IMG/VR virus record: IMGVR_UViG_3300032287_003559
Span: 32,001 to 96,000 of that record
Source: a virus
Strand: one strand, 5' to 3'
DNA: 64,000 nt
The notes under the pieces were generated by a model. That model ran no database searches and was not told where the DNA came from. It worked only from the letters and a program-made list of their open reading frames with translations. The position numbers and the translations under genes are program-made. Below are positions 1 through 64,000 of the stretch, piece by piece. Within the stretch, counting starts at the first letter, position 1. Each line of letters opens with the position of its first letter.

Positions 1-1
1 A

Positions 2-802
2 AGAAAACTGGGAGCACCAGTCTTGGAAATTAATGTAGCTGATGAGCAAATTGAAGATTTAGTTGATGATGCTATACAGTTTTTTCAAGAGCGTCATTTT
101 GATGGCGTATATCCAACATTTTTCAAATATCAATTTACTCAAGATGATGTTGATAGAGGTAGAGCAAGGGGAGCAAATTCTAGCGTAGGAATTGTAACTA
201 CTAATGTTACTGCAAATGTTGCAGGAATAACAACTACTTTTAAATATGAGGAAAATAGCAATTATTTGCAAGTTCCTCCAGGAGTCATAGGTGTAAATAA
301 AATATTCCAATATGATGGATCTAACACTATTACACATAACATGTTCAGTGTTAAGTATCAGTTATTCTTGAATGATATTTATTATTGGGGAACTACTGAG
401 CTTTTGTCTTATGCAATGGTAAAAACATACTTAGAAGATTTGGATTTTCTACTCAACACGCAGAAGCAGATTCGTTTCAATAAAAGACAAGATAGACTTT
501 ATCTTGATATTGATTGGGGAGCCGTAAATGTAGGAAGCTACGTTATAATTGATTGTTATTCGGTGTTGGATCCAAATGATTATAGTCGGGTTTGGAATGA
601 TTCATTTATTAAACCATACTTAACATCATTGATAAAAAAACAATGGGGACAGAATATGATGAAATTTACTGGTGTTAAACTTCCAGGTGGCGTTGAACTT
701 AATGGTCGTCAAATGTATGATGATGCCCAAAGAGAACTTGATATTTTAATGGAAAAAATGTCGAATACTTATGAACTTCCACCTCTAGACATGGTTGGTT
801 AA
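2..802 (+). CDS. gp13: Neck protein gp13 (5'-truncated by window)
   Basis: Frame is open from position 2 (RKLGAPVLEINVADEQ). C-terminal KQWGQNMMKFTGVKLPGGVELNG...ELPPLDMVG is typical of gp13. Precedes gp14-gp15. Confidence 0.92.
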   Translation, partial: RKLGAPVLEINVADEQIEDLVDDAIQFFQERHFDGVYPTFFKYQFTQDDVDRGRARGANSSVGIVTTNVTANVAGITTTFKYEENSNYLQVPPGVIGVNKIFQYDGSNTITHNMFSVKYQLFLNDIYYWGTTELLSYAMVKTYLEDLDFLLNTQKQIRFNKRQDRLYLDIDWGAVNVGSYVIIDCYSVLDPNDYSRVWNDSFIKPYLTSLIKKQWGQNMMKFTGVKLPGGVELNGRQMYDDAQRELDILMEKMSNTYELPPLDMVG

Positions 803-806
803 TTAA

Positions 807-2222
807 ATGCTTAATCCATTTTTTCTTCAAGGTTCTGAATCAGAGAGAAATCTTATTCAAGATTTGGTCAATGAACAATTGAGAATGTATGGAATTGAAG
901 TTTATTATTTGCCAAGAAAGTATATTACACAAAAAACTGTTATAAAAGAAGTTATAGAATCTTCGTTTGAAGATGCTTATCCAATAGAAGCTTATCTAGT
1001 AAGTTATGAGGGATATGGAGATAATCCAACTATTCTTTCAAAATTTGGAATTCAAGCACTTAATGAATTAACTTTAACCATATCAAGAGAGAGATTTGAA
1101 ACATATATTTCTCCTCTTATGAAAAATGAACAAAATATTCGATTATCTACTAGACCGAAAGAAGGAGATTTAATTTATTTTCCTCTTGGAGATCGTTTGT
1201 TTGAAATAAAATATGTCGAACATGAACAACCATTCTATCAAATTAATGGAAATACTAGTTATGATTTACGATGCGAATTATTCAGATATGAAGACGAAGT
1301 AATTGATACCGGAATATCTGAGATTGATAATTATATTGGTGGAACTGGTACAGGCGATGTAGATTATGAAACTAATGTTTACGCATCGATTCAAACATTA
1401 ACTCTTGTTGGGACTGCATCGACTGCATCTGCAATAACTACATTGGTTAACAATGGTATAAGATTCTTTACTGTTACTAATAGGGGTGGTGGATACTCTT
1501 ATCCACCAAGAGTTGCAATTTCTTCTGCACCAACGGGCGGTATGACTGGTGTAGGATCAGCAACAATGATTGGTGGTATTGTTGTTTGCGACAGGAATGT
1601 TAATCCCAATTTAAAATCAGTTCAATCTGTGGAAGTTATAAACCCAGGATATGGATACACTATTGCACCTAAAGTTGCATTTTTTGGTGATGGTGTTGGA
1701 GCGGCGGCGACAGCAACAATTGGTAGTGGAATCGTAGGAGTAATAACGGTTACAAACGGAGGATCTGGATATACATCTCCACCGCCAATCACATTTGTGG
1801 GGATTTCGACTGTTTCTGCTGCTGCCACAGCAGTAGTAAGCTCCGCCGGAACTATTACGCAAATAAGAATAACGAATGCTGGTCTTGGATATTCACAGGC
1901 ACCAACAATTATAATAGGAAATCCTTCAACAACTTCCAGTGGAGATTATATTTTTAATGAAATAATAACAGGATCAATAAGCAACACTACAGCAAGAGTT
2001 AGATCGTGGAATTCTGTGACTAATAAACTTGAAATTTCAAATGTATCTGGAGAATTTGCAATTTCAGAATCTATTATTGGATCAGATTCTGGCGCTTCGC
2101 ATGTATTAAGAGTAGTTGATTCAACCCCAGTCAATGATGGATTTTCAGATAATAAAAATATAGAAACAGAAGCAGATTCAATCATAGATTTTAGTGAGAT
2201 AAATCCGTTCGGAATGCCGTAG
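807..2222 (+). CDS. gp14: Neck protein gp14 with inserted Gly/Thr-rich repeat domain
   Basis: MLNPFFLQGS start, RPKEGDLIYFP and EIKYVEHEQPFYQ motifs, C-terminal DFSEINPFG; synteny. Confidence 0.9.
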   Translation: MLNPFFLQGSESERNLIQDLVNEQLRMYGIEVYYLPRKYITQKTVIKEVIESSFEDAYPIEAYLVSYEGYGDNPTILSKFGIQALNELTLTISRERFETYISPLMKNEQNIRLSTRPKEGDLIYFPLGDRLFEIKYVEHEQPFYQINGNTSYDLRCELFRYEDEVIDTGISEIDNYIGGTGTGDVDYETNVYASIQTLTLVGTASTASAITTLVNNGIRFFTVTNRGGGYSYPPRVAISSAPTGGMTGVGSATMIGGIVVCDRNVNPNLKSVQSVEVINPGYGYTIAPKVAFFGDGVGAAATATIGSGIVGVITVTNGGSGYTSPPPITFVGISTVSAAATAVVSSAGTITQIRITNAGLGYSQAPTIIIGNPSTTSSGDYIFNEIITGSISNTTARVRSWNSVTNKLEISNVSGEFAISESIIGSDSGASHVLRVVDSTPVNDGFSDNKNIETEADSIIDFSEINPFGMP

Positions 2223-2230
2223 TATAAATA
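2223..2230 (+). promoter_or_regulatory. T4-type late promoter TATAAATA
   Basis: Exact consensus, intergenic, upstream of gp15; gp55 sigma factor is encoded in the window. Confidence 0.75.
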
Positions 2231-2270
2231 TATTTTATTATGATCAAATACTAGTAAAAAATTTATAGCA

Positions 2271-3272
2271 ATGTTTGAATATTTTTATAACGAAATCTTA
2301 AGAAAAACCGTAATTGCTTTTGGTTCTTTATTTAATGGTATAGAAATAAAGCATACGAATACATCAGATAATGTTGTTAGTGTTATAAAAGTTCCACTTG
2401 CGTATGGACCAACACAAAAGTTTTTGGCTAGACTTGAGCAATCTGCAGATCTTAGTCAAAAAACTCAAATAACTTTACCAAGAATGTCATTTGAGTTTAC
2501 TGGATTGACTTATGATGCAACAAGAAAAGTCACAACAACTCAAACATTTACTGTAAAAGATTCCACTGACGGCACAGAAACGAAGAAAGTTTTTATGCCT
2601 GTTCCATATAATATGCAATTTGAATTAAGCATTATGTCAAAACTTAATGATGATTGCCTTCAAATAGTTGAGCAAATTTTACCTTATTTTCAACCAGCTT
2701 ATTCTTTAACAGTTGAACTATTAGACAACATTAATGAAAAAAGGGATATTCCAATAGTTTTAGAAAATATAACTATGCAGGATGACTATGAGGGCAATTT
2801 TACTACTAGAAGAGTTTTAATTTACACTCTAAGATTTACAGCAAAAACATATTTGTTTGGACCTGTTGCCTCTGCAACGAAGGATGTTATCAAAAGAGCT
2901 TCTATTGGATATATTTCGGGCGGAACTACTTCCTCTCCAAAAAGAGAAGTTGTATATGCTTCCGAACCTAGAGCAATTAAGAACTATACCGGAATTGTTG
3001 TTGCAAACATCACTAAAGATATTGGAACGTCAGATACACTAATTTCAGTAAATAATGCAAGTCAAATTAGTGCAAATAGTTACATTGAGATTGAGGGTGA
3101 AGAAATTTACATTAAATCAAAATCTGGAAATGTTCTTACAGTTGAAAGAGGTAGAGATGGGACAAATATTATCTCGCATATTTCTGGAGCAGAAGTCAAA
3201 TCAATCACTACTGCAGACAATCTTCTAATTGAAGAAGGTGACGATTTTGGATTTAGTGGATCAATCGTATAA
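2271..3272 (+). CDS. gp15: Tail sheath stabilizer/terminator gp15
   Basis: YFYNEILRKTVIAFGSLFN, VPLAYGP.QKF, LPRMSFE, QIVEQILPYFQP motifs. Confidence 0.92.
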   Translation: MFEYFYNEILRKTVIAFGSLFNGIEIKHTNTSDNVVSVIKVPLAYGPTQKFLARLEQSADLSQKTQITLPRMSFEFTGLTYDATRKVTTTQTFTVKDSTDGTETKKVFMPVPYNMQFELSIMSKLNDDCLQIVEQILPYFQPAYSLTVELLDNINEKRDIPIVLENITMQDDYEGNFTTRRVLIYTLRFTAKTYLFGPVASATKDVIKRASIGYISGGTTSSPKREVVYASEPRAIKNYTGIVVANITKDIGTSDTLISVNNASQISANSYIEIEGEEIYIKSKSGNVLTVERGRDGTNIISHISGAEVKSITTADNLLIEEGDDFGFSGSIV

Positions 3273-3281
3273 AAAATTAAC

Positions 3282-3731
3282 ATGAAAATGACAAAAAAAT
3301 TTGATGATTTGAATGATGCATTTAATATTGCGGGAGAAATAATTTCTACTGATTCGGAAACTAATATTGAAAAAATAGAAAATAAAGTAGAAAATATTGC
3401 AAACATATCTGAAGATATTAAAAAAGATTATGATTATACTAGAGGTAATCTCTATTCTTTAATAGAAAAGGGGCAAGAAGCAATCAATGGAATTTTGGAA
3501 CTAGCACAAGAAAGTGAAATGCCTCGTGCTTATGAAGTCGCTGGACAACTTATAAAAAATGTTGCAGATATTGCAGATAAATTGATGGATCTTCAAAAGA
3601 AACTCAAAGATATTGATGAAAATACCTCAAATAAAGGACCAACGACAGTTAACAATGCTTTATTTGTTGGATCCACCGCAGAGCTAGCGAAACTTTTAAA
3701 GCAACAGTCTCAAGACACAAAAAATCAATAA
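3282..3731 (+). CDS. gp16: Terminase small subunit gp16
   Basis: DYDYTRGNLY, PRAYEVAGQLIK, NNALFVGSTAEL motifs; synteny. Confidence 0.9.
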   Translation: MKMTKKFDDLNDAFNIAGEIISTDSETNIEKIENKVENIANISEDIKKDYDYTRGNLYSLIEKGQEAINGILELAQESEMPRAYEVAGQLIKNVADIADKLMDLQKKLKDIDENTSNKGPTTVNNALFVGSTAELAKLLKQQSQDTKNQ

Positions 3732-3756
3732 ATATAAAAAGATTCAGAGTATATAA

Positions 3757-5433
3757 ATGCAAAGGTTTAAACCACATAAAACGGTTGAGCAAATAGCAAA
3801 AAAACATCGTTTAGACGTTGCATTTATACAAAAGCAACTTGATATTGGAGAGCCTATAGAACACGAGCATACTAATGACCATGCTCTTGCAAGAGATATT
3901 GCTCTTCAACATTTGGATGAAATTCCAGACTATTATACTCGTCTTAAAAAAATGGAAGCATCTGCAAAGAAAGAACATAAAAAATTTAAAGATGTAAAAG
4001 AATCTCACGAAGAACAAAGATATTGTCCATTATGTGATAAAAGAGAAACTAGATCGGAGTGTAGTTATGGGGAAAAAGCATGGGATAAGGTATCCGTAAA
4101 AGATGAAGAATATTCAATGGTTCGCTCAGAATTAAAAACTATGGCGGATGCTATTAAGAGATTGGAAATGAAAGTTGGAAAAGGTGAAGGAAATTTAGAA
4201 GCATGGGTACAATCAAAAATCACTAAAGCAGCAGATTATATCGATACTGCAGCAGACTATGTTACAAACGAAGAAATAGAAGAGTCATGCTGGAAGGGAT
4301 ATAAGCAGATAGGAATGAAGAAAAAAGGAAAAAAAACTGTACCAAATTGCGTACCAGAAGAAACTAAATTGGTAGAAAAGATTATTGCTGAGATTATTGA
4401 GGAATCAAAATCGGGAGATTCTTCTCTGCACGATTGGTTCACCAAAAGTAAATCATCGGATGGAAAACCAGGGTGGGTTCAATTAGGTGGAAAATATGCA
4501 GGAAAACCATGTGCAAAACAACCGGGACAAACAACAAAACCAAAATGCGGTAGTTCCAAAATGTCTGCAGAAATGTCCCCAGAAGAGGAAGAAAGAGCTG
4601 CAAGAAGAAAAAGAAAGGAAGATCCAAATCCAGAGAGATCTGGTAAAGCAAGAAATGTTGCAACCGAAGAATACGTCGATGAGGATGCATGTAAAGAAAA
4701 AGTAAAATCGAGATATAAAATTTGGCCAAGTGCATATGCATCTGGAGCACTTGTAAAGTGCCGTAAAGTTGGATCTAAAAATTGGGGCAATAAGTCAAAG
4801 TCTAAAAATGAAGACGTTACTATTGAAGATTTGAATGGTAACACATTTGCAGAAGTTATTGATGTTATTAAACCAGATCCAATTAAAGGTTTTAAATCCC
4901 AGATAGAAGAAGCAACAAGACTTCAATCTGAAACTGGAAATATCATTGCGGTTGTTTTAAGTTGGAGGGGAAAAACATATTCAATTAGAATGTTTTTCCC
5001 ACAAGTATCAATTCCATCAAAAAAAGAAGTAACCTCAGAAATACAAAAAATATACCCAGGATCTATTGTTTTGCAATTCAATGTTTCATCAATTCAAGCG
5101 GGAATGCCGCTCATTCAAGTAGTAAATTCTAAATCAAAAAATTATCTTTTAAACAACAAAACAATTGGTGAAGAAACTATAGAAGAAGTTGCTGCATGGC
5201 AGCGTAAGGAAGGAAAAAACCAAAGTGGTGGACTTAATGAAAAGGGAAGAAAATCTTACGAAAGAGAAAATCCGGGAAGTGACCTTAAAGCGCCAAGCAA
5301 AAAAGTAGGAAATCCGCGTAGAGCATCATTCTGCGCCAGAATGAGGGGAATGAAAAACAAATTGACTTCAGCAAAAACTGCAAATGATCCAAATTCAAGA
5401 ATTAATAAATCACTTAGAGCCTGGAATTGTTAA
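3757..5433 (+). CDS. Hypothetical multi-module basic protein, probable internal virion polyprotein
   Basis: 558-aa ORF after AATAAATA late promoter; small Lys/Cys-rich modules separated by acidic EE linkers. Confidence 0.75.
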   Translation: MQRFKPHKTVEQIAKKHRLDVAFIQKQLDIGEPIEHEHTNDHALARDIALQHLDEIPDYYTRLKKMEASAKKEHKKFKDVKESHEEQRYCPLCDKRETRSECSYGEKAWDKVSVKDEEYSMVRSELKTMADAIKRLEMKVGKGEGNLEAWVQSKITKAADYIDTAADYVTNEEIEESCWKGYKQIGMKKKGKKTVPNCVPEETKLVEKIIAEIIEESKSGDSSLHDWFTKSKSSDGKPGWVQLGGKYAGKPCAKQPGQTTKPKCGSSKMSAEMSPEEEERAARRKRKEDPNPERSGKARNVATEEYVDEDACKEKVKSRYKIWPSAYASGALVKCRKVGSKNWGNKSKSKNEDVTIEDLNGNTFAEVIDVIKPDPIKGFKSQIEEATRLQSETGNIIAVVLSWRGKTYSIRMFFPQVSIPSKKEVTSEIQKIYPGSIVLQFNVSSIQAGMPLIQVVNSKSKNYLLNNKTIGEETIEEVAAWQRKEGKNQSGGLNEKGRKSYERENPGSDLKAPSKKVGNPRRASFCARMRGMKNKLTSAKTANDPNSRINKSLRAWNC

Positions 5434-5450
5434 TATAAGAGAAATTTATT

Positions 5451-7100
5451 ATGGCCGATGATATTTACTTAGGTAATCCTAATCTAAAAAAAGCAAATAC
5501 TGCTATAGAATTTACTCAAGATCAAATTCTTGAGTTTGTAAAATGTAAAAATGATCCAGTTTATTTTGCAAAAAATTATGTGAAGATTGTCACATTGGAT
5601 CATGGTCTTATGCCTTTTGAAATGTACCCATTTCAAGAAAAATTGGTTAATAACTTTCATAAGCATAGGTTTAATATTTGCAAGATGCCGCGCCAGACCG
5701 GAAAGTCAACTACTGTGGTATCTTTTCTTTTACACTATGCAGTTTTTAACGATAATGTAAATATTGGTATTCTTGCAAACAAAGCAGCTACTGCTAGAGA
5801 ATTATTAGATAGACTTCAAACAGCTTATGAGAATCTTCCCAAATGGATGCAGCAAGGAATCATCTCTTGGAACAAAGGATCTTTGGAACTGGAAAATGGA
5901 AGTAAAATCTTGGCTGCTTCTACTTCTGCTTCTGCGGTTAGGGGCATGTCTTTCAATATCCTATTTTTGGACGAATTTGCGTTCGTTCCGAATCACATTG
6001 CAGATTCGTTCTTTGCTTCTGTTTATCCTACAATTACTTCGGGCAAAAACACAAAAGTAATCATTGTTTCTACACCGCACGGTATGAATCATTTTTACCG
6101 AATGTGGCATGATGCTGAAAAAGGAAAAAACGAATATGTCTTTACAGATGTTCATTGGAGTGAAGTTCCGGGAAGAGATGAACAATGGAAGGCACAAACC
6201 ATTGCAAATACTTCAGAGCAACAATTTAAAGTAGAATTTGAGTGCGAATTTCTTGGATCTGTTGATACTTTGATTGCCCCATCAAAACTTAGAAGCCTTG
6301 TCTATGACCATCCTAAGACTCGTAGCGCGGGTTTAGATGTTTATTTGGATCCGGTAGATCAACATGATTATTTAATTACTGTAGACGTTGCTAGGGGTGT
6401 TGGAAATGATTATTCGGCATTTACTGTTGTAGATATAACTCAATTTCCTCATAGAGTTGTTGCAAAATATAGAAATAATGAAATAAAACCGATGCTTTTT
6501 CCAAGCATAATTCATGAGACAGCAATTGCTTATAATGATGCATATATTCTCTGTGAAGTAAATGATGTTGGAGATCAAGTAGCAAGTATTCTCCAGTATG
6601 ACTTAGAGTATAATAATCTTCTTATGTGCTCTATGAGAGGAAGAGCTGGTCAAATTGTTGGGCAAGGATTTAGTGGAAAGAAAACACAACTTGGAGTTAA
6701 GATGTCCAAAACTGTAAAAAAAGTTGGATGTCTTAATCTCAAGACTATGATAGAAGAAAATAAATTATATTTGAACGATTATGAAATAATTAGTGAACTT
6801 ACAACTTTTATTCAGAAGCACAATTCATTTGAAGCTGAAGAGGGATGTAATGACGATTTGGCAATGTGTTTGGTAATTTATGCATGGTTAGTTGCTCAAG
6901 ATTATTTTAAAGAGTTAACTGATCAAGATGTAAGAAAACGTCTTTATGAAGAGCAAAAAAATCAAATAGAACAGGATATGTCCCCATTTGGATTCATATC
7001 AGATGGATTAGATGAAGAAAGTTTTGTAGATGTTGATGGAGATAGGTGGCATCTTGATGAGTATGGTGATATGGCTCATATGTGGAATTATATGACGTAA
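5451..7100 (+). CDS. gp17: Terminase large subunit gp17
   Basis: YLGNPNLK start, Walker A PRQTGKST, Walker B LFLDEFAF, nuclease motifs DVARG and DDLAM. Confidence 0.97.
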   Translation: MADDIYLGNPNLKKANTAIEFTQDQILEFVKCKNDPVYFAKNYVKIVTLDHGLMPFEMYPFQEKLVNNFHKHRFNICKMPRQTGKSTTVVSFLLHYAVFNDNVNIGILANKAATARELLDRLQTAYENLPKWMQQGIISWNKGSLELENGSKILAASTSASAVRGMSFNILFLDEFAFVPNHIADSFFASVYPTITSGKNTKVIIVSTPHGMNHFYRMWHDAEKGKNEYVFTDVHWSEVPGRDEQWKAQTIANTSEQQFKVEFECEFLGSVDTLIAPSKLRSLVYDHPKTRSAGLDVYLDPVDQHDYLITVDVARGVGNDYSAFTVVDITQFPHRVVAKYRNNEIKPMLFPSIIHETAIAYNDAYILCEVNDVGDQVASILQYDLEYNNLLMCSMRGRAGQIVGQGFSGKKTQLGVKMSKTVKKVGCLNLKTMIEENKLYLNDYEIISELTTFIQKHNSFEAEEGCNDDLAMCLVIYAWLVAQDYFKELTDQDVRKRLYEEQKNQIEQDMSPFGFISDGLDEESFVDVDGDRWHLDEYGDMAHMWNYMT

Positions 7101-7330
7101 TGGAATTAGATAAACAAATAAAACTTGGACATTTATTGCTCACCGATAGAAAATGTAGAGTTTGTGGCGAAATAAAGAATCTAACAGATGACTTTTATAG
7201 GACTAGAAAAAACCGAGGACCAGTTGCATCATCTTATTCTTATGAATGTAAAGATTGTACAGTAAAGAGGGTGATAGAAGCGAGAAGAAATAAGCCATAT
7301 CAAAGTGACTGGGAATACCCAAATTGGTAA
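7100..7330 (+). CDS. Small Zn-finger protein (CxxC...CxxC)
   Basis: KCRVCGEIK...YECKDC; ATG overlaps the gp17 stop (TAATG). Confidence 0.7.
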   Translation: MELDKQIKLGHLLLTDRKCRVCGEIKNLTDDFYRTRKNRGPVASSYSYECKDCTVKRVIEARRNKPYQSDWEYPNW

Positions 7331-7412
7331 GTAGTTCACCACACATTTCCCCACCGTAAAGTAATTTTTTAATAAATATTTTCAGATAAACTGAGACTTT
7401 ACGGAGAAAAAC

Positions 7413-9611
7413 ATGGCGACTCCTCAATTATCTCCAGGCGTACTCGTCAGAGAGGTTGATCTAACAGTAGGAAGAGCTGATAATGTTTTAAATAACATTG
7501 GAGCAATTGCAGGTCCTTTCCCAATTGGACCCGTAGATTTTCCAATTGATATTGCAACCGAACAAGATTTAATCAATACTTTCGGCAAACCAATTTCATC
7601 AGACACACAATACGAATATTGGATGAGTGCATCCTCCTACCTTTCATATGGAGGGGTTCTAAAAGTTGTTAGAACTGATGGAGCAACTTTAAATAACGCC
7701 AATGCGGGTGTTGGTATTGGTACTACAGCTAGTGCTAAAATCAAAAATTATGATGATTACCTATCCAATTGGTCTGAAGCAACTAATTTCACTTATGCAG
7801 CAAAAAATCCAGGAACATGGGCAAACGGATTAAAAGTTTGCTTTATCGATAACTATGCTGACCAAACTATTGGTATTGCATCAACTAACCCAGGAAACCT
7901 AGGCGCTGCTATTGGACTTGGAGTTACTGCAACTCTTACAAACGTGGTCCTCTCAGGTGCAGGGTCAACATCGTTGTTTAATGGATATCTTAAAGGAATT
8001 ATTACTGGGGTTACTACAGATACTGTAGCAGGAAATAGTTCGATTGATGTTCATGTCATTTCTAGAGTTTCTTCTGCTGGAACAGAGACCTTCATCAATT
8101 ATGCTCAAGGAACTACTTCAGCATCATTCACAACTGCAAGTACAATTAGATTTATAAACACAACTGGAATTGCTACTGGAGCATCTGCAGCAACTGGAGT
8201 AACTCCATCATCAGTTGTTGACTGGTATGATCAACAAACTTTAGGTCTTACAAATAGCACAATTTTCTGGAAATCGATAGCACCAAAACCAACATCTAAT
8301 CAATATTCTATTGATAGATCTGGCGAAAACGATGCTATGCATATTGCCGTGGTTGATGACTTAGGAACAATCACAGGAAGCCAAGGAGCCTTAATTGAAA
8401 AGCACGTAGGCATTTCAAAGGCTCTTGATGCAGTGTCTTCGGTCAATTCCCCACAGAAAATATGGTATAAGCAGTATCTTGCAGATTTTTCAACACAAAT
8501 CTGGGCTGGGGTCAATCCATCATCTGGTGCGGATTCTTTCTGGGGAACTTCACCAAGAGCAATTGGATTCTCTACTTTCTTTACTCCATATACTACAGCA
8601 CAAGGTCTCTGGGGACAAAACGCACAAGGAATCAAATTCAGTGCAATTGGAAATAAAACTTATAACTTAAGTGGTGGAACCAACTACTCAGCTGCTGGCG
8701 GATATGCAGCCACTCTCGGAGATTTACAAAACTCATACAATCTTTTCTCAAATAAAGATAATATCCAAGTTGATTACTTGATCATGGGTCCTGGTTTGAC
8801 CAACAAATCAGATTCACAAGCAAAGGCAGGTTATCTAATATCTCTTGCTGATGGAAGAAAGGATTGTATGGCGGTTATTGGACCACATAGAGCGGATTTG
8901 ATTGGTGTTACAAACAATGTAACCCAAACAACTAACTTAATTAACTACTTTAGCCCCCTTTCCTCCTCATCATATGCAGTATTTGATAGTGGATATAAGT
9001 ACACTTATGATAGATTTAATAATAGATTCGTATATATTCCTTGCAATGCTGATGTTGCAGGTCTAATGTGCCGTACAAACATTGTTGCATATCCATGGTT
9101 CTCCCCTGCTGGACAGCAAAGAGGAGTTTTAAACAATGTTGTAAAACTTGCATATAATCCATCCAAAGCACAAAGAGATCAACTCTATCCATTAAGAATC
9201 AATTCGATTGTTACACAACCAGGAGTTGGGACACTTCTCTTTGGAGACAAAACTGCAATTGGTTATGCATCAGCTTTTGATCGTATTAATGTTCGCCGCC
9301 TGTTCCTTACGGTAGAGCAAGCGTTGCAAAAAGCAGCACAAGCTCAACTCTTTGAACTCAATGACGAACTAACAAGAGCAAACTTCAGAAACATTGTTGA
9401 ACCATACCTCCGTGATATTCAAGCAAAGAGAGGTCTTTATGGTTTCCTTGTTGTTTGCGATACTTCAAATAACACTCCAGATGTTATTGATAACAATGAA
9501 TTTAGAGCTGATATCTACCTGAAACCATCCAAGTCTATCAACTACGTCACTCTGACCTTTGTGGCCACCAGAACTGGTGTAAGTTTTGAAGAAGTTGCTG
9601 GTACAGTTTGA
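7413..9611 (+). CDS. gp18: Tail sheath protein gp18
   Basis: LSPGVLVREVDLT start, WFSPAG..RG, FDRINVRRLF, C-terminal FVATRTGVSFEE. Confidence 0.97.
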   Translation: MATPQLSPGVLVREVDLTVGRADNVLNNIGAIAGPFPIGPVDFPIDIATEQDLINTFGKPISSDTQYEYWMSASSYLSYGGVLKVVRTDGATLNNANAGVGIGTTASAKIKNYDDYLSNWSEATNFTYAAKNPGTWANGLKVCFIDNYADQTIGIASTNPGNLGAAIGLGVTATLTNVVLSGAGSTSLFNGYLKGIITGVTTDTVAGNSSIDVHVISRVSSAGTETFINYAQGTTSASFTTASTIRFINTTGIATGASAATGVTPSSVVDWYDQQTLGLTNSTIFWKSIAPKPTSNQYSIDRSGENDAMHIAVVDDLGTITGSQGALIEKHVGISKALDAVSSVNSPQKIWYKQYLADFSTQIWAGVNPSSGADSFWGTSPRAIGFSTFFTPYTTAQGLWGQNAQGIKFSAIGNKTYNLSGGTNYSAAGGYAATLGDLQNSYNLFSNKDNIQVDYLIMGPGLTNKSDSQAKAGYLISLADGRKDCMAVIGPHRADLIGVTNNVTQTTNLINYFSPLSSSSYAVFDSGYKYTYDRFNNRFVYIPCNADVAGLMCRTNIVAYPWFSPAGQQRGVLNNVVKLAYNPSKAQRDQLYPLRINSIVTQPGVGTLLFGDKTAIGYASAFDRINVRRLFLTVEQALQKAAQAQLFELNDELTRANFRNIVEPYLRDIQAKRGLYGFLVVCDTSNNTPDVIDNNEFRADIYLKPSKSINYVTLTFVATRTGVSFEEVAGTV

Positions 9612-9645
9612 TTTTTAATTAAACCAAAAAAGGAGGAACTAAAAA

Positions 9646-10212
9646 ATGGCACATTCTATTCAGGATTTTAAATCAGCACTTGTTGGGGGCGGTGCCCGCC
9701 CCAATCTATTCCAAGTTGAAATTCCAGCACCACCAGCAGGAGTAAATTTAACTTCGAATTTCCCAATTCTTTGCAAAACTGCCGCACTGCCTGCATCAAA
9801 CATTGCTTCAATTGATATTCCTTTTAGAGGGAGAATCTTTAAGGTTGCAGGTGATCGTACATTTGATACTTGGACAATTACTGTTATCAATGATCAAGAC
9901 TTTACAATTAGAAAAGCATTTGAAACTTGGATGCAATCTATTGGACAGTATGGAGATGCTAGTGGTTTTACTGATCCATCCGATTATATGGTAGATGCAT
10001 TTGTTAAGCAGTTTAAGAGAGGTGCTTCCGCTACTGGAACTGGAGTTGCTACTGGAACCGGATTAGAAGTCGCTGCAACATATCAATTTTACAGCATTTT
10101 CCCAACCAATATTTCTGCAATTGATCTTTCATATGATACCTCAGATACAATTGAGGAATTTACTGTTGAATTCCAAGTTCAGTACTGGACACCTGCCGAA
10201 AATAAAGGCTAA
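9646..10212 (+). CDS. gp19: Tail tube protein gp19
   Basis: GGARPNLF, FRGR..KVAGDRTFDTW, IEEFTVEFQVQYW; strong AGGAGG RBS. Confidence 0.96.
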   Translation: MAHSIQDFKSALVGGGARPNLFQVEIPAPPAGVNLTSNFPILCKTAALPASNIASIDIPFRGRIFKVAGDRTFDTWTITVINDQDFTIRKAFETWMQSIGQYGDASGFTDPSDYMVDAFVKQFKRGASATGTGVATGTGLEVAATYQFYSIFPTNISAIDLSYDTSDTIEEFTVEFQVQYWTPAENKG

Positions 10213-10248
10213 TAAATAGTCTAAAGATAAAGACTAAAAAAATAAATT

Positions 10249-11964
10249 ATGGCAAAATTATTTGGATTCTCTATTGAGGATACTGAAAACCAATCACCCA
10301 CTGCTTTGTCTCCAGTCCCACCTAATAGTGAGGACTCGGCTGACTACTATCTAAGCAGTGGGTTTTTTGGTTCTTACGTAGATATTGAGGGAGTTTATAG
10401 AACAGAATTTGATCTAATTAAAAGATATAGGGAGATGGCACTTCACCCAGAATGTGATAGTGCAATTGAAGATATTGTAAACGAAGCAATAGTAAGTGAT
10501 ACTAACGATAGTCCTGTAGAAATTGAACTTTCAAATCTTAATGCTAGTGACGGTATTAAAAAGAAAATCAGAGAAGAATTTAAATATATTTTAGAACTTT
10601 TAGATTTTGATAAAAAATCCCACGAAATTTATAGAAATTGGTATATTGATGGAAGACTTTATTATCATAAAGTAATTGATTTAAAAAACCCAGAGGCAGG
10701 TATTCAAGAACTGCGATATATTGATGCAATGAAAATGCGTTATGTGAGACAAGCAAAGAAAAAGGAAGGTAATAGATATACATTCACGAACAGGAATATT
10801 GATAATCCAATGGATTTTGAGTTTCCTGAAATTGAAGAATATTTTGTATACAATCCAAAAATGACTTATCCGACAGGAACCCCTGCTCCAGGAGCTCTTG
10901 GAGGTTCTAGTCAAGGAATCAAAATGTCTAGGGATTCTATTACATATTGCACTTCGGGTCTTGTAGATAGAAATAAAGGATCAACTCTTTCATATCTTCA
11001 TAAAGCAATTAAGTCTCTCAATCAACTTCGCATGATTGAAGATAGTCTTGTTATCTATAGACTATCTCGCGCTCCAGAAAGAAGAATTTTTTATATTGAT
11101 GTAGGCAATCTTCCTAAAGTAAAAGCAGAACAATATCTTCGTGATGTAATGATGCGTTATAGAAACAAACTTGTTTATGATGCAAGTACTGGAGAAATTC
11201 GCGATGATAAAAAATTCATGGCTATGCTTGAAGATTTTTGGCTCCCTCGTAGAGAAGGTGGTCGCGGAACAGAAATTTCCACTCTTCCCGGAGGACAAAA
11301 TCTTGGAGAAATTACTGATATTGAATACTTTAAGAAAAAACTCTATCGCTCTCTAAATGTTCCACCATCAAGAATGGACGGCGAAGGTGGTTTTAATCTC
11401 GGTCGTTCTTCAGAGATTCTTCGCGATGAAGTAAAATTTAGCAAATTTGTTGCTAGACTAAGAAAGAGATTTTCTGCAATGTTTAGCGATATGCTAAAAA
11501 CTCAACTAATTCTGAAAAATATTATTACACCAGAAGATTGGAATGTTATGGATGAGCACATCCAATACGACTTTTTATATGATAATCATTTTGCGGAACT
11601 TAAGGATGCAGAACTATTAAATGAAAGACTTAACATGGTACAGGTTGCCGAACCGTATGTAGGGAAATATTTTTCACAAGATTATGTGAGACGTAAGATT
11701 CTTCGTCAAACTGATATTGAAATTATTGAGCAGGATAATTTAATCAAAAAAGAAATTAAAGATGGTGTTATTCCTGATCCAAATATTCCTATCGATCCTA
11801 CAACAGGAATGCCAATTCAACCAGGAATGGGTATGGATTTAGGACAACCAGTAGTAGAACCAAATCTTGATGGGGCAGCAGACGCTGGATCTACAAAAGT
11901 AGATGGAAAAGCAGTTGAAATGAATACAAATATTGTAAAAATGCCCAAGGGTGGTGAGATATAA
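10249..11964 (+). CDS. gp20: Portal protein gp20
   Basis: YRLSRAPERRIFYIDVGNLPK and EDFWLPRREGGRGTEI signatures. Confidence 0.98.
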   Translation: MAKLFGFSIEDTENQSPTALSPVPPNSEDSADYYLSSGFFGSYVDIEGVYRTEFDLIKRYREMALHPECDSAIEDIVNEAIVSDTNDSPVEIELSNLNASDGIKKKIREEFKYILELLDFDKKSHEIYRNWYIDGRLYYHKVIDLKNPEAGIQELRYIDAMKMRYVRQAKKKEGNRYTFTNRNIDNPMDFEFPEIEEYFVYNPKMTYPTGTPAPGALGGSSQGIKMSRDSITYCTSGLVDRNKGSTLSYLHKAIKSLNQLRMIEDSLVIYRLSRAPERRIFYIDVGNLPKVKAEQYLRDVMMRYRNKLVYDASTGEIRDDKKFMAMLEDFWLPRREGGRGTEISTLPGGQNLGEITDIEYFKKKLYRSLNVPPSRMDGEGGFNLGRSSEILRDEVKFSKFVARLRKRFSAMFSDMLKTQLILKNIITPEDWNVMDEHIQYDFLYDNHFAELKDAELLNERLNMVQVAEPYVGKYFSQDYVRRKILRQTDIEIIEQDNLIKKEIKDGVIPDPNIPIDPTTGMPIQPGMGMDLGQPVVEPNLDGAADAGSTKVDGKAVEMNTNIVKMPKGGEI

Positions 11965-11967
11965 ATA
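11960..11967 (+). promoter_or_regulatory. T4-type late promoter TATAAATA
   Basis: Exact consensus at the gp20 stop. Confidence 0.7.
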
Positions 11968-11994
11968 TACACAGTTACAAATTAATGCATAAAA

Positions 11995-12183
11995 ATGGAT
12001 GATTTACTGGATATGATTCTCGCGGACGAATCTCCCTCACAAATTAGTGATCAAATTAAAGATTTACTTTTTGCAAAATCTGCAGAAAGAATAGATTCTT
12101 TGCGTCCTTCTGTAGCAAATTCTATGTTTGGTCAAGATGAACTAAGTAATGATGAAGGAGAATATGGAGCAGAAGAAAACTGA
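11995..12183 (+). CDS. Small acidic protein (possible prohead core protein)
   Basis: 62-aa ORF directly after the portal gene, where T4-like phages carry small core proteins. Confidence 0.65.
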   Translation: MDDLLDMILADESPSQISDQIKDLLFAKSAERIDSLRPSVANSMFGQDELSNDEGEYGAEEN

Positions 12184-12195
12184 GAGTGATGAATA

Positions 12196-13071
12196 ATGGC
12201 AGGTCTGTCGGACTTTTTTAAACTTATTGAAGAAGAAAAAAAGAAACAGGATAAAGAACTATATTCTCTTCTTGGTGAAGAATTTTCCACGGATAAATTT
12301 ATTGATACTCTGATTTCATCTGCAAAAAAAGAGGTAAAAAAAGAAAAAATTATTGAAAAGAAAATAGAAAAAATATTTAATGATATCCTAATAGATGAAA
12401 AAGATTCTACAGAATCAAAAATAGTTGAAGAAAATATAGAAGAAATAATAGAAGAAGAACTTTTTGAAGAGACTGTTGAGGATCCTTTGATTGAAAAATC
12501 TTTGGGTCTTCTTTCAGAACCATCTAATATTAAACAACAAAACGATCCATTGACTCCAATAGATCAAAAATTTGCAACTCTTGAAGATTTACAGAATCAC
12601 TATAAGATTTTTATTTCTCGTATTCAACAACAACTTTCTACTCTTGGGGGAAGTGGTGAGACTCGTTTAGAATTTTTAGATGATGTTGATAGAAATTCAG
12701 TAAAGGTAAATAATAAATTTCTAAGATATAATTCAAATACTGGGAAATGGAAAGGTTCTGACGCTGGAGAAGGTCCATTTATATCTTCAACAACTTATGT
12801 AACTACATCATCTTATACAATTCTTGAAGGTGATTATTACATAGGAGTTAATTATGCCGGAGCGGTTACAATCACTCTTCCAAATGGAGTGATTCAAGGA
12901 ACAACATACATTGTAAAGGATGAACTTGGGGAAGCTTCCAAGGGAACAAATAGATATATAACAATACTTCCATCTGGATCTGATTTGATTGATGGTAGAG
13001 ATAGAGCAATTCTTGCTTTTGATTATGGTTCACTTACTTTTGTTTATAGAAACGGTTGGAGGGTAGTTTAA
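12196..13071 (+). CDS. Hypothetical virion protein: acidic N-terminus, C-terminal fibre-like beta domain
   Basis: 291-aa ORF; C-terminal YYIGVN..AVTITLP...YIVKDE...IDG...GW pattern resembles tail-fibre repeat units. Confidence 0.65.
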   Translation: MAGLSDFFKLIEEEKKKQDKELYSLLGEEFSTDKFIDTLISSAKKEVKKEKIIEKKIEKIFNDILIDEKDSTESKIVEENIEEIIEEELFEETVEDPLIEKSLGLLSEPSNIKQQNDPLTPIDQKFATLEDLQNHYKIFISRIQQQLSTLGGSGETRLEFLDDVDRNSVKVNNKFLRYNSNTGKWKGSDAGEGPFISSTTYVTTSSYTILEGDYYIGVNYAGAVTITLPNGVIQGTTYIVKDELGEASKGTNRYITILPSGSDLIDGRDRAILAFDYGSLTFVYRNGWRVV

Positions 13072-14291
13072 TGTCTCATTTATATCAACCAAGTTTAGAC
13101 CAACACGATGCATTTGGTCGTTTAAGAATTTCAAGTCCACTTACACTTTTTGATTCATCGCATAGATATAGGGATAATAATTTATGGACTAGTTTAGTTG
13201 TAGGAACTGGTTCTACTGTTGGATTTGTAACGACACAAGGATTAGTGCAGATTGGTATTGGAACTACTGCAGGATGTTCTGTTATCAGAGAAACAACAAA
13301 GGTATTTTCATATCAACCAGGAAAATCTCTGGAAGTTATGAATACTTTTGTAATGAATGCACCAAAACAAAATCTAATGCAAAGAGTTGGATATTTTGGA
13401 GCAGATAATGGAATATATTTTGAGGTTGATGGAAATACTGTAAATTTTGTTGAAAGAAGCATTGTATCTGGAATGATGTCTGAAAGCAGAGTTCCACAAT
13501 CACAATGGTTATATGATAAAATGGATGGAACTGGTCCTTCTGGACTTGTACTTGATACATCTCAAGCACAAATCTTCTGGATGGATATTGAGTGGTTAGG
13601 AGTCGGAACAGTAAGAGTTGGTTTCGTAATTGATGGACAATTCATTCACTGCCATTCGTTTCACCACGCAAATAGAATTCAATCAACATATATTACAACT
13701 GGTTCATTGCCTCTAAGATATGAGATTGCAAATACTGGAATTACAACAAGTTCAAGCACACTTAAACAGATTTGTTCCACGGTAATTTCAGAAGGTGGTT
13801 ATGAACTTCGCGGATTGCAACAGGCAGTAGGAACTGCAGTTACATCACCAGTCAATTTACCATTACCTGCCGGAACTTATTATCCAATAATATCACTTAG
13901 ACTTAGGACAACACCAAATCGTCTAGATGCAATTGTAATTTTGACGGCAATTTCAATGTTGGGTATCACAAATAATGCAAATTATAATTGGCAGGTGAGA
14001 GCAAGTTGCATTACGTCTGGGGGAACTTGGAATATTGCAGGTATAGATTCTGCTGTAGAATATAAAATTGACGGAGGAACAGTTAGTGGTGGTAGAGTTT
14101 TAGCAAGTGGATATTTCAATTCTTCACAGCAAGCGTCAGTTCCAGTAGATATTCTTAAGGAAGCATTATTTTCTTTCCAATTGGAAAGAGATGGTTTAAC
14201 TTCAACTCCATATGAGACGGCACTAGTTTGCTCTGCAAGTGTGAATGCCGACATTCTTGCTTCTATGGATTGGGAAGAAATTAGTAGGTAA
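13071..14291 (+). CDS. Hypothetical virion structural protein (beta-rich)
   Basis: ATG overlaps the upstream stop; DAFGRLR, YQPGKS, WLGVGTVRVG motifs; in the head module. Confidence 0.7.
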   Translation: MSHLYQPSLDQHDAFGRLRISSPLTLFDSSHRYRDNNLWTSLVVGTGSTVGFVTTQGLVQIGIGTTAGCSVIRETTKVFSYQPGKSLEVMNTFVMNAPKQNLMQRVGYFGADNGIYFEVDGNTVNFVERSIVSGMMSESRVPQSQWLYDKMDGTGPSGLVLDTSQAQIFWMDIEWLGVGTVRVGFVIDGQFIHCHSFHHANRIQSTYITTGSLPLRYEIANTGITTSSSTLKQICSTVISEGGYELRGLQQAVGTAVTSPVNLPLPAGTYYPIISLRLRTTPNRLDAIVILTAISMLGITNNANYNWQVRASCITSGGTWNIAGIDSAVEYKIDGGTVSGGRVLASGYFNSSQQASVPVDILKEALFSFQLERDGLTSTPYETALVCSASVNADILASMDWEEISR

Positions 14292-14301
14292 TCTCATATT
14301 T

Positions 14302-14309
14302 TATAAATA
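14302..14309 (+). promoter_or_regulatory. T4-type late promoter TATAAATA
   Basis: Exact consensus, intergenic. Confidence 0.7.
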
Positions 14310-14333
14310 ACTAATAAATGTATTATAAGAATA

Positions 14334-14888
14334 ATGACGCATAGACCAGTTGGGGCTGGGTCCTCATTCACATTTACTGCAGGAACTGCATCAACTTCAT
14401 CTACATTTTCAGTTCAATCTGATACTTTAAGAGTTGTTGCTGTTGGTAACGCTGCACATGTTGCAATTGCAGCAAGTCCAACTGCATCAACAACTGATTA
14501 TTATATTCCCTCCGGAACTGCAATAACTCTTGCATTGACTAAAGCATCTAATAGAGTTGTCGGTGTTACTACAGGAACATCAACGATTCTTACCTTTGCA
14601 GAGGGAACTCAGGCACCTTTCGGTGTTGGTGATTATATTAGTTTAACTGCAAATGCACAGTCATATTATAACTTTACTCACCAACAAGTTACGTCAGTAG
14701 ATACTACTTCTGGCATAAATGGATTTTTCCAAGGGAGAATTGTTGTAAGTTATGATTCAAGTGGAATTGTAACTTCCTTCTCTTCTCCAAATGCAACAGC
14801 AGTTATTTCTCAAAGAATTTCTGCTTATGGCGCAACTGGAGATGGATCACTTTATTATCAGCAAGTACAAATTACCAACCAAGCATGA
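14334..14888 (+). CDS. Hypothetical virion structural protein
   Basis: 184-aa Thr/Ser/Ala-rich ORF, late promoter upstream, coupled to gp21. Confidence 0.7.
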   Translation: MTHRPVGAGSSFTFTAGTASTSSTFSVQSDTLRVVAVGNAAHVAIAASPTASTTDYYIPSGTAITLALTKASNRVVGVTTGTSTILTFAEGTQAPFGVGDYISLTANAQSYYNFTHQQVTSVDTTSGINGFFQGRIVVSYDSSGIVTSFSSPNATAVISQRISAYGATGDGSLYYQQVQITNQA

Positions 14889-15538
14889 TGAAACTTATCA
14901 CAGAAGAAATAGAATCAGTAGAAGTTATTTCTGAAAATGTAAACGGTAAAAAGACTCTGTATATTCAAGGACCTTTCCTTCAGACTGAGCAACCAAATAG
15001 AAATAACAGAATATATCGTCTTCCAGTAATGGAAAGAGAAGTTAAAAGATATACTGAACAGTATGTAAATAAGGGACGTGCTCTTGGCGAACTTGGTCAT
15101 CCAGATGGACCAACTGTAAATCTTGATAGAGTTTCTCATAAGATCGTTTCACTTCATCGTGAAGGAAATAACTTCATTGGAAAAGCGCAGATTCTTTCCA
15201 CTCCTATGGGAAAGATTGCAGAATCTCTCCTTAAGGAAGGCGTAACTTTGGGAGTTTCTTCTCGTGGAATTGGATCTCTAAAACCAACTCGTGAAGGATA
15301 TAACGAAGTAGGCGAAGATTTTATGCTTGCAACTGCTGCTGATATTGTCGCTGATCCTTCTGCACCTGATGCTTTTGTTCAAGGAATTATGGAAGGAAAG
15401 GAGTGGGTATGGGATGGTGGGGTTTTGAGGGAGAAAGAAGCAGAAAACACTAGACGCAGAATAAACACTCTTGTTGATGAAGGAATTCTTGAAGAGTATA
15501 AAATATCATTATTCAATGAGTTTTTAAATTCATTGTAA
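14885..15538 (+). CDS. gp21: Prohead protease gp21
   Basis: MKLITE start, ALGELGHP, GVSSRG.GS, DIVADPSAPDAFV. Confidence 0.97.
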   Translation: MMKLITEEIESVEVISENVNGKKTLYIQGPFLQTEQPNRNNRIYRLPVMEREVKRYTEQYVNKGRALGELGHPDGPTVNLDRVSHKIVSLHREGNNFIGKAQILSTPMGKIAESLLKEGVTLGVSSRGIGSLKPTREGYNEVGEDFMLATAADIVADPSAPDAFVQGIMEGKEWVWDGGVLREKEAENTRRRINTLVDEGILEEYKISLFNEFLNSL

Positions 15539-15548
15539 TTTATTAATT

Positions 15549-15556
15549 TATAAATA
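15549..15556 (+). promoter_or_regulatory. T4-type late promoter TATAAATA
   Basis: Exact consensus upstream of gp22-gp23. Confidence 0.75.
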
Positions 15557-15593
15557 AATATAGATTAAATTAGAGGTTAATCGGAGAGTTCAA

Positions 15594-16748
15594 ATGTCTC
15601 GTGGAGATTTACAAGAAATGGAAGTAGGCACAAAGCAATCCAGAACCGCCGTAAATGCAAATGCAAAGGCGGGAGCACCAATGCCAAAACTAGATGCAGG
15701 TGCTGTTGCAGGTCAAACTGGAGATTGGGAAGATCTTGGTGGACCAGATCCTTCAAACTACCGCCCAGATGATGATTCAGCAAAACTTAAAACCCCTGGA
15801 GCAACTCTTAAGCAAGTAAGAGATGTTGTCAATAAGGGCGCTAAGGCTGCAGAACCGATGAAGGGTTTGAATAAAGAAGATACTGAATATGATGAAGATG
15901 AAGAACTCTTAGAAGAAATTGACGAAGAAGACGAAGATCTAGTAGAAGCAAAGAAAGAGAAGAAGGAAAAGGAAGAAGAGGATGAAGAAGATGAGGATGA
16001 AGAAGAAGATGAAGATATGAAGGAAGAGTATAGCATTGAAGAAGATGTCAATGCTCTCTTAGGAGGCGAAGAACTTTCTGAGCAATTCAAGGAGAAAGCA
16101 AAGACAATTTTTGAAGCTGCTTTAAAATCAAAAGTTACTGAAATTAAAGAAGCACTTGAAGTTCAGTATGAAGAGAGACTTTCTGAAGAAATTGAGGAAG
16201 TTAAAGAAGAACTTAAGAATCGTGTAGATTCATATCTAGAATATGTTTCTGACGAGTGGTTTGCTGAGAATACTCTCGTTATCGAGAAAGGACTCAAAAC
16301 CGAAATGACTGAATCATTCCTAACTGGAATGAAGCAACTTTTTGAAGAGCATTATGTAACAATCCCTGAAGATAAATATGATGTACTTGAGAGTATGGTA
16401 GAAAAACTTGATGAAATGGAGACAAAACTCAACGAGCAAATTGAGAAGAATATCTCCCTTAACAAGCGTCTCGCAGAGTCGGTTGCTGATGGGATTTTAG
16501 ATCAAGTTTCTGAGGGACTAGCTCTTACTCAGAAAGACAAGCTCGCTTCACTTGCCGAAAGTGTTGAGTTTGAAAGTGAAGAAGAATATCGTGAGAAACT
16601 GGAGACCTTGAAGGAGGCATACTTCTCAAGATCTGCATCTCCATCCGCTAAAACTGAAACCCTTTCAGAGGGAGTAAGCGTTGCACATGAGTCCGTCTCA
16701 AATTCAATGGCTACTTATCTGAAAACTCTTTCAGCATTCAGCAAATAA
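15594..16748 (+). CDS. gp22: Prohead core scaffold protein gp22
   Basis: Highly acidic coiled coil with LSEQFKEKAKTIFEAA and VDSYLEYV..EW; between gp21 and gp23. Confidence 0.93.
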   Translation: MSRGDLQEMEVGTKQSRTAVNANAKAGAPMPKLDAGAVAGQTGDWEDLGGPDPSNYRPDDDSAKLKTPGATLKQVRDVVNKGAKAAEPMKGLNKEDTEYDEDEELLEEIDEEDEDLVEAKKEKKEKEEEDEEDEDEEEDEDMKEEYSIEEDVNALLGGEELSEQFKEKAKTIFEAALKSKVTEIKEALEVQYEERLSEEIEEVKEELKNRVDSYLEYVSDEWFAENTLVIEKGLKTEMTESFLTGMKQLFEEHYVTIPEDKYDVLESMVEKLDEMETKLNEQIEKNISLNKRLAESVADGILDQVSEGLALTQKDKLASLAESVEFESEEEYREKLETLKEAYFSRSASPSAKTETLSEGVSVAHESVSNSMATYLKTLSAFSK

Positions 16749-16803
16749 TTGAATTTAATATAATTCAAACCCCAAACAAACACACTAGAAAAGGTAAACG
16801 CAA

Positions 16804-18234
16804 ATGTTCCAATCAGAGCATCTGCAGGAAAAGTGGGCACCACTCCTCAACTATGAGGGTCTTGATCCAATCAAAGATTCCCATCGTAGAGCAGTAACCG
16901 CTGTCCTGTTAGAAAACCAAGAAAAATTCCTTCGTGAGCAATCAGCTTTCGAAATGTCAGGTTCATTCCTGTCAGAAGCACCAACCAACTCAGCTAATGC
17001 TGTTGGTGGTTCTGGTGGTTTCGGTGGCGGTGCAACTGCTGCTGGTCCTACCGCAGGTTTCGACCCTGTTCTAATCTCACTAATCCGCCGTTCAATGCCT
17101 AACCTGGTCGCTTATGACCTGGCTGGCGTTCAACCAATGAGTGGTCCTACTGGACTCATCTTCGCAATGCGTTCACGTTATACCAACCAGAGTGGTACTG
17201 AAGCATTCTACAACGAAGTAGACTCTTCATTCTCTGGTCAAGACGCTGGATTCAACATTGCTGGTTTTGGTAGCACAAACGCTGGTCTTGGTACAACTGG
17301 ACCACAAAGAGGCACCAACCCATCAGTTCTTAACCCAGTTGGTGGTGGTGGCGATCAAGTAGCATACAACGTTGGACAAGGCATGCCAACGGGTGATGCA
17401 GAACAACTTGACGGTACTACTGGTGACGCATTCAACCAGATGGCTTTCTCGATCGAGAAAGTCACCGTTACTGCAAAGTCACGCGCTCTGAAAGCTGAGT
17501 ACTCACTTGAGCTCGCTCAAGACCTCAAGGCAATCCACGGTCTGAATGCTGAAGCGGAATTAGCAAACATTCTCTCAACTGAGATTCTTGCTGAAATCAA
17601 CCGCGAAGTCATCAGAACCATCTATAAGGTTGCTGAACAGGGTGCTGTACAGAACGTTGCAACCCCAGGTATCTTCGACCTCGACGTTGACTCCAACGGT
17701 CGTTGGTCAGTTGAGAAGTTCAAGGGTCTTCTGTTCCAAATTGAGAGAGATGCTAACGCTATCGCTCAGAGAACTCGTCGTGGAAAGGGTAACATCATCA
17801 TGTGCTCTGCTGACGTTGCTTCAGCACTGACCATGGCTGGTGTTCTCGACTACACCCCTGCACTCAACGCTAACCTGAATGTCGATGATACCGGCAACAC
17901 CTTTGCTGGTACTCTGATGGGCAAGTTCCGCGTCTATATTGACCCATATTCGGCTAACTTGACCTCAGCTAACGCTGCACCAGGTAACCAGTATTATGTC
18001 GTAGGTTATAAGGGTTCTTCCCCTTATGATGCAGGTCTCTTCTACTGCCCATATGTTCCTCTCCAAATGGTACGTGCCGTTGGTGAGAACAGCTTCCAGC
18101 CCAAGATTGGCTTTAAGACCCGTTATGGTCTTGTTTCCAACCCATTCGCTGAAGGCACCACTCAGGGTCTTGGTAGACTACAGGTTGACTCCAACCGTTA
18201 CTACAGACGTGTTGCAGTTAAAAACCTCATGTGA
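16804..18234 (+). CDS. gp23: Major capsid protein gp23
   Basis: DPVLISLIRRSMPNL, GVQPMSGPTGLIFAMR, SRALKAEYSLELAQDLKAIHG, QPKIGFKTRYG. Confidence 0.99.
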   Translation: MFQSEHLQEKWAPLLNYEGLDPIKDSHRRAVTAVLLENQEKFLREQSAFEMSGSFLSEAPTNSANAVGGSGGFGGGATAAGPTAGFDPVLISLIRRSMPNLVAYDLAGVQPMSGPTGLIFAMRSRYTNQSGTEAFYNEVDSSFSGQDAGFNIAGFGSTNAGLGTTGPQRGTNPSVLNPVGGGGDQVAYNVGQGMPTGDAEQLDGTTGDAFNQMAFSIEKVTVTAKSRALKAEYSLELAQDLKAIHGLNAEAELANILSTEILAEINREVIRTIYKVAEQGAVQNVATPGIFDLDVDSNGRWSVEKFKGLLFQIERDANAIAQRTRRGKGNIIMCSADVASALTMAGVLDYTPALNANLNVDDTGNTFAGTLMGKFRVYIDPYSANLTSANAAPGNQYYVVGYKGSSPYDAGLFYCPYVPLQMVRAVGENSFQPKIGFKTRYGLVSNPFAEGTTQGLGRLQVDSNRYYRRVAVKNLM

Positions 18235-18253
18235 GTCTTTCTCACAATTTTTC

Positions 18254-18280
18254 AAAGGTGCCGAAAGGCACCTTTTTTTT
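18254..18280 (+). terminator. Intrinsic terminator after gp23
   Basis: AAAGGTGCC-GAAA-GGCACCTTT followed by a T-tract. Confidence 0.9.
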
Positions 18281-18301
18281 ATCTAAATATTTAAAAAAAC
18301 A

Positions 18302-18847
18302 ATGGCAACTCAGATTGAAAATAGAAATTTTCTATCCCCTACAGGATTTAAATTTACTTTAAAAAGAAGTCCAAAAGTTGCATTTTTTTGTAATGAAGCA
18401 AACATACCCGAATTAAATCTTGGAATTGCTCTTCAACCGACATATTTGAAAGATATCGACATTCCAGGAGATAAAATTGTTTTTGGTGATTTAAATTTAA
18501 GATTTTTGGTTGACGAAAATCTTGAAAATTATATGGAAATTCAAAATTGGATTCGTGGATTAGGGTATCCAGAAAATCTACAGCAGTTTGCAGATTTAGA
18601 AAATCAAGGATTGATTCAAGGGAATTATGCCAAAGATAGGCAGAACATATATTCTGACGGCACCCTTCAGATCTTAACAAGCAGTTCTATTCCAAATTTT
18701 CAAGTCGTTTTTAAAGATTTGTTTCCTTATTCGTTAGGAACTCTTACCTTTGATGCAACATCTACGGATATTGCATACTTTACGGCAGATGTAAGTTTCA
18801 AGTATACTATCTACAGTATAACTGATCTTAGTGGAAATAATTTATGA
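18302..18847 (+). CDS. gp3: Tail tube terminator gp3
   Basis: NRNFLSPTGFKF, FLVDENLENYMEI.NW, FKDLFP.SL motifs; gp23-gp3-uvsY synteny. Confidence 0.9.
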   Translation: MATQIENRNFLSPTGFKFTLKRSPKVAFFCNEANIPELNLGIALQPTYLKDIDIPGDKIVFGDLNLRFLVDENLENYMEIQNWIRGLGYPENLQQFADLENQGLIQGNYAKDRQNIYSDGTLQILTSSSIPNFQVVFKDLFPYSLGTLTFDATSTDIAYFTADVSFKYTIYSITDLSGNNL

Positions 18848-19281
18848 GTATTGATTTAGCAACTATTCAAGAGATGTGGGAGAAAGATTCAAAAATAGAT
18901 CCAGATAATCTTCATACAGAATCTTTAAACATACCAACTCTTCATGCGAAATATTTTGATTTATATAATACAATAAATCTATTGAAGAAAAAAGCAGAAC
19001 AACAAAGAAAAAGAATTCGTCATGAAAGATATGAATATTTTACAGGAAAGGCAGATCCAGAAATTTATTTAGAAAATCCATTTCCCAAAAAGATAAGAGA
19101 TAAAGAAACGCTTCAAGGATATTTGGATTCTGACGAAAAATTATCTCAAGTATCTCTTAAAATTGAGTACTATGAAACTCTCCTAAATTATATTGAGAGT
19201 ATTCTTAAGGTTATTCAAAATAGAACTTACCAAATTAAGAATGCTATTGAATTTATAAAATTCCAGGCAGGTTATGGTTGA
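18844..19281 (+). CDS. uvsY: Recombination mediator UvsY
   Basis: LHAKY...NRTYQIKNAIEFIKFQAG C-terminus. Confidence 0.92.
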   Translation: MSIDLATIQEMWEKDSKIDPDNLHTESLNIPTLHAKYFDLYNTINLLKKKAEQQRKRIRHERYEYFTGKADPEIYLENPFPKKIRDKETLQGYLDSDEKLSQVSLKIEYYETLLNYIESILKVIQNRTYQIKNAIEFIKFQAGYG

Positions 19282-20755
19282 TACGACGAATTTGATTATA
19301 AGCAAGTCTAATGAAGTTTTTTTAAAGATAAGAACAGAACCTCATATAGAGTATGAATTAAGAGATCATTTTAAGTTTGAAGTTCCTGGGGCTAAATTTA
19401 TGCCCCAGTATAGAAACAAATACTGGAATGGTGAGATACATTTATATGATATTAGATCCAAGCAGATTTATGTTGGTCTTTTAGATAGACTAGTAAGTTT
19501 TTGTGAGCAATATGGATATTCATACAAATTTGAAACCAATAAATTCTATGGGCAACCCTTTGAAGTAAATGAAGATATATCATTTGAGGGTGTTAGAGAT
19601 TACATGCACTCTATTTGCTCACATTCTCCTCGACAGTATCAAATAGAGGGTGTATATGATGCATTGAGACACAATAGGAAACTATTGATAAGTCCCACTG
19701 CATCAGGAAAATCTTTGATGATTTATTCTCTCGTAAGATATTACGTAGATAAAGGTCAAAAAATTCTTTTAGTTGTTCCAACGACATCTCTCGTAGAACA
19801 GATGTATAAGGATTTTCTAGACTATGGTTGGGATGCTGAATCATATTGCCACCGTATCTATTCTGGAAGAGAAAAAACAAATGAACATTCTGTTACGATT
19901 ACTACGTGGCAATCAGTATATAAACTAGAACGTTCATTTTTTGAAGATTACAATGTGATTATAGGAGATGAAGCTCATTTGTTCAAGAGCAAATCTCTAG
20001 TTGAAATTATGACTAAACTTCATCATGCAAAGTATAGATTTGGTTTTACCGGAACTTTAGATGGAACTCAAACACATAAATGGGTTCTTGAAGGGTTATT
20101 TGGACCATCATATAAAGTTACAAGAACTGATGAATTAATGCAACAAGGACATCTATCTCAGTTGGATATTCGATGCCTTGTGCTTAAGCATCCTCCTCAA
20201 AAATTTGAAACCTATGAGGATGAAATACAATATCTTATTTCTCATGAGCAAAGAAATAAATTTATAACCAATCTTACTTTAGATTTGAAAGGAAATACTC
20301 TTGTTCTTTTCTCCAGAGTAGAAGCGCATGGAGCAGTTTTATATGAAAAGATAAATACTAACAAGCGAGATGATCGTAAAGTATTTTTTGTTCATGGCGG
20401 TGTCGACACCGAAGAAAGAGAGTTGGTTAGAGAAATTACAGAAAGAGAAAATAATGCAATTATTGTAGCTTCTTATGGAACTTTTTCTACCGGAATTAAT
20501 ATTAAAAATCTACATAATGTAATATTTTCTTCTCCTAGCAAATCAAGAGTTAGGAATTTACAATCAATTGGAAGAGTGCTAAGAAAAGGTAAAAATAAAA
20601 CAAAAGCAGTACTTTATGATATTGCAGATGATTGCACATACAACTCAAGAAAAAATTATACTTTAAATCATCTCATTGAAAGAATAAAAATCTATAATGA
20701 AGAAAATTTTAATTATGAAATAATAACTATACAACTTAAGAAAAATGGGAATTGA
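19274..20755 (+). CDS. uvsW: SF2 helicase UvsW
   Basis: SPTASGKS, DEAH, GFTGT, LQSIGRVLR motifs. Confidence 0.96.
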   Translation: MVDTTNLIISKSNEVFLKIRTEPHIEYELRDHFKFEVPGAKFMPQYRNKYWNGEIHLYDIRSKQIYVGLLDRLVSFCEQYGYSYKFETNKFYGQPFEVNEDISFEGVRDYMHSICSHSPRQYQIEGVYDALRHNRKLLISPTASGKSLMIYSLVRYYVDKGQKILLVVPTTSLVEQMYKDFLDYGWDAESYCHRIYSGREKTNEHSVTITTWQSVYKLERSFFEDYNVIIGDEAHLFKSKSLVEIMTKLHHAKYRFGFTGTLDGTQTHKWVLEGLFGPSYKVTRTDELMQQGHLSQLDIRCLVLKHPPQKFETYEDEIQYLISHEQRNKFITNLTLDLKGNTLVLFSRVEAHGAVLYEKINTNKRDDRKVFFVHGGVDTEERELVREITERENNAIIVASYGTFSTGINIKNLHNVIFSSPSKSRVRNLQSIGRVLRKGKNKTKAVLYDIADDCTYNSRKNYTLNHLIERIKIYNEENFNYEIITIQLKKNGN

Positions 20756-21140
20756 AGAAGACTTTTATGCTACAGTCAAATTAAAAACAGGTGAAGAAAT
20801 ATTCTGCAAGATCGCTGCATCAGAAGAAGAAGATAGGACAATGTTAATTATTTCCAATCCTATTGTTCTAGTAGAGGTTAAGAGTAGGAGTGGAATGATT
20901 GGATATAAAATTGAACCATGGATCAAAACTTCTACAGAAGATATGTTTATTATTAATCTTGAAGATGTTCTGACTTTATCTGAATCATCAGATATAGAAA
21001 TGATTATTATGTATCAAAATTATATTCGTCAATCAAATAAAGAAAAAACAAATCAAGCAAAACTAACAAGAAAGATGGGATACATCTCAAATGTTAATGA
21101 TGCTAAAGAGATCTTAGAGAAACTTTATAAGAATAGCTAA
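20745..21140 (+). CDS. Conserved hypothetical protein (Sm-like fold candidate)
   Basis: VKLKTGEEI...NP...PW pattern; between uvsW and gp55. Confidence 0.7.
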   Translation: MGIEEDFYATVKLKTGEEIFCKIAASEEEDRTMLIISNPIVLVEVKSRSGMIGYKIEPWIKTSTEDMFIINLEDVLTLSESSDIEMIIMYQNYIRQSNKEKTNQAKLTRKMGYISNVNDAKEILEKLYKNS

Positions 21141-21169
21141 ACCTAATCTTATCAACCTCAACAAAGGTA

Positions 21170-21198
21170 ATTGTACAGGTATTTGAATACCTTGTCAA
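21170..21198 (-). promoter_or_regulatory. Antisense sigma70-like promoter
   Basis: Minus strand reads TTGACA-AGGTATTCAAATACCTG(17nt)-TACAAT. Confidence 0.6.
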
Positions 21199-21220
21199 CT
21201 ATTTGTATAGATGTTATAAT
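21192..21220 (+). promoter_or_regulatory. Sigma70-like promoter for gp55
   Basis: TTGTCA-17nt-TATAAT. Confidence 0.7.
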
Positions 21221-21245
21221 CCATACATAATAATGATAAAAACTT

Positions 21246-21743
21246 ATGATAACCACAGCAGTCATGACCAAGAGAAAGAGGTCAGAGCATTACGTCAATA
21301 ACAAAGAGTTTCTTGCAGCTCTAATTAAGTACCGCGAAGACAAGGAAATTGCAGAAATCCAAGGGAAACCAAAACCTCCTATTCCTCGCTACATTGGGGA
21401 GTGCTTCCTGAAGATCGCAAATCATCTTTCCTTCAAGCCAAACTTCGTGAACTATATGTTCAAGGAAGATATGATTTCTGATGGTATTGAAAATTGTGTC
21501 CAGTATATTCATAATTTCAATCCCGAGAAGTCACAAAATCCTTTTGCATACTTTACTCAGATTATTCACTATGCTTTTCTTCGTCGTATTCAAAGAGAAA
21601 AGCGTCAATTAGAAATCAAAAATAAAATTCTTGAGCGTTCTGGATACTCTGAAGTGTTTGGAGACGACAACACGGTTGACGGAAGCAATTATTCCGATTA
21701 CAATAGCATCAAGGACAACGTTCATTCAAAACTTCGTTACTGA
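21246..21743 (+). CDS. gp55: Late-transcription sigma factor gp55
   Basis: HYVNNKEF, MISDGIENC, NPFAYFTQI..AFLRRI. Confidence 0.96.
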   Translation: MITTAVMTKRKRSEHYVNNKEFLAALIKYREDKEIAEIQGKPKPPIPRYIGECFLKIANHLSFKPNFVNYMFKEDMISDGIENCVQYIHNFNPEKSQNPFAYFTQIIHYAFLRRIQREKRQLEIKNKILERSGYSEVFGDDNTVDGSNYSDYNSIKDNVHSKLRY

Positions 21744-22777
21744 TGCGTATCGCTATCATCACAGACACTCACTATGGTGCTAGAAAAGGTTCAAAACTTT
21801 TTCATGATTATTTTGAACTTTTCTACAAGAATGTGTTTTTCCCGACGCTGGAACAGTACGGGATTGATACAGTCATTCATATGGGCGATGCTTTTGATAG
21901 TCGTAAGTCAATTGATTATCAAAGTTTAGAGTGGGCTAAAAGAGTTGTATTTGAACCTCTTAAAAATTATCAGGTTCATATGATTGTTGGTAATCACGAC
22001 AGTTATTATAAGAACACAAATAATACAAATTCTCCACAACTTCTTCTGAAAGATTATCCAAATATTCAAACTTATTCCGATCCGAGTGAGATCAGAGTTG
22101 GAAATCTTGATATTCTTCTTCTACCCTGGATTTGTTCGGAAAATGAAGAAAAGACTCTTAAGATGATTAAAAAGACCAAGGCAAAAGTTGCTATGGGACA
22201 TCTAGAACTTCAAGGATTCCGTGTAAATAGTCAGATTATTATGGAACATGGACTTGAAGCAAATATTTTTAAAGACTTCTCTAGGGTATTTTCTGGTCAT
22301 TACCACACTCGTTCTAATAATGGAAATGTATTCTATCTTGGAAATCCTTACCAGATGTTTTGGACTGACGTAAATGATACTCGGGGATTTACAATTTTCG
22401 ATACAGAAACATTAGAACATATTGCTATAGATAATCCTTATAGAATGTTTTATAATATTTACTATGAGGATACTAACTATCAAACATTTGATACTCGTGA
22501 GTATGAAAATAAAATAGTGAAAGTAGTTGTTCGTAAAAAGTCAGATACTAAAAAATTTGAAAAGTTTATTGATAAACTCTATTCTTCCAATATCGCAGAA
22601 CTTAAGATTATTGAAAACTTCGATATTCAAGAACCAGAAGATTTTGAAGCATTTGAAAGTGAAGATACTATTTCGATCTTGAATAGATATATTCAGGAGG
22701 CAGAAATTAATCTTGATAAATCTACCATTCAGAAAATGATGCAAGAAATTTATCAGGAGGCTTGTGAATTGGTTTAA
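21743..22777 (+). CDS. gp47: Recombination endonuclease subunit gp47 (Mre11/SbcD-like)
   Basis: DTH, GD.FD, GNHD, SGHYH metallophosphoesterase motifs. Confidence 0.95.
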   Translation: MRIAIITDTHYGARKGSKLFHDYFELFYKNVFFPTLEQYGIDTVIHMGDAFDSRKSIDYQSLEWAKRVVFEPLKNYQVHMIVGNHDSYYKNTNNTNSPQLLLKDYPNIQTYSDPSEIRVGNLDILLLPWICSENEEKTLKMIKKTKAKVAMGHLELQGFRVNSQIIMEHGLEANIFKDFSRVFSGHYHTRSNNGNVFYLGNPYQMFWTDVNDTRGFTIFDTETLEHIAIDNPYRMFYNIYYEDTNYQTFDTREYENKIVKVVVRKKSDTKKFEKFIDKLYSSNIAELKIIENFDIQEPEDFEAFESEDTISILNRYIQEAEINLDKSTIQKMMQEIYQEACELV

Positions 22778-23052
22778 TGTTTATTTTAACAATTAATGGT
22801 AGAGAAACAGAAGGTGCATATTCAGTAATTGATGATGAGGGAGAGCATATCTTATATCTCTTTGAAGAAGAGGACGATGCTGTAAGATATGCTATGATGT
22901 TAGAAGAAGATGGATACCCTGAAATGCATGTAATTGAAATTGAAGATGATGTGATGATAAAAACATGTGAACTTCATGGATATCAATACACTCTTATTAC
23001 TCCAAATGATATTGTAATTCCACCAAATAACTCTAGTTATGATTTTATTTAA
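22777..23052 (+). CDS. Conserved hypothetical protein
   Basis: 91-aa ORF coupled between gp47 and gp46 (LFEEEDDAVRY...DIVIPP). Confidence 0.75.
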   Translation: MFILTINGRETEGAYSVIDDEGEHILYLFEEEDDAVRYAMMLEEDGYPEMHVIEIEDDVMIKTCELHGYQYTLITPNDIVIPPNNSSYDFI

Positions 23053-24751
23053 GACTATTCGTTGGAAAAATTTTCTTTCTACCGGCAATCAATATACTGA
23101 AGTTGACTTTACAAAAAATAAAACTAATTTGATCGTTGGTACGAATGGTGCAGGTAAGAGTACTGTTCTTGATGCTCTGACCTTTTCTTTGTTTGGAAAA
23201 CCATTTCGTAAAATTAATAAACCTCAACTTATCAATTCCGTAAATGAAAAGGATTGTAAAGTTGAGGTTGAGTTTTCTGTTGGAAAAACAGAATGGAAGA
23301 TCGTGCGCGGAATTAAACCTGCCTTGTTTGAAGTATGGAGAAATAATTCTATTCTGGACCAATCTGCTGCTGCATTGGACCAACAGAAATGGTTGGAACA
23401 AAACGTTCTGAAAATGAACTATAAGTCTTTTACTCAGATTGTTATTTTGGGTTCTAGTACTTTCGTTCCTTTCATGCAACTTTCTGCTGCTAATCGTCGC
23501 GAAGTGATTGAGGACTTGCTTGACATTAAAATTTTCTCTTCTATGAATGTGGTTATCAAAGAGAAAATTCGTCAGGCAAAGGAAGAGATTAAAGTTCTGG
23601 ATCTTAAGAAACAATCTCTTGCAGAAAAACTTAAGATGCAAGAAGAGTTTATTGAAGAGTTAGAGAACAGAGGAAAAGAAAGTATTGATAACAATAATCG
23701 GAAAATTTCCGATTTGGATAAAGAAATTCAACAACATATGGATGAAAATACTTCTCTGGAAGAACCTCTTTATGAGTATATCCGAGAGCAAGATAAGTTA
23801 GTTGGATATGCAGATAAGCTTCGTAAGTTGGGAAATCTGAAAGGTAAAATATCTCAAAAAGTATCGACTATTACTAAAGAGCATAAATTCTTCACAGAAA
23901 ATACGGTTTGTCCTACCTGCACTCAAGAGATTGATGAGACCTTTAGAATAAATAGAATTACCGACGCTCAAAATAAAGCAAAGGAGTTGCAATCTGGTTA
24001 TAAAGAACTAGAGGAGGCAATTAAAGAGGAAGAAGAGCGAGAGCGTCAATTCACCGCTCTATCGAAGGAGATTTCTAAATTAACGAATGGCATTTCTCAA
24101 AACAATATTAAGATTAACGGACTACGGAGACAAATCCGAAATCTTGAAAATGAAATTCAAACTCTTACCGAGAACCTTGCAAACCGAAATTCTGAACATG
24201 AGAAGTTAGAATCCTTCAAAGACAATCTAAAAACTACATACGACGAACTCGCTTCTAAAAAAGACCTAATCAACTACTACGATTTTTCGTATAGTTTGCT
24301 CAAAGACGGTGGAGTAAAATCCAAAATCATTAAGAAGTATCTACCGCTGATAAATCAGCAAGTAAATCGTTATCTTCAGATGATGGATTTCTATATTAAC
24401 TTCACACTTGATGAGGAATTTAACGAAACCGTCCAGTCTCCTATTCACGAAGATTTCTCCTATGCTTCCTTTAGTGAAGGAGAAAAAATGAGGATTGACC
24501 TTGCACTACTCTTTACTTGGAGAGAGGTTGCAAGATTTAAGAACTCCGTAAATACAAATCTTCTGATTATGGATGAGGTATTTGATTCATCTCTGGATGG
24601 ATTTGGAACAGAAGAGTTTCTTAAGATTATTCGTTATGTAATTAAAGACGCAAACATTTTTGTTATCTCTCACAAAACTGGTCTTGAGGACAAATTTGAA
24701 AGTGTCACAAAGTTTGAGAAAGTCAAAGGTTTTTCTCGTATGGTGGTCTGA
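23039..24751 (+). CDS. gp46: Recombination ATPase subunit gp46 (Rad50/SbcC-like)
   Basis: GTNGAGKST, CPTC hook, FSEGEK signature, LIMDEVFDSSLD. Confidence 0.96.
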   Translation: MILFKTIRWKNFLSTGNQYTEVDFTKNKTNLIVGTNGAGKSTVLDALTFSLFGKPFRKINKPQLINSVNEKDCKVEVEFSVGKTEWKIVRGIKPALFEVWRNNSILDQSAAALDQQKWLEQNVLKMNYKSFTQIVILGSSTFVPFMQLSAANRREVIEDLLDIKIFSSMNVVIKEKIRQAKEEIKVLDLKKQSLAEKLKMQEEFIEELENRGKESIDNNNRKISDLDKEIQQHMDENTSLEEPLYEYIREQDKLVGYADKLRKLGNLKGKISQKVSTITKEHKFFTENTVCPTCTQEIDETFRINRITDAQNKAKELQSGYKELEEAIKEEEERERQFTALSKEISKLTNGISQNNIKINGLRRQIRNLENEIQTLTENLANRNSEHEKLESFKDNLKTTYDELASKKDLINYYDFSYSLLKDGGVKSKIIKKYLPLINQQVNRYLQMMDFYINFTLDEEFNETVQSPIHEDFSYASFSEGEKMRIDLALLFTWREVARFKNSVNTNLLIMDEVFDSSLDGFGTEEFLKIIRYVIKDANIFVISHKTGLEDKFESVTKFEKVKGFSRMVV

Positions 24752-24765
24752 ACCACTCAAGAACA

Positions 24766-24987
24766 ATGCAAGTCCCAAACTGGAAGCACCATTCCAAGAA
24801 AGAACAGAAACGAAAACTTAAACCGCAAGCACTGAGGCAAGCAAAAGCACGACTAGCCCAGTTCAAAAAGCGTCACATGGGTCGCCCACAAGGCGACCTT
24901 TCGTTTTATGATGGTCTCATACGAAACAAATCCAATGGCTGTCAATCACGAAATCAAGTCTCAACTCGCCAAGTTGCTTGCGACTGA
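24766..24987 (+). CDS. Small basic hypothetical protein
   Basis: PNWKHHSKKEQKRKLKPQALRQAK; the 3' part overlaps a hairpin and the next gene, so the functional end is uncertain. Confidence 0.55.
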   Translation: MQVPNWKHHSKKEQKRKLKPQALRQAKARLAQFKKRHMGRPQGDLSFYDGLIRNKSNGCQSRNQVSTRQVACD

Positions 24988-27124
24988 AGACCTTGTAGTA
25001 GAGCACAAGAAGGTTGAGACTGCCTGCTTTAACGTTCATACGAGGGTTTTGACTCTTCCGATGTGGGAGCGTGCTTCTGGGACCGTCTACGACCTTCTGG
25101 TGGGGCATGAGGTTGGACATGCACTCTTTACCCCCGATGAGGATTGGACTGAAACTGTAAAGGTTCCTCCGCAGTTTGTGAATGTGGTTGAGGATGCTCG
25201 CATTGAGAAACTGATGAAGCGTAAGTATGCTGGACTTGCTAAAACTTTCTTCTCTGGTTATAAAGAACTGAACGAAGAAGATTTCTTTCAACTTGAAGAT
25301 GAAGATGTTTCCAAGTTTAATCTTGCTGACAGGGCAAACCTTTATTTTAAGGTAGGTAATTTTCTTTCTCTTGAGTTTACTGCTAAAGAGAAGGAGATTA
25401 TTGACCTGATTGCAGTTTCTGAAAGTTTTGCAGACGTTCTGATTGCTGCAGAAGAACTTTACAAGTATTGTAAGAAAGAAAAGGAACAAGAAAAGGTTGA
25501 TGAGATTGAAACTCAACAACCTCAAGGTTCTGCAACTTCTCCTACTGAGAATCAATCGGATGAAGGTGAAGGTGATAGTGAAGAAGAAGGTAAAGCAAAT
25601 AAACCCGATACAAATGGTGAGTTGGATGAAAACAAATCTTCCGATAGTAGTCAGCAATCTACTTCTTCTAATGTGAGTGTAGATGAAGAACCTGAAATCA
25701 AGACTGTAGATAATCTTGAGGATAAAATCCGTGAGCTTGTAAGTAAAGATGGATATGAGAATGTCTATGTTGAAGTTCCGAAAGTAAATCTGGAAACGAT
25801 TATCGGCAAGAACTCTGAGATTCATAAAGAGATTACTGGTGCTTTTAATCAGCAACAGAACTCTTACAATGAGTGTAACAACACCACTTCAGTTGATTTG
25901 TTTAAAGAAGCAGATACTTCTTTCCGTCAGTTTAAAGTTTCCGCTCAAAAGGAAGTGAACTATCTGGTGAAAGAGTTTGAGTGCCGTAAGTCTGCGGATT
26001 CTTATGCTCGTGCATCTACTGCTCGCACTGGAGTTCTTGATACTGCTCGTCTTCATTCTTACAAGTTCAGTGAGGATTTGTTTAAGAAAGTGACTGTGCT
26101 TCCTGATGGTAAAAATCATGGACTGATTTTCATTCTGGATTGGTCGGGTTCTATGGCTAATGTTCTTCTGGATACTTGCAAGCAACTCTTTAATCTGATT
26201 TGGTTCTGTAAGAAAGTTTCTATTCCTTTTGAGGTTTATGCTTTCACAAATGAATGGCGACGTAACGCATATGATTATGAAACTGGGAAACATGTTGCAG
26301 CAGACCGTACCTCTCACTATGAAAAGAAAGAAGGTGTGTTTTGTATTGATGAAGACTTTGCCTTGATGAATATTCTCACCAGCAAGGTTTCTGGTAACGA
26401 ACTGGAAAAGCAACTGATGAATATTTGGCGTCTTGCTGTGTATTTTGGAGATACTTATCACACTCCTTATACTTGTCCTTCTCGTCTATATTTGTCTGGA
26501 ACTCCTCTAAATGAAAGTTTGGTTGCTCTGCATCAAATTCTTCCCAAGTTTCAAAGTGAGAATAAACTGCAGAAGGTTCAGTGCGTGATTCTGACTGATG
26601 GTGAAGCAAACGTTCTTCCTTATCATAAAGAAGTGAAGCGTGCTTGGGAAAAACAACCTTATCTTGGAGTTCATGGTATTGGTTCCAATTCTTTTCTGCG
26701 AGATAGGAAACTTGGAACTACCTATAAACTGGATGGTGTTTATCAGGGATATCATAAGTTCACTGATGTGATGCTTCTCAATCTTCGTGATAAGTTTCCT
26801 TTTACAAACTTCATTGGTATTCGGGTTCTTTCCAGCCGTGACGCATATCGCTTCATTAGTCTCTATCATTCTGCTTCTGATGAAGACTATAAGCAGTACA
26901 TTAAAATTCAGGATGATTGGAAGAAACTGAAGAGTTTCACGATTACCAAATCTGGATATCACGCTTACTTTGGTCTTTCTTCCTCTGCTCTGTCTCAAGA
27001 TGCTGAGTTTGATGTTTCAGAATCTGCAACAAAAGCACAAATCAAATCTGCTTTTGTGAAGTCTCTGAAGACTAAGAAACTTAACAAAAAGGTTCTTGGT
27101 GAGTTCATTTCTCTTGTTGCATAA
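24935..27124 (+). CDS. Metallopeptidase-like plus VWA domain protein (CobT-like partner of CobS)
   Basis: HEVGH (HExxH), NVVEDARIE, acidic linker, MIDAS DWSGS, GTPL, LTDGE. Confidence 0.85.
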   Translation: MAVNHEIKSQLAKLLATEDLVVEHKKVETACFNVHTRVLTLPMWERASGTVYDLLVGHEVGHALFTPDEDWTETVKVPPQFVNVVEDARIEKLMKRKYAGLAKTFFSGYKELNEEDFFQLEDEDVSKFNLADRANLYFKVGNFLSLEFTAKEKEIIDLIAVSESFADVLIAAEELYKYCKKEKEQEKVDEIETQQPQGSATSPTENQSDEGEGDSEEEGKANKPDTNGELDENKSSDSSQQSTSSNVSVDEEPEIKTVDNLEDKIRELVSKDGYENVYVEVPKVNLETIIGKNSEIHKEITGAFNQQQNSYNECNNTTSVDLFKEADTSFRQFKVSAQKEVNYLVKEFECRKSADSYARASTARTGVLDTARLHSYKFSEDLFKKVTVLPDGKNHGLIFILDWSGSMANVLLDTCKQLFNLIWFCKKVSIPFEVYAFTNEWRRNAYDYETGKHVAADRTSHYEKKEGVFCIDEDFALMNILTSKVSGNELEKQLMNIWRLAVYFGDTYHTPYTCPSRLYLSGTPLNESLVALHQILPKFQSENKLQKVQCVILTDGEANVLPYHKEVKRAWEKQPYLGVHGIGSNSFLRDRKLGTTYKLDGVYQGYHKFTDVMLLNLRDKFPFTNFIGIRVLSSRDAYRFISLYHSASDEDYKQYIKIQDDWKKLKSFTITKSGYHAYFGLSSSALSQDAEFDVSESATKAQIKSAFVKSLKTKKLNKKVLGEFISLVA

Positions 27125-27151
27125 ATACCTAAAAAGTATTTCTGCGTAAAA

Positions 27152-28000
27152 ATGAGAACCTATCAAGAATTTGTTTCTGAAATGACCTATGGTAGAGGTC
27201 GTGGACCAATCGGTAGAGCAGATAGGAACAGTGGTAGAAATCGTTATCTGGGGTCTCCTACACCAGAACAGGAAAGAGAAAACAAATCTGCAGCAGATAA
27301 AGCTGCTGCAGATGCTGTTGCAAAATTAAGAAGAGCAAGAGCAAGAGAAATGAAGGAAGAGGTAGAACTTGATGAAGGTATGACGATGAAGGACTTTAAG
27401 GCAAATCGTCAGAAGAATAAAAGAAGAGCTGCTTCTGCCGATGCTGTGAAGAGAGGTCATGTAGGTAAGGAATGGTATAACAGCGGTAGAAAGTATTCTC
27501 CAGATGAAGCAAAGAGAATGCGTTCAAAACTGGATGATGAAGAAAGACGTACAAGACATCGTAGTGCTGTAGAACCTGATAATGAGAGTGATGATAACTT
27601 CTCTGCAGACAAGACGAAGAATCCAAAGAAACTCCGTAAGCAAAAAGCGATGGGAGAACTTGGTGAAGCATTAGATAAAAAATTCGATTCTATGAGAAGT
27701 CGTGGTGGAAGAAGTGCTCCTCCAGAAGAGCGTTCTGTTGGTGGCGAAATGAATAGAAAAAGTAAGGATTATTGGGCGGATACTTTAGGTAAGAATAGAG
27801 ATAGAGGAAAGGGTAGTAAAGCAAAAAGAAGAGCTGCGGCACTTGGGGAGGATAACGTTCAGGAGTTATTCATTACAAGAAAATCTCCAGAACAAAAAGC
27901 AGATGAGGCAAGAAAGAAAAAAGTAGCAACACTCATTCGTTTAATGCAACACGCAAAAGACCCTGCTGCTGATGTTGCTAAGTCCAAAAAGGAAGGTTGA
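27152..28000 (+). CDS. Basic modular protein with capsid-targeting-like N-terminus (putative internal head protein)
   Basis: Starts MRTYQEFVSE (T4 internal-protein CTS is MKTYQEFIAE); ATAAATA late promoter at 27121. Confidence 0.75.
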   Translation: MRTYQEFVSEMTYGRGRGPIGRADRNSGRNRYLGSPTPEQERENKSAADKAAADAVAKLRRARAREMKEEVELDEGMTMKDFKANRQKNKRRAASADAVKRGHVGKEWYNSGRKYSPDEAKRMRSKLDDEERRTRHRSAVEPDNESDDNFSADKTKNPKKLRKQKAMGELGEALDKKFDSMRSRGGRSAPPEERSVGGEMNRKSKDYWADTLGKNRDRGKGSKAKRRAAALGEDNVQELFITRKSPEQKADEARKKKVATLIRLMQHAKDPAADVAKSKKEG

Positions 28001-28026
28001 TGGACCAGTTGCTGAACTGACTACTC

Positions 28027-28049
28027 GGGGTCTCTAGGACCCCTTTTTT
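28027..28049 (+). terminator. Intrinsic terminator
   Basis: GGGGTC...GACCCC hairpin plus T6. Confidence 0.75.
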
Positions 28050-28087
28050 GTCCTATAATAACTTCAGTGAAACAAACCACTCACATC

Positions 28088-29215
28088 ATGACTCGCACTA
28101 AAATGACTGACGACCAAATCCTTGAGGACCTCAAAAATACTTTTGGAAAAGAATTCACTGCTGCCGATGTTCGCGGATACTGTGCTGCTAAAAGCATCTC
28201 CTATCAAACTGTTACTAAGCGACTGGAGCAGTTTAAAGTTGGTCGTGGTAAGTGGAATCTGGAAGTGACTCAAAAGAAAGTGGAAGAAATCGAACGTTCC
28301 TTTAATTCCGTTGCTGTTCTTCCTGAAGTACATCAAAACCTCATTCCTGATAAAGATGATACCTTCGTCAAGTTTGGTAACTTTAACGATATTAAAAAGA
28401 TTATTCAGTCCCGTCTCTTTTATCCTACGTTCATTACGGGTCTTTCGGGTAACGGTAAAACGTTCAGTGTGGAGCAAGCGTGTGCTCAGCTTAAGCGTGA
28501 ACTCATTCGTGTAAATATTACGATTGAGACTGATGAGGATGATTTGATTGGTGGTTTTCGTCTTGTGAACGGTGAGACTGCCTGGCACAATGGTCCTGTG
28601 ATTGAGGCACTTGAGCGTGGTGCGATTCTGCTTCTGGACGAGATTGACCTTGCTTCCAATAAGATTCTTTGCCTCCAGTCTGTTCTTGAGGGTAAAGGTG
28701 TCTTCCTCAAGAAGATTGGTCGTTTTGTAAAACCTGCCGCTGGATTCAACGTGATTGCTACTGCAAACACGAAGGGTAAGGGTTCTGATGACGGACGCTT
28801 TATTGGTACTAACGTTCTCAATGAGGCATTCTTGGAACGCTTCCCTGTGACCTTCGAACAGTCTTATCCTGCTCCTGCAGTAGAGCAGAAGATTCTGGAA
28901 TGTATTGCTCTGGACCTAGGTGTGGAAGACCGCGACTTCTGTAAGCGTCTGGTTGACTGGGGTGATATCATCCGTAAGACCTTCTACGATGGTGGTATTG
29001 AGGAAATCATCAGCACCCGCCGACTGGTTCATATCATCCGTGCTTACAGCATCTTTGGTGATAAAGCTAAAGCGATTCAAGTTTGTGTGAATCGTTTTGA
29101 TGATGAAACTAAGCAAGCATTCTTGGAACTGTATGATAAAGTTGATGTTGACTTTGTGATGCCTAGTAATGAGATGCAGGTTGAGGGTCTTCTTGACGAA
29201 CAACCTCAATCTTGA
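28088..29215 (+). CDS. cobS: CobS/MoxR-like AAA+ ATPase
   Basis: GLSGNGKT, LLLDEID, TANTKGKG, NEAFLERF, STRRL motifs. Confidence 0.9.
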   Translation: MTRTKMTDDQILEDLKNTFGKEFTAADVRGYCAAKSISYQTVTKRLEQFKVGRGKWNLEVTQKKVEEIERSFNSVAVLPEVHQNLIPDKDDTFVKFGNFNDIKKIIQSRLFYPTFITGLSGNGKTFSVEQACAQLKRELIRVNITIETDEDDLIGGFRLVNGETAWHNGPVIEALERGAILLLDEIDLASNKILCLQSVLEGKGVFLKKIGRFVKPAAGFNVIATANTKGKGSDDGRFIGTNVLNEAFLERFPVTFEQSYPAPAVEQKILECIALDLGVEDRDFCKRLVDWGDIIRKTFYDGGIEEIISTRRLVHIIRAYSIFGDKAKAIQVCVNRFDDETKQAFLELYDKVDVDFVMPSNEMQVEGLLDEQPQS

Positions 29216-29221
29216 TAGAAT
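29193..29221 (+). promoter_or_regulatory. Sigma70-like promoter
   Basis: TTGACG-17nt-TAGAAT. Confidence 0.55.
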
Positions 29222-29260
29222 ATAAGGAGGTAAATGTGCCTCCTCTTTTGTCCTTTTACT

Positions 29261-29707
29261 ATGAAAATTATGCCCGAAAACTTTGAGAGCACTTATAAAG
29301 ATTCTATTGCTAACTATTGGTGTGATGATGGAATTAGTTTCACTGGAAATCCTAACTACGCTCCCGATACTATTACCTTTAATTTGAATATGCCCGAAGA
29401 TACAAACAAAAACGGTTTCTGGAAATATGAGGAAGATAAAACTCTGAAGCAAGTCGAAGAGTATCTTGTTAGTACATACAAATCCCACTATACTTCCGAA
29501 CAGTCTAAAACTCAAACTCTTGATTTGATTGAAAGTATTGGTGACGCTGAACCATTTACTCGCTCAAATGCTATCAAATATCTTTCTCGTTTTGGGAAAA
29601 AGAATGGTAAATCCAAACAAGATATTCTAAAAGCAATTCATTATTGCATTCTTCTTTATCATTTTGCTGGTCTTCACAAGAACAAATCTGACCAATATAA
29701 CTACTGA
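29261..29707 (+). CDS. DUF3310-like conserved phage protein
   Basis: SHY...NAIKYLSRFGKK.G....DILKAIHY; start uncertain (29234, 29261 or 29270). Confidence 0.75.
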   Translation: MKIMPENFESTYKDSIANYWCDDGISFTGNPNYAPDTITFNLNMPEDTNKNGFWKYEEDKTLKQVEEYLVSTYKSHYTSEQSKTQTLDLIESIGDAEPFTRSNAIKYLSRFGKKNGKSKQDILKAIHYCILLYHFAGLHKNKSDQYNY

Positions 29708-29712
29708 TTATT

Positions 29713-30378
29713 ATGAAACTCTCTGATAAAACCCTTACGCTTCTTAAGAATTTTTCTTCTATCAACCAGTCTATTCTTTTTAAAGAAGGAAACTCTCTTC
29801 GTACTATTTCTGTAATGAAGAATATTCTCGCTGAAGCAACAATTGAAGAAGAACTTCCTAAAGACTTTGGTATCTATGATCTTAATCAGTTTCTGAATGG
29901 TCTAAATCTTCATCAGAATGCTGAACTTGATTTTGAGAACGATAATTATGTTGTTATCCGCGAAGGAAAGTCTCGCTCAAAGTATTTCTTTGCAGATCCT
30001 AATGTAATTGTTACTCCTCCGGATAAAAATATTTCTCTTCCATCCGAAGATGTTTGTTTCATTCTTGATACCAAAGAACTTGATAAACTACTCAAGGCTG
30101 CTGGTGTATATCAACTTCCAGATCTTTCTGTGGTTGGTGAAGCAGGTGTAGTGAAACTAGTTGTTCGTGATAAGAAAAACGATACATCTAATGATTTTTC
30201 TATTGTTGTTGGGGAGACTGATGAAGTCTTTACTTTCAACTTCAAAGTGGAAAATATCAAAATTCTTCCTGGTTCCTATGAAGTTGTGATTTCATCTAAA
30301 CTTTTGTCGCGATTTAAGAATACTGGATATGATGTGCAGTATTATATTGCTCTAGAGCCTGATTCAACATTCGGATGA
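29713..30378 (+). CDS. gp45: Sliding clamp gp45
   Basis: MKLS..TL..LKNFSSINQSI, FGIYDLNQFL, YYIALE.DS. Confidence 0.95.
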   Translation: MKLSDKTLTLLKNFSSINQSILFKEGNSLRTISVMKNILAEATIEEELPKDFGIYDLNQFLNGLNLHQNAELDFENDNYVVIREGKSRSKYFFADPNVIVTPPDKNISLPSEDVCFILDTKELDKLLKAAGVYQLPDLSVVGEAGVVKLVVRDKKNDTSNDFSIVVGETDEVFTFNFKVENIKILPGSYEVVISSKLLSRFKNTGYDVQYYIALEPDSTFG

Positions 30379-30884
30379 ATATCTTTGTAACAAGTGAATA
30401 TCCTGCAGAGAGTGCTATCTGTCTTCCCGACAAGCACATTGTCAAAATGCCTTTAGAATGTTGCCAAATGCTTTCTATTGTATCATCTAAATGGTATCAC
30501 AACTACGGACCTCTTCTTAAGGCAGACAATACTCCCTACAGTACAGAGAAGGGTGCCTTTCGCAACCATCCTTGTACAAAATGGGCAGCAGAGAGTATTC
30601 ATAATGCCTACTGGCTGATTAAGCATGGTCTTAATCTTTGTGATGAATATACTCTACGTTATGGTAAGGTTCATTCCTGTTACAAGACACTCGTAGATGC
30701 CTTTTATTTGTTTCCCCGTGGTAAAATTAATAAGGTAGAAAACTTTGTTCGTGCTATGCCTGATGAGTATAAACTTGACACAAGCATTGACACTTTTACT
30801 GCTTACAAGATGTATATCGCATCCAAACCTTGGGTTGCATCTAATTATCTTCGTATGCCAGAACGAAAACCTGAATGGATTTGA
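30375..30884 (+). CDS. Pyrimidine-dimer DNA glycosylase-like protein
   Basis: MNIF...DKHIVKMPLE..QMLS, NHPCTKW, EYTLRYGKVH, AMPD motifs. Confidence 0.7.
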   Translation: MNIFVTSEYPAESAICLPDKHIVKMPLECCQMLSIVSSKWYHNYGPLLKADNTPYSTEKGAFRNHPCTKWAAESIHNAYWLIKHGLNLCDEYTLRYGKVHSCYKTLVDAFYLFPRGKINKVENFVRAMPDEYKLDTSIDTFTAYKMYIASKPWVASNYLRMPERKPEWI

Positions 30885-30886
30885 TT

Positions 30887-31831
30887 ATGACAAGTGAATT
30901 TCTTTATGTGGAAAAGTACCGTCCTCAAGTGATTGAGGATTGTATTCTTCCCGATGATACTAAAAAAACTTTTAAGGAGTTTGTGGAGAAGGGTGAGATC
31001 CCAAATCTACTTCTTGCAGGACCTCCTGGTATTGGTAAAACTACAATCGCAAAAGCATTATGTAATGAATTGGGGGCAGACTATTATGTCATCAACGGAT
31101 CCGACGAAGGACGTTTCTTGGATACTGTACGGAACCAAGCGAAGAACTTCGCTTCGACCGTTTCACTTACGGGATCTTCTAAACACAAAGTTATCATCAT
31201 CGACGAAGCTGATAACACAGGCAACGACGTACAACTCTTACTACGGGCAAATATTGAGGCATTTTATAACAACTGCCGATTCATCTTTACCTGCAACTAT
31301 AAGAATAAGATTATTGAACCTCTGCACTCCCGTTGTGCCGTCATTGACTTCACAATCAAAGGCAAACAAAAGCAGCAACTTGCAGGAGCATTCTTCAAAC
31401 GTCTCCAAACAATCTTGGATCAGGAAAGGATTGAATATGACCAAAAAGTTCTTGCGGAATTGGTATCTAAGCACTTCCCAGACTTCCGCAGAGTCCTTAA
31501 TGAATGTCAAAGATATTCAACTGGAGGAAAGATCGACACTGGCATTCTTGCATCTTTCTCAGACATCTCAGTAAATGAACTCATCAAGAATCTCAAAGAG
31601 AAAAACTTCACCGAAGTACGCAAGTGGGTGGTCTCCAACTTGGACAACGATGCTACTAGTTTACTTCGTAGGGTGTATGACTCCTGTTATGATTGCCTTT
31701 CACCCCAATCTATCCCTGCTGCCGTTCTTGTTATTGCTAAGTATCAATACCAATGTGCGTTCGTGGCTGATCAGGAAATTAACCTCCTAGCAGCATTGAC
31801 TGAACTGATGTGTGAGTGTGAATTCAAATGA
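30887..31831 (+). CDS. gp44: Clamp loader large subunit gp44
   Basis: VEKYRP, GPPGIGKTT, IIDEAD, PLHSRC, FPDFRR. Confidence 0.96.
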   Translation: MTSEFLYVEKYRPQVIEDCILPDDTKKTFKEFVEKGEIPNLLLAGPPGIGKTTIAKALCNELGADYYVINGSDEGRFLDTVRNQAKNFASTVSLTGSSKHKVIIIDEADNTGNDVQLLLRANIEAFYNNCRFIFTCNYKNKIIEPLHSRCAVIDFTIKGKQKQQLAGAFFKRLQTILDQERIEYDQKVLAELVSKHFPDFRRVLNECQRYSTGGKIDTGILASFSDISVNELIKNLKEKNFTEVRKWVVSNLDNDATSLLRRVYDSCYDCLSPQSIPAAVLVIAKYQYQCAFVADQEINLLAALTELMCECEFK

Positions 31832-32700
31832 AATCTCTTAAGACACCGTTGCGCTATCCTGGAGGCAAGTCCCGTGCTTGCGTCAAAATGGATCCATACT
31901 TCCCAGATCTCCGTAACTATGATGAGTTTCGTGAACCATTCTTGGGTGGTGGTTCTGTTGCTATTCACGTTACAAAGAAATATCCTTTTCTTAAGATTTG
32001 GGTAAATGATCTATATGAACCTCTGGTGAACTTCTGGCAACAACTCCAGATGTTTGGTCCTGAACTTAAGGATCATCTTCTACATTTTAAGAGTGCTTGC
32101 CCTGATCCTTTGTCTGCACGGGGATTGTTTGATATTTCAAAAACTATTCTGGAAGATCCTAATACTGGGGATTTTGAAAGAGCGGTAAGATTTTATATTG
32201 TAAATAAGTGTTCTTTTAGTGGTCTGACTGCAAGTTCTTCTTTCTCACCTCAGGCATCTAATTCTAACTTTAGTGTTCGTGGAATTGAAAAACTCCCCGA
32301 GTATGCTAAGTTAATTGAAAAGTGGCGTATAACTAATTACTCTTACGATTACTTGATGGATGGAGACAAGAGTGCTTTTATGTATCTCGATCCTCCCTAT
32401 GATATTAAGGATAATCTCTATGGGAACAAGGGATCAATGCATAAAGGATTTGATCACGATAAGTTTGCTGCCGATTGTGATTCCAACAATATGGATATGT
32501 TGGTGAGTTATAATTCTGACCAACTGGTAAAGGATAGGTTTAAGAATTGGAACGCTGCTGAGTTTGATCTCACTTATACGATGCGTTCTGTTGGTGAATA
32601 TATGCGAGAGCAAAGACAACGTAAAGAACTGCTGCTGTTTAATTATGGAATTGAAGGACTGGTTAAACTCGATCAATCAGACAAAACAGAATCTAATTGA
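31828..32700 (+). CDS. dam: DNA adenine methyltransferase (Dam/D12 class)
   Basis: LRYPGGKS, EPFLGGGSV, YLDPPY motifs. Confidence 0.92.
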   Translation: MKSLKTPLRYPGGKSRACVKMDPYFPDLRNYDEFREPFLGGGSVAIHVTKKYPFLKIWVNDLYEPLVNFWQQLQMFGPELKDHLLHFKSACPDPLSARGLFDISKTILEDPNTGDFERAVRFYIVNKCSFSGLTASSSFSPQASNSNFSVRGIEKLPEYAKLIEKWRITNYSYDYLMDGDKSAFMYLDPPYDIKDNLYGNKGSMHKGFDHDKFAADCDSNNMDMLVSYNSDQLVKDRFKNWNAAEFDLTYTMRSVGEYMREQRQRKELLLFNYGIEGLVKLDQSDKTESN

Positions 32701-33025
32701 TGAGAATCCATCAGTAGAGAAGGAATACGCACCATATATTATCAATCGCTGTCTCTCTGGGCATATTGATTGCATTATGTTTGCGAATGAAATGAATATC
32801 AGTCATCATTTAGATAAAGATATGCAATATTCATTTTATCTAAATATTCTTAGGAAACGGAAGAGATTTTCTCCGTGGCTCCGTAAGGATAAAGTTGCAG
32901 ACTTAGAATGTATTAAACGTTATTATGGATATAGTAATGAAAAGGCATCCCAAGCTCTGAAAATCCTAACAAAGGAACAAATAAATTTTATTAAAAAACG
33001 ACTTGAAATTGGAGGAAAAAAATGA
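32645..33025 (+). CDS. gp62: Clamp loader small subunit gp62
   Basis: ELKDWLNSIN, Y.PYIINRCLS, RKRKRFSPW, YYGYSNEKA. Confidence 0.92.
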   Translation: MELKDWLNSINQTKQNLIDENPSVEKEYAPYIINRCLSGHIDCIMFANEMNISHHLDKDMQYSFYLNILRKRKRFSPWLRKDKVADLECIKRYYGYSNEKASQALKILTKEQINFIKKRLEIGGKK

Positions 33026-33468
33026 CTACTGCGCATCAAACAGTAGAACCCGAAGTCCATTGGTCTCAGGACAAAATGGTAGAGGTTATTCTTAATGAAC
33101 CAGATGACTTTCTGAAAGTCCGTGAAACTTTAACCCGTATTGGAGTAGCATCCCGTAAGGAGAAAAAGCTCTATCAATCTTGCCATATTCTTCATAAGCA
33201 AGGTAGATATTATATCGTCCATTTCAAGGAGTTGTTTGCTCTGGATGGTAAACATGCAAATCTTACGATCAATGATGTACAGCGCCGCAATCGTATTGCT
33301 CGCTTACTTGCTGATTGGGGTCTTATTACGGTAGTAAAACCAGACTCTGTTGCTGATATTGCTCCACTGAATCAGATTAAGGTTCTCTCTTATAAGGATA
33401 AGGGAGACTGGGTTCTAGAACAAAAATATAATATTGGTAAGAAAGGTAAGACTCAGGAAGATGTTTAA
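33022..33468 (+). CDS. regA: Translational repressor RegA
   Basis: DDFLKVRETLTRIG, LYQSCHILHKQGRYYIVHFKELF.LDG. Confidence 0.97.
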   Translation: MTTAHQTVEPEVHWSQDKMVEVILNEPDDFLKVRETLTRIGVASRKEKKLYQSCHILHKQGRYYIVHFKELFALDGKHANLTINDVQRRNRIARLLADWGLITVVKPDSVADIAPLNQIKVLSYKDKGDWVLEQKYNIGKKGKTQEDV

Positions 33469-33547
33469 TGCAATTTGCTTATTTCTTTTAGTTATTGCTG
33501 CATATTCAAATTTATATTTAAATTTAAAATCAACTCGAAGACGATAA
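33461..33547 (+). CDS. Possible 28-aa membrane peptide
   Basis: MFNAICLFLLVIAAYSNLYLNLKSTRRR; overlaps the regA end, GGAAG upstream. Confidence 0.35.
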   Translation: MFNAICLFLLVIAAYSNLYLNLKSTRRR

Positions 33548-33595
33548 ATAAGTATGAGACCTTTCGTGCGGTCTCTACAAAAGTCGGAACACCCT

Positions 33596-33631
33596 AAAAA
33601 GAGGTTCGGTTTTTACCGTTCCTCTTTTTTT
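33596..33631 (+). terminator. Intrinsic terminator
   Basis: AAAAAGAGG...CCTCTTTTT interrupted hairpin plus T-tract. Confidence 0.65.
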
Positions 33632-33747
33632 CGTTTCTTGTATAATTAGTAATGATGAGGTGAGGTTCTTTGAATCCCTCATTCGCTAAAGCGGAGTCTT
33701 CGGATCCGTAATGTTAAACAAACACTCGCTTTTTAAGGAGAACTAAA

Positions 33748-34188
33748 ATGTACTCGACAATTGCAAAGTATAACACTGGAAATATTGAAAAATTTCTAAA
33801 TGACGTAGAAAAGCATTTTATTGGTGGTGATGAATGGTTACACCGTTTTGGAACAACCCACGAATCTTCAGTAAATTATCCCCCATATAATCTAGTTAAA
33901 GAAAGCAGCACAAACTTTAGACTAGAAATCGCACTTGCTGGTTACAAGAGAGAAGATATTGAAGTATCTTCTGAGTGGAATAAACTTTTTGTGGAAGCAA
34001 AGAAAGTAGATGACTCTGTTGATGAATATGTTCATCACGGACTTGCAAAGAGAGCATTTACTCGCACTTGGACACTTTCTGACGACGTAGTTGTTGGTGA
34101 TGTTTCTTTTGAGGATGGATTGCTCACCATCAAACTAAATAGAGTTATTCCAGAACATCAAAAGAGAAAAGTATATGAAATCATTTGA
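33748..34188 (+). CDS. hsp20: Small heat-shock protein Hsp20 (IbpA-like)
   Basis: NYPPYN, LEIALAGY, HGLAKRAFTR, FEDGLLTI, IPEHQK; AAGGAG RBS. Confidence 0.95.
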   Translation: MYSTIAKYNTGNIEKFLNDVEKHFIGGDEWLHRFGTTHESSVNYPPYNLVKESSTNFRLEIALAGYKREDIEVSSEWNKLFVEAKKVDDSVDEYVHHGLAKRAFTRTWTLSDDVVVGDVSFEDGLLTIKLNRVIPEHQKRKVYEII

Positions 34189-34330
34189 TGAATTTAAAAC
34201 AATCGCCTATAAAGGAGCAGTCCCGCATACTGTTTATTCTGGCGAAAAGGAAAAGCGCATTCCAAAAGGAAAAGCAGTTCGCATAAGAAGCCATTCGAGT
34301 GCTGGTGGTGATGGTGACGGTGGAGAATAA
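34175..34330 (+). CDS. 51-aa hypothetical protein with CTS-like start (not in ORF track)
   Basis: MKSFDEFKTIAYKGAVPH...AGGDGDGGE; overlaps the hsp20 end. Confidence 0.5.
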   Translation: MKSFDEFKTIAYKGAVPHTVYSGEKEKRIPKGKAVRIRSHSSAGGDGDGGE

Positions 34331-34379
34331 ATAAAGACGACTATCGTCGGCGTAAGAGGAGCACCTGGTCAAAACCAGG

Positions 34380-34408
34380 TTGACTCCTCCTTTTTTTCTT
34401 GGTATAAT
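34380..34408 (+). promoter_or_regulatory. Sigma70-like promoter overlapping a terminator hairpin
   Basis: TTGACT-17nt-TATAAT. Confidence 0.7.
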
Positions 34409-34429
34409 ATCAGAAGGTATATAGAAGTT

Positions 34430-34807
34430 ATGACTATTAAATTAATGTTACTTAAATCTGGAGAAGATTTAATTGCGGATGTTTCTGAAATGGTTATTGG
34501 TGAAAACGAAAATACTAGAGTAGTTGGATATTATTTGACTAAACCTTGTTTGATTAGGATGAGAAACCCTAGTTTGGTTGAAAATTCCGAAACAAATAAA
34601 AAAACTGGATTTGAGGTCTCTCTTTGTCCTTGGATACCGCTTTCATCTGATGAAAAAATTCCAGTTCCGGCAGATTGGTTGGTAACTCTAGTAGAACCAA
34701 CAGCTAAGCTAAAAGAAATGTATATTGAGGATGTTTTGAACTATGGAAAAGAAAATGATAAAAATAATAGCACTGATGAACAATCAGATATTAATCAGTC
34801 AGATTGA
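34430..34807 (+). CDS. Conserved hypothetical protein (Sm-like candidate)
   Basis: IKLMLLKSGEDLIA...PWIPL...VEP; between hsp20 and gp43. Confidence 0.75.
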   Translation: MTIKLMLLKSGEDLIADVSEMVIGENENTRVVGYYLTKPCLIRMRNPSLVENSETNKKTGFEVSLCPWIPLSSDEKIPVPADWLVTLVEPTAKLKEMYIEDVLNYGKENDKNNSTDEQSDINQSD

Positions 34808-35024
34808 AGAAGTTGGTGCTGATATTGGAGAGCCTGATTGTAAATTAATTAATCCTTTCATGGTTAATGATAATCCAATCTCAAGTCAACAAAAAACTTT
34901 AGAACCATTTCTTGTTGGATATACAAAACAGGATACATTTATGATAAGTTCTGACAAGATTCTTACTCTTGCAGATCCAACGCCAACACTTCTTGAAAAA
35001 TACGAGGACCTAATTAAAGAATGA
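34743..35024 (+). CDS. Conserved hypothetical protein
   Basis: DIGEPDCKLINP...SDKILTLADP; coupled to gp43. Confidence 0.75.
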   Translation: MEKKMIKIIALMNNQILISQIEEVGADIGEPDCKLINPFMVNDNPISSQQKTLEPFLVGYTKQDTFMISSDKILTLADPTPTLLEKYEDLIKE

Positions 35025-37522
35025 GTCTACGCTTCTACACTAATGTTCAGTTGATTGGAAACCAGTTTTTGGTACGTGGGGTTGAAAATGGAAAAAGATT
35101 TGAAACTAGAGACGAGTTCTTCCCAACTCTCTTTGTAAAAACTAAAAAAGAATCAAAATATAAAACATTAAGTGGAGAATCTGTCGAAGCTGTAAAACCA
35201 GGAACAGTCAGAGATTGTCGTGAATTTTATAGTAAGTATGAAAATGTAGATGGATTTGAAATTTACGGAAACGATCGATACATCTATCAATACATTTCTG
35301 AAAAATATCCAGAAGATGAAATTAAGTTTGATATTAATAAGATCAAACTCATAACTCTGGATATCGAAGTTGCCTCGGAAGAAGGATTTCCTGATGTTGA
35401 ATCTTGCTCCGAAGAAATCCTTGCTATCACAATTCAAGACTACACAACTAAAAAAATTATTAGTTGGGGCGTCAAACCATTCAAAAATACGCGCAGTGAT
35501 GTAACATATCACTATTGCCCTTCAGAATACGAACTTTTAAATCATTTTATTAATTATTGGATGTCTGATGTTCCAGATGTAGTTACTGGATGGAATATTC
35601 AGATGTATGATATTCCCTATATTTGCAAACGTCTTAATAGAGTTCTTGGTGAAAAACTAATGAAACGTTTTTCTAACTGGGGACTCGTTACTGAAGGTGA
35701 AGTTTTTATTAATGGACGTAAGCACACTACTTTTGATGTAGGTGGATTAACTCAACTTGATTATTTGGACCTTTATAAGAAATTTACTTACAAAGCTCAG
35801 GAATCATACCGTCTTGATTATATTGCCGAAGTTGAATTAGGGCAGAAAAAACTAGACCACTCTGAGTTTGATACTTTCAAAGATTTCTATAGTAAAGGAT
35901 GGCAGAAGTTTATTGAATACAACATTGTTGACGTAGAACTTGTTGACCGTCTGGAAGACAAGATGAAACTGATCGAACTTGCTTTGACTATGGCTTATGA
36001 CGCTAAAGTCAATTATGCTGATGTATTTTATCAAGTTCGTATGTGGGATAATATTATTTACAATTATCTCAAGAAGCGTGATATTGTTATTCCACCAAGA
36101 AACAGGTCTCAAAAGAATGAAAAGTATGCTGGTGCCTATGTAAAAGAACCAAAACCAGGCAAATATGATTGGGTTGTGAACTTTGACTTGAACTCTCTGT
36201 ATCCACACTTGATTATGCAATATAATATCTCTCCAGAAACTCTTCTGGAAGAGAAGCATCCTACTGTGAATGTAGATAAAATTCTAAATCAATCTATTAG
36301 TTTTGAGATGTATAAGGATTATGCTGTCTGTGCAAATGGTGCAATGTTCCGCAAAGATGTTCGCGGATTTCTTCCTGAACTGATGGAGAAAATGTATCAG
36401 GACCGTGTAATCTTCAAAAAGAAGATGATTGAGGCAAAGAAGCAGTATGAAAAAACTAAATCTAAAGAACTGGAGAAAGAAATCGCTAGGTGTAATAATA
36501 TCCAGATGGCAAAGAAAATTTCACTTAACTCTGCTTATGGGGCCATTGGAAATCAGTACTTTCGTTACTATAAACTTGAGAATGCGGAAGCCATTACTCT
36601 TAGTGGACAGGTTTCAATCCGATGGATTGAAAGTAAGATGAACGCTTATCTAAATAAACTTCTTAAAACTGAGGATGTTGATTATGTTATTGCTTCTGAT
36701 ACTGATTCCATTTATCTCAATATGGGTCCTGTGGTTGAAACTATATTCAAGGGAAGAGAGAAAACTACTCAAAGCATTGTCTCGTTCCTTGATAAGGTCT
36801 CTAGTATGGAACTTGAAAAATATATTGAAAGTTCTTACCAAGAATTGGCGAACTATGTGAATGCATATGATCAAAAGATGCAGATGAAGCGTGAGAATAT
36901 TGCTGATCGCGGAATCTGGACTGCTAAGAAGCGTTATATCCTAAATGTTTGGGATAGTGAAGGTGTTCGTTATGAAGAACCTAAACTGAAGATGATGGGG
37001 ATTGAAGCAGTTAAATCTTCTACTCCAGCTCCTTGTCGTAAGATGATCAAGGATGCCCTAAAATTGATGATGAGTGGAACTGAAGATGAAGTAATTGATT
37101 TTATCGAGAATGCTCGCAAAGAGTTTAAGAAACTTCCGCCCGAACAGATTTCATTCCCTCGTTCAGCATCTGATGTTCAAAAGTATTCTTCTTCATCTAT
37201 GATTTATGAAAAGGGTACTCCAATTCATATTCGTGGGGCACTTCTCTTTAATCATTACATTAAACAAAATAAACTAACTAATAAGTATTCTCTCATACAA
37301 AATGGAGAAAAGATTAAGTTCATTTATCTCAAGAAGCCCAATAGTATTCATGAGAATATTATTTCATTTATTCAAGAGTTTCCTAAAGAACTTAATCTTG
37401 ACAGATACATTGATTATGACTTACAATTTGAAAAAGCGTTTCTAGAACCTCTCAAAATCATTCTTGATTCTATTGGGTGGAATGTAGAAAAAACTGTAAA
37501 CCTTGAATCATTTTTTACTTAA
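35021..37522 (+). CDS. gp43: Family B DNA polymerase gp43
   Basis: Exonuclease DIE; [24 protein letters not shown] motifs; uninterrupted. Confidence 0.98.
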
Positions 37523-38526
37523 TGGACTTCCTTAAAGATATTGTAAAAGAAATTGGTGGTGAATATACACAACTTGCCGCAGAGATTGATGAAACTGAAC
37601 GTTATGTTGATACAGGTTCGTACATTTTTAATGCACTGGTTTCAGGTAGCATATTTGGCGGTGTATCTGGCAATAAGATTACTGCTATTGCTGGAGAGTC
37701 TTCTACTGGAAAGACTTTCTTCTCTCTCGCCGTTGTTAAGAATTTTCTTGATACCCATCCCAATGGGTATTGTCTCTATTTTGATACTGAAGCTGCTATT
37801 ACCAAATCACTCTTAGAAAGTCGAGGAGTTGATACTTCTCGTTTGGTTGTTGTAAATGTAGTGACTGTTGAAGAGTTTCGTGGAAAGGCACTTAAGGCAG
37901 TAGATCTCTACATGAAAAAACCTGAAGGAGAGCGCAATCCTTGCATGTTTGTGCTAGACTCTCTGGGTATGCTTTCAACGAGTAAAGAGATTAATGATGC
38001 GCTAAATGATAAAGAAGTGCGTGATATGACCAAATCACAACTGATTAAAGGTGCATTCCGTATGCTTACTTTGAAACTTGGTCAAGCAAATATTCCAATG
38101 ATCGTTACTAATCACACCTATGATGTTATCGGAGCTTACGTACCAACTAAGGAAATGGGTGGAGGTAGCGGACTCAAGTACGCAGCGTCTACGATCATTT
38201 ATCTCAGCAAAAAGAAAGAAAAGGATGGAACAGAAGTGGTCGGAAATATTATCAAGGCTAAGACTGCTAAATCGCGTTTGAGTAAGGAAAATAAAGACGT
38301 TGAGGTTCGTTTGTATTATGATGAGCGTGGTCTTGATCGATACTATGGTCTACTTGAACTTGGAGAACTTGGTGGACTTTGGAAAAATGTAGCAGGTCGT
38401 TATGAAATGGATGGGAAGAAAATCTACGCAAAACAAATTCTTGCAAATCCTGAAGAGTACTTTACTGAAGAAGTAATGAATAAACTTGATGAAATTGCTA
38501 AAGATGAATTTAGTTATGGTACATGA
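37522..38526 (+). CDS. uvsX: RecA-like recombinase UvsX
   Basis: [27 protein letters not shown] motifs. Confidence 0.95.
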
Positions 38527-39089
38527 AAAACATCAAAATTATTAAAACTAATATTGATGTTTCTAAAATTCAAAAACAACTAGAAAAGCATCCAGAAGAT
38601 TGGGGATCGCAAAAAGGACTTAAAAATGTAGAACTTAAAGATCCACATACTCATATAACATCAGTAGATGTCCTTCAACTTGTTATGGGGGGAATAGAAT
38701 CCCAAGGGCAACAAGTTGGGGACACTCAAATTTGTATTAAAACTCCCGCATATAAAAATCACACTGAGGTAAGAAAATTTCTAAAAAAAAATTTTTACAC
38801 ATTTGATCGTTGTGGATTTTTAGCACTTCCAATAGATGAAATTGTTGGTGCTCATATTGATGAAGGAGTATATTATTTGACCAGAGATAGGTATCATCTT
38901 TCTATTCAAGGTAGATATCAGTACTTTGTTGGAAATGAAACTGCTATAATAGAACCTGGAACACTATTTTGGTTTAATAATAAAATGCCTCACGGCACAG
39001 TAAATATTGGAGATGAAGTTAGAATTACTTTTGTATTCGATGTTCCACATTCTCCAAGTAACCCACAGCATAAGATAAGTGATGGATAA
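38523..39089 (+). CDS. Asp/Asn beta-hydroxylase-like 2OG-Fe(II) oxygenase
   Basis: HID (HxD), [20 protein letters not shown]. Confidence 0.8.
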
Positions 39090-40458
39090 AGTTGAGTTTT
39101 TGATTTTAAGGAATTTGCTTTATAATGAAGATTATATTAGAAAAGTAATACCTTTTCTTAAATCTGAATATTTTGAAGATCAAAATCAAAAGATCGTTTT
39201 TGAAGAAATATTAGATTTTATTTCGGAATATAATCAACCAGCAACCAAAGAAGTTCTTTGTATTGAAGTAGAAAAACGCAAAGATATTAATGATACATCC
39301 TTTAAAGAAATTCTTCAATTAATTTCTTGTTTAGATGATGTTCCAACAGAGTTTAATTGGTTAGTTTCCACTACGGAAAAGTGGTGTCGTGATAGAGCAA
39401 TTTATCTTGCTCTAATGGAATCTATTTACATTGCTGACGGTAAAGATGAAAAGAAAAATAGAGATAGTATTCCTTCTATTCTTTCTGATGCTCTTGCTGT
39501 AAGTTTTGATAATCATGTTGGTCATGATTACTTGCAGGATTACGAACAAAGATACGAATCATATCACAAAAAGGAGGATAAAATTGAATTTGATCTTGAA
39601 TACTTTAACAAAATTACCAAAGGCGGTCTCCCTAACAAAACTCTTAATATCGCTCTTGCTGGTACGGGCGTCGGGAAGTCTCTATTCATGTGCCATGTTG
39701 CTAGCTCCGTCTTGCTCCAAGGACGGAACGTTTTGTACATTACGCTGGAAATGGCAGAAGAGCGCATTGCTGAAAGAATTGATGCGAATCTCTTGAATGT
39801 TCCAATCCAGGACATTGTGGATCTTCCAAAACAAATGTTTGAAAGTAAGATCACAAATCTTGCTAAAAAAACTCAAGGTACTCTTATAATTAAAGAATAT
39901 CCAACGGCATCAGCACATGCAGGTCATTTTAAGTCACTTCTTAATGAACTTGCACTTAAGAAGTCATTTAGACCTGATATTATTTTTATTGATTACCTTA
40001 ATATTTGTTCTTCCAGCAGGTATAAAGGAAACAGCAATATCAATTCTTATACATTTGTCAAAGCAATTGCTGAGGAACTTAGGGGACTCGCCGTTGAGTT
40101 TAATGTCCCGATTGTCTCCGCTACTCAGACCACTCGTTCAGGTTATGGTAGTTCTGATGTTGAACTTACTGATACTTCTGAATCCTTTGGTCTCCCTGCT
40201 ACTGCTGACCTTATGTTTGCCCTTATTAGTACAGAAGAGTTGGAGGGGTTGGGACAGATATTAGTAAAACAACTTAAGAATCGTTATAATGACCCTACCA
40301 TTCATAAGCGTTTTGTGATTGGTATTGACCGTGCTAAAATGCGTCTTTATGATTGCGAACAATCAGCACAGCAAGATATACTTGACTCTGGAAAAGAAGA
40401 GGAGTATGATTATGAAGAAAAGAAACCTAAAAAATCATTTGAGGGATTTAAGTTTTGA
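39082..40458 (+). CDS. gp41: Replicative helicase gp41
   Basis: AGTGVGKS, YITLEMAEE, IDYLNI, SATQTTR, QLKNRY. Confidence 0.97.
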   Translation: MDKVEFLILRNLLYNEDYIRKVIPFLKSEYFEDQNQKIVFEEILDFISEYNQPATKEVLCIEVEKRKDINDTSFKEILQLISCLDDVPTEFNWLVSTTEKWCRDRAIYLALMESIYIADGKDEKKNRDSIPSILSDALAVSFDNHVGHDYLQDYEQRYESYHKKEDKIEFDLEYFNKITKGGLPNKTLNIALAGTGVGKSLFMCHVASSVLLQGRNVLYITLEMAEERIAERIDANLLNVPIQDIVDLPKQMFESKITNLAKKTQGTLIIKEYPTASAHAGHFKSLLNELALKKSFRPDIIFIDYLNICSSSRYKGNSNINSYTFVKAIAEELRGLAVEFNVPIVSATQTTRSGYGSSDVELTDTSESFGLPATADLMFALISTEELEGLGQILVKQLKNRYNDPTIHKRFVIGIDRAKMRLYDCEQSAQQDILDSGKEEEYDYEEKKPKKSFEGFKF

Positions 40459-40505
40459 TTAATATTGAAAAACAAACCCTTTCTAACGGATATACTAAAT
40501 TTACT

Positions 40506-40925
40506 ATGACTGATAATAAAGTAATCGATACAAACAAATATATTGAATTTGTTCGTCAAACTACAAGTCCTGCTAGTAGTGATTTTGCTCAACTTCTTGC
40601 TCGTATGACTGAACTTGAAGCATCTAATGATGCCGATGTTCCTCGTCTTCTTACTGCTGCACTTGGTATGAGTGCCGAGGCGGGTGAGTTTACTGAAGTT
40701 GTTAAAAAGATTTTCCTTCAGGGTAAACCTTATAATGAAGAAAATGTTTTTCACTTGAAGCGTGAACTTGGAGATATCTGTTGGTATCTTTCTCAAGCAT
40801 TTATGGCTCTTGATACTAACTTCGAAGAGATTCTTAAAATGAACTATGAGAAGTTGAGTGCTCGTTATCCTGAGGGAACTTTTGATGTTTATCGTTCTGA
40901 AAACCGTGTGGAGGGAGACCTATGA
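40506..40925 (+). CDS. mazG: MazG-family NTP pyrophosphohydrolase
   Basis: EAGEFTEVVKK, ELGDICWY, KLSARYP. Confidence 0.9.
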   Translation: MTDNKVIDTNKYIEFVRQTTSPASSDFAQLLARMTELEASNDADVPRLLTAALGMSAEAGEFTEVVKKIFLQGKPYNEENVFHLKRELGDICWYLSQAFMALDTNFEEILKMNYEKLSARYPEGTFDVYRSENRVEGDL

Positions 40926-41107
40926 CTAAAGAAAAGCAAGTAACAATCAAAATGGATGCTCGCGCCGCTGCAGCAGTTCGTCAAGTTCTATTTGATTCTC
41001 AAAAAGGATATACTTATAATGAAGTAAGTGTTCCTCCTCGTATTGCTGATATTCGTGGAGTTATTCAACAACTTGATGATAGTATTGGTGCTGTTCTTGG
41101 TATTTGA
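40922..41107 (+). CDS. Hypothetical protein
   Basis: 61-aa ORF coupled to mazG (ATGA), followed by a terminator. Confidence 0.7.
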   Translation: MTKEKQVTIKMDARAAAAVRQVLFDSQKGYTYNEVSVPPRIADIRGVIQQLDDSIGAVLGI

Positions 41108-41111
41108 TTGT

Positions 41112-41136
41112 GACCTCCTTCGGGAGGTCTTTTTTT
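41112..41136 (+). terminator. Intrinsic terminator (UUCG loop)
   Basis: GACCTCC-TTCG-GGAGGTC plus T7. Confidence 0.92.
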
Positions 41137-41143
41137 ATAAATA
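41136..41143 (+). promoter_or_regulatory. T4-type late promoter TATAAATA
   Basis: Exact consensus directly after the terminator. Confidence 0.75.
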
Positions 41144-41164
41144 ACTAAAAAAGTATTTCTAACC

Positions 41165-42085
41165 ATGGAAGGCAAGCACATAAAAGATTTGATGGAAGCA
41201 TATTTGCAAATGTATGCTCCTAAAGAAGAAATTGAAGAAGGCAAATCTTCCAGACCACGCTATCCTGGTGGTAGAGGTGTATTAGACCAGGAAAGAAGAG
41301 ATGAAAAGAGAGAAGCATCTGCCGAAAACATGCGCGGTCATACTGCAGGTGCTGGTACAGTAACAAAAAATCCAAAGAAACTCCGTAAGCAAAAGGCTAT
41401 GGGAGAACTTGGCGAAGCAGTAAAGGGTGCTGACCCAGAAATGAGAAAGGCAGCATCTGCAGAAAGAAGAGCGGGTGATAAACCTCTTTCTAAAAAAGTT
41501 GGTGATGCACACGCTGCTAATATGGCAAGAAAGATTAGATTTTCTGATAAAGTTACCAAAGCAAAGGGTCATATTCCTGGATATGCTTATGCTGAAGAAG
41601 TAGATATCTTTGATGTTGTCCTTGAGTTCCTCCAAGTAGAAGGTATTGCAGATACTCTAGAAGAAGCAGCATGGGTAATGGCAAATCTTATTGATGAAGA
41701 GATTGTTTCTGATATTCTTGATGAAGCATCATACTCTGCAAAAGCAGCAAGAGCAGGTAAGGATATTGGTAAACCTGGTAAAGCATTTGCAAAGATTGCT
41801 GCTTCTGCCGCTAAGCGTTATGGATCTAAAGAGCGTGGTGAAAAGGTAGCAGGTGCAGTTCTTGCAAAACTTCGTAAGGAAGAAATAGAACTACTTGACG
41901 AGGTATTAGATACTCCTGAAAAAGCAAATGAATATGCCAAGAAGAATGTAAAATCTATGCTTGGTGCTTTCGCTAAAGGTGTTGTGAATAAAGATATGAG
42001 TCAAATGAAAACTATTAAGAAAAGAACTGAAGGTGCAAAGATGGCAAAAAGAAAGGCAGAAAGAAAGGCAGCAGAAGAAAACTAA
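41165..42085 (+). CDS. Basic modular protein (putative internal head polyprotein)
   Basis: Late promoter; K/R/A-rich modules separated by IEE, LGE, LDE; shares a 19-aa module with 27152..28000. Confidence 0.75.
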   Translation: MEGKHIKDLMEAYLQMYAPKEEIEEGKSSRPRYPGGRGVLDQERRDEKREASAENMRGHTAGAGTVTKNPKKLRKQKAMGELGEAVKGADPEMRKAASAERRAGDKPLSKKVGDAHAANMARKIRFSDKVTKAKGHIPGYAYAEEVDIFDVVLEFLQVEGIADTLEEAAWVMANLIDEEIVSDILDEASYSAKAARAGKDIGKPGKAFAKIAASAAKRYGSKERGEKVAGAVLAKLRKEEIELLDEVLDTPEKANEYAKKNVKSMLGAFAKGVVNKDMSQMKTIKKRTEGAKMAKRKAERKAAEEN

Positions 42086-42112
42086 ATAACCACGGAAGGT
42101 TGCTCCAACCCC

Positions 42113-42141
42113 TTGACTTTTTAGTTGGGGGGTTTTATAAT
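42113..42141 (+). promoter_or_regulatory. Sigma70-like promoter for tRNA-Ala
   Basis: TTGACT-17nt-TATAAT, 10 nt before the tRNA. Confidence 0.7.
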
Positions 42142-42151
42142 ATCTGTACTC

Positions 42152-42224
42152 GGGGAATTAGCTCATTTGGTAGAGCACTGCCTTTGCACGGCAGGGGTGA
42201 CCGGTTCGAGTCCGGTATTCTCCA
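42152..42224 (+). tRNA. tRNA-Ala(TGC)
   Basis: GGGGAAT/ATTCTCC acceptor with G3:U70; CTGCC-TT-TGC-AC-GGCAG arm; GTTCGAG T-loop. Confidence 0.95.
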
Positions 42225-42254
42225 CTTCTAAATACTTAAAAAAGTATTGTATAA

Positions 42255-43262
42255 ATGGCGGTTTTATCGGGAAAAACTACAGCAGGTGAAAGTGCCTTTG
42301 ATAAGTATATAAAAAATAATCCAAAATGGAAAGATTTGGATTTATTAGTTGAAGAAAAAATGGAGGCAGTTTTTTATAAAGAAAATAAAAAAGATATCCA
42401 TAGTATGCTTTCATCTGGAACAAAACTTGAACTAGTTTCAAATCAACAAATTTCAATAGGAAATTTAAAATTAGCTCATGTAAAAGTTGGTACTAAAAGA
42501 GGTTATGTTCCTATCAATAAAATTAGAAAACCAACAAAAACAAATGTTTTGGCTGCAGAAGAGGCAGCCATGAGAGATTTGAATAATCTTATCCAAAAAC
42601 TTGTTACCCAAATTGGACCTATTAAAATATGCACGCCTGTTGGAACTTATGAAGGTATAACGGGAGTCCGGAATATTACCGAAAAAGTTCTTGGTAGAGA
42701 AGCAAAAGCAGACTTTGCTTTAGTCGCAAATGGTAAAGATAAAATATTCATTTCCCATAAAAAAAGTGGAGGTCCTGCAGCATATCAACAATATGGTGGA
42801 GTTTCTCCAAAGTCTGGATCACAATCTAAACCAACATTAATATATGATAATAAAGAGGTGCAAGATTTTTTGATGAAAGTTACCTCTTATATTGAGAATG
42901 ATAAGTTAGTTCATCCAGTGTATTCTTCTGTACTAAGTGATCAATTGATTAATCAATCTGTTTTTGGTCCTTCGTATGGAGGAAATTTTGGAATAGATAA
43001 TGTTCAATGTATCGGACAAGGGGATCCAATTCTTAAACCAAAAAGAAATGAAGAATCTTGTTTTACTTTAGATTTTTCAGATCATGTTTCTTGGAATGGG
43101 GATACTTCTTATTTTAAAACAGGTCAATATAAAGCTGTTTTTGCTGCTACTTTTAGAGCCGGAAGAGGATTTGATGTTGGTGGGATAAGATATAATGGAG
43201 CTAGAGTCGCTATTTATCCAATAGCCTTGGTTCAGAATAGAAGTGGCGCTAAAGAGATTTAA
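42255..43262 (+). CDS. Hypothetical protein, putative PD-(D/E)XK-type nuclease
   Basis: 335 aa; E...KADFAL...IFISHKK resembles a restriction-endonuclease-fold core. Confidence 0.55.
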   Translation: MAVLSGKTTAGESAFDKYIKNNPKWKDLDLLVEEKMEAVFYKENKKDIHSMLSSGTKLELVSNQQISIGNLKLAHVKVGTKRGYVPINKIRKPTKTNVLAAEEAAMRDLNNLIQKLVTQIGPIKICTPVGTYEGITGVRNITEKVLGREAKADFALVANGKDKIFISHKKSGGPAAYQQYGGVSPKSGSQSKPTLIYDNKEVQDFLMKVTSYIENDKLVHPVYSSVLSDQLINQSVFGPSYGGNFGIDNVQCIGQGDPILKPKRNEESCFTLDFSDHVSWNGDTSYFKTGQYKAVFAATFRAGRGFDVGGIRYNGARVAIYPIALVQNRSGAKEI

Positions 43263-43288
43263 TAAATATAAGTATATCAACACAAAAT

Positions 43289-44563
43289 ATGAAAAGTTTC
43301 CTTAATTTTCTAACTGAAGCAAAAGAATCGCAGGCAGCAATGCAAGCGAAAAAACTTGGATATACTGGAGACGGTCATGGCGGATGGTTAGATCGTTCCG
43401 GTAAACTTGTTGCAAGAACAGATAAAGGAAAACTTAAGTATATTGATGGACGCCAACCAAAAGGCGCAGAACAACCCGCAGGACAAGCACCTACAGGAGC
43501 AGCAGCATCCTCTCCCCAACCAACTGCAGCAGCACAAGCACCTGCACCACAACCTCAAGCAGCGCCAGGACAAGCACCAGAAGAGCAACCTGCAGAAGAA
43601 CTCCCACCACTTACTGTTGTCTTTGGTCGATTCAATCCACCAACAGTAGGACACGAAAAACTTCTCAAGTCCGCAAAGAGAATTTCTGCTGGTGGAGATA
43701 TTAAGATATATCCTTCAAGAACTCAAGATCCAAAGAAGAATCCTTTAGATCCAAATTCTAAAGTTTCATACATGAAAAAAATGTTCCCTGAGTTTGAGGA
43801 GAACATTATTAATGATGATGATATGAAAACAATTTTCGATGTTCTTGTAAATGCTAATGAAGATGGATATACAAATGTAAATATTGTAGTTGGTTCAGAT
43901 CGTCAAGCAGAATTCGAAAACCTAGCACAAAAGTATAATGGAGATCTTTATACCTTTGACCAGATCCGCGTAATCTCTGCTGGAGTAAGAGATGCTGATG
44001 CTGAAGGTGTTGAAGGAATGTCAGCATCTAAGATGAGACAGGCAGTGATGGATGATGACTTTAAATCATTCCGCAGAGGAACTCCAAAAACACTTGATGA
44101 TGGAGAAACTCAAGCACTTTTCAATGCTGTTCGTCAAGGAATGAATGTTAAGAAATCAAAAGTCAAGAAAGAATCATACTCTTTATGGGAGATTGCTCCA
44201 AAGTATGATATGAGAAATCTTCGTGAGAATTATGTAAGAGGAAAAATATTTAATATTGGTGATAAGGTCGAGAACTTAAATACTGGATTGGTTGGTGAAG
44301 TAATGCGTAGAGGAACTAATCATTTAATTTGTGTAACTGAAGAGGGTTATATGTTTAAGTCTTGGATTAAAGATGTGATGGAAGCATACCAAGAAAAAAA
44401 AGTCGATTCTATTCAAAGAGTTTCTGGAAAACCTAATACTTTGGTTGGAACTGAAGGATTCAGAAAACTTGCGATGAAGATGGCTTCCACAAAAAGGATT
44501 ACTAATTTTAATGTTGAGCAATTCATAAATAAGTATAAGGCAAAGAAAGTAAGTACTTATTAA
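43289..44563 (+). CDS. Cytidylyltransferase-like (HIGH-superfamily) nucleotidyltransferase
   Basis: FGRFNPPTVGHEKL, VVGSDR, MSASKMR; CTS-like start MKSFLNFLTEA; P/A/Q-rich linker. Confidence 0.85.
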   Translation: MKSFLNFLTEAKESQAAMQAKKLGYTGDGHGGWLDRSGKLVARTDKGKLKYIDGRQPKGAEQPAGQAPTGAAASSPQPTAAAQAPAPQPQAAPGQAPEEQPAEELPPLTVVFGRFNPPTVGHEKLLKSAKRISAGGDIKIYPSRTQDPKKNPLDPNSKVSYMKKMFPEFEENIINDDDMKTIFDVLVNANEDGYTNVNIVVGSDRQAEFENLAQKYNGDLYTFDQIRVISAGVRDADAEGVEGMSASKMRQAVMDDDFKSFRRGTPKTLDDGETQALFNAVRQGMNVKKSKVKKESYSLWEIAPKYDMRNLRENYVRGKIFNIGDKVENLNTGLVGEVMRRGTNHLICVTEEGYMFKSWIKDVMEAYQEKKVDSIQRVSGKPNTLVGTEGFRKLAMKMASTKRITNFNVEQFINKYKAKKVSTY

Positions 44564-44564
44564 G

Positions 44565-46070
44565 ATGTCAATCAATCCACTGAACGATATATCAAAAATT
44601 TATTTGGAAAGTGTTTCTAAGTCTTCTTATCTTGAAACTGATATGAAGAAGAGACAATCTGAAAACGAGAAAGCTATTGCTGATATGAAAAAAACAGCCG
44701 CATACAAAAGTATGGCGGCTGCTGCGGCAAAGAAATTTGATGAAGGATTGGATCCTGTAGGAAAGGAAGATTCTGATGTTGATAATGATGGTAAGAAAAA
44801 TACAAAATCAGACAAATATCTTTTAAATCGCAGAAAGCAAATCAATAAAGCAATTGAAACGCAAGAAGAAGCAAAAAGATGGTGGGATGATGATGGTGAT
44901 GGAAAGGGGTGGGAAAAGGGAGAAGTTTCTGGTAAGTTTAAGAAAAATAAAAAAGTGACTAAAGAAGGATTTTCAAATTGGAGACAAGATCTTTCTGAAG
45001 TAATGACTGATACTGAATTTGGTAAAAAAATAAAAGAGAAAAAAATTAAAAATAAAATTAAAATTAACCCTTCAATATCAGAAACAGTTGAAAATCTTGG
45101 TGGTACTCTGATAGAAATGGTTGAAATTGATGAAGTAGAATTTGTTGTTGAAAGTGTTTATGATGAACTTTTGGAGGAGGGATATGATGAGGATGATATT
45201 GAAGAAGCAATTGAGTATGCTTTAACCGAAGCGACAGTTACTTATGGACATGATACTGATAAACCTCATCAAAAGAAAAGTGGTGCAGGTCATCTAGTTA
45301 AAGCAGTCGGTAGACTTGCAAGACAAAAACTTGCAAGTAAAGTTAGTGGTGCTAAAAAAGCAGCTGCTGGTGCAGTTGCAAAAGGAGCAAGAAAGGTTGC
45401 TAAAGGTGCATTAGGTGTTGCTCGCAAAATGGAAGGTGGCGATAAAAAACCAAGCACAGCACATACTAAGACAAGAACTGCATCAACCTATCGTGGTGCT
45501 GGTGTGGGGCAAAAAGAAAAAGTAAGTAGTGGTTCTTATACTGGACCTGCTAAAAAGAAAGCAGAACCAGTTGCTGATCCTTGGGAAGGAAGTGCAGTAA
45601 CTCCAACAAAGGCAAAGGCAAAAACTAAAAAAGCAGCAGCACCAAAAGCAAAGGCACCTGCAGCAGCTGCTCCAAAGAGAAAGAGAAAGTCTAAGTTAGA
45701 TTCTCTGCTTGCTGATATTAGAAGTGAGCAAGTTCATATTGATGAAAAAACTTTGACTGCCGCAGAAACAAAGGAAAAGGAAAGAATTGTAAAGTCAATG
45801 AAGGATAAAGCGGCAGATTTTGAAAAAAGATATCCTGGTCGCGGAAAAGAAGTTATGTATGCTACTGCCACTAAAATGGCAAAGAAAATGGCAGAACAGG
45901 CAATGGAACTGCAACCAAAAACGCAACAAACCGGCAGTCCACAGCAGGATGCAAAAACAAGATCTGCTGCACAAAAAGCCAAGCAAACTGCAATAAGTAT
46001 TAAACAAAAAGAACTTCAAGCACTTAGATCAACCCCAGCAGGAACTCCTGTTTCTGGATTTGGTGGTTGA
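44565..46070 (+). CDS. Modular basic/acidic protein (putative internal head polyprotein)
   Basis: 501 aa; modules such as LDPVGKEDSDVDNDG, RWWDDDGDGKGWE, KEVMYATATKMAK and a K/A-rich segment, separated by acidic xxE sites. Confidence 0.7.
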   Translation: MSINPLNDISKIYLESVSKSSYLETDMKKRQSENEKAIADMKKTAAYKSMAAAAAKKFDEGLDPVGKEDSDVDNDGKKNTKSDKYLLNRRKQINKAIETQEEAKRWWDDDGDGKGWEKGEVSGKFKKNKKVTKEGFSNWRQDLSEVMTDTEFGKKIKEKKIKNKIKINPSISETVENLGGTLIEMVEIDEVEFVVESVYDELLEEGYDEDDIEEAIEYALTEATVTYGHDTDKPHQKKSGAGHLVKAVGRLARQKLASKVSGAKKAAAGAVAKGARKVAKGALGVARKMEGGDKKPSTAHTKTRTASTYRGAGVGQKEKVSSGSYTGPAKKKAEPVADPWEGSAVTPTKAKAKTKKAAAPKAKAPAAAAPKRKRKSKLDSLLADIRSEQVHIDEKTLTAAETKEKERIVKSMKDKAADFEKRYPGRGKEVMYATATKMAKKMAEQAMELQPKTQQTGSPQQDAKTRSAAQKAKQTAISIKQKELQALRSTPAGTPVSGFGG

Positions 46071-46112
46071 ATTAATAAATAGGTTAGGATAAATCTTAAC
46101 AAGGAGGTTATT

Positions 46113-46301
46113 ATGTTAACTAGCACGCTATTATTAACGATCGTTAAAGGAATTAGTGTAGCAAACGTTCAACTTATTCTTGGTATTCTTCTTGCTATTT
46201 CGGAAGTTCTTGGTGCTGATCCAAGAGTAAAATCAAATGGAATCGTTTCATTTATTCTACTTCAAGCACAAAATTTCTTAAAGGCAAAAAAAGGAGAGTG
46301 A
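46113..46301 (+). CDS. Small membrane protein (possible holin)
   Basis: 62 aa, hydrophobic with basic tail; AAGGAGG RBS, AATAAATA upstream, terminator downstream. Confidence 0.65.
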   Translation: MLTSTLLLTIVKGISVANVQLILGILLAISEVLGADPRVKSNGIVSFILLQAQNFLKAKKGE

Positions 46302-46325
46302 ATTAAGACAAAATAAAATAATTAT

Positions 46326-46356
46326 AAACAGAGGCTGGTATCAGTCTCTGTTTTTT
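46326..46356 (+). terminator. Intrinsic terminator
   Basis: AAACAGAGGCTG...CAGTCTCTGTTT hairpin plus T-tract. Confidence 0.8.
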
Positions 46357-46363
46357 ATAAATA
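46356..46363 (+). promoter_or_regulatory. T4-type late promoter TATAAATA
   Basis: Exact consensus. Confidence 0.7.
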
Positions 46364-46397
46364 TTTCTACGAATTAAAATTAGTAAAGGTAAAAAGA

Positions 46398-47174
46398 ATG
46401 GCACTCTGGGGCATCTCAACAACCACTGAAACAGCAGCAAATAATTATGCGCTTCCAAAGCACATGTCTGAAAATGATAGAAATAATACTCCTTGGAATT
46501 GCTTTGCAGACGTTCGTGGGTGGATTTATAGAAGATATCATTCTAGCGAACAATCTGGTCTTTCAACCGATTACTATGATGAAGTAATTGTTCCAGTTGT
46601 TGGACTGAACACTGGAAATGATTCTCCAGGAAATGGTGCAAATAATACTGGTATTGGAAGTGCAACTCCTGTCGCAGTATTCTTCGAAGATCCAAATAGA
46701 TCTTCAAGAATTTCCGTAGGTGGAGGAGCAACTTCTGGATTCTCTACAACTGGAACTGCATATGTTCATGTTGTATGGAATGAAAATGTTTATTGTAGTG
46801 CTGGAGCAACTGTTTTACTTGGACAGTTTAACGCTGCTGGTGTTTCAATAGGTACAACTGTTGCGACTGCTGCTTCAGTAGCACCAAACTGTGCAGTTTC
46901 TGCATATGCTAATGATGCTGGTTATCTTCTTTATAATAATTTTAATGGACAAATTTCAAACCGAGTAGCATTTGCATTTACTGCATCTGGTGCTGGAATT
47001 GGTACAGTGTTTAGAATTGTTCTTACTCCTGGAGTTGTAGGTACAATTACAGATTTCTCTGGTGGTGGAACGGCAAATAAATCCTTCCCCGCTGATATTT
47101 TGAGAAATGTTGGTGGCGCAGGGACAACTGGATCTGTAGGCATTGGAACAACTACTCTAACAATTACTGCTTGA
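46398..47174 (+). CDS. Hypothetical virion structural protein
   Basis: MALWG start, G/A/T/S-rich beta protein, late promoter. Confidence 0.7.
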   Translation: MALWGISTTTETAANNYALPKHMSENDRNNTPWNCFADVRGWIYRRYHSSEQSGLSTDYYDEVIVPVVGLNTGNDSPGNGANNTGIGSATPVAVFFEDPNRSSRISVGGGATSGFSTTGTAYVHVVWNENVYCSAGATVLLGQFNAAGVSIGTTVATAASVAPNCAVSAYANDAGYLLYNNFNGQISNRVAFAFTASGAGIGTVFRIVLTPGVVGTITDFSGGGTANKSFPADILRNVGGAGTTGSVGIGTTTLTITA

Positions 47175-47180
47175 TATTAA

Positions 47181-47573
47181 ATGATTTTTAATGAATTGAA
47201 TGAAGATAATTTTTTATTATTTGCTATTAAAAATTATGAAAATCCTCAGGCTGTAACCAGAGAAGATTTTGAAAAAGATCTTAATCATTTTAAATATATC
47301 AAAAGACTCTTAAAAAGATATAAGAATACTGGTGAGCTAAAAACTCACCTTCTTCTTAATCATTTTATTGTTCTTTATAATATCTTTGGTGAAGCAACAA
47401 CACCAATGCTATTTTTTAAAATTGAAAAAGATCTTTGGTCTTCAATGAAAAGTTTTATTATTTTTCTAGGTAGACTACCAGAATATCCAAAATCTACAAT
47501 TCATGATATTAAAGTTGATTTTAATTGTTTAGAAGAACTTTACAAAATCTACAATGGATCGCAAGAAAATTGA
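47181..47573 (+). CDS. Conserved T4-like hypothetical protein
   Basis: FAIKNYENP, FKYIKRLL, LLNHFIVLYNIFG. Confidence 0.8.
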   Translation: MIFNELNEDNFLLFAIKNYENPQAVTREDFEKDLNHFKYIKRLLKRYKNTGELKTHLLLNHFIVLYNIFGEATTPMLFFKIEKDLWSSMKSFIIFLGRLPEYPKSTIHDIKVDFNCLEELYKIYNGSQEN

Positions 47574-47757
47574 CTGGATTATTTCACTAATAAGAGAAGA
47601 AATGGTAACTTCTTCGCCAACAAATAATGTTGGTTCTGGAAAAATTGCAGGAACTCCTCAAGCAGATCCTGGAAATCCTCCAGTGTTTGGAAAGAGGAAG
47701 AAAAATATATATCTCGGAATTGGTTCTCGTAAAAAGTGGATGAAACCAAAAAACTAA
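47554..47757 (+). CDS. Hypothetical protein
   Basis: 67 aa; IREEM...PTNNVGSGKIAG...PPV, basic tail. Confidence 0.7.
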   Translation: MDRKKIDWIISLIREEMVTSSPTNNVGSGKIAGTPQADPGNPPVFGKRKKNIYLGIGSRKKWMKPKN

Positions 47758-47820
47758 ATAATTTTAATACTACTTGGGGTATTTGTTTCGTAGTAAAGAA
47801 ATAATATCTTTAATTAGAAA

Positions 47821-48252
47821 ATGTTCAATCAGAATACTACGGCAGATACCAAAATAGCTGTTTTAGAAGAAAGGCTTTCGTCATACGAACTTATGATGAA
47901 AAAAATAGACGAGGCCATTCAAATAATGGGTAAGACGAGTCAAAATATTAGCAAAATGCTTGCTGTTCATGAAGAAAGAATAGAACAGTGTGGTAAAGCT
48001 GATGATTTACTTACTAAAATGATCTATGAGATGAAAGAAGAAGGTGAAGAGCATTGTAGTAAAGTTTCTAATAGAATTGATAAGATAGAAGCTGATATAA
48101 AAGAAATTGTTAAATTTAGATGGATGGTTGCTGGTAGTGGAATTGTAGTCGCCATTATTATTACAACAGTTACAACCCTTGCTTCTGGATGGTGGGACCC
48201 AATGCAAAATGAAATGCATCACCAACCTAGTCAGCAACAAGTAACCAAATAA
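47821..48252 (+). CDS. Coiled-coil protein with C-terminal transmembrane helix
   Basis: MLAVHEERIE, KFRWMVAG plus a hydrophobic segment. Confidence 0.75.
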   Translation: MFNQNTTADTKIAVLEERLSSYELMMKKIDEAIQIMGKTSQNISKMLAVHEERIEQCGKADDLLTKMIYEMKEEGEEHCSKVSNRIDKIEADIKEIVKFRWMVAGSGIVVAIIITTVTTLASGWWDPMQNEMHHQPSQQQVTK

Positions 48253-48422
48253 ATAATAGAGTGTTGGCATAAGATGCCAATGAAAACTAAAAACAAAACG
48301 ACTCTCTATTCGCTTCAAAAGATTACAAATTCGGTTGTGAAATGGACTGGATTCATGACTGCTTTGTATCTTGACAAGACGCGATAATCTGGTATAGTAG
48401 ATGAACCTGGTATAACTTCATT

Positions 48423-49391
48423 ATGGATTTCGTTGATGTAAAGTACATCAATTTGCTTTCTTCGCGTTTTCAGAAATTTAAGAAAGTAAAACATAATCTC
48501 TACAATTTTCGCTGTCCAATTTGCGGAGACTCGCAGAAGAATAAAAATAAAGCAAGGGGATATCTTTATCAAGTAAAAAACAATACTAACTTTAAATGCC
48601 ATAATTGTGGACTTAATATATCTTTCAATAATTTTTTAAAGCAACTTGATCCAACAATCTATAAACAATATTCTTTTGAAAAATTTAAGGAAGGTAATAC
48701 TGGTAAAAACTTTACAGTACAGGAACCAGTATTTAAATTCGAAGCACCAAAGTTTAAACCTAAGTTAGAATTGCCTAAAGCATCATCAAATCCTAACGCA
48801 AAATTATATCTTGAAAATAGAAAATTAAATCCGGATAAATTCTATTACGCAGATAAATTTAAATCTTGGACCAATTCTATAAAAGAGGTCTTCGATGATA
48901 TTTCTAAAGATGAACCTAGGATTATTATTCCTTTGTTCTATCAAAATATTCTTATTGGATTTCAGGGCAGAGCACTAGGACCCAGTAAGATTAAATACAT
49001 TACTGTAATGCTTAACGATGACGCACCAAAAATCTACGGTCTTGATGAAATACAAAAAAGTGAAACTGTATACATCACAGAAGGTCCATTTGATTCAACC
49101 TTCATTCCAAACTCAATTGCTCTTTGCGGAGCTGATGGTGATGTTAGTAGGTGGGGTATTAACAATCCTGTGTGGATATATGATAACGAACCACGTAATA
49201 CAGAAATCCTATCAAGAATTTCCCGTATTATCGAAACTGGACAAAAAGTTGTTATCTGGCCTTCAACAATAAAGGAAAAGGACATTAATGAAATGGTATT
49301 GTCTGGACTGGATGTTCAGTCTGTGATAGAATTAAATACTTATTCTGGATTAGAAGCAAAACTTAAATTTACTACCTGGAAGAAAATATGA
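48423..49391 (+). CDS. gp61: DNA primase gp61
   Basis: Zn ribbon CPICGDS...CHNC, GFQGRAL, TOPRIM TEGPFDS, DNEPRN, KDIN. Confidence 0.96.
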   Translation: MDFVDVKYINLLSSRFQKFKKVKHNLYNFRCPICGDSQKNKNKARGYLYQVKNNTNFKCHNCGLNISFNNFLKQLDPTIYKQYSFEKFKEGNTGKNFTVQEPVFKFEAPKFKPKLELPKASSNPNAKLYLENRKLNPDKFYYADKFKSWTNSIKEVFDDISKDEPRIIIPLFYQNILIGFQGRALGPSKIKYITVMLNDDAPKIYGLDEIQKSETVYITEGPFDSTFIPNSIALCGADGDVSRWGINNPVWIYDNEPRNTEILSRISRIIETGQKVVIWPSTIKEKDINEMVLSGLDVQSVIELNTYSGLEAKLKFTTWKKI

Positions 49392-51685
49392 GCAACGGTA
49401 CAAAGGTTAAAAAGCGTGATGGTCGAATTGAATCTCTTGACCTAGACAAAATGCACTTGATGGTTGAAGAGGCGTGCAAGGGTCTTGCAGGAGTCTCTGC
49501 TAGTCAAGTTGAGATGACTTCTGGTATTCAATTCTATAACGGGATTACGACAGCAGAAATTCAAGAAATTTTGATTCGTTCTGCTAGTGATTTGATTGAT
49601 CTAGATCATCCAAATTATCAGTATGTTGCTGCTCGTCTACTTCTTTTTGCTGTTCGTAAGCAACTTTATGGAAAAATGAAAGAACTTCCTACGCTTGAAC
49701 AGCACATTTATGTGTGTGTTAATAAAGAAGTTTATGATAATGATATCTTCAGCAAATACTCAAAAGAGGAAATTGATAAAGCTGATTCTTATATCGATCA
49801 TGACCGTGACTATCTGTTTACTTATGCAGGTCTACGTCAAGTAGTTGATAAGTATCTTGTGCAAGACAGAAGTGGCGGCGGCGTATATGAAACTCCCCAA
49901 TTCATGTATATGATGATTGCTCTGACTATTTTTGCAGAGTATCCAAAAGAAACTAGAATGTCATATGTAAAGAGGTATTATGACGCAATCTCAAAGCACA
50001 AAATCAACATTCCCACACCTATCATGGCGGGAGTGCGAACTCCACTTCGACAATTCGCTAGCTGTGTTCTTGTTGATGTTGATGACACCCTCGATTCTAT
50101 CTTTAGTAGCGATATGGCTATTGGCAGATATGTTGCACAAAGAGCGGGAATCGGTATCAACGCAGGTAGAATCCGTGGTATCAACAGTAAAATTAGAGGT
50201 GGAGAAGTTCAGCACACAGGTGTTGTCCCATTCCTCAAAAAGTTTGAAGCAACTGTCCGATGCTGCACTCAAAATGGCATACGTGGTGGATCAGCAACTG
50301 TCCACTTCCCAATCTGGCACCAAGAAATAGAAGACATTCTAGTTCTTAAGAATAACAAGGGAACCGAAGATAATCGTGTCCGTAAACTTGATTATTCCAT
50401 TCAAATTAGTAAGTTGTTTTATGAAAGGTTTATTAAAGATGAAGAGATTACTCTCTTCAGTCCCCACGACGTACCTGGACTTTATGATTCTTTCGGAACA
50501 GATCGTTTTGACAGTCTCTATGTTTCGTATGAAGAAGATTCGTCCATTCCGAAAAAAACTATCAAGGCACAGGAACTTATTCTTAACCTCCTTAAAGAGC
50601 GTGCGGAAACAGGTCGTATCTATATTATGAATATTGACCACTGCAATTCTCATTCATCTTTTAAGGACAAAGTTAATATGAGTAATCTCTGCCAAGAAAT
50701 TACTCTTCCGACTGATCCCATTCACCATATTGATGATGATATGGGTGAAATTGCTCTCTGCATTTTATCTGCAATTAATGTTGGTAAAGTAAAGTCTGAT
50801 GAAGAACTTGAAGAACTTTGCGACCTTTCTGTTCGTGGTCTGGATGAGTTGATCGATTATCAGAAATACCCCGTAAAAGCAGCTGAGATCGCCACTAAAG
50901 CACGTCGTTCTCTTGGTGTAGGGTTTATTGGGTTGGCTCACTATTTGGCGAAACTTGGTTTTAAATACGAATCTCAGGAAGCATGGGATGCAGTTCATGG
51001 ACTTTCAGAGTCTTTCCAGTATTACCTTCTGAAAGCATCTAATCAACTTGCTAAAGAAAAGGGATACTGCGAATATTTTGGACGTACTAAGTATGCTGAT
51101 GGTATTCTTCCTATCGATACTTATAAGCAAGATGTAGACGAAATTTCTTCTATTGAATACCAACATGACTGGGAATCTCTTAGAGCATCTATTCTCGAAT
51201 ATGGACTTCGACATTCAACGTTGTCCGCACAGATGCCATCGGAGAGCAGTTCCGTTGTGTCAAATGCAACAAATGGGATCGAACCACCACGCGGTTTCCT
51301 GTCCATTAAAAAATCCAAGAAAGGACCACTTAAGCAAATTGTTCCACAGTACCACACACTTAAGAACAATTATACGCTTCTTTGGGATATGTCTGGGAAC
51401 ACTGGGTATATTAATATTGTTGCAGTTATGCAAAAGTTCTTTGATCAAGCAATTTCTGGAAACTGGTCATATAACCCAGAGCATTATGAAAATAATGAAG
51501 TTCCTGTTTCAGTAATGGCAAATGATTTTCTGACTACATACAAGTACGGGTGGAAGACTTCCTATTATCAAAATACCTATGATATTAAAACCGATGAGGT
51601 GGTGGAAGAAAAACCCAATCTTCAAGATTTAATTAATGAGTTAAGTACAGTAGAGGAGGGAGAGTGTGAATCCTGTGCAGTTTAA
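49388..51685 (+). CDS. nrdA: Class Ia ribonucleotide reductase alpha subunit
   Basis: ATP cone, PTPIMAG, QFASC, SNLCQEI, C-terminal CESC. Confidence 0.98.
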   Translation: MSNGTKVKKRDGRIESLDLDKMHLMVEEACKGLAGVSASQVEMTSGIQFYNGITTAEIQEILIRSASDLIDLDHPNYQYVAARLLLFAVRKQLYGKMKELPTLEQHIYVCVNKEVYDNDIFSKYSKEEIDKADSYIDHDRDYLFTYAGLRQVVDKYLVQDRSGGGVYETPQFMYMMIALTIFAEYPKETRMSYVKRYYDAISKHKINIPTPIMAGVRTPLRQFASCVLVDVDDTLDSIFSSDMAIGRYVAQRAGIGINAGRIRGINSKIRGGEVQHTGVVPFLKKFEATVRCCTQNGIRGGSATVHFPIWHQEIEDILVLKNNKGTEDNRVRKLDYSIQISKLFYERFIKDEEITLFSPHDVPGLYDSFGTDRFDSLYVSYEEDSSIPKKTIKAQELILNLLKERAETGRIYIMNIDHCNSHSSFKDKVNMSNLCQEITLPTDPIHHIDDDMGEIALCILSAINVGKVKSDEELEELCDLSVRGLDELIDYQKYPVKAAEIATKARRSLGVGFIGLAHYLAKLGFKYESQEAWDAVHGLSESFQYYLLKASNQLAKEKGYCEYFGRTKYADGILPIDTYKQDVDEISSIEYQHDWESLRASILEYGLRHSTLSAQMPSESSSVVSNATNGIEPPRGFLSIKKSKKGPLKQIVPQYHTLKNNYTLLWDMSGNTGYINIVAVMQKFFDQAISGNWSYNPEHYENNEVPVSVMANDFLTTYKYGWKTSYYQNTYDIKTDEVVEEKPNLQDLINELSTVEEGECESCAV

Positions 51686-52853
51686 AATTTCTTCAACAGA
51701 AGAATCTAGAAATATTAAAGGAATGACCGTTTTTAATACTGAAAAAGTTGATACCAAAAAGCAACCAATGTTTTTTGGTAAACCTCTTGGAGTTCAGAGA
51801 TATGATTCATACAAATATCCAATCTTTGACAAACTGACTACTCAACAACTTGGATACTTCTGGAGACCCGAAGAGGTTTCTCTCCAGAAGGATCGTGGTG
51901 ATTATCAAACACTGCGTCCTGAGCAGAAGCACATTTATACTTCAAATCTGAAGTATCAGATCATGCTTGATTCTGTTCAGGGTCGTGGTCCTGGTATGGC
52001 TTTTATTCCATACTGCTCACTTCCCGAACTTGAGGCATGTATGGAGGTATGGGGATTTATGGAGATGATCCATAGTCGTTCATATACCTACATCATTAAG
52101 AATATCTATTCAGACCCTTCTGAGGTGTTTGATACTATTATTGGCGATGAACGTATTCTGGAACGTGCTAAGAGCGTTACAGAGTCTTATGATGACTTCA
52201 TTCAATCGGCACAATTTTATGGAACTTCCGATCAATGGAAGCATCAACTTGAAGGAGTCACATACGCAAAGGAATCACTCAATGACGTTAAAAGAAAACT
52301 CTATAGAGCAGTCGCAAACGTTAATATTCTTGAAGGTATTCGCTTCTACGTTAGTTTTGCTTGCAGTTTCGCCTTTGGTGAACTTAAGCTTATGGAAGGA
52401 TCAGCTAAGATCATCTCTCTTATCGCAAGAGACGAAAACCAACACCTAGCACTTACTCAGAACATTCTGAATAAGTGGAGGGAAGGTGATGATCCTGAAA
52501 TGAAACAGATTGCTAAGGAAGAAGAAGAGTGGGTTTATAAGATGTTCGATCGTGCTGTAAACGAAGAAAAGAAATGGGCAGATTATCTGTTCAAAGATGG
52601 AAGCATGATTGGATTGAATGATAAACTCCTTCAGCAATATGTTGAGTGGATTGCAAATCGTAGACTGAAAGCAATCGGTCTCAAACCACAATATGACATT
52701 TCAGCAAACAATAATCCACTTCCTTGGACACAGCACTGGATTTCTTCCAAAGGTCTTCAGGTTGCTCCCCAGGAAACAGAGGTAGAATCTTATGTTGTAG
52801 GGGGAATTAAGCAAGATGTTACCAAAAATACTTTCGCAGGATTCCAATTATGA
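51666..52853 (+). CDS. nrdB: Class Ia ribonucleotide reductase beta subunit
   Basis: FWRPEE, EMIHSRSY, EGIRFYVSF, RDENQH, VAPQETE; GTG start. Confidence 0.98.
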   Translation: MNPVQFKISSTEESRNIKGMTVFNTEKVDTKKQPMFFGKPLGVQRYDSYKYPIFDKLTTQQLGYFWRPEEVSLQKDRGDYQTLRPEQKHIYTSNLKYQIMLDSVQGRGPGMAFIPYCSLPELEACMEVWGFMEMIHSRSYTYIIKNIYSDPSEVFDTIIGDERILERAKSVTESYDDFIQSAQFYGTSDQWKHQLEGVTYAKESLNDVKRKLYRAVANVNILEGIRFYVSFACSFAFGELKLMEGSAKIISLIARDENQHLALTQNILNKWREGDDPEMKQIAKEEEEWVYKMFDRAVNEEKKWADYLFKDGSMIGLNDKLLQQYVEWIANRRLKAIGLKPQYDISANNNPLPWTQHWISSKGLQVAPQETEVESYVVGGIKQDVTKNTFAGFQL

Positions 52854-52977
52854 TGAATGGTGCGAACAGGAAATCCTGAATGCATACAAAGAAGCAGCAG
52901 AATGTGATGAGTTTATGTTTGGAGATTATAACTATTGTGAAGAATGGTTAGGTAAAACTAGTAATGATGTTGCATAG
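52816..52977 (+). CDS. 53-aa acidic hypothetical protein (not in ORF track)
   Basis: MLPKILSQDSNYDEWCEQEILNAYKEAAECDEF...; fills the gap between nrdB and the terminator. Confidence 0.5.
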   Translation: MLPKILSQDSNYDEWCEQEILNAYKEAAECDEFMFGDYNYCEEWLGKTSNDVA

Positions 52978-52979
52978 AT

Positions 52980-53004
52980 AGGGGAGGTTATCTCCTCTTT
53001 TTTT
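52980..53004 (+). terminator. Intrinsic terminator
   Basis: AGGGGA...TCCTCT hairpin plus T-tract. Confidence 0.65.
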
Positions 53005-53160
53005 ATGGTACACATTACAGACATTTACGAACTAAAAGCAAGACTTGATGGTCTTAAGCACCAACTTGAGAATGAAAATTTGCCTTGGCATGAGAAACAA
53101 CTAGCTCATAAATATCTGAACAAGGCAATGGATTATGTGAATGAGTTGCAGTTATATTAA
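53005..53160 (+). CDS. 51-aa hypothetical protein (not in ORF track)
   Basis: MVHITDIYELKARLDGLKHQL...AHKYLNKAMDYVNELQLY. Confidence 0.55.
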   Translation: MVHITDIYELKARLDGLKHQLENENLPWHEKQLAHKYLNKAMDYVNELQLY

Positions 53161-53578
53161 TCCCTGGTATTATGGTAACAAGTCTTTTGAATCTGAAGAT
53201 ATAGAAGATTATTATGGGTTTGTTTATTTGATCGAGAATAAACTAAATGGTAGAAAATATATCGGAAGAAAATATTTTTGGCAGTTTAGAACTCCAAAAG
53301 GTAAAAAAAGAAAAGTAAAATCTGAATCTAATTGGAAGGATTACTATGGGTCTTGTCCGGAACTTAAAGAAGACATTGACAAATTTGGCAGAGAAAATTT
53401 TAGTAGAACTATCTTATCATTACATAAAACAAAGGGCAAAACAAACTTTGAGGAGACCAGACGACTCTTCAACCACAATGTTCTCACAGAATCCCTTGAC
53501 GGTGGAGTCCCAGCGTTCTACAATAGCAACATCCTCAACAGGTACTTCCGAAAAGATTATTATGGAAACAACGACTGA
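53141..53578 (+). CDS. GIY-YIG-family endonuclease-like protein
   Basis: GFVYLIEN..NGRKYIGRK, YYGS, FYNSNI. Confidence 0.8.
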   Translation: MSCSYINPWYYGNKSFESEDIEDYYGFVYLIENKLNGRKYIGRKYFWQFRTPKGKKRKVKSESNWKDYYGSCPELKEDIDKFGRENFSRTILSLHKTKGKTNFEETRRLFNHNVLTESLDGGVPAFYNSNILNRYFRKDYYGNND

Positions 53579-53735
53579 AGATATTGTTGCGCATGTGAGG
53601 AACTGGTCTCTTGACCGTGCTGCAGATATGACTATTCATAAAGAGGATGCTCGTGCAATTCTTGCAGAATTTTATGAATGGATTGAGCCTGAAGGTGATG
53701 AACTTGAAATTGTTTCTCTAGAACCGGAAGATTGA
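53562..53735 (+). CDS. Hypothetical protein
   Basis: METTTEDIVAHVRNWSLDR...EFYEWIEP; 3' part of track ORF 53346..53735. Confidence 0.6.
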   Translation: METTTEDIVAHVRNWSLDRAADMTIHKEDARAILAEFYEWIEPEGDELEIVSLEPED

Positions 53736-53760
53736 CAAATTCTAAATAAAAACTTATTAT
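53732..53760 (+). promoter_or_regulatory. Sigma70-like promoter with embedded CTAAATA late-like element
   Basis: TTGACA-17nt-TATTAT. Confidence 0.55.
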
Positions 53761-53890
53761 GTAAAAATCCCTGTTATGAGCAGGGTTTTTTATTATGAGA
53801 CTTTGATAGTGATTTAGAGCCGTGGGGATTGCCCTCTGAGAGGGGGGAAGTGCGCTTTCCTTATACGGATGTAGAGTTCAATTAAACTTA

Positions 53891-54517
53891 ATGCAAAACT
53901 TCTTTACTGTAGCCCTCTTGCCTCTTCTGGCAACGGTTACAACCACAACGGCAACACTGCCATCATCTGCTATTTCTCCTTCATATTCTATTATTAAGGA
54001 GTTTGAGTCAGAGAAGACAGCAATCCGCGAGGTTGCTCCCGAAAAGCCAAAAGAGAAAAGGCTAATTTGTAAAGGGTGTAATGAACATGAAAATGTTACC
54101 CTGGCTTATTTTCAGGACATTGGAATTAAAGACAGAAACGCCCTTGCTACCATCATGGGTAATATTCGTCAGGAATCAACTTTTGTTCCTAACATTTGTG
54201 AAGGTGGTAGTAGAACCAGTTACTATAGCTGCGGTCGCGGTTATGGTCTGATTCAATGGACATCTGCCGATAGGTATTATGGATTGGGTGATTTTGCTAG
54301 AAAAGTTGGTGGAAATCCATCATCTATTCGAACGCAACTTGGTTATCTAACAACTGAGGTTCAATGGCAACGAATTGTAGATAGAATGAAAGTTCCTGGT
54401 AAATCTATCAATCGTTACATGGACTATGCGTATAGTTGGATTGGTTGGGGGCATCATGGTGCCCGTACATCTTATGCCTATGATTATGCTTCCCGACTGA
54501 TTCCGGTAGAAGTTTGA
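53891..54517 (+). CDS. Phage tail-type lysozyme with signal-peptide-like N-terminus
   Basis: IMGNIRQES and GYGLIQWT...R motifs; hydrophobic N-terminus. Confidence 0.8.
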   Translation: MQNFFTVALLPLLATVTTTTATLPSSAISPSYSIIKEFESEKTAIREVAPEKPKEKRLICKGCNEHENVTLAYFQDIGIKDRNALATIMGNIRQESTFVPNICEGGSRTSYYSCGRGYGLIQWTSADRYYGLGDFARKVGGNPSSIRTQLGYLTTEVQWQRIVDRMKVPGKSINRYMDYAYSWIGWGHHGARTSYAYDYASRLIPVEV

Positions 54518-54536
54518 TACAATAGAATAATAAATA

Positions 54537-54562
54537 GAGGGAGTCGTATGACTCCTTTTTTT
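54537..54562 (+). terminator. Intrinsic terminator
   Basis: GGAGTC-GTAT-GACTCC plus T7. Confidence 0.8.
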
Positions 54563-54982
54563 ATGCTTAATTTCAACTTCGGAAACAAGAGACCTGATAA
54601 GAAGCAAATCGTCCTTGTAAGCGTCGTATTAAGCACGATAGTAGCAACTCTCTCCCAATGCACTGGAGCGCCCTCAGAGCGCCTCTGGGACCTCTTAGAC
54701 GAGGTTCAGAGGAGGTTCTTCCCCCAGACCATAATTAACGATGTTCTCCTTAAAGATCCTGGAGTTGTTAAAAGAAGAGCGAAAAGAGATGTTGATCAAG
54801 CTATATGGGATTATGAACGCTTGACTGGATATTCAAATGAGCCTAGAATACCTTTGCCGAGGTTGATAGAGAAATCTCCAGAAGCTTCTAAGTGTTATAC
54901 TGAAGAGTGTAAAAAACTTGGAGGAGAAATGAGACTTTGCTCTCCATGGCTTGACGATTGCGTTAAAGAACCTGTACAATAG
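54563..54982 (+). CDS. Hypothetical membrane-anchored protein
   Basis: N-terminal hydrophobic helix; C-terminal CYTEEC...MRLCSPW..DC. Confidence 0.7.
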   Translation: MLNFNFGNKRPDKKQIVLVSVVLSTIVATLSQCTGAPSERLWDLLDEVQRRFFPQTIINDVLLKDPGVVKRRAKRDVDQAIWDYERLTGYSNEPRIPLPRLIEKSPEASKCYTEECKKLGGEMRLCSPWLDDCVKEPVQ

Positions 54983-54989
54983 AAACATC

Positions 54990-55071
54990 GGGTAGGTGTC
55001 CGAGTGGTTAATGGAGGCGGACTGTAAATCCGCTGGCTCTGCCTACGGGGGTTCAAATCCCTCCCTGCCCA
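54990..55071 (+). tRNA. tRNA-Tyr(GTA)
   Basis: GCGGA-CT-GTA-AA-TCCGC arm, long variable arm, GTTCAAA T-loop. Confidence 0.95.
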
Positions 55072-55073
55072 CC

Positions 55074-55102
55074 TTGACGATCTGATTCTTAAGTGGTATG
55101 AT
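55074..55102 (+). promoter_or_regulatory. Sigma70-like promoter
   Basis: TTGACG-17nt-TATGAT. Confidence 0.6.
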
Positions 55103-55187
55103 TGTCTTATGAGCGGTGAGGGTCCAAACCTCACATAAGTCTCACCCCTCCTATGCCTCTCAACGATGCACAAACCAGGAGGGCTCT

Positions 55188-55261
55188 GTTTCGGTAGCTC
55201 AGTTGGATAGAGCATCTGCCTTCTAAGCAGTTGGTCACAGGTTCAAGTCCTGTCCGAAACG
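55188..55261 (+). tRNA. tRNA-Arg(TCT)
   Basis: GTTTCGG/CCGAAAC acceptor; CTGC-CT-TCT-AA-GCAG. Confidence 0.93.
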
Positions 55262-55288
55262 CTTGGAGTCTTTGATTCCATATATAAA

Positions 55289-55444
55289 AGCGATAGAGGG
55301 TAAGTCCCTGTTATATCCTTATGAGGTATATCACACTTACTCCATCAAATCGTAGGAAGTGCAAACCCTCTCGCTGGTCATAGTATTCTGTGTCTAGATG
55401 AAGGGAAAGGTGATTCTGTCCGCACATAGAAATCCCTCCTACCA
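55289..55444 (+). ncRNA. Unassigned structured RNA candidate in tRNA cluster
   Basis: Several complementary segments, no ORF, ends in CCA just before tRNA-Leu. Confidence 0.4.
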
Positions 55445-55446
55445 TA

Positions 55447-55529
55447 GCTCTAGTGGTGGAACGGTAGACACAGCGGACTTAGAATCCGCCGCCTTAAAAA
55501 GCGTGGAAGTTCAAATCTTCTCTGGAGCA
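55447..55529 (+). tRNA. tRNA-Leu(TAG)
   Basis: GCGGA-CT-TAG-AA-TCCGC arm, long variable arm. Confidence 0.93.
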
Positions 55530-55530
55530 C

Positions 55531-55559
55531 TTGACAATCAAACTTAAATAGTTTATGAT
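55531..55559 (+). promoter_or_regulatory. Sigma70-like promoter
   Basis: TTGACA-17nt-TATGAT upstream of tRNA-Gly. Confidence 0.7.
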
Positions 55560-55568
55560 TGTCTTATT

Positions 55569-55640
55569 GCGAAAGTAACTCAACGGTAGAGTCCCTGCCT
55601 TCCAAGCAGGTTGTTGCGAGTTCGAATCTCGTCTTTCGCT
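55569..55640 (+). tRNA. tRNA-Gly(TCC)
   Basis: GCGAAAG/CTTTCGC acceptor, U73; CCTGC-CT-TCC-AA-GCAGG. Confidence 0.95.
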
Positions 55641-55663
55641 CTTGGAGTTTATCTCCACAAATT

Positions 55664-55735
55664 CCGTTGGTAGTCTAGTGGTCAGGACAGGCAGACAATG
55701 CACTTGGAGTTCGGGTTCGATTCCCGACCAGCGGC
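55664..55735 (+). ncRNA. tRNA-like RNA lacking a canonical anticodon arm
   Basis: Acceptor CCGTTGG/CCAGCGG, D arm GTCT/GGAC, T arm TCGGG-TTCGATT-CCCGA intact; anticodon segment cannot form a 5-bp stem with 7-nt loop. Confidence 0.75.
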
Positions 55736-55753
55736 CAGCAAATTTCTTTTCTT

Positions 55754-55933
55754 ATGGAAGTTGAAGTTAATTCTATTAATATCGCAAGACTTCTAAGTGA
55801 ATTAGAAGGTTGCTACATCTTCACCAAATATATGGGGTTTGAAGATGATATGAACACTCTTGATGAAATGAAGAAAAGATATTATAAACTTTACTTCAAA
55901 CTCTATAAGGAAGAAAAAAGTAATCCCCTGTAG
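55754..55933 (+). CDS. 59-aa hypothetical protein (not in ORF track)
   Basis: MEVEVNSINIARLLSELEG...KRYYKLYFKL; stop lies inside the tRNA-Asn 5' end. Confidence 0.6.
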   Translation: MEVEVNSINIARLLSELEGCYIFTKYMGFEDDMNTLDEMKKRYYKLYFKLYKEEKSNPL

Positions 55934-55996
55934 TTCAGTCGGTAGAACGGAGGACTGTTAATCCTTATGTCCCTGGTTCGAGTCCAGGCGGGGGAG
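55924..55996 (+). tRNA. tRNA-Asn(GTT)
   Basis: TCCCCTG/CGGGGGA acceptor, G73; GAGGA-CT-GTT-AA-TCCTT. Confidence 0.95.
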
Positions 55997-56079
55997 TTGG
56001 AAGGACTGGAAATGTCTGGGTCTTCCATTACTAAAACCTAGAGTTTTTCTAGGTCAGGGGGATGGCCATCCCCTGTTTC

Positions 56080-56152
56080 GGGCGATTAGCTCAGCGGTAG
56101 CAGCGTCTGCTTTACACGCAGAATGTCGGGGGTTCGAATCCCTCATCGCCCA
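56080..56152 (+). tRNA. tRNA-Val(TAC)
   Basis: GGGCGAT/ATCGCCC acceptor; TCTGC-TT-TAC-AC-GCAGA. Confidence 0.92.
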
Positions 56153-56180
56153 CTTGCATAAATACTTGAAAAAAAGTATA

Positions 56181-56615
56181 ATGGAAAAACTGTATAAATT
56201 ACTCAGTGATGCACAGTCATCACTTTTTGTTTTATTCCATAAAACTTGGGCATTTCATTGGAATGTTGTAGGTTCAGATTTCACACAACTTCACCAACTC
56301 TTTGGTGGTCAGTATGAAACTATGTTTGAAGAGATTGACCGTCTCTCAGAGCATATGAGATATTTGAATGTAAAACCATTGAGTTCTCTCTCAAGAATGC
56401 TTGAGGTAACTCAAATTAAAGAGGCTGCAAGTTCTACAACAGCAAATAATATGCTTTCAGAACTTCTTGAGAATAATGAAAAGTTTTGTGAAATAATGAC
56501 CGAAATTTCTGAAGAAGCAGAAGCGCAAAAGCAATATGCAACTGCCAATCTATCTCAAGATTTAATGGAATCTCACGGCAAATTTATCTGGCAATTAAGA
56601 GCACATTTACAATGA
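56181..56615 (+). CDS. dps: Dps/ferritin-like protein
   Basis: FHWNVVG..F..LH.LF..QY, IDRLSE, HGKFIWQL motifs. Confidence 0.9.
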   Translation: MEKLYKLLSDAQSSLFVLFHKTWAFHWNVVGSDFTQLHQLFGGQYETMFEEIDRLSEHMRYLNVKPLSSLSRMLEVTQIKEAASSTTANNMLSELLENNEKFCEIMTEISEEAEAQKQYATANLSQDLMESHGKFIWQLRAHLQ

Positions 56616-56630
56616 ATAGGATGAAAAGCA

Positions 56631-56882
56631 ATGTTATCAATAAGATGCAAAGATTGTAATAGAGAATTAACAGGACATCATTCAAAAACAGTAAGTTGTG
56701 GTTGTCCTAATATGGCAACAATTCGTGGAGATAAGATTTCAGCACTTGACTTATCTCGCATTGTTATGCTAAACTCCTTAAAAGAAAATCAAAAAACAAA
56801 TGTGTTAACCTCTCAAGATATTGCTTGGCAGGAAGCACGTCGTCAGCGTAAAGTTAGACGACTTGATTTTGAAGTCCGCTGA
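56631..56882 (+). CDS. Zn-ribbon hypothetical protein
   Basis: IRCKDC...SCGCPN. Confidence 0.7.
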   Translation: MLSIRCKDCNRELTGHHSKTVSCGCPNMATIRGDKISALDLSRIVMLNSLKENQKTNVLTSQDIAWQEARRQRKVRRLDFEVR

Positions 56883-56893
56883 GGACTTATATT

Positions 56894-56978
56894 GGAAAGG
56901 TGGTCGAGTGGTTGAAGGCTCCAGTCTTGAAAACTGGCGATGTGAAAGCATCCGTGGGTTCGAATCCCACCCTTTCCG
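56894..56978 (+). tRNA. tRNA-Ser(TGA)
   Basis: GGAAAGG/CCTTTCC acceptor, G73; CCAGT-CT-TGA-AA-ACTGG; long variable arm. Confidence 0.96.
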
Positions 56979-57082
56979 TTACAGATTTAACAATTTCTTC
57001 AGTAGTGTTACAGAACGAACACAAATTGTTGACGATGAAAATTTTGTGAATAGTATATAGTAGTACTATCACTTAAAAACTT

Positions 57083-57238
57083 ATGGACCAACACACCTAT
57101 AATAACTGGGTCCGTATTAAAGAGACTTTTGAGAAGTCTGGTAATACAGATAACATGTTTTATAAAAGGGCGTGTGAAATCATAAGAACAAAAAGAGATC
57201 CTCTGGCAAGTTTTTTGGAGATGAAAAATGACACCTGA
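57083..57238 (+). CDS. 51-aa hypothetical protein (not in ORF track)
   Basis: MDQHTYNNWVRIKETFEKSGNTDNMFYKRAC...DPL. Confidence 0.6.
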   Translation: MDQHTYNNWVRIKETFEKSGNTDNMFYKRACEIIRTKRDPLASFLEMKNDT

Positions 57239-57386
57239 AGAAGTTCAATCTATGATTGATGAGTCTGTTGCGAAGGCAATTGACAAACACAATAAAACTG
57301 CTACAATAATCTCAGCAACAATCGGATCGATTTTGCTTTTCTTCTATGCTCATGGTGTTATTGCTATTATAGATAGAGTACGATGA
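57228..57386 (+). CDS. 52-aa membrane protein (not in ORF track)
   Basis: MTPEEVQSMIDE...KHN plus C-terminal TM helix; overlaps neighbours. Confidence 0.6.
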   Translation: MTPEEVQSMIDESVAKAIDKHNKTATIISATIGSILLFFYAHGVIAIIDRVR

Positions 57387-57505
57387 GACATTTTGTGTAT
57401 GTTATCCTGAATAATCAACTAGCATTGTTTATTATTGGATGCCTCTTGACAATCGCACCTGCTATCGGTATAATGGTAGTACATTCATCAAAGGATGAAG
57501 ATTAA
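57383..57505 (+). CDS. 40-aa membrane peptide (not in ORF track)
   Basis: ATGA-coupled; MRHFVYVILNNQLALFIIGCLLTIAPAIGIMVVH. Confidence 0.5.
   Translation: MRHFVYVILNNQLALFIIGCLLTIAPAIGIMVVHSSKDED
57446..57474 (+). promoter_or_regulatory. Perfect sigma70 consensus promoter
   Basis: TTGACA-17nt-TATAAT. Confidence 0.8.
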
Positions 57506-57509
57506 ATCT

Positions 57510-57517
57510 TATAAATA
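57510..57517 (+). promoter_or_regulatory. T4-type late promoter TATAAATA
   Basis: Exact consensus upstream of the HNH gene. Confidence 0.7.
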
Positions 57518-57541
57518 GATTTGAACTTTATTTGAAGAATA

Positions 57542-57868
57542 ATGCCAGCAAAAAACCCAAAAGAATACGCTTCGAAGCACTATCAGCAAAATAAATCTTT
57601 ATATGCTGAAAGAAGTAAAGTTGCTAGACTTAGGGTTAAAGAATGGTATAATGAACTTATGAATGATAAGTTCTGTGAAAAATGTGGTGAATCTGATACT
57701 ATTGTATTAGAATGGCATCACATAGATCCATCTAAAAAGGATATGAGCATTGCTGATATGCTTTCGAGAAGAGGAAAACAAACTATCTTAGAAGAGATAG
57801 ATAAGTGTATGTGTCTTTGTGCTAATTGTCACAGAAGATTGCATCATCAAATACGCAACGGGGTGTAG
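57542..57868 (+). CDS. HNH endonuclease (Zn-finger type)
   Basis: CEKCG...LEWHHIDP...KCMCLCANCHRRLH. Confidence 0.88.
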   Translation: MPAKNPKEYASKHYQQNKSLYAERSKVARLRVKEWYNELMNDKFCEKCGESDTIVLEWHHIDPSKKDMSIADMLSRRGKQTILEEIDKCMCLCANCHRRLHHQIRNGV

Positions 57869-57933
57869 CTCAGCTTGGATAGAGCGCCGCTTTTGGGAAG
57901 CGGAAGTCGCAGATTCGAATTCTGTCACCCCGA
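57859..57933 (+). tRNA. tRNA-Pro(TGG)
   Basis: CGGGGTG/CACCCCG acceptor; CCGCT-TT-TGG-GA-AGCGG. Confidence 0.94.
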
Positions 57934-57950
57934 CTCATAAAACTCACTTT

Positions 57951-58181
57951 ATGAAAATGAATCAAGAAATTAACGAACTTACGACATTTACAATTGAAGA
58001 GTTTCAGAATGATTTCGATAACCTTATGAATAGAGTAGAAGGTGGAGAATCGTTCATCATATCAAGTGAGCACGGAAATGCAGTGATTGTACCATACAAC
58101 GAAGTGGTGCAGGTATTTCAAGAATCTGGTGTGAGTGATGAGATCATACGAATACACACCGATCACGAAGAAGGTTCTTGA
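57951..58181 (+). CDS. Hypothetical protein with Phd/YefM-like N-terminal fold
   Basis: FTIEEFQNDFDNLMNRVEGGESFIISSEHGNAVIVP pattern. Confidence 0.65.
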   Translation: MKMNQEINELTTFTIEEFQNDFDNLMNRVEGGESFIISSEHGNAVIVPYNEVVQVFQESGVSDEIIRIHTDHEEGS

Positions 58182-58206
58182 CAAAGAGTTCCAGGTCCTC
58201 TACACT
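58178..58206 (+). promoter_or_regulatory. Sigma70-like promoter
   Basis: TTGACA-17nt-TACACT upstream of the tRNA pair. Confidence 0.65.
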
Positions 58207-58220
58207 AGATCTGGTCTTAT

Positions 58221-58292
58221 GGGACTGTCGCCTATGGGTTAAGGCCCACTGCTTATAACGGTGTGAACTGAGTTCAAGTCTCAGCAGTCCTA
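58221..58292 (+). tRNA. tRNA-Ile(TAT)
   Basis: GGGACTG/CAGTCCT acceptor, A73; CACTG-CT-TAT-AA-CGGTG; CTGAG-TTCAAGT-CTCAG. Confidence 0.88.
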
Positions 58293-58296
58293 CTTT

Positions 58297-58369
58297 GCAG
58301 GTTTAGCTCTCTGGCGAAAGCACCGAACTCATAATTCGGCTAAGGTGGGTTCGATCCCCACAACCTGCA
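58297..58369 (+). tRNA. tRNA with CAT anticodon (elongator Met, or lysidine Ile2)
   Basis: GCAGGTT/AACCTGC acceptor; CCGAA-CT-CAT-AA-TTCGG; lacks the initiator GGG/CCC anticodon stem. Confidence 0.88.
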
Positions 58370-58394
58370 CTGGACACTTACCAAAGCGTCCTAC

Positions 58395-58423
58395 TTGACT
58401 TTCAAACATCACTTCTCTATAAT
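58395..58423 (+). promoter_or_regulatory. Sigma70-like promoter
   Basis: TTGACT-17nt-TATAAT. Confidence 0.75.
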
Positions 58424-58445
58424 ACAAAGGTCAACAATCAAAACA

Positions 58446-58661
58446 ATGACTCTCACTGCTAAATTCAAGAAAGACGTTCAAACCCTTCGTGGTGCTGCTA
58501 ACGGCGATTTCTACCTTGATGTAAAGAATCCGAAACTCTACAAAAAGGTTCGTCGTTACTATGAGCAAGAAGGTGTAGTGTTTTCTGGTGATCCTTTGGA
58601 TGATTATGAAATGCTTATGGAATATGTCGCTGCTGATCTTGAGTCTGTTGAGGTTGCATGA
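58446..58661 (+). CDS. Conserved hypothetical protein
   Basis: KFKKD..TL..AANG...LDVKNPKLYKKVRRYYE..GV.F.GD..DDY. Confidence 0.75.
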   Translation: MTLTAKFKKDVQTLRGAANGDFYLDVKNPKLYKKVRRYYEQEGVVFSGDPLDDYEMLMEYVAADLESVEVA

Positions 58662-58927
58662 ACGATCTAGATCTGAATTCGGTAAAGTCAACCAAGACTA
58701 TTATCATTCATGAACGATTTCCTTATCGCTTTGTGCAAAAAGGACATATTGAACTAAACGGCAATCCTGATTTTCGCTTACAAAAAGTGAATGAGTATAC
58801 TAAAAAATACTCTGATATTTATTTGTTTGATAATGGAGATCAAATGCTTCTTGCGATTGAAGATCCCGAATATTCTAAATGGTTAGATCCAGATCGTGTT
58901 CCTTGTTATGTAAAAGATGATGATTAA
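58658..58927 (+). CDS. Conserved hypothetical protein
   Basis: ERFPYRFVQ.G....NGNPDFRLQK...IEDPEYSKWLDP..VPCY; ATGA-coupled. Confidence 0.75.
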   Translation: MNDLDLNSVKSTKTIIIHERFPYRFVQKGHIELNGNPDFRLQKVNEYTKKYSDIYLFDNGDQMLLAIEDPEYSKWLDPDRVPCYVKDDD

Positions 58928-58929
58928 AT

Positions 58930-59330
58930 AGTCTCGGTATGACTTAAAACTAGCCCTGGTCGGGAGCAAACCCCTTATGTCTAAAACAAGTATCTTACGA
59001 TATCTTGGAAACTTTCTCCTTATGATTGGATATCAAACCATGTTATGGGGAGATTTTAAATATGGTTTATTGATAAAAGTTATTGGGGGATTACTCACAG
59101 TACCTTTTGCAATCAAACTTAAACTCTGGGATGTATTATTTTTATGTGCATTCTTTGGGTTTAGTGAGTTTTCAAAACTCATTCAACTTTTCTCAGTTAG
59201 TTAAAACTGAGTGGTGGAGTCAATATGACCCTAGCTAGGTTTCTTGCTTCCTTAAAGAGCAAGTGGTGCGGATGGGACTCTCTCCCGCCTGGTTTCCAAT
59301 TTCCAGTTAAAGAATTGGTGGCGAGCCTGA
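58930..59330 (+). ncRNA. manA-like RNA motif, interrupted by an ORF
   Basis: 5' GTCTCGG..TGAC...GCCCTGGTCGGGA and 3' GGTTTCTTGCTTCC..AAAGAGCAAGTGGTGCGGATGGG...TGGCGAGCCTG recognised from memory as manA-type. Context (after tRNAs, before nucleotide-sugar genes) fits. Not confirmed by a covariance search. Confidence 0.7.
58977..59204 (+). CDS. 75-aa membrane protein nested in the manA-like RNA
   Basis: About three hydrophobic segments; clean ATG...TAA. Confidence 0.65.
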   Translation: MSKTSILRYLGNFLLMIGYQTMLWGDFKYGLLIKVIGGLLTVPFAIKLKLWDVLFLCAFFGFSEFSKLIQLFSVS

Positions 59331-59336
59331 GTTACA

Positions 59337-59365
59337 AAGAGAGGTTGCATAAACCTCTCTTTTTT
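59337..59365 (+). terminator. Intrinsic terminator after the manA-like RNA
   Basis: AAGAGAGGTT...AACCTCTCTT hairpin plus T-tract; overlaps TTGCAT-17nt-TATAAT (59345-59373). Confidence 0.8.
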
Positions 59366-59403
59366 AGTATAATGAAAAAATATATTAATAGTAAAAATAA
59401 AAA

Positions 59404-60222
59404 ATGACTTTATCTCTTTATGGTGGAAGTGGATTTGTTGGAGGTAACTTCAAAAAACTATATTCTGATTATGTGGAGATGCAGAGGGATGAAAGAAAGC
59501 CAAAAACAAAAGATATTTTGTATTTCATTTCAACAGTAGATAACTATAATGTTCACGACAAAATTACACTTGACGTAGACACTAATCTAAAAATTCTCTG
59601 TGAAGTTCTGGATTATTGTAGATCAGAAGATATAACTTTTAATTTTATTAGTTCTTGGTTTGTATATGGCAAAACTCCATACATGCCTGCTAGTGAAGAG
59701 AGTCCATGCTTTCCCACAGGATTTTATTCTATTACAAAAAAATGTGCAGAAGATCTTTTAATTTCTTTTTGCAATACCTATAATGTAAAATATCGTATAA
59801 TGAGATTATGTAATGTTTTGGGTTCTGGTGATCAAAAAGCATCTAGAAAAAAGAATGCAATTACTTGGATGATCGATCAACTTAAGATAGATCATGACAT
59901 TTCTCTATACGACGGAGGATCAAATTGTAGAGATGTGATGCATGTTCAAGATGTTTGTAGGGCAATTAAACTCATTTGCGATAAAGGAAAAACAAACGAA
60001 ATTTATAATGTAGGGTCTGGAAAACCAACTACAATAGGAGAGATTATTTCTTTATCTAAGCATTATCTCAATTCTAAATCTAAAATCAATTATATTGATC
60101 CTCCAGAATTTCATAATAATGTTCAAACAAAAAATTTCTGGATGGACACCAAAAAACTAAAATCCCTTGGATTTGAACCAAAACTTTCTTTAGAATTTAT
60201 CATCAAAGATCTATGTCTGTAA
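59404..60222 (+). CDS. NAD-dependent epimerase/dehydratase (extended SDR)
   Basis: GGSGFVG, FISSWFVYG, YSITK (YxxxK), RDVMHVQD. Confidence 0.9.
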   Translation: MTLSLYGGSGFVGGNFKKLYSDYVEMQRDERKPKTKDILYFISTVDNYNVHDKITLDVDTNLKILCEVLDYCRSEDITFNFISSWFVYGKTPYMPASEESPCFPTGFYSITKKCAEDLLISFCNTYNVKYRIMRLCNVLGSGDQKASRKKNAITWMIDQLKIDHDISLYDGGSNCRDVMHVQDVCRAIKLICDKGKTNEIYNVGSGKPTTIGEIISLSKHYLNSKSKINYIDPPEFHNNVQTKNFWMDTKKLKSLGFEPKLSLEFIIKDLCL

Positions 60223-61529
60223 CTGAAAAAGTATCTAATTTCATTACTTCATTGCAGGAAGATGGAGAAAAATTATTTCCATATCTAGCAAATGAGAGAT
60301 GGAAACGTGGAAATAATGTTTACTATTCTGGTCCATATTGGGACCAAAAAGAAGTGTCTGCTGCAATTACGACGCTTCTAGAAGGTAAATGGCTTCCTGC
60401 AGGAGAAGAAGTAAATAAATTTGAACGACAGTTTTCTAAGAAGTTTGGATTTGATTATTCTGTAATGGTGAACTCTGGTAGTTCAGCCAATCTTGTAATG
60501 ATTTCTGCACTCAAAAAATATTTTGAGTGGAAGGATGGAGATGAAATTATTGTTTGTGTCTGTGGATTTCCAACTACAATTAATCCAATTATTCAGAATA
60601 ACTTAAAACCAGTTTTTGTTGATATAAGTTATGATGATTTAAACTGGAATCTTTCACAAATTAAAGAAAAGATTACAACTAGAACTCGCGCAGTATTCTC
60701 CTCACCAGTTCTTGGAAATCCTTATGATTATGATGCACTTCTTGATATCTGCAATCGTTATAACATTAAGTTGATTGCTGATAATTGCGATAGTCTTGGA
60801 AGTAAGTGGAAAGGTGAATATCTTACAGAACATGCTGTAGCTGCATCTTGTTCTTTTTATCCCGCACATCATATCTCTACAATTGAAGGTGGTATGGTAT
60901 CGTCTAATATTAAAGAAATTGTAGATATTGCCCGTAGTTTTGCCTGGTGGGGTAGGGATTGTTATTGCGTTGGACCACAAAATCTTCTTGAGTGTGGAGT
61001 TTGTGGTAAAAGATTTGACCACTGGCTAGATGGATATGATAAAGTTGTTGATCATAAGTATGTCTTTGGTAATATTGGATATAACTTGAAACCAGCAGAT
61101 CTTCAGGGGTCAATTGGACTTGTACAACTTGAAAAGTTTGATGAGGTCCATCAAAAACGTCGTCATAATAAAGAACGAATTCATAAAATTTTTGAGAATA
61201 TTCCTTTTTGTAGGGTCATTTCTGAAAGATCCGATGCAGAAACTAGTTGGTTTGGTGTTCCTATTGTTTTTGAGTATGATAAACCTGGATTAGTCAAATG
61301 GTTAGAAAATCATAAAATTCAAACACGTAATTATTTTGCTGGAAATATTTTAATGCATCCTGCATATAAACATATTGAACCAGCAAGTAATTATCCAAAT
61401 GCTTCTAAAGTTCTAGATAATGTATTCTTTGTCGGATGTTCTCCAACTATTACAGATGAAATGATTGATTATATCGAAGAAGTTGTAGAAGAATATAAGA
61501 AATCAAATATCCTACATCATCCAGTATAA
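60213..61529 (+). CDS. rfbH: RfbH/DdhC-like NDP-4-keto-6-deoxysugar 3-dehydratase (DegT family)
   Basis: NSGSSANL, DNCDSLGS, SFYPAHHIST.EGG (His at the PLP-Lys position), WGRDCYC, DHKY, GYNLK. Confidence 0.82.
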   Translation: MSVTEKVSNFITSLQEDGEKLFPYLANERWKRGNNVYYSGPYWDQKEVSAAITTLLEGKWLPAGEEVNKFERQFSKKFGFDYSVMVNSGSSANLVMISALKKYFEWKDGDEIIVCVCGFPTTINPIIQNNLKPVFVDISYDDLNWNLSQIKEKITTRTRAVFSSPVLGNPYDYDALLDICNRYNIKLIADNCDSLGSKWKGEYLTEHAVAASCSFYPAHHISTIEGGMVSSNIKEIVDIARSFAWWGRDCYCVGPQNLLECGVCGKRFDHWLDGYDKVVDHKYVFGNIGYNLKPADLQGSIGLVQLEKFDEVHQKRRHNKERIHKIFENIPFCRVISERSDAETSWFGVPIVFEYDKPGLVKWLENHKIQTRNYFAGNILMHPAYKHIEPASNYPNASKVLDNVFFVGCSPTITDEMIDYIEEVVEEYKKSNILHHPV

Positions 61530-61535
61530 GAATAC

Positions 61536-61564
61536 TTGCAAAAAAATATTTCCTTTAGTATAAT
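61536..61564 (+). promoter_or_regulatory. Sigma70-like promoter for gmd
   Basis: TTGCAA-17nt-TATAAT. Confidence 0.55.
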
Positions 61565-61584
61565 AAAATAAACGATATTGCCAT

Positions 61585-62586
61585 ATGAAGGTTGCTTTAA
61601 TTACTGGAATAACAGGGCAAGATGGATCTTATCTTGCCGAACTCCTTTTGGAAAAAGGATATGAAGTTCATGGTATCATTCGCCGTGCATCTCAGATCAA
61701 TACTCAAAGAATTGATCATTTGTATCAAAATATTAAATTACATTACGGAGATTTAACAGATTCGACTAATATAGTTCGAGTTATTCAAAAAGTTCAACCA
61801 GATGAAATTTATAACCTTGGTGCTCAGAGTCATGTCAAAGTATCCTTTGAGATGCCTGAATACACTGCTGATGTGGATGCTTTGGGAACTCTTCGTATTC
61901 TTGAAGCAGTTCGTCTTTTGGGCATGGAAAAGAATGTTCGTATTTATCAAGCTTCTACAAGCGAACTTTACGGTCTTGTTCAAGAAATTCCTCAAAGGGA
62001 AACTACTCCTTTTTATCCTCGCTCTCCCTATGGTGTAGCAAAGATTTATGGTTATTGGATTACAAAAAATTATCGCGAATCCTATGGAATGTTTGCTTGT
62101 ACGGGCATTCTCTTTAATCACGAGTCTCCTCGTCGTGGTGAGACCTTTGTTACACGTAAAATTGTTAAAGGATTGAAAGCAATATCCGAAGGAAAACAAG
62201 ATATATTATGTCTTGGTAACTTGAATGCAAAACGTGATTGGGGACATGCTAGAGATTTTGTTGAAGCAATGTGGATGATGCTCCAACAAGATGAACCGGA
62301 TGATTATGTGGTTGCTACAGGTAAGCAATACTCGGTGCGTGAGTTTGTTGAAACAGCAGCACCATATTTTGGAATGGAAATTGTATGGGAAGGTAAGGGA
62401 CTTAATGAAGTTGGAATTGACAAACTTACTGGAAAACCCGTTATCAAAGTTGATCCTAAATATTTTCGACCTGCTGAAGTAGAGACCTTATTAGGTGATG
62501 CCACAAAGGCAAAACAAAAATTAGGGTGGGAACCTAAAATTTCATTTGAACAATTAGTTGAGGATATGTGCATCAATGACAATTGA
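61585..62586 (+). CDS. gmd: GDP-mannose 4,6-dehydratase
   Basis: [61 protein letters not shown]. Confidence 0.98.
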
Positions 62587-63826
62587 TATGTTTCATAAAA
62601 TAGAAAAATGTAGAGTTTGTGGAAATACTCATCTAGAATTAGTCTTAGATTTAGGAAATCAATACGTCTCTGGAATTTTTCCCAAGAAAGTGGACTATGA
62701 GTTGTACAACGGACCACTAAAACTTGTTAAATGTAACGAAATGAATGGTGGATGTGGTCATGTTCAATTAGAACATACCTTCGATCTTCCGACCATGTAC
62801 GGTGAGGAATATGGGTATCGTTCTGGTTTGAATTCAAGTATGGTGAAGCATCTTCAAGAAAAGCATCAAAAGATTGTAAATTTTTATGATTTGAAAGAAA
62901 ACGATATTGTAATTGATATTGCTGGAAACGATGGAACATTTCTTGGATTCTTTTCAGAAAAACTGAGACTTGTTAGCATTGATCCGACTTCTAAAAAGTT
63001 CTCAAAGTATTTCAAAGAACACGTAGATTATATTGCTGATTTCTTTACTGAAGAAACTTTTAGAAAACATTTTGGTAATCAAAAAGCAAAATTAGTAACA
63101 TCTTTTTCGATGTTCTATGATTTGGAAGATCCGTGCCAGTTTGCTAAAGAAGTAAATTCCGTTCTAGATCCTGAAGAAGGTATTTGGGTTTTGGAACAAA
63201 GTTATATGCCTGAAATGCTTCGCGTCAATTCTTTTGATACTGTATGCCATGAGCATCTTTCTTATTATGGAATGAGGCAGATCAAATATATTATGGATAA
63301 AGCAAATCTTAAAATTATTTCTTATGAATTTAATGATGTAAATGGCGGTAGCATTTCTTTGGTGGTTTCTAATAAAGATAGTAAGTATGAAGAATGTACT
63401 GAAATGTTGAGTGAAATTATTAAAGAAGAACTTGATCTTAAATTAGATACTATTGAACCATGGCAAAAATTCCAACTAAGAATTGAAGAATGTAAAAAAA
63501 GTTTCTGGAAAATTATTGAAGAGTGTAAAAAAGAAGGATTAAAAATCTGTGCTCTTGGAGCTAGTACCAAAGGAAATATAACACTTCAAACTTGGAAAAT
63601 TACTTCAGATGATATTGAAGTAATTGGTGATGTAAACCCAGATAAAGACGGATCATTTACTCCTGGAACTTGGATTCCAATTAAAAGCGAGGATGCTGTT
63701 ATAGACACTTATGATGTGTTTGTTATTCTCCCCTGGCACTTTAGAGAATTTTTTATGACTAGTGAAAAATTTAAAGGTAAGAAATTACTCTTCCCACTTC
63801 CAACTGCTGAAATTGTAACTGTTTAA
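62576..63826 (+). CDS. NDP-sugar C-methyltransferase-like protein
   Basis: N-terminal CRVCG Zn domain, [30 protein letters not shown]...FPLP. Confidence 0.85.
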
Positions 63827-63828
63827 TT

Positions 63829-64000
63829 ATGGAAAAAACTTCTAAAATTTTTGTCGCAGGACATAGAGGACTTGTTGGTTCTGCTATTTTAAGAACTCTC
63901 ATTGAAAGGGGTTATAGTAATATAATAACTGCAACCAGACAAGAAGTTGATTTACTTAATCAATCTCAAGTTGAGAAATTCTTTGAAAGAGAAAGACCAG
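63829..64000 (+). CDS. fcl: GDP-L-fucose synthase (3'-truncated by window)
   Basis: MEKTSKIFVAGHRGLVGSAI...DLLNQSQVEKFFERERP. Confidence 0.9.
   Translation, partial: MEKTSKIFVAGHRGLVGSAILRTLIERGYSNIITATRQEVDLLNQSQVEKFFERERP

Follow-up and report, generated by a model that had tools for sequence, protein, structure and literature searches.

The window analysed here (64,000 nucleotides, positions 32,001 to 96,000 of virus record IMGVR_UViG_3300032287_003559) carries the gene P0001 between a VWA/peptidase-like gene and a cobS/MoxR-type ATPase gene, the position that an initial annotation of this DNA had given it (Table 1). The gene is real and its first ten residues, MRTYQEFVSE, are read directly from the frame as first reported, but its true start is at 27152 and the earlier start at 27121 takes in the promoter region. 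A late promoter and a terminator of its own had also been assigned to the gene. The terminator is clear and is kept at the orthologous locus L006, whereas the promoter is only late-promoter-like, with one mismatch against T4 TATAAATA, the exact T4 consensus being absent here. All four family genes listed in Table 1 have the motif NATAAATA 21-34 nt upstream, and so do the sheath, portal, core and scaffold genes; the motif shows a strand bias of 24 copies on the plus and 4 on the minus strand, and among the four family genes the exact TATAAATA stands ahead of P0003 only. To judge from its promoter-like motif, P0001 may be a late-type gene. The predicted product has a pI of 10.07 and a net charge of +24, and it gave zero matches against Pfam and PHROG, in keeping with the earlier remark that it bears no enzyme motif. 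Its AF2 model (pTM 0.21) contains isolated helices only and, as modelled, the chain is without a stable fold.

Table 1. Features of the P0001 locus and of associated genes (positions in the window).
Feature	Position	Strand	Description
P0002	3757..5433	+	558 aa, between terS and terL; N-terminal DUF5661, C-terminal DUF6321
gp21 prohead protease	14885..15538	+	Peptidase_S77; presumed processing enzyme
VWA/peptidase-like gene	24908-27124		738 aa, phrog_459; upstream side of P0001
Late-promoter-like motif	27120..27127	+	CATAAATA; ends 25 nt upstream of P0001 ATG
P0001 CDS	27152..28000	+	282 aa; leader and four basic modules
Leader	27152..27181	+	aa 1-10, MRTYQEFVSE, ends VSE; T4-type capsid targeting sequence by similarity
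Module A	27182..27376	+	aa 11-75, net +3, ends EEVELDE
Module B	27377..27667	+	aa 76-172, net +10, GMTMKDF to KAMGELGE; most conserved module
Module C	27668..27850	+	aa 173-233, net +8, ALDKKF to AALGE
Module D	27851..27997	+	aa 234-282, DNVQE then LFITRK
Deletion junction	27993..28000	+	640 bp missing relative to orthologous locus; new stop codon
Intrinsic terminator	28027..28049	+	GGGGTC / GACCCC hairpin and TTTTTT, past P0001 stop codon; read from sequence
cobS/MoxR-type ATPase	28067-29215		AAA_5 and CbbQ_C; downstream side of P0001
P0003	41165..42085	+	306 aa, ..LMEAY.. type-2 leader; exact TATAAATA 22 nt upstream
Second leader-bearing gene	43289..44563	+	424 aa, NMNAT/cytidylyltransferase-like, starts MKSFLNFLTE
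P0004	44565..46070	+	501 aa, type-3 N-terminus MSINPLNDIS

The leader of P0001 is identical to the start of T4 IPII and IPIII (MKTYQEFIAE, read from NC_000866; IPI starts MKTFKEF) at 7/10 positions, and the remaining changes, K2R, I8V and A9S, are conservative. In the T4 capsid targeting sequence (CTS) positions 4 and 7 serve targeting and positions 8 and 10 serve processing (Mullaney and Black, reviewed in PMC9026906). Y4, F7 and E10 are identical in P0001, while position 8 is Val and not Ile (P3 of the leader site, Ile or Leu in T4). In a six-frame translation of the 175-kb genome the leader pattern turns up just twice, at an ORF start in each case, and the T4-type leader is thereby confined to P0001 and the 43289 gene. 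Identification of the P0001 leader as a T4-type CTS is supported by these sequence comparisons; in the searchable literature, itself incomplete, we found no report of a CTS or of internal head proteins in cyanophages. The prohead protease gp21 lies where it had been annotated, with matches to Peptidase_S77 (PF03420) at 3.6e-34 and to phrog_207 at E 2e-81, and a gp22 scaffold (phrog_237) is encoded in the same genome. The gp23 maturation site reads FLSE followed by A, its T4 counterpart being FLTE followed by A. Among long contigs with module B, gp21 is encoded in 8/9, and one 205-kb contig with module B gave no gp21 match.

It had been proposed that P0001 is a chain of short basic modules split by acidic sites. 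With module borders defined independently, from homologues, four of the five [LIV]xE motifs of P0001 (E10, E75, E172 and E233) fall on borders, which bears this out. The same architecture had been claimed for P0002, P0003 and P0004, and a tblastn search of the entire 175-kb genome with the family lights up exactly these three and P0001; the modules are indeed common to them, but the T4-type leader is absent from all three, P0003 and P0004 having N-termini that are conserved and of another type. A likeness of the type-2 leader to the T4 gp67 N-terminus (MEGLIEAI...) is an impression only, for which we had no support. Podophage records of 35-38 kb also contain the DUF6321 module seen in P0002, so that not every module need depend on a T4-type head pathway. 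In 247 IMG/VR loci module B is matched at 75-99% identity, and 189/191 of its copies are preceded by [LIVM]xE; module C stands directly behind the leader in P0079 (MKTFQEFILVVE then ALDPKF); and [IV]xE precedes module D in 34/34 copies, the counterpart of this module in relatives being the linker ahead of a SAM-lyase domain.

The 285 relatives of P0001 mostly have about 35-40% of the protein in common, at 75-90% identity, and form 173 clusters at 50% identity. Module B has no fixed place in the proteins that contain it, which range from 44-1012 aa, although no strictly stand-alone protein of leader and module B only was present in the relatives set. Collinear homologues would speak against shuffling, as the initial annotation had itself pointed out, and the relatives are not collinear; the sequence comparisons thus support a real mix-and-match mosaic. 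For nine module starts with 361 occurrences [LIVM]xE stands ahead of 315/361, against a background of 2.2%, a figure dominated by module B. In an unbiased test, 9-mers that follow leaders recurred internally behind [LIVM]xE in 258/282 cases as against 11/9012 controls. P1 is Glu in about 357/361 junctions and P3 stays I, L or V, while the middle residue is free across more than 100 upstream contexts. Furthermore, natural C-termini (KAMGELG) fall where cleavage would end a module, and leader-like sequences are found inside some relatives, a sign that tagged units have been fused and split. BLAST HSP breakpoints in 252 proteins lay within 3 aa of a site in 17-19% against an 11% null, an enrichment of 1.6-fold only in an analysis made noisy by sharing of the acidic linkers as such, and the anchored tests were used in its place; automatic boundary calls from 6-mers ran several residues too far and were used for choosing examples only. 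The [ILV]xE triplet could also have been inherited with each module, instead of being selected as a cleavage site.

Orthologues of P0001 at the VWA/cobS locus (e.g. P0006 and the one in L006) end in a T3-type SAM lyase domain (PF23780), which is absent from P0001, where Pfam gave no match to it. At the junction, blastn jumps from position 3816 to 4456 of L006, the missing 640 bp, cleanly deleted, corresponding to the lyase domain and a 60-aa ORF, and the alignment shows AAG/TTG microhomology; judged from this alignment, the P0001 copy is a lyase-less deletion derivative. A second sample contained the same 282-aa form (98% identity), and there are further, independent forms without the lyase, of 276 and 200 aa. 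In phage T3, SAM lyase acts against restriction, and the suggestion that these genes carry anti-defence cargo fits the orthologues; the P0001 copy itself has lost the lyase.

At the level of the family, presence in virions, as the annotation had expected, is borne out by published mass spectrometry (MS) of CsCl-purified virions of S-SCSM1 and S-CREM2, in which relatives of three of the four family genes were detected. P0002 is homologous to the virion protein S-SCSM1 ORF29, with shuffled segment order, the virion protein ORF89 of the same phage is the syntenic counterpart of P0003, and P0004 aligns with virion protein ORF92 of that phage over 268 aa at 42% identity. The product of the 43289 gene is 64% identical to S-SCSM1 ORF91, likewise detected in virions. 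In S-CREM2 virions a leader-tagged SAM lyase, from a locus other than VWA/cobS, was detected together with a leader-tagged kinase and cytidylyltransferase. Four genes of these two phages match the strict leader pattern, and MS detected the products of three of them in virions but not that of S-SCSM1 ORF30 (106 aa); the reversed pattern, used as a control, gave zero matches.

Taken together, we consider it fairly probable that a T4-like cyanophage expresses P0001 late, targets it to the capsid as an internal head protein and cuts it into basic peptides. The reading first offered for this gene is still a proposal, though one largely supported by sequence, architecture, mosaicism, motif conservation and the presence of relatives in virions; for P0001 itself we infer packaging, cuts and ejection, and likewise the roles of the peptides. 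The T4 CTS docks a protein onto the prohead scaffold core and is then removed by gp21, and the P0001 leader would load the chain into the prohead in the same manner. Since every module starts right after [ILV]xE, the specificity of gp21, the chain would probably be cut after packaging, giving basic peptides of about 65, 97, 61 and 44 residues, which may remain associated with the DNA and exit together with it at infection. P0001 belongs to a large pool of such predicted cargo genes that recombine among aquatic T4-like phages.

Like P0001, T4 IPI, IPII, IPIII and the T-even CTS proteins carry a ten-residue M-K/R-T-Y/F-Q/K-E-F-x-x-E tag ending in a gp21 site. They are basic cargo that looks non-essential and is encoded at variable loci, as would be true of P0001, and they are late, as is predicted for P0001 from its promoter-like motif; the cargo is otherwise unrelated. 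The T4 internal proteins are injected and block GmrSD-type nucleases (PMC3012670, PMC12373910). However, they are single small folded proteins with one cut, while P0001 has several shuffled modules, each behind [ILV]xE and, unlike T4 cargo, highly conserved across many phages, in a cyanophage-type T4 relative. Cutting at multiple prohead-protease sites inside the prohead, as predicted for P0001, is known for T4 gp22, gp67 and gp68 and for inner-head proteins of phiKZ and SPN3US, which yield small fragments (PMC5694885). These are, on the other hand, scaffold or inner-body parts, those of the T4 core being mostly acidic, whereas the predicted pieces of the P0001 family are basic, shuffled among genes and joined with enzymes. 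The SAM lyase domain that ends the P0001 orthologues, and that occurs leader-tagged in S-CREM2 virions, is the same as in phage T3 (gp0.3; PF23780), where the enzyme is early and cytoplasmic; in the orthologues it would be pre-made and delivered by the head, and P0001 is without it.

We also considered that only the leader may be removed, P0001 being packaged and staying one basic disordered internal protein of about 30 kDa, like T4 IPIII, with the [ILV]xE junctions surviving from leaders that were once N-terminal and serving as convenient points for recombination, not as cleavage sites. T4 internal proteins are indeed cut at the CTS only, and the internal leader-like sequences show tagged units to have been fused into chains. 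We argued that if the sites were relics they should decay, yet P1 Glu and the I, L or V at P3 are kept at the junctions, and the predicted cut ends coincide with natural C-termini; this alternative therefore appears unlikely to us. Still less probable is a late basic protein, for instance one binding DNA or RNA, which is never packaged and in which the likeness to the leader serves otherwise. The basic nature of P0001 and the predicted lack of a stable fold would suit such a protein, but restriction of the leader pattern to two ORF starts in 175 kb, and the detection in virions of most strict-leader proteins of S-CREM2 and S-SCSM1, with zero matches to the reversed pattern, argue against it.

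Having lost its enzyme domain, P0001 could also be on its way to decay. The SAM lyase would then have been the functional unit, and the carrier left by the 640-bp deletion would have no role, an explanation that draws on the removal of the only recognisable enzyme domain. The frame is nevertheless intact, the promoter and terminator are kept, and lyase-less forms recur, including the 282-aa form in a second sample. Moreover, dN/dS against the L006 orthologue is 0.16, a figure in which the period after the deletion is not separable, and conservation of module B extends to many proteins that have never carried a lyase; we regard this explanation as highly improbable.

Extending cleavage of P0001 into packaged peptides to aquatic T4-like phages at large, we tentatively suggest that tag and gp21-site linkers together may form a protease-programmed, reshuffled and injected library of counter-defence and DNA-handling cargo, which is possible though somewhat doubtful. 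Any module, basic peptide or enzyme (SAM lyase, NMNAT-like transferase, kinase), could be encoded alone or chained, each would be released inside the head and injected, and recombination at the conserved linkers would keep reshuffling the library. If true, leader and [ILV]xE linkers would be a sequence rule predicting which cargo ocean and lake phages bring into the cell, the recurrence of SAM lyase and NMNAT-like transferases in cyanophage virion proteomes would be accounted for, and the T4 capsid-targeting system would reach, in polyprotein form, far beyond the T-even coliphages. It would point, too, to a very conserved set of basic peptides. An ESM Atlas feature search with module B returned scores of 0.82-0.83, which we take as leads only. 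The 19-aa tail of module B recurs at 41363-41419 with synonymous differences only.

The gene under study encodes a 282-aa protein, P0001, which indeed begins MRTYQEFVSE as the initial annotation had read it; the end of the ORF also stood, but its start lies at 27152 and not at 27121, which takes in the promoter region. In T4 the internal proteins IPII and IPIII start with MKTYQEFIAE and IPI with MKTFKEFTS...ITE (genes read from NC_000866). The P0001 leader, a T4-type capsid targeting sequence (CTS), is the same as that of IPII and IPIII at seven of ten positions, and the three changes (K2R, I8V and A9S) are conservative. Y4 and F7 are important for CTS targeting and E10 for processing (PMC9026906, a review of Mullaney and Black's work), and all three are retained in P0001, with Val in place of Ile at position 8. 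When all 175,135 bp of the genome were translated in six frames, the pattern [KR][TS][FY]xx[FY][LIVMT]xE occurred only twice, both times from residue 2 of an ORF, namely P0001 and the gene at 43289. These are the only two genes of the genome with the T4-type leader; P0003 and P0004 carry other conserved N-termini, and the N-terminus of P0002 is DUF5661. The late promoter and terminator ascribed to P0001 correspond to the promoter-like CATAAATA before its ATG and to a hairpin (GGGGTC/GACCCC) with a T6 run 3' of its stop codon. All four genes named in the initial annotation have NATAAATA at a distance of 21-34 nt upstream, and the motif also precedes the sheath, portal, core and scaffold genes; the plus strand carries 24 copies and the minus strand 4. 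Exact TATAAATA was not enriched in the whole window (7 found vs 5.2 expected), and the late-promoter argument therefore rests on position and strand. P0001 is K/R-rich (72 K+R vs 48 D+E, pI 10.07) and, in keeping with the claimed lack of an enzyme motif, matched no Pfam or PHROG family. An AlphaFold2 model from an 89-sequence alignment (mean pLDDT 61.7, pTM 0.21) predicted isolated helices only and no globular fold.

The window comes from a T4-like phage of the cyanomyovirus type, with S-SRM01 and S-SZBM1 as closest cultured relatives, and spans its structural and replication region. The presumed processing protease gp21 was found where it had been placed, and the gp23 of the window reads GSFLSE then A, as T4 gp23 reads GSFLTE then A at its known maturation cut. 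The gp21 N-terminus (14885-14935) reads MMKLITEEIESVEVISE, with LITE and VISE motifs near the start that parallel LIE-9, a site discussed in connection with autocleavage of T4 gp21. The position of P0001 between a VWA gene and cobS agreed with its neighbours, a 738-aa phrog_459 protein and an AAA_5/CbbQ_C (cobS/MoxR-type) ATPase. By eye, the former contains DWSGSM (DxSGS, VWA MIDAS-like) and HEVGH (HExxH, zinc-peptidase-like); it had no Pfam match at E 1e-3 and is a peptidase by PHROGs.

Features of the window discussed in the text
Feature	Position	Strand	Remarks
terS	starts 3282		annotated gene
P0002	3757-5433		family member
terL	starts 5451		annotated gene
portal	starts 10249		annotated gene
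gp21 protease	14885-15538		phrog_207 E 2e-81; Pfam Peptidase_S77 3.6e-34
gp22 scaffold	starts 15594		annotated gene
gp23	starts 16804		annotated gene
738-aa protein	24908-27124		phrog_459
Promoter-like motif CATAAATA	ends 25 nt before P0001 ATG	+	late-promoter-like
P0001 CDS, 282 aa	27152-28000	+	begins MRTYQEFVSE
P0003	41165-42085		family member
NMNAT/cytidylyltransferase-like gene, 424 aa	43289-44563		leader MKSFLNFLTE
P0004	44565-46070		family member

A word-indexed search returned 285 relatives of P0001. For most of them the similarity (75-90% identity) is confined to about 35-40% of the query, and the proteins concerned, 158-494 aa long, are otherwise dissimilar. An exhaustive search gave only 173 clusters at 50% identity, in which the conserved part (residues ~68-172, module B) occurs at any position in proteins of 44 to 1012 aa; module B is encoded at 247 IMG/VR loci. 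In an alignment of eleven relatives, which set the limits of the leader (1-10) and of modules A (11-75), B (76-172), C (173-233) and D (234-282), whole modules come and go as cassettes. Judged by these comparisons, the homologues are mosaic proteins sharing cassettes within differing contexts, and not collinear full-length ones. When 252 family proteins were searched against the whole genome by tblastn, exactly four genes matched, P0001 and the three others that the initial annotation had assigned to the same family. P0001 and P0003 have 19 consecutive residues in common, TKNPKKLRKQKAMGELGEA (27614-27670 and 41363-41419), between unrelated flanks; 52 of the 57 nucleotides agree and all five differences fall at third codon positions. 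P0002 contains, in an internal position, a module that in S-SCSM1 ORF30 stands behind a leader of its own. Nine long IMG/VR records with module B (56-284 kb) were compared; eight of them encode a gp21-type protease, and the sole record without a match is estimated to be 78% complete. In a 62-kb IMG/VR contig (G008, 32112-32852) the gp21 match has two in-frame TAA stops, which could reflect a broken gene, an assembly error or some other explanation. The P0002 C-terminus (5190-5433) is DUF6321, a ~70-aa module ending SLRAWNC, of which hundreds of cyanomyoviruses have copies at 63-90% identity. Since Pelagibacter and Prochlorococcus phage records of 35-38 kb contain it too, the module need not be tied to gp21. 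The match in Pelagibacter phage Greip underlies a gene annotated as RecA-like. Another protein, P0038 (10001-10645 of the 262-kb contig L007), has a type-2 (..LMEAY..) leader plus module B. Its gene belongs to a jumbo T4-like phage and is surrounded by dozens of tiny ORFs, next to methyltransferase and restriction-like genes; the contig collection lists it in 84 index blocks (24 contigs read).

As for the acidic sites said to separate the modules, four of the five [LIV]xE motifs of P0001 (E10, E75, E172 and E233) are module borders. Across the family, Glu immediately precedes module B in 191/191 starts, with I/L/V/M at P3 in 189. The upstream contexts number 113, and 36 of the starts take the triplet from the leader itself, as in MKTFQEFMVIAE followed by GMTMKDF. 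[LIVM]xE likewise precedes module D in 34/34 and the SAM-lyase domain in 29/29 starts, and for nine modules together 315/361 starts, against a background of 2.2%. As the nine module-start anchors had been picked by eye, we added a test that involved no such choice, taking 9-mers that follow [LIVM]xE in the N-terminal 30 residues of proteins with a leader and examining what precedes them where they recur deep inside other proteins. The motif preceded 258/282 recurrences, compared with 11/9012 for control 9-mers from the same proteins; module B made up most of the signal, and the other modules still gave ~79%. Natural C-termini (...KAMGELG, ...KAMGEH) fall where a cut would end a module, and leader-like sequences stand inside some chains, as KAMGE then MVSFSDFMEA, or ITYREFIAE then G before a lyase-like domain in S-SZBM1 gp194. 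The triplet could have been inherited as part of each module; the simplest reading, we infer, is that the units would work alike whether each is encoded singly after a tag or sits in a chain after a cutting site.

The strongest support found for the leader loading cargo into cyanophage heads, although indirect, comes from virion mass spectrometry (MS) of relatives. Among proteins detected in CsCl-purified S-SCSM1 virions (PMC9602691), ORF29, before terL, is a P0002 homologue with shuffled segment order; ORF89 has the leader type and synteny of P0003 with weak similarity; ORF91, an NMNAT starting MKSFLQFLKE, is 64% identical to the 43289 product; and ORF92 shares 42% identity with P0004 in the first half of the latter. 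The leader-bearing ORF30 (106 aa) was absent from the MS-detected set. The 43289 gene has an FGRFNPPTVGH motif and AATAAATA 21 nt upstream, and its product is probably a packaged enzyme. S-SCSM1 ORF93 (7557-7766 of record L003), a 69-aa DUF3008 virion protein, carries the leader-like KKRTFKEFLEYIE at its C-terminus and looks as if it had been split from a following tagged unit. In S-CREM2 virions (PMC10665884), the SAM hydrolase/lyase gp6 (19 peptides) starts MKDFDSFLEE with PF23780 right after the leader, while gp13 (MKDLHSFLTE), the kinase gp14 ((V)KRFDAFLTE), the cytidylyltransferase gp154 (MKNFSSFLTE) and the Cas9-like gp12 (...LRFASFMAE near the start) were also detected; that paper nowhere mentions a targeting tag or N-terminal leader. 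A leader of the form MKx[FL]xxF[LM]xE is common to most MS-detected 'non-structural' S-CREM2 virion proteins (gp6, gp12-gp15 and gp154; L089, L091 and L092). The strict DNA pattern MKxFxxF[LIVM]xE matched no S-CREM2 gene other than gp6 and gp154 and no S-SCSM1 gene other than ORF30 and ORF91, and reversed-pattern controls gave no matches.

Taken as a whole, the initial annotation was confirmed in its observation and supported in part in its interpretation of proteins packaged and cut. Tag, protease and diverse injected cargo are already classic T4 biology (PMC3012670, PMC9026906, PMC12373910). Unlike in T4, the cyanophage architecture is chained, shuffled and delimited by protease motifs, the basic modules are very highly conserved, and the phages concerned are cyanophage-type T4 relatives, whose cargo includes enzymes such as SAM lyase. 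It may thus represent the T4 internal-protein theme in changed form, in which the chained modular architecture would be the new part and the tag, protease and cargo idea the known one; a literature search of incomplete coverage found no paper on such chained tagged cargo in cyanophage-type T4 relatives. As candidate roles, the basic modules might neutralise the charge of the DNA or that of the scaffold, which is very acidic, or might act on a target in the host. We lean towards DNA- or scaffold-associated co-ejected peptides, with anti-defence activity coming mainly from the enzyme domains of relatives.

One such domain has been lost from P0001 itself. Two contigs, L004 (218 kb) and L006 (10.9 kb), share an order in which the same 730-aa gene is followed by a leader-plus-modules gene, a 60-aa ORF and cobS, and in both the leader-plus-modules gene ends in a Pfam S-AdoMet_lyase domain. 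The L006 protein, P0006, matches P0001 along its full length of 282 residues at 97% identity and extends 159 residues further. DNA alignment showed that L006 positions 3817-4455 are absent from the window, that AAG/TTG microhomology marks the joint and that a stop codon has newly arisen; P0001 is therefore a lyase-less deletion derivative. This state is not unique to it, as a 282-aa form of 98% identity was found from another sample, along with shorter forms of 276 and 200 aa. Between P0001 and L006, dN/dS was 0.16 (14 synonymous and 9 non-synonymous differences).

What the first reader, a model, noticed from the sequence alone, without database searches (positions are those of the whole stretch)
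27614..27670. Identical 19-aa module in two unrelated genes, with only synonymous differences
Seen: TKNPKKLRKQKAMGELGEA is encoded at 27614-27670 and again at 41363-41419. The copies match at 52 of 57 nt, and all 5 differences are third-position synonymous (acg/aca, aag/aaa, aaa/aag, gcg/gct, ggt/ggc). Flanking protein sequence is unrelated, and the module ends at a putative LxE cleavage site. Inference: module exchange between genes plus purifying selection on the peptide, implying a discrete function.
Basis: seen in the sequence. Interest (0 to 1): 0.75.

Follow-up and report, generated by a model that had tools for sequence, protein, structure and literature searches.

The report
Conserved basic tail of cyanophage head-cargo modules
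Two unrelated late genes of a freshwater T4-like cyanophage share an identical 19-residue basic peptide because both use the same small building block, whose strictly conserved end probably marks a head-protease cut point in proteins packed into the capsid.

Summary
TKNPKKLRKQKAMGELGEA is encoded at 27614-27670 and 41363-41419, with 52/57 nt identical, five synonymous differences (dN 0, dS about 0.6) and flanks at random identity.

It is not a private exchange between these two genes. The 15-residue core TKNPKKLRKQKAMGE occurs in at least 119 viral contigs (254 copies analysed), and 115 of 119 lie beside T4-like cyanophage genes.

- Upstream of the core there are only about four module types.
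- Downstream there are at least 33 unrelated modules, or the stop codon within 5 residues (67 copies).

Both window genes are self-contained late cassettes. P0001 starts MRTYQEFVSE, against the T4 capsid-targeting sequence MKTYQEFIAE. P0002 has a second conserved leader. The window encodes the gp21 protease, gp22 and gp23.

Module joints carry hydrophobic-x-Glu. This holds at 153 of 153 starts of the 94-residue module that ends in the motif.

My reading is mosaic, capsid-loaded, gp21-cut internal proteins. The motif would be a basic helix plus a cut site at a module's C-terminal end. Neither packaging nor cleavage has been measured for motif-bearing proteins.

Earlier notes in this scan describe the same system on other genomes.

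The parts
27614..27670 (+). Motif copy A (TKNPKKLRKQKAMGELGEA), the C-terminal end of module B in P0001
41363..41419 (+). Motif copy B, the C-terminal end of the optional 59-aa cassette in P0002
27152..28000 (+). P0001: 282 aa, pI 10.1, no Pfam or PHROG family. Layout: leader, module A, module B, module C, module D
27152..27181 (+). T4 capsid-targeting-sequence-like leader MRTYQEFVSE (7 of 10 identical to MKTYQEFIAE)
27377..27658 (+). Module B (residues 76-169): a 94-aa basic unit, GMTMKDFK...KAMGE, preceded by L-D-E
41165..42085 (+). P0002: 306 aa, pI 9.3. Layout: class-2 leader, optional basic cassette, AVKGA module, acidic three-helix module, basic tail
41165..41197 (+). Class-2 leader MEGKHIKDLME|AY, with L-M-E at residues 9-11. 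It is shared by 108 of the 119 nearest relatives
41240..41416 (+). Optional 59-aa cassette (residues 26-84), bounded by IEE| and LGE|
27121..27143 (+). Late-promoter-like ATAAATA plus a shared 23-nt leader block upstream of P0001
41136..41159 (+). Exact TATAAATA plus the same leader block upstream of P0002, preceded by terminator hairpin 41112-41129
28027..28049 (+). Terminator-like hairpin plus T-run after P0001
14885..15538 (+). gp21-type prohead protease (Peptidase_S77), the presumed processing enzyme
15594..16748 (+). gp22-type scaffold with a long acidic stretch
16804..18234 (+). gp23 major capsid protein. Its N-terminal region reads ...GSFLSE|APT, with L-S-E at residues 56-58
43289..44563 (+). 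NMNAT-like cytidylyltransferase starting MKSFLNFLTE|AK. Its homologues were detected in cyanophage virions

Best explanation
The shared peptide is the strictly conserved C-terminal end of small, very basic, largely unstructured peptide modules. The population core is TKNPKKLRKQKAMGE; in this window it is followed by LGE|A. Freshwater and estuarine T4-like cyanophages string these modules together in late-expressed proteins.

P0001 and P0002 each drew a motif-bearing module from a common, heavily shuffled pool. P0001 holds the 94-aa module B, and P0002 holds an optional 59-aa cassette. The identity is kept by purifying selection on the peptide, not by recent copying between the two genes.

Proposed mechanism, all steps inferred:
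1. Both proteins are made late.
2. They are loaded into the prohead core through their N-terminal leaders. P0001 has a near-copy of the T4 capsid-targeting sequence, and P0002 has a second conserved leader.
3. The gp21 prohead protease cuts after hydrophobic-x-Glu at the module joints, including M-G-E and L-G-E at the end of the motif.
4. This releases roughly 6-11 kDa basic peptides analogous to T4 internal proteins. In relatives it also releases downstream cargo such as a SAM lyase.

Within the motif, N-P caps a short helix (KKLRKQKA) carrying five basic charges. That helix most likely binds DNA or an acidic core component, and G-E ends the unit.
For: What the sequence and searches show:
- The window has a T4-type head machine: portal, gp21 S77 protease, gp22 and gp23. 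gp23 carries ...FLSE|A.
- P0001 starts MRTYQEFVSE, against the T4 CTS MKTYQEFIAE. T4 gp21 cuts after L/I-x-E, and CTS positions 4 and 7 target while positions 8 and 10 govern processing.
- Both genes have ATAAATA/TATAAATA, a shared 23-nt leader and terminators.
- The exact core occurs in at least 119 IMG/VR contigs, and 115 of 119 have T4-like cyanophage neighbours at the same hot spots as here.
- Among 254 copies, upstream contexts fall into 4 main clusters (171, 52, 15 and 6 copies). Downstream contexts fall into at least 33 clusters, and 67 copies lie within 5 residues of the stop codon.
- Module B is preceded by [LIVMF]xE in 153 of 153 cases, across 30 upstream contexts plus N-terminal leaders. 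The background rate is 2.7% per position.
- Homology breakpoints pile up at residues 169/172/175 in P0001 and 81-86 in P0002.
- Whole cassettes bounded by LGE, IEE or VDE are present or absent between relatives.
- The smallest ORFs (106-109 aa) are a leader plus module B.
- Module B has pI 10.1 and an AF2 model of isolated helices only, with the motif forming helix 83-91.
- Synonymous sites vary while the amino acids do not.

Published virion mass spectrometry on relatives with such leaders:
- S-SCSM1 ORF89, the syntenic P0002 homologue.
- NMNAT-like cytidylyltransferases.
- S-CREM2 gp6 SAM hydrolase, which starts MKDFDSFLEE.
- P0007, 97% identical to P0001, continues into a SAM lyase domain after L-S-E.
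Against: - No motif-bearing protein has been shown in a virion. S-SZBM1_194, which has two motif copies, is not among the 30 proteins of the S-SZBM1 virion proteome. K/R-rich proteins do give poor tryptic peptides, so this is weak evidence.
- No cleavage has been measured in any cyanophage.
- The conserved site is M-G-E, not the canonical L/I-x-E. P0001's leader ends V-S-E.
- About a quarter of copies (67 of 254) sit within 5 residues of the stop codon, where a cut serves no obvious purpose.
- A three-residue cut site does not explain twelve invariant basic residues upstream.
- [LIVM]xE sites are only mildly enriched overall: 7 against 3.3+-1.7 expected in P0001, and 9 against 6.7+-2.2 in P0002.
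- Several codons are nearly fixed (AAG-AAA at KK in 97-99% of copies), so some nucleotide-level constraint or shared ancestry is not excluded.
Confidence: 0.6

Rival explanations
1. The motif is a short linear binding motif that acts after delivery, or in the infected cell. It would dock the carrier modules on a conserved host target such as nucleoid DNA, ribosome or RNA polymerase. The Gly-Glu end would simply be the module terminus, not a cut site.
For: - Fifteen invariant residues lie in a segment modelled only as isolated helices without a compact fold (pTM 0.26; motif helix pLDDT about 70-76), in many contexts.
- About a quarter of copies are at the protein C-terminus.
- Cargo-less forms such as P0001 and P0008 persist, so the basic modules matter on their own.
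- From memory, N-P-K-K resembles the S/T-P-K-K minor-groove turn of histone tails.
Against: - No exact motif occurs in 185,579 prokaryote genomes, so there is no sign of host mimicry.
- No partner has been identified.
- This reading does not explain why the residue three before the final Glu is always M, I, L or V, or why a second [LIVMF]xE follows in 46% of internal copies.
- It is compatible with, rather than exclusive of, the main explanation.
Confidence: 0.2
2. These are late cytoplasmic proteins, for example histone-like DNA condensers or assembly chaperones. They are never packaged, and the leader resemblance to the T4 CTS is inherited sequence without a targeting function.
For: - S-SZBM1_194 is absent from the virion proteome list.
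- The authors of the S-CREM2 paper caution that abundant late proteins may co-purify with virions.
Against: - P0001's leader is 7 of 10 identical to a leader experimentally sufficient for packaging in T4.
- The loose leader patterns hit only 5 of 141 ORFs of at least 100 aa in the genome. These include the cytidylyltransferase, whose homologues were found in four virion proteomes.
- The syntenic P0002 homologue is a mass-spectrometry-detected virion protein.
Confidence: 0.12
3. The identity reflects nucleotide-level function or recent gene conversion. The 57-nt stretch would be a recombination linker, or an RNA or DNA element, copied between the two loci.
For: - Codons are nearly fixed at several positions: AAG-AAA 97-99%, CGT/CGC only for Arg, CTC/CTT for Leu.
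- Conserved stretches at cassette borders could serve as microhomology for shuffling. A shared 23-nt promoter-leader block exists as well.
Against: - dS is 0.61 with dN 0.
- The window's two copies are no closer than random pairs from different phages.
- The third positions of Thr, Pro, Ala, Gly and Glu vary freely across the population while the residues do not.
- Conservation stops at codon boundaries, and the flanks are at random identity.
Confidence: 0.06
4. P0001 and P0002 are ordinary diverged paralogues, and the motif is just their best-conserved patch.
For: Weak remote similarity extends about 30 residues upstream of the motif between the two contexts (hhalign probability 62%). BLASTP extends to 25 of 46 identities.
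Against: - There is no alignment outside residues 129-174 of P0001 and 41-86 of P0002.
- The leaders, other modules and lengths differ.
- Close relatives of P0002 lack the cassette entirely.
Confidence: 0.02

Closest known systems
[quoted passage not shown]
   Same: - N-terminal leader of about 10 residues (MRTYQEFVSE against MKTYQEFIAE).
- Small, basic, non-essential-looking proteins.
- A phage with gp20, gp21, gp22 and gp23.
- Hydrophobic-x-Glu sites.
- Highly variable between related phages.
   Different: - T4 IPs are single units cut once after the CTS. Here several shuffled modules are strung in one ORF with a cut motif at each joint.
- There is a second, unrelated leader class.
- There is no sequence similarity to the IP bodies.
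- The conserved C-terminal basic tail has no T4 counterpart that I know of.
- Packaging and cleavage are unmeasured.
T4 Alt (ADP-ribosyltransferase packed in the head, trimmed by gp21 at both termini)
   Same: It shows that gp21 can also process near a C-terminus, and that enzymes ride in the T4 head. This parallels a cut site at the C-terminal end of a module, and the SAM lyase and NMNAT-like cargo in relatives.
   Different: Alt is one folded enzyme. P0001 and P0002 have no enzyme domain.
Virion-associated SAM hydrolase of cyanophage S-CREM2 (gp6) and Pfam PF23780 SAM lyases (T3 SAMase, Svi3-3)
   Same: Close relatives of P0001 (P0007, P0009, P0011) carry this domain after the same basic modules. 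S-CREM2 gp6 has a CTS-like start and was found in virions by mass spectrometry.
   Different: The window's P0001 stops just before the point where the domain begins in P0007, and the genome record has no PF23780 match. S-CREM2 gp6 lacks the 19-aa motif.
Polyvalent proteins of phages and conjugative elements (Iyer, Burroughs, Anand, de Souza, Aravind 2017; recalled from memory)
   Same: The concept matches: multi-module proteins delivered with the DNA and possibly cut into separate effectors.
   Different: Those are very large proteins made of several enzymatic anti-defence domains, often with their own peptidase. Here the modules are tiny basic peptides and the protease is the head maturation protease.
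Inner-body and head proteins of phiKZ-like jumbo phages cut at S/A/G-x-E (recalled from memory)
   Same: Extensive prohead-protease processing of internal head proteins with a short x-Glu motif.
   Different: Different protease lineage and motif, different proteins, and no shared leader.

Membership tests
T4-type CTS-targeted internal head proteins | N-terminal leader of about 10 aa resembling MKTYQEFIAE and ending in L/I-x-E | tested here: met
   P0001 starts MRTYQEFVSE, 7 of 10 identical, with the aromatic residues at positions 4 and 7 and Glu10 kept, and V in place of I at position 8. P0002 has a different conserved leader with L-M-E at residues 9-11, so the feature is only analogous for P0002.
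T4-type CTS-targeted internal head proteins | Encoded by a phage with a gp21 (S77) prohead protease, gp22 scaffold and gp23 capsid protein | tested here: met
   PF03420 match with E 2e-35 at window 14936-15391. PHROG hits to portal, protease, scaffold and major head protein.
T4-type CTS-targeted internal head proteins | Small, basic mature products | tested here: met
   pI is 10.1 for P0001, 10.1 for module B (11 kDa) and 9.3 for P0002.
T4-type CTS-targeted internal head proteins | Expressed late, with the head genes | tested here: inconclusive
   TATAAATA or ATAAATA lies 22-25 nt upstream of both start codons, as before gp22 and other structural genes. This is a motif match only; there are no expression data.
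T4-type CTS-targeted internal head proteins | Physically present in the capsid and ejected with the DNA | not testable with these tools
   The literature gives mass-spectrometry detection for relatives without the motif (S-SCSM1 ORF89, NMNAT-like enzymes, S-CREM2 gp6). Motif-bearing S-SZBM1_194 was not listed.
T4-type CTS-targeted internal head proteins | Cleaved by gp21 after L/I-x-E | not testable with these tools
   Indirect evidence only: 153 of 153 module-B starts follow [LIVMF]xE, and cassette borders coincide with such sites.
SAM lyase (Pfam PF23780) | Presence of the S-AdoMet_lyase domain | tested here: not met
   No Pfam hit in P0001 or P0002 and no match in the 175-kb record. The domain is present in relatives P0007 and P0011.
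Ordinary paralogues | Alignment over most of both proteins | tested here: not met
   BLASTP aligns only 46 residues.
SPKK-type DNA minor-groove motif (histone H1 and H2B tails; recalled from memory) | S/T-P-K/R-K/R turn, usually repeated | tested here: inconclusive
   The motif has N-P-K-K once, with Asn in place of Ser/Thr. DNA binding was not tested.
Polyvalent proteins | Several enzymatic anti-defence domains in one very large protein | tested here: not met
   No Pfam domain in either protein, and both are about 300 aa.

The most novel reading that the evidence does not exclude
The 15-residue core is a dedicated, portable C-terminal signal of a new kind that complements the N-terminal capsid-targeting leader. 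It would be a histone-tail-like DNA tether, or an exit signal, that fixes basic carrier peptides and whatever cargo is fused behind them to the packaged genome. They would then leave the capsid with the DNA, and the adjacent Gly-Glu cut would decide whether cargo stays tethered or is released.
Probability: 0.15. Interest if true: 0.8.

Novelty: new variant of a known kind. Interest (0 to 1): 0.5.

Why it matters
T4's capsid-targeting leader and gp21 processing are the textbook way a phage loads proteins into its head for delivery into the next host. This has been worked out only in coliphages.

The data here indicate that abundant T4-like cyanophages use the same address tag, plus a second one, on a large, unnamed, heavily shuffled pool of mini-modules and enzymes. 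The enzymes include a SAM lyase and an NMNAT-like enzyme.

The conserved basic tail is the sharpest landmark of that pool. It gives a searchable 15-residue marker for such cargo genes, and it defines exact peptide termini that virion mass spectrometry could test. It is also a candidate functional element, either a DNA tether or a processing site.

If confirmed, it would explain many hypothetical virion proteins in cyanophage proteomes. It would also show how anti-defence cargo is swapped between phages at protease-site joints.

My literature searches found no paper that links the capsid-targeting sequence to cyanophage genes. The only co-occurrence of the terms was in a T4 review.

Tried and rejected
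- **Binding test.** Complex prediction of the acidic three-helix module (A4) with the motif segment (A5) gave no verdict: score 0.01 against a mark of 0.32. This is not evidence either way.
- **Family scans.** PHROGs and Pfam returned nothing for P0001 or P0002.
- **Solved structures.** A profile search of PDB sequences with module B gave only a chance hit at E 0.36.
- **Acidic module fold.** The AF2 model is good (pLDDT 83), but Foldseek against PDB gave no match at E 0.001 or better, only trivial three-helix overlaps with RNA polymerase beta-prime.
- **ESM Atlas.** The feature search scored 0.82-0.83, below the useful range.
- **Prokaryote genomes.** A scan of 185,579 species for the exact motif gave 0 hits.
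- **Cultured phages.** Only S-SZBM1 and S-CREM1 carry the motif.
- **S-CREM1 supplement.** The table lists ORF219 but does not mark which ORFs were found by mass spectrometry.
- **Recent intragenomic gene conversion.** Rejected, because the two copies are no closer than random inter-phage pairs.
- **Selection on a minus-strand ORF.** Rejected on frame grounds (and reasoning).
- **Module breakpoints by BLAST coverage.** The maps were blurred by low-complexity basic sequence. Only the peaks at the motif end are used.
- **Sequencing runs.** They were used only to note habitat. Thirteen non-source runs in at least 9 studies hold half or more of the P0001 words, mostly freshwater, reservoir or groundwater metagenomes.

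Full report
**1. Observation**

The two stretches are exactly as described.
- The peptide TKNPKKLRKQKAMGELGEA is residues 155-173 of the 282-aa ORF 27152-28000 (P0001) and residues 67-85 of the 306-aa ORF 41165-42085 (P0002).
- 52 of 57 nt match, and the five differences are synonymous third positions.
- With 12 synonymous and 45 non-synonymous sites, dS is 0.61 and dN is 0. The neighbouring 57 nt on each side are 26% identical.
- BLASTP of the two proteins aligns only this segment.
- The 175,135-bp genome record (35.6% GC) holds only these two copies.
- Minus-strand ORFs overlap both copies but in different frames, so the plus frame is the one under selection.

**2. Setting**

The window is part of a T4-like cyanomyovirus.
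- Head genes: portal (10249), gp21 prohead protease (14885-15538, Peptidase_S77), gp22 scaffold with a long acidic run, and gp23 (16804).
- Replication and other genes: gp46/47, clamp and clamp loader, regA, Hsp20, gp43, UvsX, gp41, MazG, CobS and an NMNAT-like cytidylyltransferase.
- gp23 reads ...GSFLSE|APT at residues 53-61. This is the position where, from memory, T4 gp23 is cut after L-T-E.

P0001 lies between a 738-aa protein and cobS. P0002 lies between mazG and two genes whose S-SCSM1 homologues are annotated as virion proteins.

Both genes are self-contained units.
- A terminator hairpin (41112-41129) is followed by an exact TATAAATA (41136-41143).
- A 23-nt block, ATAAATA-N-CTAAAAA(A)GTATTTCT, occurs at 27121-27143 and 41137-41159. 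A third, weaker copy lies before ORF 42255. Three matches were seen against 0.2 expected by chance.
- A terminator follows P0001 at 28027-28043.

Near-identical copies of the P0001 region occur in 13 non-source runs from at least 9 studies. These are mostly freshwater, reservoir or groundwater metagenomes.

**3. The motif in the population**

- 115 of 119 loci carry a long match to another gene of this phage. The most frequent neighbours are mazG (38), gp41 (33), the cytidylyltransferase (32), the 738-aa protein (28) and cobS (26). These are the same two hot spots as in the window.
- No prokaryote genome of 185,579 species has the motif.
- Among cultured phages only S-SZBM1 and S-CREM1 have it, each with two copies in one 707-aa or 783-aa protein.

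In 351 distinct proteins I counted 254 copies, allowing up to 3 substitutions.
- The sequence upstream falls into about four clusters: 171 of the module-B type ...YSADK-T, 52 of the P0002 type ...G-x-G-x-V-T, then 15 and 6.
- The sequence downstream falls into at least 33 unrelated clusters.
- 67 copies lie within 5 residues of the stop codon, with tails HD, LG, HG or H.
- Alignment A5 shows conservation confined to T-K-N-P-K-K-L-R-K-Q-K-A-M-G-E. Variants at the Met position are I, L or V.

At codon level:
- Thr, Pro, Leu, Ala, Gly and Glu third positions vary across copies.
- Some codons are nearly fixed, for example AAG-AAA at KK in 97-99% of copies.
- The window's two copies differ at 4 of 45 nt. 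This is ordinary for any pair from different contigs (mean 5.3; 32% of pairs differ at 4 or fewer). There is therefore no sign of recent conversion.

**4. The real units**

In P0001 the motif ends a 94-aa module (residues 76-169, GMTMKDFK...KAMGE).
- It is 88% identical on average over 88 sequences.
- It is found in only 120 clusters among 1.84 billion representative proteins. It occurs at any position in proteins of 44 to 1012 aa, some probably fragments.
- It also occurs alone behind a 12-residue leader in ORFs of 106-109 aa.
- It has pI 10.1.
- AlphaFold gives isolated helices only (pLDDT 64.6, pTM 0.26), with the motif as helix 83-91 after an N-P cap.

In P0002 the motif ends an optional 59-aa cassette (residues 26-84).
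- Only 24 of the 119 nearest relatives have it.
- In the others the leader's ...EEIEE or ...EVDE runs straight into AVKGA..., or a different cassette ending ...VDE sits there.

With the motif removed, the two upstream contexts still align weakly (hhalign probability 62%, E 7.5e-5). They may therefore descend from one ancient unit of about 60 aa whose tail is its most constrained part.

**5. Leaders and joints**

The T4 capsid-targeting sequence is MKTYQEFIAE. It suffices to load foreign proteins into the T4 head. Positions 4 and 7 matter for targeting, and positions 8 and 10 for processing. gp21 cuts after L/I-x-E.

Leaders:
- P0001 starts MRTYQEFVSE.
- Motif-bearing ORFs from the viral contigs start with a few stereotyped leaders: MKTFQEFMxIAE; MDxKELRGLMEAY, the P0002 class; MSTNPLNDISKVYLEQ; and MASWEEFSRIVAE. 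Others begin with a DUF3008-like module.
- In this genome, two loose leader patterns hit only 5 of 141 ORFs of at least 100 aa: P0001, P0002, the cytidylyltransferase (MKSFLNFLTE|AK), an ORF between portal and protease, and one probable chance hit.

Joints:
- Module B is preceded by [LIVMF]-x-E in 153 of 153 cases, behind 30 different upstream contexts and 31 N-terminal leaders. The background rate is 2.7% per position.
- After M-G-E, 86 of 187 internal copies continue with another [LIVMF]xE (LGE 58, IGE 21).
- Whole cassettes come and go exactly at such sites. P0009 lacks the 61 residues between the two LGE sites of P0001.
- Many internal junctions read ...KAMGE-MVSFSDFMEA.... This looks like a fossil start codon and leader of a once-separate downstream gene.

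**6. Cargo and proteomics**

- P0007 is 97% identical to P0001 but runs on, after L-S-E, into a SAM lyase domain (PF23780). The window's gene stops just before that point, and the record has no such domain.
- Other relatives end in DUF6321 or contain DUF3008.
- Published virion mass spectrometry found three groups of relatives: the syntenic P0002 homologue of S-SCSM1 (ORF89); NMNAT-like cytidylyltransferases in S-SCSM1, S-SZBM1, S-CREM2 and S-CBWM1; and a 414-aa SAM hydrolase of S-CREM2 (19 peptides) that starts MKDFDSFLEE.
- Against this, S-SZBM1_194, which carries two motif copies, is not in the S-SZBM1 list. The S-CREM2 authors also note that abundant late proteins may co-purify with virions.

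**7. Reading**

The best-supported picture is a pool of shuffled mini-modules and enzymes. They carry head-address leaders, are expressed late, are loaded into the prohead and are cut by gp21 at hydrophobic-x-Glu joints.

The 19-residue identity arises because two such genes each contain a module that ends in the same strongly selected tail. The tail combines an N-capped, five-charge basic helix with the cut motif.
- The helix probably binds DNA or an acidic core component.
- The Gly-Glu end marks and probably frees the unit.

Packaging and cleavage of motif-bearing proteins are inferred, not shown. The twelve invariant basic residues need a function beyond a cut site.

The rival readings are set out under Rival explanations:
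- a binding motif that acts after delivery;
- unpackaged late proteins;
- a nucleotide-level constraint or gene conversion;
- plain paralogy.

**8. Comparison, novelty and earlier notes**

This works like the T4 internal-protein/CTS system and meets its sequence-level criteria. It differs in four ways: multi-module polyproteins, a second leader class, cassette exchange at protease sites, and this conserved C-terminal tail.

My literature searches found no description of it in cyanophages.

Earlier notes of this scan describe the same system on this genome and on others. One of them mentions a KNPKKLRKQKAMGEH tail and an identical promoter block on another genome. I treated those notes as leads and re-derived the points here.

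Noticed in passing
window 27121-27143, 41137-41159, 42228-42250: A 23-nt promoter-leader block (ATAAATA-N-CTAAAAA(A)GTATTTCT) precedes P0001, P0002 and, with 3 mismatches, the next gene. That gene is ORF 42255-43262, which sits where S-SCSM1 has a virion-protein gene. Three matches were found against 0.2 expected by chance.
   Followed up: partly
window 3757-5433: A 558-aa ORF just upstream of the large terminase gene is another mosaic. It has a Cys-containing CWKGY...NCVP module also present in S-CREM1_219. Its C-terminal end closely resembles the DUF6321 end of relative P0026, judged by eye; Pfam was not run on it.
   Followed up: partly
window 12196-13071: A 291-aa ORF between the portal and the prohead protease starts MAGLSDFFKLIEE, which resembles a capsid-targeting leader. 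It may be a prohead core protein. Its only PHROG matches are weak tail-fibre hits.
   Followed up: no
window 27990-28066, and P0007: A 97%-identical relative of P0001 carries a C-terminal SAM lyase domain. In the window the gene stops just before that point and is followed by a terminator, so this phage has a cargo-less version.
   Followed up: yes
window 43289-44563: The NMNAT-like cytidylyltransferase starts MKSFLNFLTE|AK, a T4 CTS-like leader. This would explain why homologues keep turning up in cyanophage virion proteomes.
   Followed up: partly
window 41585-41740 (P0002 residues 141-192): An acidic three-helix module, widespread in this family, folds confidently (pLDDT 83, pTM 0.63) but has no significant PDB match. 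It often sits right before module B or right after the motif.
   Followed up: partly
L004-L122 (motif copies): The Lys-Lys codons of the motif are AAG-AAA in 97-99% of 98 distinct copies, although other synonymous sites vary freely. Possible causes are avoidance of an A-run, shared ancestry or a nucleotide-level constraint. This remains unexplained.
   Followed up: partly
L028, L017 and about 35 other copies: Internal junctions often read ...KAMGE-MVSFSDFMEA or -SLSFSDFIAE. This looks like the start codon and leader of a formerly separate downstream gene, which suggests gene fusion by loss of a stop codon.
   Followed up: no

Follow-up and report, generated by a model that had tools for sequence, protein, structure and literature searches.

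The DNA at positions 55664–55735 of the window, the 64,000-nt stretch that was analysed as a whole, encodes a small RNA that has the acceptor stem, D arm and T arm of a tRNA, together with a short, capped hairpin in the place of the anticodon arm. We consider it highly probable that this element, which we call the mimic, is a selected, non-decoding tRNA-like RNA. The window is taken from an IMG/VR virus record of 175 kb that is 82% complete, and its closest database relatives are Synechococcus myoviruses of the Kyanoviridae. ARAGORN and an Rfam scan of the window found 12 tRNA calls (ARAGORN), a wcaG RNA and an abiF RNA. The mimic lies in a tRNA array, with tRNA-Gly(UCC) on its 5' side and tRNA-Asn(GUU) on its 3' side. 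Its parts and immediate surroundings are as follows.

55531–55559, + strand: sigma-70-like promoter, TTGACA/17-nt spacer/TATGAT, before tRNA-Gly and the mimic; a consensus match only, at 11 of 12 positions
55569–55641, + strand: tRNA-Gly(UCC), the upstream neighbour, probably on the same transcript as the mimic (ARAGORN, Rfam)
55643–55657, + strand: UGGAG-UUUAU-CUCCA, a small hairpin within the 22 nt that separate tRNA-Gly from the mimic, from the sequence
55664–55735, + strand: the complete gene for the tRNA-shaped RNA, 72 nt long with the discriminator C (55735) counted
55664–55670, + strand: 5' strand of the acceptor stem, CCGUUGG, with its partner at 55728–55734; double-sided changes at 7 of 7 pairs in 106 relatives
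55673–55688, + strand: D arm, stem GUCU/GGAC, loop AGUGGUCA, with A14, G18, G19 and A21 present
55690–55703, + strand: stub in place of the anticodon arm; 4 of 4 pairs covary
55704–55710, + strand: variable region UUGGAGU, 7 nt, unpaired; consensus (U/A)U(G/A)GA(A/G/U)(A/U)
55711–55727, + strand: T arm, stem UCGGG/CCCGA, loop UUCGAUU; 4 of 5 pairs covary, with 98.9% of cells paired
55728–55734, + strand: 3' strand of the acceptor stem, CCAGCGG, from sequence and covariation
55754–55933: small ORF, DUF7212, directly 3' of the mimic

The acceptor stem of the window copy has 7 pairs, one of which is U4-G69. The last pair, 7:66, is G-C in this copy and a G·A mismatch in 74 of the 106 relatives. 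U8 and A9 join the acceptor stem to the D arm, whose stem strands (55673–55676 and 55685–55688) end in a U-G pair, and the T stem is formed by 55711–55715 with 55723–55727. The bases of the tRNA elbow and core are kept (U8, A14, G18, G19, A21, T54, T55, C56 and A58), and CCA is not encoded, as is also the case for the neighbouring tRNAs. A sequence-only reading had proposed a 7-bp acceptor stem, a D loop with GG and an intact T arm at this site, and all three are confirmed from the sequence. A26 follows the D arm, and then come 21 nt (55690–55710) where the anticodon arm would stand. The same reading held that these 21 nt cannot form a canonical anticodon arm and lack U33, which is correct; the alignment to the Rfam tRNA model skips the arm. 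It further proposed two 3-bp hairpins in the 21 nt. Instead, the minimum free energy fold, RNAalifold on 106 relatives and the covariation all give a single hairpin. In the window copy, the pairs of this stub are G27-C40 (55690-55703), G28-C38 (55691-55701), C29-G37 (55692-55700) and A30-U36 (55693-55699), with A39 bulged (55702) and a GACAA loop at 55694–55698. The single-sequence fold gives the stub hairpin with z = −1.41, which is unremarkable alone, and the above-chance support for the fold comes from the comparative evidence.

Homologues of the mimic were found by BLAST in six isolated Synechococcus myoviruses: S-PM2, S-RIM8 (one isolate), S-RIM32, S-CREM1, DSL-LC03 and S-SZBM1. In the six-way alignment, the middle of the RNA differs by compensating changes, GCA/UGC, CCC/GGG and GUG/CAC. 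The first pattern scan of IMG/VR matched at least 119 contigs and gave 125 copies, with 106 distinct 82-nt cores; the mimic is seen in more than 120 IMG/VR contigs, and there are at least 140 copies overall (142 in the loci collected). On the alignment of the 106 cores, 94.9% of cells are paired in the proposed structure, compared with 81.2% in shuffles, and 15 of the 20 pairs have changed on both sides. Covariation scores 0.413 in the alignment and 0.135 in shuffles, of which 0 of 500 reach the observed value, and the score falls to 0.13 or less when the pairing partners are slid by 1–3 columns. RNAalifold, given no structure, recovers the acceptor stem, the D stem, the T arm and, in the stub, three pairs around a 5-nt loop. 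A covariance model of the family scores the window copy at 91.4 bits and the genuine tRNAs of the same genome at 28 bits or less. With this model, myovirus copies score 72–94 bits, podovirus copies (see below) 51–55 bits and genuine tRNAs 33 bits or less. The mimic is present once in the window genome, in which no second or divergent copy was found.

The earlier reading had called for a search for homologues with conserved acceptor, D and T arms and an atypical middle, and this is what is found in more than 100 distinct relatives. We also looked for close relatives with a normal tRNA at this position, which would have spoken for a recent lesion. None was found among the relatives examined; the stub is shared instead. 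The proposal that the RNA is a selected, non-decoding tRNA mimic rather than a product of random decay is thus supported, since the abnormal arm is shared by more than 100 relatives with compensatory changes.

The stub is the best-supported helix of the structure, with 99.1% of cells paired across the 106 relatives. All of the main-family (myovirus-type) copies have a 4-bp stub and the bulged A. The substitutions at the four pairs, in order, are G-C/C-G/A-U, G-C/C-G/G-U, C-G/U-A/G-C and G-C/A-U/C-G/U-A. The bulged A is invariant (106/106), and the bases after it, U-(G/A)-G-A, are nearly so. In the variable region, alignment column 47 is G in 106/106, column 48 is A in 105/106 and column 45 is U in 104/106. 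Position 26 covaries with the first base of the variable region (A-U in 64, G·A in 33), like the 26:44 pair of tRNA. As the first scan pattern prescribed both the D arm and the GACAA loop, their invariance was judged on smaller, unconstrained samples. The D arm is identical or nearly identical across all relatives obtained by BLAST without a pattern constraint. The loop in the main family is GACAA in 112 copies, a count inflated by the fixed loop of the first scan, GAUAA in 4, GUCAA in 1 and AACAA in 1; the further scans added just six variant-loop copies. A scan of IMG/VR without any loop constraint (at least 120 contigs) contributed five of these variants among the matches listed, four with GAUAA and one with GUCAA. 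Another scan, in which the first loop base could be anything but G, gave 19 contigs, which comprised 10 normal tRNAs that share the D arm (6 Glu-UUC, 3 Gln and 1 Asp), the single AACAA member and 8 members of a second subfamily. Since the loop-relaxed scans added few variants, we describe the loop as G-N-(Y)-A-A, overwhelmingly GACAA. That the loop stays fixed while the stem changes at every pair suggests that the loop itself is recognized.

The GACAA pentaloop is identical to that of P22 boxB, the N-peptide site, where it is bound by an arginine-rich peptide and, in the N-peptide complex (PDB 1A4T), takes up the fold of a GNRA tetraloop, its cytosine being looped out (PMC12550061). The mimic loop conforms to the boxB-type G-N-(N)-R-A pattern with a variable looped-out base, AACAA being the one exception. 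The natural variants also suit a GNRA-like fold, as GA(U)AA reads GAAA and GU(C)AA reads GUAA. We infer from these sequences that the mimic loop shares the GNRA-like fold of P22 boxB. Both loops cap a short, G-C-rich stem; however, the hairpin of the mimic stands within a tRNA body, has an invariant bulged A and appears to lack a nut-site context. The notion that the loop displays GAC-A as an Asp codon, in the manner of a T-box specifier pairing with tRNA-Asp, was rejected because this is a closed GNRA-type pentaloop in which the C varies to U.

The second subfamily is found in nine T7-like uncultured contigs (L139, at 6626–6706, L063, L100, L126, L129, L130, L140, L142 and L143), which encode T7-type portal, scaffold, major capsid and tail-tube proteins. 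Its acceptor stem is UCUUCCA/UGGAAGA and its stub differs slightly from that of the main family; the loop is GACAU in 7 contigs and GACAA in 2. In all nine contigs, the mimic is the sole tRNA-like gene. It always lies 5' of the major capsid gene, the distance from its D arm to the capsid-gene match being about 190–300 nt, and on contigs that include the scaffold gene it lies 3' of that gene. Five of these podovirus contigs have an identical RNA core, while their portal and capsid proteins are only about 54–56% identical to those of L139. BLAST gave no match to this subfamily in isolated phages, and its members come from metagenomes only. The subgroup to which the window copy belongs, with D loop AGUGGUCA and T stem UCGGG, is the myoviral type nearest the podoviral one.

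A pattern search of one genome each from 185,579 bacterial and archaeal species (596 Gb) returned 3 contigs, all of them cyanophage. A 413-bp contig is identical to the S-PM2 locus, an S-CREM1-like contig lies in an actinobacterial MAG and a 515-bp contig carries other phage-array tRNAs. These sequences, NZ_FBWL01000046.1 (L147), CAYVOK010000038.1 (L145) and JAURGL010000262.1 (L146), are filed as a Clostridium sp. isolate, an Acidimicrobiaceae MAG and a Vulcanococcus MAG, respectively. The match of the 413-bp 'Clostridium' contig to the S-PM2 mimic locus suggests contamination or mis-binning. The family is thus phage-only: it is found in cyanophages and is absent from the cellular genomes save for these three stray cyanophage contigs.

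How existing tools and records treat the mimic was also considered. The sequence-only reading had anticipated a pseudogene or undetermined call; ARAGORN instead labels the window copy tRNA-His(atg), a forced assignment. Over the family, 116 copies receive a tRNA call from ARAGORN, as Leu(caa) in 61, His(atg) in 34, Cys(aca) in 7 and Val(aac) in 3, with the isotype undetermined in 11. In a permissive local scan, the Rfam tRNA model (RF00005) gives the window copy 38.9 bits, compared with a cut-off of 29, and passes over the anticodon arm as a local gap. In the whole-window Rfam scan at the gathering threshold, the mimic is not listed. No Rfam family besides tRNA matches it at E values up to 10, and the family is absent from Rfam 15. 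The feature tables of S-CREM1, S-RIM32, S-RIM8 and S-SZBM1 list tRNAs yet leave the mimic unannotated; the tables consulted for DSL-LC03 and S-PM2 contain no tRNA entries. In S-RIM8 (KX349286; L004, 1496–1569), the locus tag RW03080701_027 is missing exactly at the mimic, between tRNA-Thr (_026) and tRNA-Ala (_028), and the depositors may have recorded a product-less gene there. No description of the family or of its role was found in the databases and papers searched, in which the one probable trace is a pseudogene footnote on S-PM2 (see below). The mimic is a new family within a known general kind, the tRNA-like non-coding RNAs.

The ORFs around the array encode NrdB, a SegE-like endonuclease, a tail lysozyme, the DUF7212 protein, a ferritin-like protein, an HNH endonuclease, an epimerase and an aminotransferase, and no tRNA-related function was found among those neighbouring the mimic. 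The window also encodes sugar-modifying enzymes. The gene for the SegE-like GIY-YIG homing endonuclease (53141–53578, +) lies just 5' of the tRNA array, and that for the HNH endonuclease, a weak match (57542–57868, +), lies within it. Both fit the known mobility of the cyanophage tRNA hot spot, as the tRNA regions of these phages are hot spots for mobile genes (PMC3037559). Between 53500 and 59500, the + strand has 29 sigma-70-like sites, against 15.1 expected. Several matches stand right before single tRNAs, for example at 54951–54980 (tRNA-Tyr), 55531–55559 (tRNA-Gly) and 58178–58206 (tRNA-Ile). The excess of promoter matches suggests that the array may be divided into many short transcription units.

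The mimic-bearing phages differ in what lies 5' of the mimic: tRNA-Gly, tRNA-Met, tRNA-Asn, others or an unannotated structured RNA. The gap to the next tRNA is often just 2–4 nt. One contig (L131) shares with the window both the stub and the tRNA order (Tyr, Arg, Gly, mimic, Asn, Val, Ser, Pro, Ile, Met), and the spacer hairpin UGGAG-UUUAU-CUCCA recurs upstream of the mimic in some related contigs. Other structured RNAs were observed in the array. The abiF RNA (55147–55183, +; 47.6 bits in Rfam) lies just 5' of tRNA-Arg, and the wcaG RNA (59235–59332, +; 103 bits in Rfam) lies 5' of the epimerase and aminotransferase genes at 59404–61529. Between tRNA-Arg and tRNA-Leu, at 55262–55446 (+), there is a conserved structured RNA of about 185 nt without an ORF, which has the core blocks UGUAGG, CCAAAACCUCUC, GUAUUCUGUG and UGAAG and the 3' end CCUACCA. 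No Rfam family matched it, and in many IMG/VR contigs, such as L077 (520–720), a homologue lies immediately 5' of the mimic. L077, from a related cyanophage, also contains at 1603–1688 an 86-nt tRNA that scores 49.2 bits with the Rfam tRNA-Sec model, whose threshold is 47; this is probably a long-arm tRNA-Ser rather than tRNA-Sec.

What is the function of the mimic? The reading that we prefer, and to which we give about an even chance, is that the mimic works in trans: a tRNA-shaped RNA without a decoding function, it would serve as a ligand or decoy for some protein whose recognition depends on the tRNA body rather than on the anticodon. In this mechanism, the mimic would be co-transcribed with its neighbours, here from the sigma-70-like promoter at 55531–55559 through tRNA-Gly. 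The RNA would fold into the tRNA L-shape, and host RNase P and 3' processing would excise it, after which a host enzyme would add CCA. That the mimic is made and excised like the tRNAs is inferred from its tight packing within the tRNA array. The excised RNA would then act in trans on a partner, for which the candidates are a defence effector of the host that targets tRNAs and an enzyme that handles them, with the sequence-invariant D arm, the bulged A and the pentaloop as the contact surface. Candidates of this sort are toxins and defence nucleases that attack the acceptor ends or elbows of tRNAs, and enzymes that read a Glu-type D helix. A decoy for anticodon nucleases is unlikely, since there is no anticodon loop to cut. 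A role with RelA is disfavoured because RelA activation needs codon pairing, which is impossible for the mimic. The 82%-complete window genome has no match to Pth (PF01195), Pth2 (PF01981), Ro60/TROVE (PF05731), the CCA-adding enzyme family (PF01743) or RNA ligase (PF09414). As no phage-encoded partner was found, the partner is probably a host protein or an unrecognized phage protein.

The most substantial alternative to a trans role is a cis-acting processing or stability element, a form of tRNA punctuation in which the fold recruits RNase P and RNase Z to cut the transcript or to define an mRNA end, so that the excised RNA has no job of its own. RNase P and RNase Z read tRNA-body parts such as those the mimic keeps. 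In the nine divergent podovirus contigs, the sole tRNA-like gene has a fixed site before the capsid gene, a position that fits a cis role at least as well as a trans role, and the mimic of the window directly precedes a small ORF. However, the myovirus copies usually lie within a few nucleotides of real tRNAs, which already supply cut sites, so that one more RNase P/Z signal would add nothing. The neighbours of the mimic vary between phages, and what is selected is the 72-nt module whatever its neighbours. Furthermore, RNase P and RNase Z need no sequence-invariant D arm, bulged A or fixed pentaloop, yet these stay constant beyond the needs of folding and processing. On these three grounds, the trans role is favoured, and we regard the cis element as rather unlikely, though a serious contender. 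A role at the level of DNA, for instance as attachment site, homing-endonuclease target or promoter, would suit a mobile-gene hot spot (PMC3037559) with SegE-like GIY-YIG and HNH endonuclease genes nearby. The both-sided compensatory changes in four helices are a signature of RNA pairing, and no host genome among the 185,579 prokaryote species has a matching site, which makes this explanation extremely improbable. The same low probability applies to a decayed tRNA pseudogene. Sullivan et al. (2010) listed S-PM2 with '25* tRNAs, one tRNA as a pseudogene' (PMC3037559), and it is our guess that this footnote refers to the S-PM2 copy of the mimic; the phage records that annotate tRNAs also omit it. 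Against decay, the same abnormal arm occurs in more than 100 distinct relatives with compensatory changes at every stub pair, no relative has a normal arm at the site, and the RNA core is identical in podoviruses whose capsid proteins are about 55% identical. Nor do we find it credible, beyond a very slight chance, that the mimic is a true tRNA that decodes by means of an unusual anticodon loop, with an identity such as the 116 ARAGORN calls give: His(AUG), Leu(CAA) or Cys(ACA). The ARAGORN label flips with trivial changes in the stem, and the 5-nt loop is closed by a covarying Watson–Crick pair, without U33, in an arm that the Rfam tRNA model skips.

A further possibility is that the mimic serves as a carrier, possibly of Glu type, whose tRNA body can be charged with an amino acid for a nonribosomal reaction. 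Its acceptor stem, T arm and elbow are intact, and in E. coli, the D helix is a major identity element for GluRS. The D arm of the mimic, GUCU/GGAC with U13-G22, is nearest to that of phage tRNA-Glu (0.75), although the likeness to tRNA-His (0.74) and tRNA-Gln (0.72) is almost equal. With the acceptor, D and T arms taken together, no clear parent isotype emerges: His, Glu and Gln all score about 0.55–0.62, and the top single matches are mixed. A 6-nt match of the window acceptor to a phage tRNA-Glu (L150–152) is one base out of register and was taken as chance. The contigs that bear the mimic also encode normal tRNA-Glu, tRNA-Gln and tRNA-His, so the mimic is not a substitute for a lost tRNA. 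Among the 106 relatives, the discriminator base is not conserved (A 51, U 37, C 16, G 2), which weakens an aminoacyl-donor role and disfavours specific charging. Position N-1 is not conserved either (T 44, A 42, C 11, G 9), so that there is no conserved G-1 for HisRS. Pair 1:72 is fairly constant, being C-G in 96 of 106, unlike the G-C of tRNA-Glu. Pair 3:70 is G-C in the window copy and mostly U-A in the relatives, with no G3-U70 for AlaRS; there is no long variable arm for SerRS and no anticodon for the synthetases that require one. No gene for a tRNA-dependent transferase was seen nearby in the window. Judged from these sequence features, a specifically charged carrier appears unlikely, and we consider the carrier explanation as a whole improbable.

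To return to the preferred trans-acting ligand or decoy, a more specific form of it may be put forward tentatively, as a possibility that falls well short of an even chance. The mimic could be a decoy or regulator that has been exchanged between two unrelated cyanophage families, in which the Glu/His/Gln-type D arm and the boxB-like pentaloop titrate one host protein. Within this reading, the titrated protein could be a toxin that attacks acceptor ends or elbows, or it could be GluRS or glutamyl-tRNA reductase.

The mimic can be compared with the known systems that it most resembles. With canonical tRNA (RF00005), it shares the 7-bp acceptor stem, G18 and G19 in the D arm, the UUCGAUU T loop, the length of 72 nt and the spacing within the array. 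It differs in having no 5-bp anticodon stem, 7-nt loop, U33 or anticodon, but rather a 14-nt capped stub and a 7-nt variable region. YrlA (a Y RNA), mascRNA (MALAT1) and the tRNA-like domain of tmRNA are likewise tRNA-shaped and non-decoding. These RNAs are processed by tRNA enzymes, and mascRNA has a reduced anticodon arm. However, the mimic scores only 13.1 bits with the YrlA model (RF02553), compared with a cut-off of 69, and the phage genome has no TROVE gene. With the mascRNA-menRNA model (RF01684), it scores 12.1 bits, compared with a cut-off of 42.5. In contrast to tmRNA, it has no G3-U70, stands alone at 72 nt and is accompanied by no ARAGORN call for tmRNA. Species 1 and 2 of the T4 tRNA cluster are stable non-tRNA RNAs that are processed with the tRNAs. 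They are similar to the mimic in being small RNAs inside a T4-type tRNA cluster; they are longer and are not known to form full cloverleaves.

The false isotypes that ARAGORN assigns to the mimic, such as His(ATG), Leu(CAA) and Cys(ACA), can mislead work on codon usage and on the sets of tRNAs that phages carry. The family is present in S-PM2, a long-studied model cyanophage, and in more than 100 uncultured cyanophages from two virus families, which makes it readily testable. The hosts, Synechococcus and its relatives, are major primary producers, which gives the family ecological relevance. Phage tRNAs are usually explained by codon supply or by the replacement of tRNAs cut by host defences, and an RNA with a sealed decoding loop can do neither. 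The mimic suggests that the tRNA shape is put to some other, separate use in infected cells. If it is indeed a decoy exchanged between the two phage families, the phage would protect or reprogramme the tRNA pool of its host without joining in decoding.

Follow-up and report, generated by a model that had tools for sequence, protein, structure and literature searches.

The region described here, part of a 64,000-nucleotide stretch of viral DNA (hereafter the window), is on balance probably an array of wcaG-type RNA modules carried by a T4-like cyanophage, with a small membrane-protein gene nested between two of the units. Such a modular array with a gene inside it is a new form of a known RNA, and wcaG RNA at this locus is probably a chain of small independent units with a gene inside, and hence not one compact riboswitch leader. 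Along the + strand, the elements follow one another as a gp206-like gene, unit X, the nested gene ORF75, unit Y, the wcaG core, a terminator with an embedded promoter and a nucleotide-sugar operon.

Identity and genomic context of the RNA

In an Rfam scan of the whole window, a single structured-RNA match was found in the region: wcaG RNA (RF01761) at 59235–59332 on the + strand, sitting wholly 3′ of ORF75. With 103.2 bits against a gathering score of 42 bits, and with model positions 1–98 of 98 covered, the Rfam covariance model identifies it as a full-length member of the wcaG family; the genomic setting, with sugar genes downstream in cyanophage DNA, is likewise that described for wcaG, which is known from marine cyanophage DNA 5′ of exopolysaccharide or high-light genes. 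The original prediction had named the locus a 'manA-like' RNA. The manA model (RF01745; gathering score 55.2 bits) gave no match at E ≤ 10 in 58700–59500 nor in the whole 175-kb genome, whilst the same search did detect the true manA RNA of phage RN05-S at 77.8 bits. The conserved strings of our locus, whether in X, in Y or in the core, are all missing from this RN05-S manA, which looks unrelated, and a manA identity was ruled out. As no manA match exists and a complete wcaG was found, the family name manA was wrong. A permissive scan of 58700–59500 (E ≤ 10) returned one other notable match, a weak wcaG-like one of 26 bits at 59155–59226, which overlaps unit Y.

The source genome is that of a 175-kb T4-like cyanomyovirus of Kyanoviridae type, the nearest isolate being S-SRM01 at 68 % identity. 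Eight related phage isolates were fetched, and all eight carry wcaG 3′ of a homologue of the cyanophage gene gp206 (phrog_481). In the window this homologue is ORF89 (58658–58927, + strand), which lies directly 5′ of unit X. The sequence TTAAATA at 58924, initially read as the upstream boundary of the unit, overlaps the stop codon of this gene and is not conserved.

Structure of the wcaG core and of two upstream units

The wcaG core (59235–59332, + strand) comprises two pseudoknot/hairpin units plus a helix, P2. The first hairpin, P1 (59243–59249 with 59257–59263), is followed by tail 1, UGGUGCGGAUGGG (59264–59276), which overlaps the 5′ strand of P2 (59272–59276 with 59282–59286) and is therefore not fully single-stranded. 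The second, P3 (59296–59301 with 59313–59318), is combined with a pseudoknot of CUGG (59289–59292) with CCAG (59303–59306) and is followed by tail 2, UGGCGAGCCUG (59319–59329). Compensatory changes were observed in both P1 and P3 (in 21 and 25 sequences), whilst P2 is mostly invariant, with some changes. The pseudoknot partner at P3 is formed by the four bases before UUUC, with the pairings CUGG/CCAG, CAGG/CCUG, CCUG/CAGG and CGAG/CUCG. Of 31 distinct sequences, 28 retain it, whilst permutation gave 8.9 on average; a similar but weaker pairing accompanies P1. Conserved G:U pairs are consistent with the + strand.

Two further units, X and Y, lie upstream of the core, outside the Rfam wcaG model, and match no Rfam family. 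Unit X (58930–58974, + strand) begins with a 4-bp hairpin, H1 (AGUC/GACU; 58930–58933 paired with 58941–58944), from which an A-rich linker leads to the conserved string CUGGUCGGG and then to a small helix of GGG (58962–58964) with CCC (58971–58974); its tail, CUGGUCGGGAGC, occupies 58956–58967 on the + strand. The third pair of H1 is U:A in 17 of 30 loci and A:U in 12, a compensatory change. Unit Y (59187–59234, + strand) contains hairpin P0 (59192–59198 paired with 59205–59211), whose loop holds the ORF75 stop codon, UAA at 59202–59204. The conserved string GUGGUGGAGUCA follows the hairpin; the tail, UGGUGGAGUCA, is located at 59212–59222 on the + strand, and a small helix (GUCA/UGAC) pairs 59216–59222 with 59226–59231. 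Across 25 loci, P0 shows compensatory changes at two pairs (U:A in 14 and C:G in 10; A:U in 18 and G:C in 5). It had been proposed that the last codons and the stop of the ORF form a first pseudoknot: the hairpin is borne out by these changes, but a pseudoknot in unit Y was not supported, with few usable sequences available. The division into a 5′ structured part (58930–58974) and a 3′ part, with a 75-codon ORF (58977–59204) between them, held up well, the two parts corresponding to the conserved unit X and to Y (from ∼59187) plus the core. Taken together, the alignments show that each unit folds locally into a short hairpin or pseudoknot, 3′ of which stands a conserved tail starting with UGGN.

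By alignment of the flanks, X and Y were found to be conserved in the eight phage isolates and in >100 viral contigs. A sequence profile of the units (nhmmer) matched the phage's own 175-kb genome at X and Y only; in 879 kb of wcaG loci, 164 of its matches lie ≤ 420 nt 5′ of wcaG and five at a greater distance 5′ of it, all of them on the wcaG strand, with none elsewhere. In the 1.05 Mb searched, X/Y-type units thus occur solely upstream of wcaG and on its strand, which argues for membership in the same system; a generic dispersed repeat was ruled out on the same grounds. In one of the isolates, S-CAM1, the X-type unit is present twice.

The nested gene ORF75

ORF75 (58977–59204, + strand) has 75 codons, lies between X and Y and is predicted to specify a small three-helix membrane protein. 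It matches phrog_2318 (E-value 2.6 × 10−19), with residues 1–70 aligned to profile positions 1–70 of 71, and its homologues fall into 448 clusters. For 46 distinct 75-codon homologues, differences at the three codon positions were distributed as 13261:4863:24303, and amongst single-base codon differences 17151 were synonymous versus 6040 nonsynonymous. The phrog_2318 match, the homologues and the codon statistics together rule out a spurious ORF, and the codon patterns indicate that ORF75 is a genuine coding gene under purifying selection. AlphaFold models the protein as a membrane bundle of three helices (pLDDT 85.6). Foldseek found no significant PDB match for this fold, the top entries being three-helix membrane subunits of NuoK-like topology with E > 1, and an Atlas feature search returned viral hypothetical clusters only.

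The ends of ORF75 are shared with the flanking units. The sequence GGGAG at 58962–58966 lies inside X, 10 nt 5′ of the start codon; as the start codon comes after the CCCCUU of X, this GGGAG would serve as the ribosome site of ORF75. At the other end, the final codons of the ORF are the 5′ strand of hairpin P0. As these positions show, X provides the putative ribosome-binding site of ORF75, whilst the stop codon of the gene sits in the loop of the Y hairpin.

In the S-SRM01 locus (MW015081.1; L001, 2673–3229), where X, the ORF75 homologue, Y and the core occupy ∼2715–3130, this homologue is without annotation in the deposited record. The same locus includes an annotated 'hypothetical protein', QPX48260.1 (3023–3229), which overlies the wcaG RNA and the terminator and is probably spurious; the window carries an equivalent false ORF at 59225–59407.

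Architecture of related loci

In order to place the window amongst its relatives, a pattern scan of IMG/VR was performed, which yielded 106 usable wcaG loci. X and Y, in either order, are contiguous with the core in 33 of these, whilst the arrangement of the window, X–ORF75–Y–core, was found in another 33; the survey for inserted ORFs thus placed ORF75 between X and Y repeatedly. Twelve loci have both units, then a different small ORF, then the core (type C), and 11 have one unit only. Both the order and the number of units vary (X–Y, Y–X, X alone, Y alone); X is next to Y in S-SZBM1 and RN05-S, whilst in the window and in S-SRM01 the two are ∼250 nt apart with an ORF in between. Amongst 76 loci sampled by the ORF75 protein, X is directly upstream in 66 and Y is at the end of the ORF in 69. 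The gp206 homologue precedes the array in 68 of 96 loci, and the distance from its end to P1 is ∼100–120 nt for contiguous arrays versus ∼308–340 nt where ORF75 is present.

A covariance model was then built from 21 contiguous-array loci only, with the window left out, and run on the 64-kb window. It gave exactly two matches, and these flank ORF75. The first (58916–59058, 31 bits) aligns well over model positions ∼1–62, i.e. X, corresponding to ∼58916–58978; the second (59115–59331, 137 bits) aligns Y plus the core from ∼59197. With this wcaG-type model, the two halves were therefore recovered on either side of ORF75. The notion of a gene inside one RNA stands in so far as ORF75 lies between conserved parts that are contiguous in related phages, but the wcaG motif itself is uninterrupted. 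As that motif is intact and contiguous (1–98 of 98), the gene lies between separable units of an array and not inside a single fold.

Small ORFs between units are always found at unit junctions, one or two per array, and two occur together in some (L019, L087). The presence of different ORFs at another junction, and sometimes of two, fits independent modules better than a structure that encloses a gene. A second small-protein family (MATK..., coiled-coil-like, 68–79 aa) occupies the junction of units and core in type C loci (L004, 2733–2939; L005, 2610–2849; L143, L156 and L205), and a third, ending in ...NNFVSE(T/R)K, is found just before the core in L041, L100 and L105. Degenerate arrays were also seen: P1 and P3 are fused in L163 and L164, most of the core is deleted in L172 and L174, and in L206 and L208 the terminator and then a GDP-mannose dehydratase gene come directly after unit Y. 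Such arrays have the appearance of products of recombination between repeated units.

The original prediction had X pair with the 3′ end through CTCG (58933–58936) and CGAG (59322–59325), so as to form one closed structured RNA around the ORF as its cargo. The two tetramers are indeed complementary in the window and in some relatives. Across 52 loci, however, they are Watson–Crick complementary in 20, versus 20.3 expected if they were independent, and this lack of covariation rules the closing helix out. Moreover, RNAalifold predicted local helices only in the contiguous arrays and no pairs between X and the tail, arrays with X or Y alone exist, and so do ORFs between Y and the core. As shown by these alignments and predictions, no long-range helix links X to the 3′ end, and we regard the closed RNA as extremely improbable. 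The missing closing helix, the ORFs at the Y–core junction, the loci with two ORFs and the hybrid or deleted cores all lead to a chain of separable units.

Terminator, promoters and downstream genes

The array is followed by a composite of terminator and promoter (59336–59373, + strand), consisting of a hairpin (59336–59362) and a T run. A strong terminator at 59337 had been predicted to end the unit, and this agrees with what was found: an intrinsic terminator is present within ∼60 nt 3′ of the core in 93 of 106 loci, with a stem whose sequence varies but whose pairing is preserved. The candidate promoter of the downstream operon was also recovered, as a promoter-like site of TTGCAT (59345–59350, in the hairpin loop), a 17-nt spacer and TATAAT (59368–59373). 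This layout is conserved in 73 of 106 loci, where the loop of the terminator holds a −35-like box (TTGCAT, TTGACA or TTTACA) and TATAAT stands 3′ of the T run, with a spacing of 16–18 nt. An anti-terminator formed by P2 and a terminator arm was plausible in the window and in S-SRM01 and failed in other phages, as judged by eye for a few loci; it was rejected.

A candidate sigma-70-like promoter (TTGACT, 17 nt, TATAAT; 11 of 12 consensus matches) is located upstream at 58395–58423 on the + strand. As no other terminator-like site is present between this candidate and the terminator at 59336, we infer a single early transcription unit that would start there and include a gp205-like gene, the gp206-like gene, X, ORF75, Y and the core.

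The nucleotide-sugar operon (59404–62586, + strand) comprises genes for an NAD-dependent epimerase (59404–60222), a DegT-type aminotransferase (60213–61529) and a GDP-mannose 4,6-dehydratase (61585–62586), all on the + strand and assigned by Pfam. In most loci the first gene 3′ of the array is a nucleotide-sugar gene, with epimerase or GDP-mannose dehydratase in 31 of 87, cytidylyltransferase in 15 of 87 and other sugar-nucleotide enzymes in several more. As the upstream gene and the class of the downstream gene are both conserved, synteny is uninformative as to whether the array is a 3′-end element or a 5′ leader. In S-IOM18, S-CAM1 and S-M1 (loci L003, 3078–3274; L006, 3142–3332; and L008, 3062–3267), a tRNA gene (Pro or Gly), in place of a sugar operon, comes within ∼25–30 nt 3′ of wcaG.

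Complementarity of the tails to tRNA 3′ ends

All four tails (X, Y, tail 1 and tail 2) start with UGGN. They were compared with 31 tRNA 3′ ends from one Cyanobium genome, taken as a proxy for the host of the phage, and with 40 genomes of the Cyanobium order. Cyanobium was reached via the phage psbA gene, being the one picocyanobacterial match in a genome scan that otherwise returned mostly filamentous cyanobacteria. Tail 1 proved perfectly complementary over 13 nt to the end of tRNA-Leu(CAG) plus CCA (p = 0.0003; this and the following p-values come from composition-matched shuffles). The X tail is complementary to tRNA-Pro(CGG) over 9 nt (p = 0.016), the Y tail to tRNA-Ala(GGC) over 8 nt (10 of 11 positions; p = 0.014) and tail 2 to tRNA-Arg(CCG) over 8 nt (10 of 11 positions; p = 0.06). 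None of the 5550 TGG sites of the phage genome has a longer run than these 13 nt of tail 1, and the tRNA-Leu(CAG) 3′ end is preserved in 25 of 29 picocyanobacterial genomes of the order. The matched tRNA genes do not encode CCA, so that it is mature tRNA that is matched, as opposed to the remnant of a gene.

For the tails of X and Y, the tRNA-Pro and tRNA-Ala of the phage itself are almost equally good matches. Tail 2 has two common variants, GAGCCUG and GUGCAUG, each with one mismatch to the tRNA-Arg(CCG) end; no covariation was found between these and host tRNA-Arg(CCG) variants, that end being invariant in 28 genomes. Pairing of the tails past NCCA would require the acceptor stem of the tRNA to be opened. 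A T-box-type UGGN complementary to tRNA NCCA-3′ is present in silico, with complementarity above background, and we take the complementarity of the tails to mature picocyanobacterial tRNA 3′ ends as suggestive only.

Comparison with known systems

The locus agrees with the published wcaG family (RF01761; PMC2864571) in its full-length match, its T4-like cyanophage and its position upstream of epimerase, DegT and GDP-mannose dehydratase genes. It differs in that, here and in most related loci, X and Y extend the array in the 5′ direction, the motif making up its 3′ part only; in that a protein gene lies between units; and in that a promoter-bearing terminator separates the RNA from the 'regulated' genes. 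The manA motif, which Weinberg et al. (2010; PMC2864571) described alongside wcaG, is similarly an orphan structured RNA of T4-like cyanophages built from repeated sets of stem-loops, but, as set out above, it is found in neither window nor genome and shares no conserved strings with the array.

The T-box riboswitch is a tRNA-sensing leader of Firmicutes in which UGGN pairs with the NCCA-3′ end of uncharged tRNA. The array likewise has UGGN able to pair with a tRNA NCCA-3′ end, just 5′ of an intrinsic terminator. No T-box family was matched by Rfam in the window or in the 58700–59500 scan, however, and the array is without Stem I or a specifier codon; nor was an anti-terminator overlapping the terminator found in the loci inspected. 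Furthermore, a T-box has one UGGN site, whilst the array has at least four, for different tRNAs; the complementarity of the array reaches 8–13 nt into the acceptor arm, unlike that of the T-box, and the genes concerned are sugar genes instead of aminoacyl-tRNA genes. The likeness between the two lies in a possible mode of action only.

Arbiol reportedly dealt with PeSL cassettes of T4-type phages in 2010. Such composite promoter–terminator cassettes have been documented for coliphage and vibriophage T4-type relatives, with no cyanophage data (Comeau, 2014; PMC4122927). The array, whose possible likeness to them lies in a stem-loop terminator and an early-type promoter bordering variable gene cassettes in a hyperplastic region, has its −35-like box (TTGCAT/TTGACA) inside the loop, with TATAAT beyond the T run, in the 73 of 106 loci mentioned above.

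Possible function and alternative explanations

Judging from the sequence comparisons, we think it on balance probable that each unit would work as a site of its own on a single early transcript running to the terminator; with such independence, a translated gene between the units would be tolerated. As to what they might do, we tentatively propose a mechanism that we hold to be plausible yet somewhat short of probable, in which particular mature host tRNAs would be bound by base pairing of their CCA-3′ ends with the tails, much as in the UGGN contact of the T-box, with consequences at X, at Y and at the terminator. tRNA pairing at X would mask the ribosome site of ORF75, the Y tail would be covered by ribosomes that finish translation at the ORF75 stop codon, and the extent to which the adjacent terminator is read through into the sugar genes may depend on whether the last units are occupied. 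A bolder and, in our estimation, unlikely extension is that the array could be a multi-site sensor or trap of the phage for free CCA-3′ ends of tRNAs Leu-CAG, Arg-CCG, Pro-CGG and Ala-GGC, with ORF75 wired in; the trapped tRNAs would read G/C-ending codons, those least needed by an AT-rich phage with its own tRNAs for A/U-ending codons.

These proposals have to be weighed against other explanations. Conventionally, the core would be a cis-acting, riboswitch-type leader controlling the terminator before the sugar operon, with X and Y accessory or unrelated, for instance as leader and trailer of ORF75. The sugar-nucleotide genes that come first downstream and the terminator that follows the core in most loci speak for this, and the motif was rated a probable cis-regulator and riboswitch when first described (Weinberg et al., 2010; PMC2864571). 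Yet the terminator lies 12–20 nt past the motif, without overlap, and contains a promoter-like site in most loci, such that the operon need not depend on read-through; in three phages a tRNA gene, not a sugar gene, comes after the RNA; and X and Y are present solely with wcaG. We therefore rate the conventional leader as a doubtful explanation. The repeated, similar elements of hairpin plus GG-rich tail, variable in number and order, would also suit binding sites for a protein (gp206-like, gp205-like or a host factor), in which case the array would be a sponge or assembly platform and the tRNA match a coincidence. The gp206 homologue directly upstream in most loci is in keeping with this, but the gp206-like and gp205-like proteins are without a Pfam family, and no specific protein was supported by the tests performed here. 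In addition, the 13-nt match to tRNA-Leu(CAG) tops all 5550 background sites, and past UGG the tails are unlike one another, in better agreement with several nucleic-acid partners than with a single protein; we consider protein sites to be rather improbable.

Finally, the units might be recombination cassettes at the DNA level that shuffle small genes in the manner of PeSLs (PMC4122927), their conservation arising from recombination and not from RNA function. The gain and loss of ORFs exactly at unit junctions, the hybrid and deleted cores (L163/L164, L172/L174 and L206/L208) and the composite of terminator and promoter 3′ of the array are all in keeping with this. Nevertheless, the units are found on the wcaG strand only, and the compensatory changes in H1, P0, P1, P3 and the P3 pseudoknot, together with the strand-specific G:U pairs, point to selection on RNA pairing. 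Recombination between repeats may well explain how ORFs enter, but not why units are retained, and as a full account of the array it seems very improbable.

The reading of the array as a chain of independent RNA units bears on how wcaG is approached. Ever since 2010 the motif has stood as an orphan 'riboswitch candidate', annotated in phage genome papers as a cis-regulator without supporting data. To our knowledge, no ligand of wcaG has been reported. The literature mentioning wcaG covers the 98-nt motif only, with the cis-regulation idea of 2010; upstream units, nested ORFs, the terminator/promoter and tRNA ends are all absent from it. If wcaG belongs, as its 3′ part, to a longer chain of separable units with real genes nested in it, insulated from the 'regulated' operon by a terminator with its own promoter, there is less to be gained from screening the 98-nt motif by itself for small-molecule ligands. 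The complementarity between tails and tRNA, on the other hand, names a candidate partner that can be tested at the bench, and the nested ORF, with its putative ribosome site within unit X, offers a built-in reporter.

Other features of the phage genome

Eleven phage tRNA genes are located at 54990–58370, this cluster ending ∼560 nt 5′ of unit X, and a lone tRNA-Ala(UGC) is found at 42152–42225; the phage tRNAs mostly read A/U-ending codons. Between the tRNA-Tyr and tRNA-Arg genes of the cluster is an abiF RNA (RF03085; 47.6 bits, 55147–55183), a family that is also present in cyanophage S-CREM1 (PMC9964418). An ORF for an HNH endonuclease (57542–57868) lies inside the cluster and abuts tRNA-Pro. 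Elsewhere in the genome, outside the window, the psbA gene (G000:C1:120165–121455) is interrupted: its reading frame ends after ...MHER at ∼121166 and resumes at 121375 with NAHNFPLDLA. Some cyanophage psbA genes contain an intron, and this interruption is consistent with one; within the interrupted gene, Aragorn calls a false tRNA-Leu.
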